Part shown: one piece after another, positions 1 through 15,568 of the stretch
How the letters are laid out: every line of letters begins with the position of its first letter
How positions within the stretch are numbered: position 1 is the stretch's first letter
DNA from: an uncultured Methanosarcinaceae archaeon
GTDB taxonomy: Archaea; Halobacteriota; Methanosarcinia; Methanosarcinales; Methanosarcinaceae
Length of the DNA: 15,568 nucleotides
Assembly: GCA_963833425.1 (NCBI GenBank)
Contig: CAWHXP010000019.1
Location: forward strand, 1 to 15,568
Direction of reading: 5' to 3'
Notes under the pieces: model-generated
The model's input: the letters and a program-made list of their open reading frames with translations, nothing else
Databases searched by the model: none
What the model was told of the DNA's origin: nothing
Translations under genes and position numbers: made by a program

Positions 1-8
1 TCAGGCTG

Positions 9-139
9 TAGCTATCTCTTTCTTGCAGTTTATAATATTTAGTTTTTGATGCATCATTGATGAATTTGTTCTTCCTATAAAGATTTTCTACTTAATAACT
101 TACTGATGTTTGTGATTTTGTAGACAATTTGGCAAGCTA
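9..139 (-). mobile_element. Degenerate copy of ~131-bp MITE-like repeat (inverted relative to 150-280)
   Basis: Reverse complement from 139 reads TAGCTTGCCAAATTGTCTAC-AAAATCACAAACATCAGTAAGTTATT, in exact register with CAGTATACCGAAAGTCCTGT-AAAATCACAAATATCAATAAGTTATT at 150 (24/26 identity in the second block). The far end is poorly conserved. Confidence 0.5.
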
Positions 140-149
140 CTGATATCTA

Positions 150-280
150 CAGTATACCGAAAGTCCTGTAAAATCACAAATATCAATAAGTTATTGGGAA
201 AAAATTCCAAATAAGACAAATAGAATAAAAAACAGTCAACAAAAATTGGGCTATATATTTACAGCAAATTCGCGACACTA
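150..280 (+). mobile_element. ~131-bp MITE-like repeat, copy A
   Basis: Shares CTGTAAAATCACAAAT (166-181) and ATTTACAGCAAATTC (257-271) with 654-669 and 746-760. Same 131-bp length as the copy at 639-769. Imperfect terminal inverted repeats; the element begins CAG and ends CTA. Confidence 0.6.
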
Positions 281-296
281 TCCAAAGTTCTGTCAA

Positions 297-403
297 TTTG
301 AAACTTTTTACTATTCTCTGGGTTTTTGATTAATTGCAGTCAATTGCTATTAGAATTAATGGTAAGTTTTTACAATCCCAGAAGATATCAAAAAGTCTCA
401 AAA
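297..403. repeat. Imperfect ~26-bp inverted repeat flanking a ~54-bp spacer
   Basis: TTTGAAACTTTTTACTATTCTCTGGG (297-322) resembles the reverse complement of CCCAGAAGATATCAAAAAGTCTCAAAA (377-403). Confidence 0.5.
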
Positions 404-538
404 TATAATATGAAAGTATCTATAAAAAACAGTTAATGAAAAAATATATAACTTATTTAGCCCTCTACGCACCGCGTAATGGAACCTTTTGATAAACCCC
501 GATTTTTTTGCTGGTTGCTTATAATGTATAATATAGGC

Positions 539-581
539 AATTTGTTGAAATTGAAGATTTATCGAAATTCTCGATATACTG
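539..581 (-). mobile_element. Partial (left-end) inverted copy of the ~131-bp repeat
   Basis: Reverse complement CAGTATATCGAGAATTTCGATAAATCTTCAATTTCAACAAATT aligns ungapped to 150-192 (29/43 by hand count). The other end is not recognisable. Confidence 0.45.
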
Positions 582-638
582 AGAGTATTAAATTTCAGAC
601 TACGCGATTGAACTAAAAAATCAATAGCATTAAACCAA

Positions 639-769
639 CAGTTCCCTATTTTGCTGTAAAATCACAAATTTCAACGAATTCTGAGAAAGAAAACCACACA
701 TCTAAAGAATCTAATCACATCAAGTATGCAAAAATTTAACTTTGAATTTACAGCAAATTCACAGCGCTG
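639..769 (+). mobile_element. ~131-bp MITE-like repeat, copy B
   Basis: Starts CAG and ends CTG. Perfect 11-bp inverted repeat TTTGCTGTAAA (650-660) / TTTACAGCAAA (747-757). End blocks are shared with copy A. Confidence 0.6.
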
Positions 770-890
770 CAATTAAACCGTGAATGGTATGAAAAGCGAA
801 TTTAATCACAACGTCTAAAGTATATGATTTCAATCATCGAGTGCGTAAGTCTTAAAATTGCGAATACTATCTGTTTATGGAGTTTCAAAT

Positions 891-898
891 GGAGGTGA
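891..898 (+). promoter_or_regulatory. Shine-Dalgarno site for the NRAMP-related gene
   Basis: GGAGGTGA 6 nt upstream of ATG 905. Confidence 0.75.
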
Positions 899-904
899 AT
901 AATC

Positions 905-2176
905 ATGGAAGGTGCATGGTATTATTACAAATATCGCAGGTTTATAAAATGGTTAGGTTTATATTTGGCACTTGCTGGTCCAGGTATAATTGTGATGGTC
1001 GCGGACAATGATGCAGGTGGTATCACGACCTATGCTGCAACAGGTGCCAAATTCGGCTTTAACTTAGTCTGGTTTTTAATACTACTTGGCCCAGTAGCAT
1101 ATGTTGTTCAGGAGATGAATGTGCGACTAGGAGCGGTCACCAAACGAGGACATGCAGAAGCTATATTCGATGCTTTTGGCTCGTTTTGGGGCTGGTTCTC
1201 GTTAATAGATTTGGGCATTTTGGATTTCCTTACGATGGTAACTGAGTTTATAGGAATGACCGCTGCTCTAAAGATATTTGGTGTACCGCCTATATTGACG
1301 ATAATAGCTGTCTCCATCTTGATGATCACCATATTCGTTCACGGGAGATACTGGACATGGGAAAAGATAGTACTCCTTTTCTGCTTACTCAATCTAATCT
1401 ATATTCCTGCGATTCTGCTTATTCACCCCAATTATAGTGATGTCATCAAAGGTTTGATTCCAGTTATTCCTATCAGCGGGTTCACAGGTGATTTTTTCTT
1501 CTTTTTCATGGCGAATATAGGGACTACGATAGCTCCATGGATGATATTCTTCCAGCAGAGCTCAGTAGTAGATAAGGGTATGACTGAGAAAGATATTCCC
1601 TTTGGGAAATTCGATACCGCAGTTGGTGCATTCTTCACAATAGTAGTTGCAATCGCGTGCGTAATTCTCACAGGCACATTGCTCTTCAAGCCCGGTGGAG
1701 TAGATATAAAAAGTGCTGCTCAAGCTGCAATTGCGATCATGGGCAGCTATCCACTCGTTGTAGTGGCCTTGCCATAGGACTCTTCGATGCAGGACTTCTT
1801 GGAGCCATATGCATATCATTGACAAGCTCATGGGCTATGGGCGAGGTTTTGGATGGGCTCATTCTATCGACAACAAGGTTTCAGAAGCCCCTATGTTCTA
1901 TTCCTTTTATTTCCTGAGCTTGATTTTCGCTGGCTTGGTTGTAATAACCCCAGGGGCTCCGTTGGTGCTGATAACTCTTTTCGTGCAAGTGATAACTGTT
2001 ATTCTTCTTCCTGAAACTCTGGTTTTTCTGCTACTTCTGCTCAACAATGAAGAGATGATGGGGAAATATAGAATACCTTAATGCAAAATATTTGGGGTTT
2101 TTTGATTGTATTTATTATAATTATTGTCTCGACTCTTTATGCTTTAAGCGTGATCTTTCAGGAGATGTTTAAATGA
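905..2176 (+). pseudogene. NRAMP-related divalent metal (probably Mg2+) transporter with three -1 frameshifts (pseudogene or sequencing errors)
   Basis: GPGIIVMVADNDAGGITTY (TM1), QEMNVRLG and GTTIAPWMIFFQQS (TM6). The reading continues across ORFs 905, 1657 and 1809 (AIGLFDAGLLGA, FGWAHSID) and finally NTLMQNIWG...QEMFK to TGA at 2174-2176. Shifts near 1769, 1848 and 2071. Confidence 0.85.
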
Positions 2177-2443
2177 ATGCGGATACCATAGAAAACGATC
2201 AGGAGACGAGAAATATGATAGACTAGGTTGATGACACATATGAGAAGGGAAGGATCAGCTATGTGGTAAGAAGATATAAAAAGCAGTAAACAATATCAAC
2301 AAGAATCCCAGTAAGCCACAATTGAAGACGACCCCTTTGGTCAGGGTTTTGTTCATCGCTCATAGACAGTATTATTTAATATGGAAAGATTAATATTAAG
2401 TTATAAATTCTACACTATAGTGAGGTAAGCGGGAGACAGGTGC

Positions 2444-3719
2444 ATGAAAGACAATCTTACTAACAACCAACCTGAAAGCATCTTTTTTTTGAGTGAAGTG
2501 ATGAAGACAGATGTCCTCCTCAATGGCCAAAAAATAGGAAAGCTCTTAGATCTCATCGTACTTGAAAAGGATAAGGTGGCAGAGGTCACACATATTGTAG
2601 TAAGTCGATCTTTTGGTTATTCTTCATTGATGGTACCATGGAATAATGTAAGTTCATTCAGTGAAAAGGAGATAACTATAGATATTGACGAGGTAGAAAA
2701 ATTCACCTGCAAAATACCTGAAGGATTTATCCTTCTGAAAGATTTCATTTTGGATAAGAAGATTTTAGATCTAGAGGATACTGAGGTTGAGATCGTCTAC
2801 GATATCAAAATGGTTATGTCAAAAAACAGACTTTATATAACTGACGTGGATCCATTTGAAGATGCTCGCTTCCGAAAGCTAGGTCTTGATAAATTTGCTA
2901 ATTTTATTCACATGGAACGTGACAAAAGCAAGGATGTACTTATCCCATGGTCCTATGTTCAAGCTCTGCCCTCTAATATTGGAAGTTTTACTGGCGATGT
3001 TAAGTTAAAGATATTAAAGGAGAAACTGAACGATCTTCCACCTGTGGATATTGTGGAAATTTTAGAGGAATTGGATCACGAGGCAGAGACTGACCGTTAT
3101 CAATCAGCTCGAAGAAGAGCATGCGTCTGATACCTTAGAGGAAATTAATCCGAATATGCAAAGGGAGATCATCACCTCTCTGACTAAGGAAAAAGTTGCA
3201 GACTTGATTGATATGATGACGTCTGGCCAGGCAGCTGACGTCCTGTCGGTTCTGACTTTGGAGGATCAAGAAGCGATAATGGAACTGATGGATGAGGAAA
3301 ATCTCAATAAGATAAAATCTATCCTTGAGAAGCGACAGGATACGATATTCAACCTCATAACTGAGAGATATCTAAAAGCTCAGCCAGATGAAACAGTAGA
3401 GACTGTGGAGGATGCGTACCCCAAAAGAGCAAAGGGCAAAGATGAAATAATGTACATCCACGTAACAGATAAGGATAATGAGCTATTGGGTGTGATTGAT
3501 GTGAAGGAGCTTCTTCAGGCAGATAGTCAGGCACTTTTGAAGGACATCATGAATAAGAATGTCATAACCTTGGATAAAGAGAGTAGTATTGGAGAAGCCA
3601 CGAAGATGTTCTCTAGATATGGCTTCAGATCTCTTCCAGTGACAGATAATGATAATAAAATAGTTGGAGTTGTCAGTCAACGAGATATCGTAAAACTAAC
3701 ACTTCACTTCTCGGAGTGA
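2444..3719 (+). pseudogene. Soluble MgtE-like protein (PRC-barrel-like N terminus, MgtE N-terminal repeats, CBS pair), split by one +1 frameshift near 3082
   Basis: LPPVDIVEILEELDHE joins QRLTVINQLEEEHASDTLEEINPNMQREII if one G is removed. AADVLSVL repeat. CBS motifs LLGVIDVKELL and SLPVTDNDNKIVGVVS. No transmembrane domain. Confidence 0.8.
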
Positions 3720-3886
3720 AAAATGATTTTATTATAAATTACCTCCAATTAATCACTGAAGACTTACAGCAATTGATACAAATTATTTAAATTCTATTTA
3801 AGAATTAATTATTTTTCGAAAATTAATATGACCGTTTTACCATCCCTAAGTGATTTATATTACCTGTAGATTTGGGTGATTGAATT

Positions 3887-4558
3887 ATGGTTCAGAAACA
3901 ATATTTAAGGCAGTTGGATTTGCTCAAAGAATCAGTAATTTCATTTGGAAAGATGGTTGAACTTATTTTCTGCGATTCGATAGATGCATTTATAGATCTG
4001 GATATCAAAGTCGCTAAAAGAGTGCTTGTCCTTGCTGCAAAAATGAATAAATATGAGGAAGGAATTGAGGTTTCTATTTCGGATCTGCTTGCGCTTCAAC
4101 AGCCTATAGCTAGCGATCTCCGGCTAGTCACATCTGCTCTTCAAGATTTCAGCAGAGCTAAAGAGGATTAGTGAACTATCAATCAATATTGCTCAGATTC
4201 CCGGGAAAATCGAAGGTGAGCATGTAAGATATCTCATGGATATTAAAAAAATGTCAGACATTGCAACATATATGCTTGAGAATTCCCTGAAAGCTTTTGA
4301 GAATCAAGACACTGAGCTCGCAAAAGCTACGGCAGCTCGAGACGTGATATAGACCAGCTCTTTTACGTAATCTGGGTTGAATTAATAAAAATGATGGCAA
4401 AAGATGCGAGCATCATTTCCAGAACTACATATTTACTTTTTTTGATTCGGTACATTGAAAAAATTGCTGATCACTGCTGTAATATCTGTGAGAGTGTAGT
4501 TTATCTTACTACGGCTGAGCGGATCAAATTAAACGGAATATATATTGAGACTATCTGA
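3887..4558 (+). pseudogene. phoU: Phosphate signalling complex protein PhoU with two frameshifts (~4139 and ~4343)
   Basis: LLALQQPIASDLRLV, then in shifted frames KISAELKRISELSINIA and IRYIEKIADHCCNICESVVY, which are the two PhoU repeats. Stop TGA at 4556-4558. GGGTGA RBS upstream. Confidence 0.88.
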
Positions 4559-4623
4559 TGCATTGTTAGTTATTCTTGGAATTATCGTGATAGCTCTTGC
4601 TAAAAATTGAATAAAGACTTAAG

Positions 4624-5626
4624 TTGCACTTTCCATTTTATAAGCGCCATGATGAAGATTTCCAAGCCTGGCAAAAACCATTAAATGATGTTTTATCCAA
4701 CTTTGGTGCTAAGCTATTCAATCCACTCCTGGCAAATCTTCTACCTCAAATAAAAAGATTGATTCTCCTGCCTTCTAGCGGTCTATTTCTGTTGCCCTTA
4801 CATACAATTCCTCTAGCCGATGGCCAGCTTCTCTGTGAACGTTATTGCATAAGCTACGCTCCTTCCATTCAACTCTCAGAGAAATGCGAAATAAGGCTGG
4901 GACAATTGAAGAAAACGGTCTCTATGTGGTTATCAATCCTGGGGAGATCCTTCTCTAGTCTTTTCAGGATTTGAAGGCCAAGCTATATCCAATTTTTTCA
5001 GTTTTTCCCAGATAAATATTGGTAAATTTGGTACCAGAGCAACAATCTTAGATAAAGTACCTTGAAATACATGTCTCCATTTCTCTTGTCATGGCAGCTA
5101 TCACTGGAACGATCCAACCAGTCTATATTGTACTTATTTGGAGGGCGAACTCTGAGCTTAGAAGATCTTCAAAGTGATGCAGTTGATTTGTCCACATCTA
5201 GGTTGGTTACTCTCTCTGTCTGTGAAACAGGGATCACAGATATTGTAAAAGGCAGTGCTGATGAGTTTGTTGGCCTGCCTGCAGGTTTTATTCGCGGGTG
5301 TTCCCTGCGTGGTCAGCAGTCTCTGGTCAGTTCCAGATATTTCCACAGCCATATTGATGGAGCGGTTCTATTCCAACCATATTGCTAAGGGAATGGATGT
5401 TCCATTATCATTACAGGACGCTCAGCTCTGGGTCCGAGATCTTACTTCTAATCAGGTGAGAGATTATGTGGAAAAATGCTACAATTCAGGTAAATGGGAA
5501 GACAAGAGCAAGGAATTCATAGAACAATGCGGGGAACGCTACATCAAAATGGCAGAAGAATCTCCAGAAAATGAGCCTTTCCAGCATCCATATTATTGGG
5601 CAGCGTTTGCAGTTAATGGAGCATAA
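4624..5626 (+). pseudogene. CHAT (caspase-like) domain protein, C-terminal fragment with ~4 frameshifts and an in-frame TGA (5063-5065)
   Basis: CHAT motifs LILLPSSGLFLLPLH, ISYAPS, HFSCHG (5078-5095, in a frame not shown in the ORF track), LVTLSVCETG, VVSSLWSVPD, LMERFY and HPYYWAAF. No N-terminal region or credible start. Confidence 0.85.
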
Positions 5627-5644
5627 AATTAGGGATTGATTTGA

Positions 5645-5935
5645 TCGTATGCGTATGATGGAGCATTATCCTGTTCTTGTAGGTTATCCATCTCATCAAT
5701 TTTTCCTACAGCTTTTTCTCTTCAGCTAGGTTCAGGGGCATAGGTTGATGAAGAGTCTTGAGCAGATCGAAATAATAGGTGTCCACTGCTGATCGGATCA
5801 GAACTCCATAGACTTTGGCATGTGATACAGCACCTTGATAGCTAAGGCAGTTAGAGCTTTCCCTGTATAAGAGTTATGGAAGCTGCTAGAAACCCCCAAG
5901 CTTCAAGGGTTCCCAGCAGAATAAAAGTATCCGCT
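5645..5935 (-). pseudogene. 3' remnant of a hypothetical (probably membrane) protein
   Basis: Manual minus-strand translation gives a hydrophobic stretch (TFILLGTLEAWGFLAASITLI), then SYQGAVSHAKVYGVLIRSAVDTYYFDLLKTLHQPMPLNLAEEKKL*EKLMRWI. It is protein-like but interrupted by stops and a frameshift. Family not identified. Confidence 0.4.
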
Positions 5936-6361
5936 GATCAAGCTTTTCCAACTCTCCTAATATGTGTCCGTCTAATACAAGAGTTTAAAAGCCTGCATTT
6001 TCAGCTATTGTTATTATATTAGCTATGATATCATCTAAAACCGGGATTATGACTCCTGAAATTTTAAACCCGAACACCGTATTGTCAGATATTGTTCCAG
6101 CTAAGGATGCAGTTGCTGTAGAATTAGTATTGAAACAAGTTGAAGCTCTTTCAAATACGTGGACAGGTTAATAAATATTGAAATTTTAGTCAATCATGAT
6201 TTATATTAGGTAAACTCAGTTGTTGGAAGTGAGATCTAGAAGCACAGATTACTTTGAATTTTTATTAATAAGTCTGCTAACTAGGATTAAATCTCCATAA
6301 GAATTAATAGAGCAAAATATGAAATATAAGTACATTGAACATTAAGTTCATATCACTTACA

Positions 6362-6439
6362 ATGCTTGCAGAAGAAGCAGTCCATGAAGCTATTAACGAC
6401 TATCTCGGGAAAAAAGGACTTGAGCCCTGGATAGAATGA
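6362..6439 (+). pseudogene. iscU: C-terminal remnant of Fe-S scaffold IscU/NifU
   Basis: Translates MLAEEAVHEAINDYLGKKGLEPWIE*, matching the helix that follows the HCS motif at the end of IscU/NifU-N proteins. All Cys-containing upstream sequence is absent. Confidence 0.65.
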
Positions 6440-6872
6440 TTTATTATAACTATTCAGTATACCAGAAATGGCATTTTTGTGTACATCTGTTGAAAGTTGG
6501 ATGAGAAAGATTACAAAAAGAAAAATTGGAATTAACTCAAACGTGATAATCCAAATTACAGATCTAAATTAAATTAAAAATAAGATAATAAAGTTGATGG
6601 AATAATTGTGAAAAAGACTATTTTTGAAGAAAGATCTACAGAAAGTCGATTCTAGGATCTGGATATCTTTCCAAGACCTTTCACGAATAGCCTAATAAAA
6701 ATGCTTTGCTTTGGTCAAAATTTATTTTGATATATAGCTTATTATGGACCAGCCATGTGTTTTTTAGACAAACCTATGGATGCAAAAATGTTTACTTAAT
6801 TAGCATCTTCGAGTGCTATAGGTCAATCTTGGACATATTCTTTTATAATTTAAGTAATGAGGATAATTCAGT

Positions 6873-8114
6873 ATGGCACCAATGGATATGGTAATATTTT
6901 TCCTGGAGATCTCTGTGATGCTTTCCATAGCACTTTTGTGCGGTCATGTAATGAGGAGTCTTCGTTTTCCTGCGGTCCTGGGCGAGCTTTTTGGTGGCAT
7001 CATTCTCGGTCCGACAGTCTTTGGATGGTTTAGTCCAGGTACTTATCGATGGTTATTTCCAGCATCTGGTACTGTTTTTGAGGGCAGAGATGCACTAATC
7101 CAAATTTGCATTCTTTTCTTTTTATTCATTGCAGGTCTGCAAATGAACCTGAAGCTCGTTAGGAACAGCGGCATTCACATAGCATGGGCTAGCTTAATGG
7201 GCATATTGCTACCGTTTACATTTGGCTTCGGTATGGTCGTCATGTTTCCGAATATGTGGGAGGGGTATTTTAAGGGCGAAACATTTTTTTTTCGCGATGT
7301 TCATGGGAACAGCGTTGTCGATATCAGCTCTCCCGGTTATTGCTAGAACTCTCATGGACCTAGACTTGCTGAATACAGATATGGGGATGATAATTATTGG
7401 GGCAGCAACAGTAAATGATCTGGTAGGATGGTCTTTATTTGCTTTTATTCTGAGCAATTTCGCGCCTAATAGTATCATTAATATTTCTCCTTACATGATT
7501 TTCATTCTAGTGTTTTTGCTTTTTATTTTCATGCTCACTATAGGTCGGGTTCTGGCTCAGATAGCTCTTACCTGGCTCAAGTCACATATGCCCTGGCCAG
7601 GAGCCTTCCTTGGAATAACGACAATCCTTATATTGTTGACTTCAGCTTGTGCTGAAGCTATCGGGATACATGCTGTTTTTGGCGCTTTTTTGGTAGGTCT
7701 TGCATTCTCCCAGAACTTAAAGAAACTGGATGAAGCACATGAGATAGTCTATCAGTTCGTCATGTATTTTTTTGCCCCACTTTACTTTGTTTCAATTGGG
7801 CTACAGACGAATTTCGTAGCATCATTTGACCTAAACCTGGTGCTTGCAGTTCTTTTAGTTGCATGTATAGGTAAGGTGCTCGGTGTGATGCTTGGCCTAC
7901 GTGTGAGCAAGATTCCATGGAGGCAGTCTGCAGTAATAGGTTTTGCTTTGAACTCAAGAGGAGCAATGGAGATGATATTAGCTACTGTTGCCAGGAATGT
8001 GGCCTTATCAATGACCGCTTGTTTGTGGCTTTTGTTATCATGACACTGATTACGTCTATTCTAAGCGGCCTGATAATGAATAAATTAAATACTTTTGATC
8101 TTTCTATGGTTTAA
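6873..8114 (+). pseudogene. Cation:proton antiporter (CPA2, Na+/H+ exchanger family) with two frameshifts (~7290 in a T-run and ~7997)
   Basis: PAVLGELFGGIILGPTVFG, LFIAGLQM, ALSISALPVIARTL, AATVNDLVGW, GIHAVFGAFLVG, FAPLYFVSIGL and LNSRGAME, ending GLINDRLFVAFVIMTLITS to TAA at 8114. Confidence 0.85.
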
Positions 8115-8524
8115 ATATTATAAATTTCTCGATAATATATGCATATTTTTCATTTCTGATTTTAGTTTGCTTTGACTTTGGATCATCAAGGGCCTCAAAG
8201 AACATAGATGACAGCAATCTTTCACCCCAAAAGGTTGCTGTCATGGTCCGTGGGACTATAATGCTTTTCTTGCATTTAATCTACATGTAATCGGTAGAAA
8301 ATGGTACATTTCTCTAAGCTATAGAATAATCAAGTTATCAAAAACGTATACAAAAATTCTAAAATTTTCATTTTTACAGTGGAAATGAAGTGAAAATCAA
8401 ATACTGTAAACATTGTAATTTAATAAACAAAGAAGTTCAAAGGGTCTAGAGCAGATTTTACTGATAATTATGCACGTTGCCAACTAGAATAGGTCACTTA
8501 GATATTTCAGGCATTTTTTGCCGC

Positions 8525-8580
8525 AAAATGTAAGTTTTAATATTATCAATGAGTATTATGTATTGTAGCTCACAATGTGA
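8525..8580 (+). promoter_or_regulatory. Putative TATA promoter with downstream TCACAATGTGA palindrome (copy 1)
   Basis: TTTTAATA at 8535-8542 after an A-rich stretch. TCACA-A-TGTGA at 8570-8580. Same layout as at 11.7 and 12.65 kb. Confidence 0.5.
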
Positions 8581-8590
8581 CTAGCGTTAA

Positions 8591-8628
8591 AACAAGGCTG
8601 AAAGAAATACCACGCGACGAACTATAAA
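8591..8628 (+). pseudogene. Highly decayed tRNA-Cys-like 5' half
   Basis: AACAAGG-CT-GAAA-GAAATACC-ACGC-G-ACGAA-CTATAAA maps onto GCAAGGG-TT-GTGG-AAAGGCT-ACGC-A-ATGGA-CTGCAGA. It starts 10 nt after the palindrome, as the intact tRNA does. No folding potential remains. Confidence 0.35.
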
Positions 8629-8916
8629 CATTCCAAGATTCAACAAAAATACCTCCTAAGTTACTCGATCCTTGCTGGATATTCCTCACCTGAAGAACAG
8701 GTAGATAGGGTATTTCAGCTTCAGGAGAGAGTTTTCATAAATCAGTTTCTGATAAACCAGGACTCCGATTTATTGACGTATTTTTAACTTGCTTTCTACA
8801 GCATTGTTAAAATATTTCAATTTAAAAATCTGATGAAAAGTTGCTGTTATGCTTACAACGTTTCTGTTTTCCTTGTTTCATTGATGCATAGGTTTGTAAA
8901 GTAAAACATATGTATA

Positions 8917-8946
8917 TTCTCAATGTCAATTTTCTCAATGTCAATT
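8917..8946 (+). repeat. 15-bp tandem duplication
   Basis: TTCTCAATGTCAATT twice, exact. Confidence 0.85.
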
Positions 8947-9472
8947 TTTCAGAGAATTTCGATAAATTCCTACCATTTGAATATTGAAGCGTCTAAATCT
9001 CTTGACAACAATTTTTACTTATGAAAACACTTACTGATTTTATTCTTAAAGAATAACGTAAACGTTTTCAGTTAGTTGGGAACAAACTTCCTTAAATTGA
9101 TCCCTAAATTGATTGTAAATCTTTTCATATCATTTTTAAGTCCATATGTTTTAACAAAACAGTTTAAGGTCTGCCTCAGAGATTGTTTTATTAAAATATG
9201 TACACTCAAAAATTATACGAAAATATCTTTTATAGTTATGGCGAATTTCGATAAGACCCTATATTTCGTTAATATTATTCGAAGTAGGTAATAGGTGACA
9301 ACTAATGCGATTATAGACTTTCTTGCAAGCCTTCTCAGAGTATGATTGTTGTTCTAAATCTGGCATCGGTATTCTAACTCTGGCATGATTATCTGAATTT
9401 ACCTGAGTCATTCCATATATTGCCGGATATGTTATGTTTTTGGGTTTTTAAGGGACAAAAATTCATTTATCT

Positions 9473-9486
9473 GAAAGTTTTTAAAT
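9473..9486 (+). promoter_or_regulatory. Putative BRE/TATA promoter of thiI
   Basis: GAAAG-TTTTTAAAT about 30 nt upstream of ATG 9515. There is no SD site, consistent with a short or absent leader. Confidence 0.4.
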
Positions 9487-9514
9487 CTCATGTCACCTGT
9501 ACTACTGATTATCC

Positions 9515-10825
9515 ATGACAGACAAATCAAATGATGCTGAAACAAAAATTGAACTTGATGCTCATGCTCAGAGAAAAAACAGAAGCATACTAAAGAAGTA
9601 TGATGAAAATGGATCTAGATTTTGTTCTGGCTCCTCCCATTCAGGGACTGAAGTTCCGACAGATGTGGTTATAGTCCGTTATGGAGAGCTTGCTCTTAAA
9701 AGTTCTGGAATTAGAAACTGGTATGAGAAAATCCTTATAAAAAATATTGCAGCAATGTTAAATTCTAGAGAAATTCCATATTCTCGAATTCGTCGGGAAT
9801 GGGGCAGGATATTCATTGAGACTATTGATTCTCATGCTGCCGAAGCAATAGCTAATGTTTTTGGGGTTGTCTCAACTTCCGCTGCGTTGGCAACAGAACC
9901 CAGCCTTAAGGATGCAGCTAGTGTATGTGCAACTCTTGCTCAAAATTTTATTTGTGAGGATGAGTTGTTTGCAATCAGAGCAAGGAAAAGTGGAAACCAT
10001 CCTTTTTCCTCAGCAGATATTGGTAAAGCCTGTGGAGACGCGGTCTGGAATTTCCTAGAGAAAGAAGGTAAACATCCTGGAGTTGACCTGACGTTTCCTG
10101 ATAAGGAAATCTTCGTCGAAATGCGACAAAACTTAGCGTATATTTATCTAAAAACATTTAAAGGGGTTGGAGGGCTTCCACTTGGTACACAAGGCAGCAT
10201 GGTAGTTCTAATATCAGGAGGACTTGATTCTCCGGTTGCTGCCTGGCTTATGATGAAACGTGGAGTTATGATCATCCCGGTCTATTGTAATAATACTCCT
10301 TATGCCCAGAACGAAGCAAAAGAACGTGCTTTTGATTGCATTCGCCAACTTCATAAGTGGGCTCCAGGGCATCAGTTTACAACTTATGAGATTCCTCATG
10401 GTCCTAATCTGCAATCCTTTATCGCAAAATGCAATCGGAAAAATACCTGTCTTCTCTGTAAACGCATGATGTACAGAGAAGCCTATGAAATTATGAAAAA
10501 GGAAAATGCCAGTGGGATTATCACCGGCTCTTCTCTCGGACAGGTGGCATCTCAAACTGCTGCCAACATGTATGCTGAGGTTTATCAACTTCCGATTCCC
10601 GTCTACCACCCTTTGATTGGCTTTGACAAAACAGAAATTATGGATATGGCCCGCAAAATTGGAACCTACGATATCTCCAATCAATCAGCAGGAAGCTGTA
10701 CTGCCGTTCCGGAACGTCCAGAAATAGGGGCAAATTACGATCTGATTGCACTCGAAGAAAAAAAGCTGGATATCGAAACTATGGTCTCCAGTGCTTTAAA
10801 AGCCACAAAGGTCCTTAAACTCTAA
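9515..10825 (+). CDS. thiI: tRNA 4-thiouridine(8) synthase ThiI (methanogen type, no rhodanese domain)
   Basis: VRYGELALKS, THUMP domain, GVGGLPLGTQG, PP-loop SGGLDSPVA, CLLCKRMM (CxxC), GQVASQT, PLIGFDK, and a third Cys in GSCTAVP. Confidence 0.96.
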   Translation: MTDKSNDAETKIELDAHAQRKNRSILKKYDENGSRFCSGSSHSGTEVPTDVVIVRYGELALKSSGIRNWYEKILIKNIAAMLNSREIPYSRIRREWGRIFIETIDSHAAEAIANVFGVVSTSAALATEPSLKDAASVCATLAQNFICEDELFAIRARKSGNHPFSSADIGKACGDAVWNFLEKEGKHPGVDLTFPDKEIFVEMRQNLAYIYLKTFKGVGGLPLGTQGSMVVLISGGLDSPVAAWLMMKRGVMIIPVYCNNTPYAQNEAKERAFDCIRQLHKWAPGHQFTTYEIPHGPNLQSFIAKCNRKNTCLLCKRMMYREAYEIMKKENASGIITGSSLGQVASQTAANMYAEVYQLPIPVYHPLIGFDKTEIMDMARKIGTYDISNQSAGSCTAVPERPEIGANYDLIALEEKKLDIETMVSSALKATKVLKL

Positions 10826-11686
10826 TAAGGATAAAACCATTTTTCAAATTTTAATTTATAATTCACAGTAACATATTAATTATTTTAATCTATTTGAGAA
10901 TTACTTATATTTTAGGAAAATTTCTATTACCACAACAAGCTGCGTGATTCATCATCTCTAAAGAAACATTGAAGCTGTTTTTTATCGGATATACTGAGGT
11001 TAGTGGGATGAAAAAAGAAGTGTGAATGTCTAAACCATGAAACCTATTTACTATTTTTGTGAATTTAAATAACTAATTCATTGGGTGATGAAATTGTCCT
11101 AAAGGCCAATTTAACATTCGTGATCAAAGTCACATTTGAGCCTTATATAGTAATTTATATAATATTTTTAAGACAGTTTTAAAAAACAAAATTAAGACAA
11201 ACTTCTTACTTAAATAACTACATAGTCAATCTTAAAAAGTTATACAGTACATATATTCTTTTATTTGAGACTTTTGTTCTCGAAGAATAATATCTTTGTT
11301 TCTAAGCTACTGTCATGTTGAGATAATAGAGGGTTTTCTTGTGTACAGCTACGGAGGTGGTATTAAATGATTGTATATTCATATTTAAATTAGTTGATAT
11401 TTTGAGAAACCTATAATTTAGCAACTATCTTAATTCCAATTTATTCTGAATAATTATAAATTATTTTGCAGGTTTCTTCTCTTTCGGAATTCAGGTACGC
11501 ATTAACCTTATACGAGAGTATTTTATCTAAATTGTGGAATCAAATCTAGTTTTAAGACAGAGCCTTTATGTGACTGTGTCATCGGGCTCAAATATATCCC
11601 TCAGATCACTTTTAGATTGCCTTTCAGCTACCAAGAGAAAGTATTGCTTAGGATCATGCGAGATGGTTTGAGGCACTTTTTATCGT

Positions 11687-11745
11687 AAAAAATGGGTTTT
11701 AATATTAACGAGGAATATAGTGTGTTGTCTGTTCACTATTGTGAA
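11687..11745 (+). promoter_or_regulatory. Putative BRE/TATA promoter with downstream TTCACTATTGTGAA palindrome (copy 2)
   Basis: AAAAAATGGG-TTTTAATA (TATA 11697-11704), ATAGTGTG, then an imperfect palindrome at 11732-11745. Colinear with 12645-12701. Confidence 0.6.
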
Positions 11746-11753
11746 TTGATTTT

Positions 11754-11795
11754 TTCGGGGTGGTGGTTGGTTACGCAATGAACTGTAGATCCATT
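11754..11795 (+). pseudogene. tRNA-Cys-derived 5' half (D arm and anticodon arm, anticodon position GTA) lacking the T arm and 3' acceptor strand
   Basis: TACGCAATGAACTGTAGATCCATT (11772-11795) versus TACGCAATGGACTGCAGATCCATT (12730-12753): 22/24 identical. Upstream GGG-TG-GTGG..GG is also retained. Similarity stops after the anticodon stem. Confidence 0.75.
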
Positions 11796-11841
11796 ATATA
11801 TAGAGCAGATAGAAATGTGAATTTAAAGCAGGTAAGAACAC

Positions 11842-12336
11842 ATGAATCTAAAGGGTTAAAGTATAAAGGGAGCGATATTTGAAAGAACGAAGCATATTGT
11901 CCGAAACATTGATGAGCATGCAGTTGGAATAGCCTCTGAAGTTCTTGATGACGAACGTACAATTGAAATAGCCTGGGAAGCTCTTAATTTATTTGAACTG
12001 TACATTATTCTGCGTATAGTAGAACAAATGTTTCTGGTAGCTGAGTATATGCTTCTGGAAGTTAGAACTAGTCCTATTCACCTGATTGAACCGAACTATG
12101 GTCAAGGTATGGAGTTAATAGGTGATTTCTTTGAAAAAGGAGAATCTCAGCTACGGCAAATATTAAGAGCATATAGCATTTCAGAAACAGAAATCAATGT
12201 GCTGAAATCTTTAATGACTAGTTCTATGAATGAGATATCGTCATATAATATTTTATTCATGGAACCCGGTAGAACATCAGCTTATCCTTCGGTTTCGCAT
12301 TTAATCGAAGCCTTGCCCTACTCCTATTGTTGTTGA
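11842..12336 (+). pseudogene. Hypothetical protein (~164 codons) with in-frame TAA at codon 6; ORF 12028-12336 is its 3' part
   Basis: The frame of ORF 12028 is open back to 11860. In-frame ATG at 11842 is preceded by AGGTAAG. Reads MNLKG*SIKGAIFERTKHIVRNIDEHAVGIASEVLDDERTIEIAWEALNLFELYIILRIVEQMFLV... No family recognised. Confidence 0.55.
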
Positions 12337-12643
12337 TTGAATTCATTTCAACATTACAAACTTCATTTTTTTGTTGTTATATTAAAATTACTATCAACGC
12401 AATAATTTCCAAGAATAAGACATATTTTTGGTGCCGAATATTTTCAAGCTGACCTTACCTTTGTTTTCTCTAATTCCCCCTTTTTTTGATAGGTGTGGCA
12501 AAAAAATTTAATGAATCTCCTTTGTTTATCGAGTTCTTTTACTTGGATTAATGTCCTCATACTAAAAATGACATAAGCAGCATTTATTCATTTGAACTAG
12601 CTCAATGCAGAAAGCATCTTTATTTGAGTTTCCTTTTCCCTAT

Positions 12644-12701
12644 GAAATAGGTTTAAGTATTTGAATACTGTAATAGTATGCTATAAGGTCACAATTGTGA
12701 C
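12644..12701 (+). promoter_or_regulatory. BRE/TATA promoter of the tRNA-Cys-pscS-metY unit with perfect 14-bp palindrome GTCACAATTGTGAC (copy 3)
   Basis: GAAATAGG-TTTAAGTA (TATA 12652-12659). Palindrome at 12688-12701. The tRNA starts at 12711. Confidence 0.7.
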
Positions 12702-12710
12702 TAAATTATT

Positions 12711-12782
12711 GCAAGGGTTGTGGAAAGGCTACGCAATGGACTGCAGATCCATTTTACCCCGGTTCGATTCCGGGTCTTAGCT
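12711..12782 (+). tRNA. tRNA-Cys(GCA) with atypical acceptor stem, no intron, no encoded CCA
   Basis: Cloverleaf: acceptor GCAAGGG/TCTTAGC, D stem GTG/CGC with GG in the loop, anticodon arm ATGGA-CTGCAGA-TCCAT, T arm CCCGG-TTCGATT-CCGGG, discriminator U73, G37. Confidence 0.92.
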
Positions 12783-12795
12783 TAGAGGTAATCTC

Positions 12796-14184
12796 ATGGA
12801 TATAAGAACACAAAAGACTTTTGAGGCTCTTTTTGCCCTTGAAGATATTAGGGAGGTCCTCAGACAGTCACTTCCAAATATCACAAGTCTGGAAGAAGAA
12901 CACTCCATTAAAGAAGGTGTAAATAAAGTCAGGAATATCCTGGATGAAATAGAGAACGGTACTGGAACTCCACAAGTTAGGAAGATAGCAGATAATATTG
13001 ATATCCGATCCAGAGAAGAAGCATATATAAATATACAGCCAATCCAGGCAGCTGGAAGACTTACTCCTGAAGCACGAAAAGCGCTTATAGCGTATGGAGA
13101 TGGCTATTCCACCTGTGATGCCTGCCGCAAACCTTTCAGGCTGGACAAAATCAAAACTCCGCCTATCGCAACGTTTCACGAACAACTCGCTAGCTTCCTT
13201 AATATGGATGTTGCACGCGTAGTGCCAGGCGCAAGGCGTGGTTTCCAGGCAGTGACTTCCACTCTTGTTAATAAAGGTGATTCAGTGATAGTCTCATCTC
13301 TGGCTCACTATACAGAGTTTCTGGCTGTTGAAGAGGCAGAAGGAACAGTAAAGGAAGTGCCTGTGAACGAGCACAATATTGTTACTGCAGATGCAATTGC
13401 TGAGAAGATTGAAGCGGTTAAGCAGGAAACAGGCAAACTACCTGTGCTGATAATGATCGATCACTTTGATTATCAGTATGCCAATGAACATGATGTAAAA
13501 GGCATATCAAAAGTTGCACATCAGTATAATATTCCTTTCCTATATAATGGCGCATACACTGTTGGGGTCATGCCAGTGGATGGAAAGGAAATTGGCGCAG
13601 ATTTTGTCGTAGGATCAGGCCACAAAAGCATGGCATCACCTGCACCGTCTGGAGTGCTGGCAACAACCGACGAATGGGCTCCTAAGATATTCCGCACTAC
13701 ACAGATGGTTGGTGATGTCACAAAACGCAAGTTTGGCATCAAAGAAGTGGAGATGCTTGGCTGTACATTAATGGGTTCGACATTGATAGGTATGATGGCT
13801 TCTTTCCCTACTGTCAAGAATAGAGTACATAATTGGAAAGAAGAAGTAAAAAAGTCAAACTATCTGATTGATGGTCTACTTGCTGTAGAAGGGGGTAGAG
13901 TTCTCTCAGAATACCCACGCAAACATACCCTTTCAAAAGTTGACACAAGTAGAAACTTCGATCTCATCGCACAGAGCCATAAACGCAAAGGTTTCTTCCT
14001 TTCAGATGAGCTCTCAAGCAAGGGCATTATTGGGGAATTTGCAGGAGCTACACGTATATGGAAATTAAACACTTACGGGCTTTCCTGGGAGAAAGTTCGC
14101 TATGTAGTAGATACTTTCCAGGGCATTGCTGAGAAATACAAAATTCAAGTAAACAGGGAGAATGATTCCAATGGTAGCAAATAA
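12796..14184 (+). CDS. pscS: O-phospho-L-seryl-tRNA:Cys-tRNA synthase (SepCysS) with ~60-aa N-terminal extension
   Basis: [22 protein letters not shown] (CxxC), [22 protein letters not shown] lysine in [14 protein letters not shown] and [14 protein letters not shown] at 12785-12789. Confidence 0.96.
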
Positions 14185-15466
14185 CTATAAACTAGGAACT
14201 ATTGCCCTTCACGCTGGACAGATTCCAGATCCAGCTACAGGAGCACGGGCAGTACCGATCTATCAAACTACGTCTTATGTATTCCGGGACACGGATCATG
14301 CAGCTAATCTTTTCGCCCTCCACGAGCTTGGTAATATCTACACTCGCATAATGAACCCAACTACTGATGTTTTCGAACAGCGTATAGCTGCCATTGAGGG
14401 TGGTACAGGAGCACTTGGAGTTGCATCCGGTTCAGCAGCAATAACCTATGCTCTATTAGCGATTACCAGGCTTGGGGATGAAATTGTCTCTGGGAACAAC
14501 CTGTATGGTGGAACCTATGAACTTTTTAATTATACTCTCCCTAAGTTGGGAAGAAAAGTTATATTTGTGGATTCGACTGATCTGAAAGCATATCAACATG
14601 CTATTACTGAAAAAACGCGGGCAATTTATATTGAATCAATAGGTAATCCAAAATTGGATATTCCTGATTTTGAGGCGCTCGCAAATATTGCCCATAAAGC
14701 TGGAATCCCACTTGTTGTAGACAACACGAGTGCTGTAGGGCTTGTTCGGCCAATTGATCATGGAGCAGATATCGTTGTGCATTCGGCAACCAAATTTATC
14801 GGTGGGCATGGAAATTCAATTGGTGGATCCATAGTCGATTCCGGGAAATTCTCCTGGAACAATGGCAAATTCCCGGAATTGACAGATCCTGATCCAAGTT
14901 ATCACGGTCTGAAATACTGGGATACATTTTCAGAATTCCCGGATCTTGGTAATGTAGCATTTATTTTCAAAATAAGGCTGCAACTTCTAAGGGATACAGG
15001 TGCTGCTCTTTCGCCTTTCAATGCTTTTCTATTACTTCAGGGACTTGAAACACTGCATCTGAGGATACAGCGACACTCAGAAAACGCTCTCGTTGTAGCA
15101 AAATACCTTTCAGGCCATCCAAAAGTCTCATGGGTTAATTATCCAGGTTTACCGAATCATCCAAGTCACGAGCTTGCATCTAGATACCTCAGAGGTGGTT
15201 ATGGCGCTTTGATAGGTTTTGGCGTGAAGGGAGGTATAGAAGCAGGTAAAACTTTTATCAATAATCTGAAGCTGTTTTCACATGTTGCTAACATAGGAGA
15301 CTCAAAAAGTCTTGTCATTCATCCCGCAACTACCACACACCAGCAGCTAACCCCAACTGAACAAGAGGCAACAGGCGTTAAGCCAGATTACATACGACTT
15401 TCCATTGGTATTGAGGATGTCGAAGATATAATCTCAGATCTTGAACAAGCTCTTGAAAAAGTGTAA
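14171..15466 (+). CDS. metY: O-acetylhomoserine/O-acetylserine sulfhydrylase (MetY/Met17 family)
   Basis: [44 protein letters not shown] lysine in [32 protein letters not shown] and [11 protein letters not shown] 14171 is preferred over 14162 because GGGAG (14156-14160) lies 10 nt upstream. Confidence 0.93.
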
Positions 15467-15568
15467 CTATGAGTTCTAGTTAAAATAATATGAGAAGATC
15501 ATTTTATTTTCGGTGAGCACTGTTTAGTCACTTTATTTTGATGAGATTTTCTTCATCAATCTATTTTT

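Follow-up and report, generated by a model that had tools for sequence, protein, structure and literature searches.

Recurrent tRNA-Cys promoter cassettes and a putative operator palindrome at a Methanosarcina sulfur locus

The window analyzed here (15,568 nt) is one entire contig of a 4.07-Mb Methanosarcina genome. It contains three mutually homologous cassettes, each consisting of a TATA-like box, a TCAC/GTGA palindrome and a complete or partial tRNA-Cys, with TATA-to-palindrome spacings of 35, 36 and 37 nt, precisely as described in the first-pass annotation (Table 1). Probably, the palindrome is the operator of a transcription factor that governs a sulfur/cysteine/Fe-S regulon not only in Methanosarcina but also in several further families of methanogens, and the cassettes are duplicated units of tRNA-Cys and SepCysS (Sep-tRNA:Cys-tRNA synthase) that met with differing fates. 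No account of this pairing of operator and regulator turned up in the literature searched.

The cassettes and the genes next to them

Similarity among the three cassettes exceeds chance. In blastn searches of the entire genome, copies 2 and 3 share 69% identity over 136 nt (E = 7e-11), and copies 1 and 2 share 73% identity over 78 nt (E = 1.3e-6). As noticed previously, copies 2 and 3 lie ahead of coding frames, namely, the gene for a protein with the C-terminal sequence SYCC (hereafter SSYCC) and SepCysS, which starts 13 nt after copy 3.

Table 1. Coordinates of the cassette elements and of the genes at the locus
Feature	Positions	Strand	Remarks
Copy 1 GGCATTTTTTGCC element, putative relic of SepCysS codons ~8-17 of the preceding unit	8510..8522	+	intermediates in relatives
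Copy 1 TATA-like box TTTTAATATT	8535..8544	+	inside the profile match
Copy 1 palindrome TCACAATGTGA	8570..8580	.	11 nt, one base under canonical; 1-nt gap inside the palindrome in the profile alignment
Copy 1 tRNA-Cys 5' part, faint relic	8591..8625	+	anchored test
thiI (tRNA 4-thiouridine sulfurtransferase)	9515..10825	+	copy 1 palindrome lies 945 nt upstream
Copy 2 GGCACTTTTTATC element, putative SepCysS 5' coding relic	11672..11684	+	
Copy 2 TATA-like box TTTTAATATT	11697..11706	+	promoter core, 0.89 mean pairwise identity in 8 genomes
Copy 2 putative operator TTCACTATTGTGAA	11732..11745	.	palindrome TCACTATTGTGA starts at 11733
Copy 2 tRNA-Cys 5' half relic	11754..11798	+	D arm, anticodon arm, anticodon loop CUGUAGA
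SSYCC protein, 157 aa, function not assigned	11863..12336	+	
Copy 3 TATA-like box TTTAAGTATT	12652..12661	+	
Copy 3 putative operator GTCACAATTGTGAC	12688..12701	.	palindrome TCACAATTGTGA starts at 12689
Chimeric tRNA-Cys(GCA)	12711..12782	+	ARAGORN, Rfam
SepCysS with N-terminal extension	12796..14184	+	TIGR02539, 414.7 bits vs cut-off 365.25
O-acetylhomoserine (OAH) sulfhydrylase / homocysteine synthase	14162..15466	+	overlaps the SepCysS end

The copy 3 tRNA is the single tRNA predicted by ARAGORN in the window, and the Rfam scan of the window (E ≤ 1) detected nothing besides it. Its RF00005 score is 40.5 bits (gathering score 29), compared with 57.5 and 57.6 for canonical tRNA-Cys copies. 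This tRNA is a chimera: its 5' ~13 nt come from a pseudo-tRNA of the upstream unit, and the remainder matches the canonical tRNA-Cys of contig C16 exactly. In the closest relatives, the order is thiI, unit A, the SSYCC gene, unit B (with a pseudo-tRNA), unit C (a long leader and a genuine tRNA) and SepCysS; copy 3 tracks unit B until approximately tRNA position 13 and unit C beyond. Recombination would have deleted ~560 nt between the pseudo-tRNA and the genuine tRNA, leaving a chimeric, weak-stemmed tRNA right behind a compact promoter.

Copy 2 appears to be a tRNA-Cys/SepCysS promoter unit captured by the SSYCC gene, in agreement with the earlier proposal that such a promoter region had been duplicated and co-opted for a neighboring gene. 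Its half-tRNA is not called as a tRNA by either ARAGORN or Rfam. The start codon of the SSYCC ORF reads ATA here and ATG in 20 of the 21 other homologues listed; as a weak lead, the protein might contain a B12-binding_2-like helical region. RNA contigs of relatives from four runs in two studies cover the SSYCC gene, and one RNA contig (X4, record 30) crosses the copy 2 promoter; the runs are represented by assembled contigs, from which transcription starts are not resolvable, and X4 fits read-through or library DNA rather than a start at this promoter.

Copy 1 is an orphan relic of a decayed unit. The first-pass annotation had raised the concern that its alignment might be due to chance; the homology holds, with an nhmmer match at 8503-8625 (E = 4.1e-15) to a profile of 21 cassettes from which copy 1 was left out. 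Support for the tRNA part is faint: used by itself, an HMM of the tRNA 5' half found no match in 8582-8645 (27 of 2000 shuffles gave some match), whereas in a promoter-anchored test the real tail gained ~9 bits, scoring 56.6 against 47.6 ± 0.9 for shuffled tails (maximum, 53.4; none of 1000 reached the real score). The 11-mer palindrome occurs just twice in the genome; its missing base may truly have been deleted or may reflect an indel error. No target gene is evident for copy 1, and such a promoter does not precede thiI in the closest relative. Dispersed repeats occupy 8736-9169, between copy 1 and thiI.

Frameshifts interrupt many genes of this assembly (CHAT, Na/H exchanger, LarE, MetX, PdxS and two thiI copies), and therefore the short palindrome of copy 1, the ATA codon and the chimeric junction could be errors, either assembly artefacts or the product of a two-strain bin, the true genome being organized as in the relatives. 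A second copy of the locus, 81% identical, is present on C16; furthermore, no RNA contig spans 12700-12730, and one contig from a relative begins exactly at 12723. However, the two tRNA copies in the relatives have just ~30 identical bases in common, a short repeat to collapse; the stated contamination of the genome is 1.35%; and the C16 locus has decayed differently, having lost SepCysS and most of the OAH sulfhydrylase gene, which fits real paralogues. We regard such artefacts as rather unlikely.

Duplication and decay of the tRNA-Cys/SepCysS unit

Judging from the sequence relics, the duplicated unit takes in the TATA box, the putative operator and tRNA-Cys as well as ~50 nt at the start of SepCysS; ahead of each TATA box, an element matches SepCysS codons ~8-17. 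One ancestral target of regulation would have been the tRNA-Cys-SepCysS operon. The unit would have been duplicated repeatedly in tandem, and one duplicate, copy 2, came to drive the SSYCC gene while its tRNA decayed to a 5' half. The passages of Mukai et al. (2017; PMC5424206) on tRNA-Cys genes linked to SepCysS mention neither the operator nor tandem duplication or pseudo-tRNA copies. The decay series of tRNA parts seen in the window is also visible across species: the regions upstream of 22 SSYCC genes range from a full tRNA with a relic of the SepCysS start, through the 5' half, to none, with the TATA box and the palindrome retained throughout.

It had been suggested that the tRNA-like leader itself might contribute to expression. 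Such a leader could trim the mRNA through a signal for RNase P/Z processing or could mimic tRNA-Cys, binding SepRS, SepCysS or another tRNA-Cys-binding protein and thereby tuning translation. The 5' half is kept in eight genomes of the clade that includes the window, with 0.82 mean pairwise identity; the second SepCysS copy (contig C15) is preceded by a degenerate tRNA with a fully paired acceptor stem, and locus L026 contains a similar one; and RNA contigs of relatives link such a pseudo-tRNA to SepCysS (with loose ends at 12778). Yet the conservation of the half-tRNA equals that of the remaining leader (0.82) and is below that of the promoter core, and two of the eight genomes carry single-base deletions inside the half-tRNA. 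For the pieces from copies 1 and 2, fold energies equal those of shuffled sequences (z of 1.29 and 0.08, respectively), Rfam at E ≤ 10 detects no tRNA in any pseudo-copy, and in three species (L104, L106 and L107), the tRNA part is wholly lost while the TATA box and palindrome are kept. A functional leader is, in our estimate, unlikely. The tRNA-like pieces look like decaying leftovers of duplication rather than a working RNA device. Thus, neutral debris, which had been considered for the cassettes as an alternative, describes the tRNA parts.

The palindrome and its candidate regulator

The palindrome TTCACAATTGTGAA recurs beyond the window, elsewhere in the genome, with the consensus TTCACAAT[T/C]GTGAA and a center that reads AATT or AATC. 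The 12-mer core TCACAATTGTGA occurs eight times in this genome against 0.35-0.47 occurrences expected under Markov models of orders 0-4, and the 14-mer occurs five times (0.05 expected); the other 209 permuted half-site palindromes have a mean of 0.07 and a maximum of four occurrences. The high number of sites in this genome is partly due to duplicated loci. The sites precede iscS-iscU-thiF, cysK, metX-CBS, a larE-like gene, the second SepCysS copy, tRNA-Cys and the gene for a small helix-turn-helix (HTH) protein, and some lie between divergently arranged genes. A profile search had been proposed as a check of the module; indeed, hits are enriched before cys/met/isc/pscS genes, and the palindrome is kept better than its flanks.

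In relatives, TCAC-N4-GTGA was found within 600 nt upstream of SepCysS at 73 of 78 loci (16 of 19 Methanosarcina-like and 57 of 59 from other genera) and at none of the 78 gene-internal controls; tRNA-Cys lies within the same distance at 18 of the 19 and 42 of the 59 loci, respectively. The SepCysS promoters of other genera mostly contain two sites, the first abutting the TATA box and the main one ~28 nt further (15 loci listed); altogether, a second operator-like site is found within 40 nt upstream at 42 of the 73 loci. Of 301 genomes, 50 contain the exact 14-mer, at few sites each. Exact core sites are scarce outside this genome, with two or three each in G001, G133 and G278, and therefore the size of the regulon varies; in G001, all three exact sites lie in one stretch, preceding OAH sulfhydrylase, iscS/regulator and cysK-cysE. 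The proposed sulfur/cysteine expression module is thus retained as a promoter and putative operator, over-represented and located in cys/met/isc/SepCysS promoters here and in other genera, and not as a tRNA-like leader.

The factor is most likely a ~120-aa HTH protein. It has four invariant cysteines and an HTH-like segment, and homologues are present in 239 of the 301 genomes of the phylum. Its gene adjoins iscS and is itself preceded by the palindrome: at 24 of 30 loci, the palindrome lies no more than 300 nt upstream of the gene; the exact-arm site is absent from the other six, as it is from five of the 78 SepCysS loci. By hand comparison among the places listed, the exact 14-mer lies within 300 nt of this gene in 23 of 35 genomes. 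The candidate matched no family in Pfam (Rrf2 included) or NCBIfam, and no solved structural relative was found, so that its predicted DNA-binding role rests on the source names and the HTH-like sequence.

The TATA-to-palindrome spacing would place the operator at or just after the transcription start, so that the simplest mechanism would be repression by blocking RNA polymerase, with the block relieved or imposed by sulfur or Fe-S status. By the same spacing, at 35-37 nt past the TATA start, the palindrome would become part of the transcribed leader of the pre-tRNA or mRNA, where it might form a hairpin involved in processing or stability; alternatively, it could be another DNA signal. We consider both improbable: the palindrome also abuts the TATA box as the first of the two sites in other genera and sits between divergently arranged genes, the conservation of its arms is at the sequence level, without compensatory changes, and in many genomes it co-localizes with a particular HTH gene.

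Comparison with known systems

In bacteria, CymR and IscR, which belong to the Rrf2 family, repress genes for cysteine and Fe-S clusters. Like these, the putative system described here has palindromic operators at cysK, iscS-iscU and related sulfur promoters and a regulator gene that adjoins isc genes and carries its own site, and the conserved cysteines, by analogy, suggest sensing of an Fe-S cluster or thiols. In contrast, the candidate falls outside the Pfam families, Rrf2 included, the promoters are of the archaeal TATA type, and the putative regulon takes in a tRNA gene and SepCysS, the enzyme of tRNA-dependent cysteine synthesis. NrpR, the nitrogen repressor of methanogens, binds palindromic operators that come in pairs just past the TATA box. 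What is similar is a (here putative) archaeal factor whose palindromic sites, one or two in number, overlie the TATA box and start or closely follow them, the tandem arrangement included; the motif, the protein and the pathway (sulfur as opposed to nitrogen) differ.

Leaders that mimic tRNAs include the Escherichia coli thrS operator and the T-box leaders. Here, too, the leader of a gene of tRNA-linked amino-acid metabolism contains a tRNA-like sequence; unlike in those systems, there is no conserved structure, covariation or above-shuffle stability, and some species have lost the element. The likeness reflects descent from a real tRNA gene. Integrase target sites typically leave partial tRNA duplicates, and dispersed repeats lie nearby, but attachment-site debris of mobile elements integrated into tRNA-Cys is a highly improbable source of the partial copies, given that the duplicated piece is the promoter with the tRNA 5' half and not a short 3' segment, that none of the 14 window ORFs scanned contains an integrase or transposase domain, and that the SepCysS-start relic behind the tRNA and the codon ~8-17 element before the TATA box fit tandem tRNA-SepCysS duplication.

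The sulfur-locus cassettes and a genome-wide palindrome

The window is C19, a complete 15.6-kb contig of a 4.07-Mb genome in 21 contigs, and its SepCysS is 94-96% identical to the SepCysS of metagenome-assembled Methanosarcina genomes. The first-pass annotation, made from the sequence alone, described three cassettes, each consisting of a TATA box, a TCAC..GTGA palindrome (a putative operator, hereafter called operator) and a tRNA-Cys or tRNA-Cys-like piece; all three TATA boxes and all three palindromes are present as described, at spacings of 35, 36 and 37 nt in copies 1, 2 and 3, respectively. Copies 2 and 3 are 69% identical over 136 nt (E 7e-11), and copy 1 is recovered at E 4.1e-15 by a profile that was built from 21 other cassettes, taken from this genome and related ones. 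In the profile alignment and in this assembly, copy 1 has the canonical palindrome minus one base. Its tRNA-like tail is not matched by a stand-alone HMM of the tRNA 5' half; with the promoter as an anchor, the tail adds about 9 bits, a gain equaled by none of 1000 shuffled tails. A full-length relic at copy 1 was rejected: comparison of 8626-8735 with the tRNA 3' half and the SepCysS start gave a score of 7, at least equaled by 966 of 1000 shuffles (shuffle mean 8.6). The assignment of thiI as the target of copy 1 is unsupported; thiI is located downstream at a distance of 945 nt, a stretch that includes a 90-copy dispersed repeat, and the closest relative lacks a palindrome promoter before thiI.

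Coordinates of the features in the window and on other contigs of the same genome
Feature	Contig	Position
TATA box starts, copies 1, 2 and 3	window	8535; 11697; 12652
Operator starts, copies 1, 2 and 3	window	8570; 11733; 12689
thiI	window	9515-10825
Small ORF (SSYCC gene)	window	11863-12336
tRNA-Cys	window	12711-12782
SepCysS	window	12796-14184
O-acetylhomoserine (OAH) sulfhydrylase gene	window	14162-15466
SSYCC gene, second copy	C16	95513-95983
Decayed paralogue of the window locus (L005)	C16	94302-98296
Second SepCysS locus (L153)	C15	46099-48124
Genes upstream of the sulfur genes	window	905-4171
Dispersed repeat of about 220 bp	window	8944-9169
Second repeat	window	8736-8934
Split-gene places	window	4624-5626; 6873-8043
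Split-gene places	C11	137-933; 7819-9178
Split-gene places	C16	93270-94189; 97020-98296
Split-gene place	C8	605238-606546

The palindrome is a genome-wide signal. The 12-mer TCACAATTGTGA occurs 8 times in the genome compared to about 0.4 expected, and the 14-mer TTCACAATTGTGAA 5 times compared to 0.05 expected; among 209 palindromes built from permuted half-sites (the real half-site excluded), the mean count was 0.07 and the maximum 4, with none reaching 5. The sites and their close variants are intergenic and adjoin iscS-iscU-thiF, cysK, metX-CBS, a larE-like PP-loop gene, the second SepCysS copy, the canonical tRNA-Cys on contig C16 and two paralogous genes of a protein of about 120 aa. Operator-type motifs stand in the promoters of functionally related genes, namely, iscSU-thiF, cysK, metX, larE-like, SepCysS, tRNA-Cys and OAH sulfhydrylase. 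The enrichment before cysteine, methionine, isc and SepCysS genes that the first-pass annotation had proposed as support for its module was thus borne out, in these promoters as well as in the SepCysS loci described next.

Of the 78 SepCysS loci for which 300 nt or more of upstream sequence was available, 73 have TCAC-N4-GTGA within 600 nt upstream of the gene (16 of the 19 Methanosarcina-like loci and 57 of the 59 from other genera, which by record titles include Methanoregula, Methanolobus, Methanospirillum, Methanothrix and others), compared to 0 of 78 control stretches of 600 nt within the gene. The same upstream stretch contains a tRNA-Cys in 18 of the 19 Methanosarcina-like loci and in 42 of the 59 others. 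A second operator-like site accompanies the first in 42 of the 73 loci. The SepCysS promoters of the other genera, as seen in 15 context rows, mostly carry a first site that abuts the TATA box and a main site about 28 nt further on (TATAAATA-TTCACAATTGTTAT and TTCACAATCGTGAA, respectively, in loci L027-L086). In these loci, the center of the operator reads AATC at 36 sites and AATT at 29. Distances from the TATA box to the main site, counted only for loci that match the TATA search pattern, form two clusters, one of 6 loci at 27-29 nt and one of 11 loci at 35-38 nt; the spacings in the window belong to the latter group.

A candidate regulator and a proposed sulfur switch

The protein of about 120 aa encoded next to some of these sites contains an HTH-like segment and four invariant cysteines (alignment positions C9, C91, C94 and C104), and has homologs in 239 of the 301 sampled genomes of the phylum. 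Of 30 loci of this gene, 24 have TCAC-N4-GTGA within the 300 nt upstream. Fifty of the 301 genomes contain the exact 14-mer, with few sites in each, and a comparison of positions by hand placed it no more than 300 nt from the regulator gene in 23 of 35 genomes. This co-location makes the HTH protein the candidate regulator acting at the site. In G001, a complete Methanosarcina genome, all three exact sites fall inside one 4.3-kb stretch: one precedes the OAH sulfhydrylase gene, one separates iscS-iscU from the regulator gene, and one precedes cysK-cysE. The sites in G278, a genome of another family, separate the regulator from iscS and precede a gene for a CCG-type iron-sulfur protein. The gene order in G001 is similar to that around iscSU2 of M. 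acetivorans, which, in the passages describing this neighborhood, is reported to cluster with methionine and NAD biosynthesis genes, with no regulator named in those passages (PMC7585200).

The source records name the protein only 'predicted transcriptional regulator'. Neither of its two copies matched any Pfam family, NCBIfam yielded nothing relevant, and the Rrf2 domain of the IscR/CymR family was found with neither database. A sequence search of the PDB likewise returned nothing relevant, and a Foldseek search of the PDB with the structure model (mean pLDDT 75.8) yielded only generic HTH rows, none of them at E<=0.001.

Archaeal transcription starts roughly 25 nt past the TATA box, so that the operator would overlap either the start site or the beginning of the transcript. 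Bound to the operator and, where present, to the site abutting the TATA box, a dimeric HTH protein would then block polymerase recruitment, and its four cysteines might hold an Fe-S cluster or form a thiol/persulfide switch. We give an even chance to the reading that TTCACAAT[T/C]GTGAA, together with the four-cysteine HTH protein adjoining iscS, constitutes a master switch, hitherto undescribed, for sulfur assimilation in Methanosarcinales and Methanomicrobiales. The HTH protein would sense sulfur or Fe-S status via its cysteines and jointly control cysteine and homocysteine synthesis, Fe-S assembly and sulfur-transfer enzymes; unusually, this control would extend to a tRNA gene together with tRNA-dependent cysteine synthesis; and the regulon would gain new genes, such as that for the SSYCC protein, by tandem duplication of the tRNA-Cys-SepCysS promoter unit. 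Under such a switch, a tRNA gene is predicted to share a metabolite-linked operator with the enzyme that makes cysteine on that very tRNA. Our searches of open papers yielded neither a methanogen regulator of sulfur, cysteine, SepCysS or Fe-S genes nor anything on this operator, this regulator or Methanosarcina tRNA-Cys pseudogenes. If the proposed switch is real, the operator, the candidate regulator gene and the target list are concrete enough for tests in genetically tractable Methanosarcina.

Duplication of the promoter unit and decay of the tRNA

Upstream of the TATA box of each cassette lies GGCA-N-TTTTTGCC, which matches SepCysS codons ~8-17 and which, in a close relative, is located exactly at the junction between the relic of one unit and the TATA box of the next; therefore, the duplicated unit begins at the TATA box and ends at about position +50 of SepCysS. 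The state of the unit before the SSYCC gene, the small ORF behind copy 2, differs among species. In distant species, the TATA box, the operator, about 10 nt, a full tRNA-Cys, a ribosome-binding site, a recognizable relic of the SepCysS start and about 120 nt precede the SSYCC ORF; in the clade of the window, only the 5' half of the tRNA is left; and in three genomes (L104, L106 and L107), the tRNA is lost and the TATA box and operator are kept. An operator-type palindrome precedes the SSYCC gene in all 22 upstream regions displayed (degenerate in L090). Taken together, these states form a stepwise record of the spread of a promoter-operator unit through tandem duplication, accompanied by decay of the tRNA that it carries. 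Integration at tRNA-Cys, part of the neutral alternative in the first-pass annotation, fits poorly: the repeats consist of the promoter, the tRNA 5' half and SepCysS relics instead of a short tRNA direct repeat bounding an element, and no integrase domain was found among the 14 window ORFs scanned.

Of 58 other Methanosarcina genomes, 21 have the SSYCC gene. Its product (157 aa) ends in SSYCC or YCCC, with SYCC in the window copy, and weakly matches the helical cap (B12-binding_2) region of corrinoid proteins and MetH. That the SSYCC protein takes part in a sulfur relay is a guess from its cysteine tail and the regulon. Derivation of this protein from the SepCysS N-terminus was rejected, with no similarity in BLASTP (best E 8.1).

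The first-pass annotation further suggested that the tRNA-like RNA leader itself might be functional, and here the evidence goes against it. Across the 8 genomes of the clade of the window, mean pairwise identity is 0.89 in the promoter core, 0.85 in the palindrome, which is thus better conserved than the two spacers (0.71-0.72), as the module had predicted, and 0.82 in the tRNA-like half, the same value as in the rest of the leader (0.82). Single-base deletions inside the tRNA-like half occur in 2 of the 8 genomes, and the tRNA-like pieces fold no better than shuffles (z 0.08 for copy 2 and 1.29 for copy 1), so that the conserved, selected structure characteristic of tRNA-mimic leaders of the T-box or thrS type is not seen. 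Given the leader-level identity, the deletions and the shuffle-level folding, together with the loss of the tRNA in three species, the tRNA parts are read as relics.

Copy 3 contains the only tRNA that ARAGORN and Rfam detect in the window; copies 1 and 2 have no RF00005 match at E<=1. The closest relatives share the order thiI, unit A (with a half tRNA), SSYCC gene, unit B, unit C and SepCysS, where unit B comprises a compact promoter, a pseudo-tRNA and a SepCysS relic, and unit C comprises a promoter, a leader of about 400 nt and a genuine tRNA. Copy 3 matches unit B to about tRNA position 13 and unit C after that, so that its tRNA-Cys, as read in this assembly with its many split genes, is a chimera; this pattern is expected if recombination between the two tandem tRNAs removed about 560 nt. 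The chimeric origin would account for the A3-A70 mismatch in the acceptor stem, which also has two G-U pairs and falls short of seven pairs, for the low RF00005 score (40.5 bits, above the gathering score of 29, compared to 57.5 and 57.6 bits for the canonical tRNA-Cys on C5 and C16), and for its minimum-energy fold, which differs from a cloverleaf (-17.4 kcal/mol, z +0.59, with 147 of 200 shuffles as good). The C16 tRNA folds as a cloverleaf (-24.4, z -1.76).

Further decayed copies, none of them recognized as a tRNA, are found on C16 (two), C15 (two), C9 and C8. The C16 locus L005, 81% identical to the window locus over 3.2 kb, has an SSYCC gene of its own, along with a thiI with a frameshift, two decayed cassettes and the canonical tRNA-Cys; SepCysS and the greater part of the OAH sulfhydrylase gene have been deleted, and the last 70 codons of the latter directly follow the tRNA-Cys. 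At L153, a long leader that contains an operator and a degenerate tRNA-Cys, the acceptor stem of which is still perfectly paired, precedes the second SepCysS (86% identical), and a further operator and pseudo-tRNA unit is located upstream; L026 has a similar degenerate tRNA. Annotators should be aware that the tRNA-Cys before SepCysS in the window is chimeric and that several tRNA-Cys look-alikes are pseudogenes.

Transcripts, split genes and repeats

Seven RNA runs were found, all with small shares. The four that were compared consist of contigs of 90-99% identity, which come from relatives or paralogues and carry no starts, ends or strand; they leave 8567-8733 without cover, and none spans the chimera junction of copy 3. 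Genes split over two or three frames encode a CHAT-domain protein, a Na/H exchanger, a LarE-like protein, MetX, PdxS and two extra copies of ThiI, reflecting either an indel-prone assembly or decay of many paralogues. Upstream of the sulfur genes, the window encodes a fragment of an Nramp-type metal transporter, an MgtE-N/CBS protein and a PhoU-domain protein, with no link to the cassettes seen. The dispersed repeat of about 220 bp looks like a miniature mobile element, with no clear terminal inverted repeats seen; it has 90 copies of at least 150 nt in the genome (68-81% identity) and many copies in related genomes. It is adjoined by the second repeat, and both are located between copy 1 and thiI.

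Follow-up and report, generated by a model that had tools for sequence, protein, structure and literature searches.

Why should a tRNA-Cys gene that abuts the gene of SepCysS, the enzyme that uses this tRNA as its substrate, carry a damaged acceptor stem? The question is raised by a 15,568-nt stretch of DNA from an uncultured Methanosarcinaceae archaeon (the window; Table 1). A first-pass annotation had offered three readings: (a) a tRNA dedicated to the SepRS/SepCysS route, (b) a tRNA-like cis element that controls the adjacent ribosome-binding site (RBS), or (c) a decaying extra copy. We consider it likely that the gene is instead a fusion of two tRNA-Cys paralogues, formed by a deletion of approximately 560 bp, and that it leads the SepCysS transcript.

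ARAGORN places a tRNA-Cys (GCA) at 12711–12782, with the discriminator U73 as its final base. The first-pass annotation had run the tRNA feature on to 12795; its start holds, while positions 12783–12795 are spacer. Against Rfam RF00005 the cloverleaf scores 40.5 bits (E = 1e-05), above the family gathering score of 29, and in that alignment 3:70 is the sole non-canonical pair flagged with a negative score. Read directly from the sequence, the acceptor pairs are G1-C72, C2-G71, A3:A70, A4-U69, G5.U68, G6-C67 and G7.U66, which bears out the earlier count of four Watson-Crick pairs, one mismatch and two G.U pairs. The same reading confirms U11.G24 in the D stem, the perfect anticodon and T arms, and the retention of G1-C72, of G34 C35 A36 and G37, and of U73. 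The archaeal tRNA-Cys identity set described in the literature (GCA anticodon, U73 and G37; PMC8762117, PMC9976931) is complete in the window tRNA.

Table 1. Features of the window discussed in the text, in window coordinates.
Feature	Positions	Strand	Detail or basis
Hybrid tRNA-Cys(GCA), including U73	12711..12782	+	Acceptor stem: 4 Watson-Crick pairs, 2 G.U, 1 A:A mismatch
5′ segment, probably from the distal, already decayed tRNA-Cys paralogue	12711..12721	+	A3, A4, G5, G7, U9, U11
Probable crossover interval	12722..12752	+	Likeliest site: shared GGAAAGGCT at 12722-12730
3′ segment, probably from the SepCysS-adjacent tRNA-Cys	12753..12782	+	T arm, 3′ acceptor strand UCUUAGC, U73
Spacer UAGAGGUAAUCUC (13 nt) with SD-like GAGGU at 12785-12789	12783..12795	+	Sequence reading, locus comparison
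SepCysS, long form, N-terminal extension of ~70 residues (putative SepCysSN type, Mukai 2017)	12796..14184	+	Profile and structure matches
O-acetylhomoserine sulfhydrylase (metY-like)	14162..15466	+	TIGR01326, 660 bits
Perfect 14-nt palindrome GTCACAATTGTGAC, core TCACAATTGTGA at 12689-12700	12688..12701	.	3′ edge 10 nt from the tRNA
BRE/TATA-like element AGGTTTAAGTA of the tRNA promoter	12649..12659	+	85-promoter alignment
Second palindrome TCACTATTGTGA (11733-11744), then truncated tRNA-Cys remnant (~11757-11803)	11733..11803	+	Sequence comparison
Split genes in the upstream 8 kb			Nramp 905-1777/1809-2081; MgtE 2444-3130/3156-3719; CHAT 4624-5626; CPA2 6873-8043

The acceptor stem really is unusually weak for a SepCysS-adjacent tRNA-Cys. 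An uninterrupted 7-bp acceptor helix, absent from the window, is present in 44 of 49 such tRNAs, all seven pairs being standard; the remaining five have an acceptor mismatch, at a different pair in each except for the near-identical loci L002 and L003. The Rfam score is the second lowest among 20 Methanosarcina adjacent copies, 18 of the 19 others scoring between 50.0 and 64.4 bits and one (L012) 34.1. Stem stability was judged from pair probabilities and minimum free energy (MFE), as direct evaluation of the cloverleaf energy is unreliable and scores non-canonical pairs oddly. Predicted probabilities for pairs 1 to 7 are 0.90, 0.90, 0.00, 0.38, 0.42, 0.42 and 0.17, compared with approximately 1.0 in L019, one of the window's two closest relatives, and the predicted MFE fold is not a cloverleaf (−17.4 kcal/mol, z = +0.59), whereas that of L019 is (−25.1 kcal/mol).

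Comparison with the two closest relatives, L019 and L001, accounts for this structure. Both carry a decayed upstream tRNA-Cys and a SepCysS-adjacent copy approximately 560 nt apart; Rfam scores the upstream copy at 25.0 bits in L001, under the gathering score, and does not report it in L019 at E ≤ 10. Window positions 10800–12803 align to L019 1423–3450 (86.9%) and L001 1426–3449, through the upstream tRNA-like copy of each, and positions 12722–12830 align to the adjacent tRNA and the start of SepCysS (95.4% in L019, 94.5% in L001); some 560 nt of both relatives are missing from the window. As in a fusion gene, the front of the window gene and the sequence before it are colinear with one paralogue, the back and the sequence after it with the other, and the intervening spacer is lost. 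In a five-way alignment of the window with the two copies from each relative, a site was counted as informative if it separates the two upstream copies from the two adjacent ones. All 36 such sites up to 12719, tRNA position 9, show the distal (upstream) type in the window, and 19 of 20 from 12753, tRNA position 43, onward show the proximal (adjacent) type. The one exception is U69 (12778), the partner of A4, which also occurs in seven of 19 other Methanosarcina loci; it may have arisen in compensation or been inherited as a variant, or it may mark a more complex exchange. Consistent with this division, the first 20 nt of the tRNA find their best match in the upstream pseudo-copy of L019 (19/20), and the adjacent copies of L019, L001 and L017 are among the best matches of the remaining 52 nt (49/52).

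No site between 12720 and 12752 is informative in both relatives. U11 (12721) matches the distal copy of L019 only, and the blastn match to the proximal copy starts at 12722; judged from L019 alone, the crossover most likely falls narrowly within 12722–12730, and the alignment suggests 12720–12752 as the conservative interval. Gapped identities of the SepCysS coding sequence, ungapped values being distorted by indels in L019, are 0.927 and 0.934 for the window against L019 and L001, and 0.978 between the latter two. The window is an outgroup to L019 and L001, and the two-copy state is therefore ancestral. The adjacent tRNA is of the GCUGAG[AG] / UCU[CU]AGC or UUUCAGC type in 17 of the 19 other Methanosarcina loci, the exceptions being L012 and L009, the latter with GCUGAAA. 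Similar hybrids recur in L012 and in a copy at position 822 of L016.

In this Methanosarcina lineage the tRNA-Cys in front of long-form SepCysS ends 12–13 nt before the ATG, and one or more further copies lie upstream, each of them equipped with a TATA box and a TCACAATTGTGA palindrome. We propose that in the window's ancestor the loss of about 560 bp between the decayed upstream copy and the adjacent copy joined the promoter, palindrome and first 9–20 nt of the former to the remainder of the latter, together with the Shine-Dalgarno sequence (SD) and the SepCysS ORF. As parts of two different genes, the two acceptor strands would never have co-evolved, and hence do not match: pair 3-70, A-U in the upstream parent and U-A in the adjacent parent, would have become A:A; in pairs 5-68 and 7-66 the G of one parent would face the U of the other; and U11 would face G24. 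Transcription from the palindrome-controlled promoter would then cover the tRNA, SepCysS and the metY-like gene, and excision of the tRNA-shaped part by RNase P and RNase Z would give the SepCysS mRNA a leader of 13 nt, beginning shortly before the SD. With its D, anticodon and T arms and GCA, G37 and U73 intact, the hybrid probably still passes for a tRNA, and should be a poorer substrate than the parental form given its weak acceptor helix. Should the genome hold no other tRNA-Cys, the hybrid would have to be in full working order, and ‘poorer substrate’ would overstate the damage.

The arrangement of tRNA and ORF that this fusion would have preserved is widespread. A tRNA-Cys lies within 30 nt of the SepCysS ATG in 49 of 81 sources, and in 43 of these 49 the gap measures 10–15 nt, across Methanosarcina and Methanomicrobiales; on comparative grounds this layout is ancient. 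Acceptor helices of the 49 adjacent copies covary at pair 3-70 (29 C-G, 18 U-A), pair 4-69 (29 A-U, 11 G-C) and pair 7-66 (29 A-U, 16 G-C). In the window, the SD GAGGT (12785–12789) begins 2 nt after U73 and 13 bases separate U73 from the ATG at 12796, exactly as first described, and a spacer of this size indeed offers no room for a terminator or a separate promoter; its sequence, UAGAGGUAAUCUC, is identical in L019, L001, L011 and L013. A run of four T within 15 nt 3′ of the tRNA occurs in none of the 49 adjacent copies and in 26 of 69 non-adjacent ones. From the spacing, the missing T-runs and the conservation we infer that tRNA-Cys and SepCysS are co-transcribed, from a start near 12683, and that the tRNA is then released by RNase P and RNase Z. 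The earlier proposal that the tRNA forms the 5′ leader of the SepCysS mRNA is supported, as to shared transcription, by the conserved spacing and the missing T-runs. A scan for sigma-70 promoters and intrinsic terminators returned nothing on the + strand near the tRNA; such a scan takes no account of archaeal signals and carries no weight here. We also considered a promoter inside the A/T-rich variable loop and judged it unlikely, the loop of Methanomicrobiales copies not being TATA-like.

Set against these comparisons, none of the three original readings explains the mismatches. The first-pass annotation had suggested asking whether orthologous loci keep them; they do not, A3:A70 being found in none of the 19 other Methanosarcina loci, which tells against both a dedicated tRNA and a cis element as accounts of the stem. 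Decay comes closest and is incomplete: the promoter and the 5′ 9–20 nt do derive, by alignment, from a decayed paralogue, while the rest is a normal SepCysS-adjacent tRNA.

In its strong form the decay reading takes the hybrid for an inert relic, which is no working tRNA and persists between promoter and SepCysS ORF while a tRNA-Cys elsewhere does the decoding. The low Rfam score and the predicted, mostly open acceptor helix fit such a relic, as do the dead copies common at this locus (the remnant at 11757–11803 and the pseudo-copies of L019 and L001); spare copies can also exist, one Methanosarcina genome having two such loci (L009 and L011). Yet every identity element and every base of tertiary interactions is kept, pairing of A4 is restored by U69, and the 3′ part shows no excess change since the fusion, with 49 of 52 positions as in the adjacent copy of L019 beside 92.7–93.4% identity in the SepCysS coding sequence. 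Furthermore, no other tRNA-Cys is found nearby in five of six loci where the adjacent copy carries G37, as in the window, as opposed to two of 13 where it carries A37 (Fisher p = 0.0095, a value that ignores phylogeny), a contrast which hints that the adjacent copy is the working tRNA in the window's clade. We regard an inert relic as somewhat unlikely.

Reserving the adjacent tRNA-Cys for the SepRS/SepCysS route, with the odd stem as its mark, would agree with the conservation of adjacency in two orders, with the acceptor type that Methanosarcina adjacent copies have to themselves (U3-A70, as against C3-G70 in the canonical upstream copies), and with the different isoacceptor preferences reported for M. 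mazei SepRS and CysRS (PMC8762117, PMC9976931). It fits poorly with A37 in place of G37 in 14 of 20 Methanosarcina adjacent copies, the m1G form of G37 being described as a SepRS determinant (PMC9976931), and with the canonical adjacent copy of Methanomicrobiales; the window's own stem is unique and is explained by fusion, and such dedication is decidedly improbable as its cause.

We give still less credence to a designed tRNA-like leader, whose weakened stem would let folding, binding of synthetase or SepCysS, or cleavage by RNase P/Z gate the RBS. The closeness of the SD to U73, the conserved 10–15 nt spacing, the predicted breathing of the acceptor stem and a methanogen precedent for 5′-UTR processing that exposes an RBS (PMC5499594) all suit a gate of this kind. 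Against it stand the absence of A3:A70 from the 19 other Methanosarcina loci, the perfect covarying helices of 44 of 49 adjacent tRNAs, a fusion that accounts for every deviant base, and a predicted fold of tRNA plus leader that does not convincingly occlude the SD (MFE frequency 0.0035, z = +0.78); by comparison of sequences, the hybrid stem does not give the impression of having been built for regulation. An artefact, either an assembler mis-join of two tRNA copies or base-calling errors read as mismatches, is barely credible: the split genes of the upstream 8 kb could reflect indel errors and around the junction the parental copies may be identical over as many as ~31 bases, but 36/36 and 19/20 paralogue-specific matches are beyond random error, ThiI, SepCysS and the metY-like gene beside the site are intact, and comparable hybrids stand in two independent assemblies (L012 and L016).

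Fusion by deletion has parallels among bacterial tRNA genes. In tandem-repeat recombinants of E. coli tyrT, unequal recombination or deletion between tRNA copies yields hybrid genes, and there, as in the window, deletion between direct tRNA repeats leaves a single chimeric gene, with the spacer gone; the window differs in that its parents had diverged with compensatory acceptor changes, leaving mismatched strands, and in that the deletion also swapped the promoter of the downstream protein gene. The thrS operator of E. coli and the Gram-positive T-box are tRNA-mimic operators or tRNA-related leaders that likewise set tRNA-related RNA beside the RBS of a gene of aminoacyl-tRNA metabolism, but they are conserved, specialised structures, whereas the deviation of the window is lineage-specific and accidental. 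The thrU-tyrU-glyT-thrT-tufB operon of E. coli gives a tRNA-mRNA co-transcript that is released by tRNA processing, and expresses tRNA and protein of the same pathway together, as we propose for the window. Such co-transcripts also include mitochondrial tRNA punctuation and plant mitochondrial t-elements, described with a tRNA or tRNA-like body that abuts an ORF (PMC3790967, PMC1920247) and with RNase P/Z cleavage that defines the mRNA 5′ end, as it would in the window; here, however, the setting is an archaeal chromosome, the tRNA is itself the substrate of the encoded enzyme and the processing is putative. A broken-stem tRNA joined to an mRNA, an oddity that seems designed, can be read as a record of how genes of a tandem tRNA array arise and die, and it cautions that structural deviations in a single genome need not mean function. 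It is also a natural experiment on how far acceptor-stem damage is tolerated by RNase P/Z, SepRS/CysRS and SepCysS, and on whether SepCysS expression depends on the preceding tRNA.

The pattern at the level of the family, namely the 10–15 nt spacing in two methanogen orders, an operator-like palindrome and a candidate regulator, is the more valuable. Palindrome TCACAATTGTGA is conserved before most tRNA-Cys genes and SepCysS. In the window it occurs at two sites, matched on both strands (four matches, 0.2 expected), and across 653 kb TCAC-N4-GTGA has 164 sites against 8.9 expected, ending 4–18 nt upstream of 85 of 118 tRNA-Cys genes. Alignment of these 85 promoters reveals a conserved GGTTTAAATATT block 37–28 nt upstream of the palindrome, present in the window at 12649–12659, which we take to be the TATA box from the archaeal promoter consensus; CTATAAGG at 12681–12688 had been considered as TATA box and was dropped on the strength of that alignment. 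The form TTCACAAT[TC]GTGAA lies just downstream of the predicted start site in most tRNA-Cys genes. It also precedes SepCysS, cysteine-desulfurase-like genes and NadA genes and, at 12 of 80 loci, the divergently oriented gene of a Cys-rich HTH protein of ~105 residues, for which NCBIfam gave no curated family. The palindrome GTCACAATTGTGAC looks like a putative operator, with this HTH protein as the candidate regulator. The presence of the palindrome upstream of protein genes, and beside the divergent HTH gene, favours a DNA operator over an RNA hairpin in the pre-tRNA leader.

It is possible, and we put it forward tentatively, that the window promoter belongs to a previously undescribed cysteine/sulfur regulon of Methanosarcinales and Methanomicrobiales in which the tRNA serves as a processing signal. 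The tRNA-Cys genes would then share their transcriptional regulation with the enzyme that forms Cys on their product, the adjacent copy would double as a signal that gives the SepCysS mRNA its 10–15 nt leader, and the fusion in the window would put SepCysS directly under operator control. A full-text literature search with the palindrome string gave only unrelated matches; one for a Methanosarcina SepCysS transcriptional regulator and palindrome gave none, and a broader search nothing relevant among the matches listed. To our knowledge, regulated transcription of a specific tRNA with the enzyme of its tRNA-dependent amino-acid biosynthesis has not been described in archaea; this reading is directly testable in genetically tractable Methanosarcina. 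The second palindrome of the window precedes a further tRNA-Cys remnant, in which neither ARAGORN nor Rfam RF00005 calls a tRNA; its anticodon is mutated to GTA, it has no T arm, and positions 11769–11799 match the adjacent tRNA of L019 at 87%.

An association of clade VII SepCysS genes with tRNA-Cys has been reported (Mukai et al., 2017, mBio, PMC5424206). Like the SepCysSN loci described there and in a follow-up (PMC8762117), the window has a long-form SepCysS with a ~70-residue extension, a tRNA-Cys directly upstream and a sulfur-metabolism gene downstream, here metY-like; Fig. S2 of PMC5424206 labels metY, metX and thiF. The fixed 10–15 nt spacing, the tandem arrays with decayed copies, the hybrids and the palindrome go unmentioned in the available text of that paper, whose figure may show more. 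The ORF in the window was assigned to SepCysS by NF006810 (634.5 bits), TIGR02539 (414.7 bits, cutoff 365) and PDB 3wkr_A (E = 1.4e-91), and its N-terminal extension is shared, beginning at residue 1, by 78 of 80 related loci. Sequence comparison of the N-terminal 75 residues with the PDB produced chance matches only; AlphaFold models this N-terminus as a two-helix hairpin (mean pLDDT 79.8), and in a structure search of 350,542 PDB chains the top two matches, with a non-significant E of 1.2 and TMq of 0.55–0.58, are both SepCysE (5x6b_F and 3wkr_D). The first 23 nt of the metY-like gene lie within the end of SepCysS, and the two probably belong to one operon; ThiI is encoded approximately 2 kb upstream of the tRNA-Cys/SepCysS pair.

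The only tRNA reported by ARAGORN in the window is a tRNA-Cys(GCA) directly before SepCysS, and a direct reading of the bases bore out all structural details that the first-pass annotation had given for this tRNA, the SD and the ATG: U11.G24 is in place, the anticodon and T stems are perfect, and G37 and the discriminator U73 are kept. With the Rfam tRNA model, which flags 3:70 as the only bad pair, the gene scores 40.5 bits (gathering score 29; E=1e-05); among the 19 other Methanosarcina loci, the adjacent copies of 18 reach 50.0-64.4 bits. The remainder of the tRNA is intact. In silico, the naked RNA has a minimum free energy of -17.4 kcal/mol (z=+0.59) and a predicted fold that is not a cloverleaf, with acceptor pair probabilities of 0.90, 0.90, 0.00, 0.38, 0.42, 0.42 and 0.17; the adjacent tRNAs of the closest relatives, loci L019 and L001, are predicted to form cloverleaves (-25.1 and -32.8 kcal/mol) whose pairs have probabilities close to 1.

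The damaged stem appears to be the by-product of a deletion between tRNA-Cys paralogues. Methanosarcina loci carry two kinds of tRNA-Cys, told apart by their acceptor stems: the copy adjacent to SepCysS has a type of its own (GCUGAGA with UCUCAGC or UCUUAGC, U3-A70), and upstream copies are canonical (GCCAGGG with CUCUGGC, C3-G70). The acceptor strands in the window are GCAAGGG and UCUUAGC. By blastn, window 10800-12803 is colinear with L019 1423-3450 (86.9%) and L001 1426-3449 (86.6%), a stretch that crosses a tRNA-like sequence starting 10 nt past a GGTCACAATTGTGACT palindrome, while window 12722-12830 corresponds to the adjacent tRNA together with the beginning of SepCysS in L019 (95.4%) and L001 (94.5%). 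A five-way alignment was scored at the sites that set both upstream copies of these relatives apart from both adjacent ones; there the window is upstream-type at 36/36 up to 12719 and adjacent-type at 19/20 from 12753 on. The join falls between these positions and is best placed in the shared GGAAAGGCT (12722-12730). The window lacks the roughly 560 nt lying between the two copies in L019 and L001. The upstream copy of both relatives is a pseudogene, scoring 25.0 bits in L001 and going unreported by Rfam at E<=10 in L019.

The anomalies of the window tRNA at pairs 3-70, 5-68, 7-66 and 11-24 follow from the joining of these two parents. Only U69 is unexpected: L019 and L001 have C69, which if kept would have meant a second mismatch, A4:C69. 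U69 occurs in 7 of the 19 other Methanosarcina loci and may be either a later compensatory change or an inherited variant. SepCysS coding sequences place the window as outgroup to L019 and L001 (identities 0.927 and 0.934 to the window, 0.978 to each other). Because this outgroup shares the GCAA[GA]GG 5' strand and promoter with the L019/L001 upstream copy, both copies were present in the common ancestor, and because the GCUGAG-type adjacent copy is also common to the other Methanosarcina loci, the direction of change is clear, with a two-copy ancestor followed by spacer loss in the window lineage. The deletion would have joined the promoter and 5' strand of the upstream copy to the adjacent copy, exchanging the long upstream region of the latter for the upstream-copy promoter.

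Such a fusion explains the stem without the regulatory or metabolic specialisation, as a cis element or dedicated tRNA, that the first-pass annotation had considered. Dedication of the adjacent copy to SepRS is further disfavoured in species where position 37 is A, as it is in 14 of 20 Methanosarcina adjacent copies, since m1G37 is described as a SepRS determinant by later papers (PMC9976931). With L006 left out for too little upstream sequence, no other tRNA-Cys lies nearby at 5 of 6 G37 loci versus 2 of 13 A37 loci (Fisher p=0.0095, uncorrected for phylogeny). Decay of an extra copy, the remaining suggestion, has left no sign since the fusion, as the 3' part of the hybrid differs from the L019 adjacent copy at 3 of 52 bases, no more than the neighbouring coding sequence has diverged.

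Two further hybrids, L012 1212-1283 (34.1 bits, two mismatches) and L016 822-892, each have a 5' acceptor strand of canonical type facing a 3' strand of the adjacent type. They are independent cases of the same kind and show that such exchanges recur. The 3' flanks of upstream copies, such as L017 639-709 and L002 3449-3520, hold a leftover SD, ATG and first SepCysS codons (...ATGGATATA in L017), so that arrays would have grown by duplication of the tRNA together with the SepCysS 5' end; in many upstream copies the SD is mutated to AAAG, and a TTTT run and an inverted repeat are newly present. The second palindrome of the window is followed by a tRNA-Cys remnant whose anticodon is now GTA; L015 3430-3500, a copy of full length, has undergone the same GCA-to-GTA change and is labelled tRNA-Tyr by ARAGORN.

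Features of the window and of related loci (L numbers)
Feature	Location	Details
Split Nramp gene	905-1777/1809-2081	
Split MgtE-like gene	2444-3130/3156-3719	
Split CHAT-domain protein gene	4624-5626	
Split CPA2 antiporter gene	6873-7346/7222-8043	
ThiI	about 2 kb upstream of SepCysS	
Second palindrome	11733-11744	
tRNA-Cys remnant	11757-11803	shortened, no T arm
ORF, 102 aa	12028-12336	probable gene fragment
Palindrome	12688-12701	
tRNA-Cys(GCA)	12711-12782	G1-C72, C2-G71, A3:A70, A4-U69, G5.U68, G6-C67, G7.U66 (direct reading); U73 at 12782
SD-like GAGGT	12785-12789	
SepCysS	12796-14184	ATG at 12796; NF006810 634.5 bits, TIGR02539 414.7 bits
O-acetylhomoserine sulfhydrylase (metY-like)	overlaps SepCysS end by 23 nt	
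Pair 3-70		upstream parent A-U; adjacent parent U-A; hybrid A:A
Pair 5-68		upstream parent G-C; adjacent parent A-U; hybrid G.U
Pair 7-66		upstream parent G:A; adjacent parent A-U; hybrid G.U
Pair 11-24		upstream parent U.G (L019 upstream copy only); adjacent parent C-G; hybrid U.G
A37 adjacent copies	L002, L003, L005-L011, L013-L016, L018	anticodon loops CUGCAAA or UUGCAAC
Genes directly behind palindrome	L051:1177-2145; L058:2865-3758; L058:1493-2680(-); L059:6203-7132(-); L056:2-1051(-); L070:216-1499; L048:3469-3768(-)	NadA/quinolinate synthase, class-V aminotransferase/cysteine-desulfurase-like, ThiF
HTH ORF	L043:3420-3740(-); L049:3423-3731(-); L053:3428-3748(-); L064:3418-3723(-); L054:3364-3690(-); L029:1398-1739(-); L076:3319-3660(-); L048:1428-1745(-)	

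A one-genome-per-species search for long-form SepCysS returned 80 loci, 78 of which align from residue 1, with identities of 85-96% in Methanosarcina, about 73-76% in Methanolobus, about 70-74% in Methanoregula and other Methanomicrobiales, and 67-68% in Methanothrix. ARAGORN was run on all of them, and six tRNA ends were corrected before spacings were counted. The SepCysS ATG has a tRNA-Cys no more than 30 nt away in 48/80 loci (49/81 sources counting the window), including 19 of 20 Methanosarcina-type loci; the nearest copy is 45-335 nt upstream in 13 loci and about 2.9-3.0 kb upstream in six from Methanolobus, and ARAGORN found none in the sequence examined for another 13, one of which (L022) has only 124 nt upstream. 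In 43 of the 49 adjacent cases, 10-15 nt separate discriminator and ATG. Seven standard acceptor pairs are present in 44 of these tRNAs, with covariation between the paired positions (3-70, 29 C-G and 18 U-A; 4-69, 29 A-U, 11 G-C and 7 G.U; 5-68, 25 A-U and 16 G-C; 7-66, 29 A-U and 16 G-C). Such intact, covarying stems indicate that the helix is kept by selection, and the tRNA-Cys-before-SepCysS layout is old and common. The longest stretch of exact complementarity between spacer and anti-SD spans 4-6 nt in 36/49 and 3 nt in 13/49. One complete Methanosarcina chromosome (NZ_CP136241.1) carries two long-form SepCysS loci (L009 and L011), one with a single adjacent tRNA-Cys and the other with four. 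The SepCysS/tRNA-Cys neighbourhood is counted here as known because it was reported by Mukai et al. 2017 (PMC5424206); in the accessible parts of its text and S2, no mention of the tight spacing was found. The tRNA in the window is a further example of two known kinds, a tRNA-Cys/SepCysS operon and a recombinant tRNA gene; what deserves follow-up is the conserved spacing and the palindrome that resembles an operator.

The proposal that the tRNA heads the SepCysS transcript stands as very probable. Transcription would start about 25-30 nt before the tRNA and continue past it into SepCysS and the metY-like gene. The tRNA would then be cut out by RNase P and RNase Z, leaving SepCysS mRNA with a 13-nt leader. 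This model is supported by gene order, the 13-nt spacer with its SD-like GAGGU, conserved promoter elements and the lack of T-runs behind adjacent copies (a four-T run in the next 15 nt in 0/49, versus 26/69 non-adjacent copies). A U right after the discriminator favours RNase Z, and this base is U in 43/49 adjacent and 57/69 non-adjacent copies. A methanogen precedent, in which 5'-UTR processing was shown to expose ribosome-binding sites, is described in PMC5499594.

A TCAC-N4-GTGA palindrome, mostly TTCACAAT[TC]GTGAA, ends 4-18 nt before 85 of 118 tRNA-Cys genes. It occurs 164 times in 653 kb, where base composition predicts 8.9; the window has two sites, with 0.2 matches expected. Among loci without a tRNA in the 335 nt before SepCysS and with 140 nt or more of sequence available there, 16 of 18 have the palindrome no more than 120 nt from the SepCysS ATG. 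A conserved GGTTTAAATATT block is found 37-28 nt upstream of the palindrome; if this is a TATA box, the palindrome would sit just past the start site. Because the deletion would have swapped the upstream region, the 95 nt between palindrome and ATG in the window match the 94-96 nt seen in most loci of the compact Methanomicrobiales form. In most Methanosarcina loci the adjacent copy is preceded by a conserved region of about 250-430 nt that holds another palindrome. This stretch between palindrome and tRNA (L019 3490-3915, with equivalents in L001, L002, L003, L007, L008, L014, L015 and L018) contains conserved blocks, e.g. TCGTAGATGAACAGA and TTGTGTACATCTGCGGAATAG, and no obvious ORF, and is deleted in the window. 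Cysteine-desulfurase-like, NadA, ThiF and ATP-grasp genes likewise have the palindrome in front of them; the first three hint at a regulon for sulfur mobilisation and Fe-S enzymes, and the palindrome has the look of a Cys/sulfur regulon operator. Behind it there can also be a divergent ORF. This ORF, 102-114 residues long with conserved cysteines and a weak Pfam HTH_3 match, has homologues in 12/80 loci and none in the window. Its product matches no NCBIfam family and resembles, in stand-alone form, the HTH domain that archaeal regulators carry fused to ThiN (Atlas); palindrome and protein form a candidate operator-regulator pair, of which we found no description in the literature searched.

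The window SepCysS matches M. jannaschii SepCysS (3wkr_A) with E=1.4e-91 over residues 71-447. Its N-terminus is extended by about 70 residues, which are modelled as a two-helix hairpin (mean pLDDT 79.8). The best PDB matches to this model are SepCysE chains, but at E=1.2; the predicted fold is consistent with the SepCysSN label without proving it. TIGR02370 matches the 102-aa ORF upstream weakly and only in part (profile positions 22-80 of 197, E=3.4e-06), over the N-terminal portion of methyltransferase corrinoid proteins. Between 905 and 8043, four genes are broken into 2-3 ORFs by frame changes or stops, and are either real pseudogenes or the result of indel errors; genes from 9515 onward are intact.
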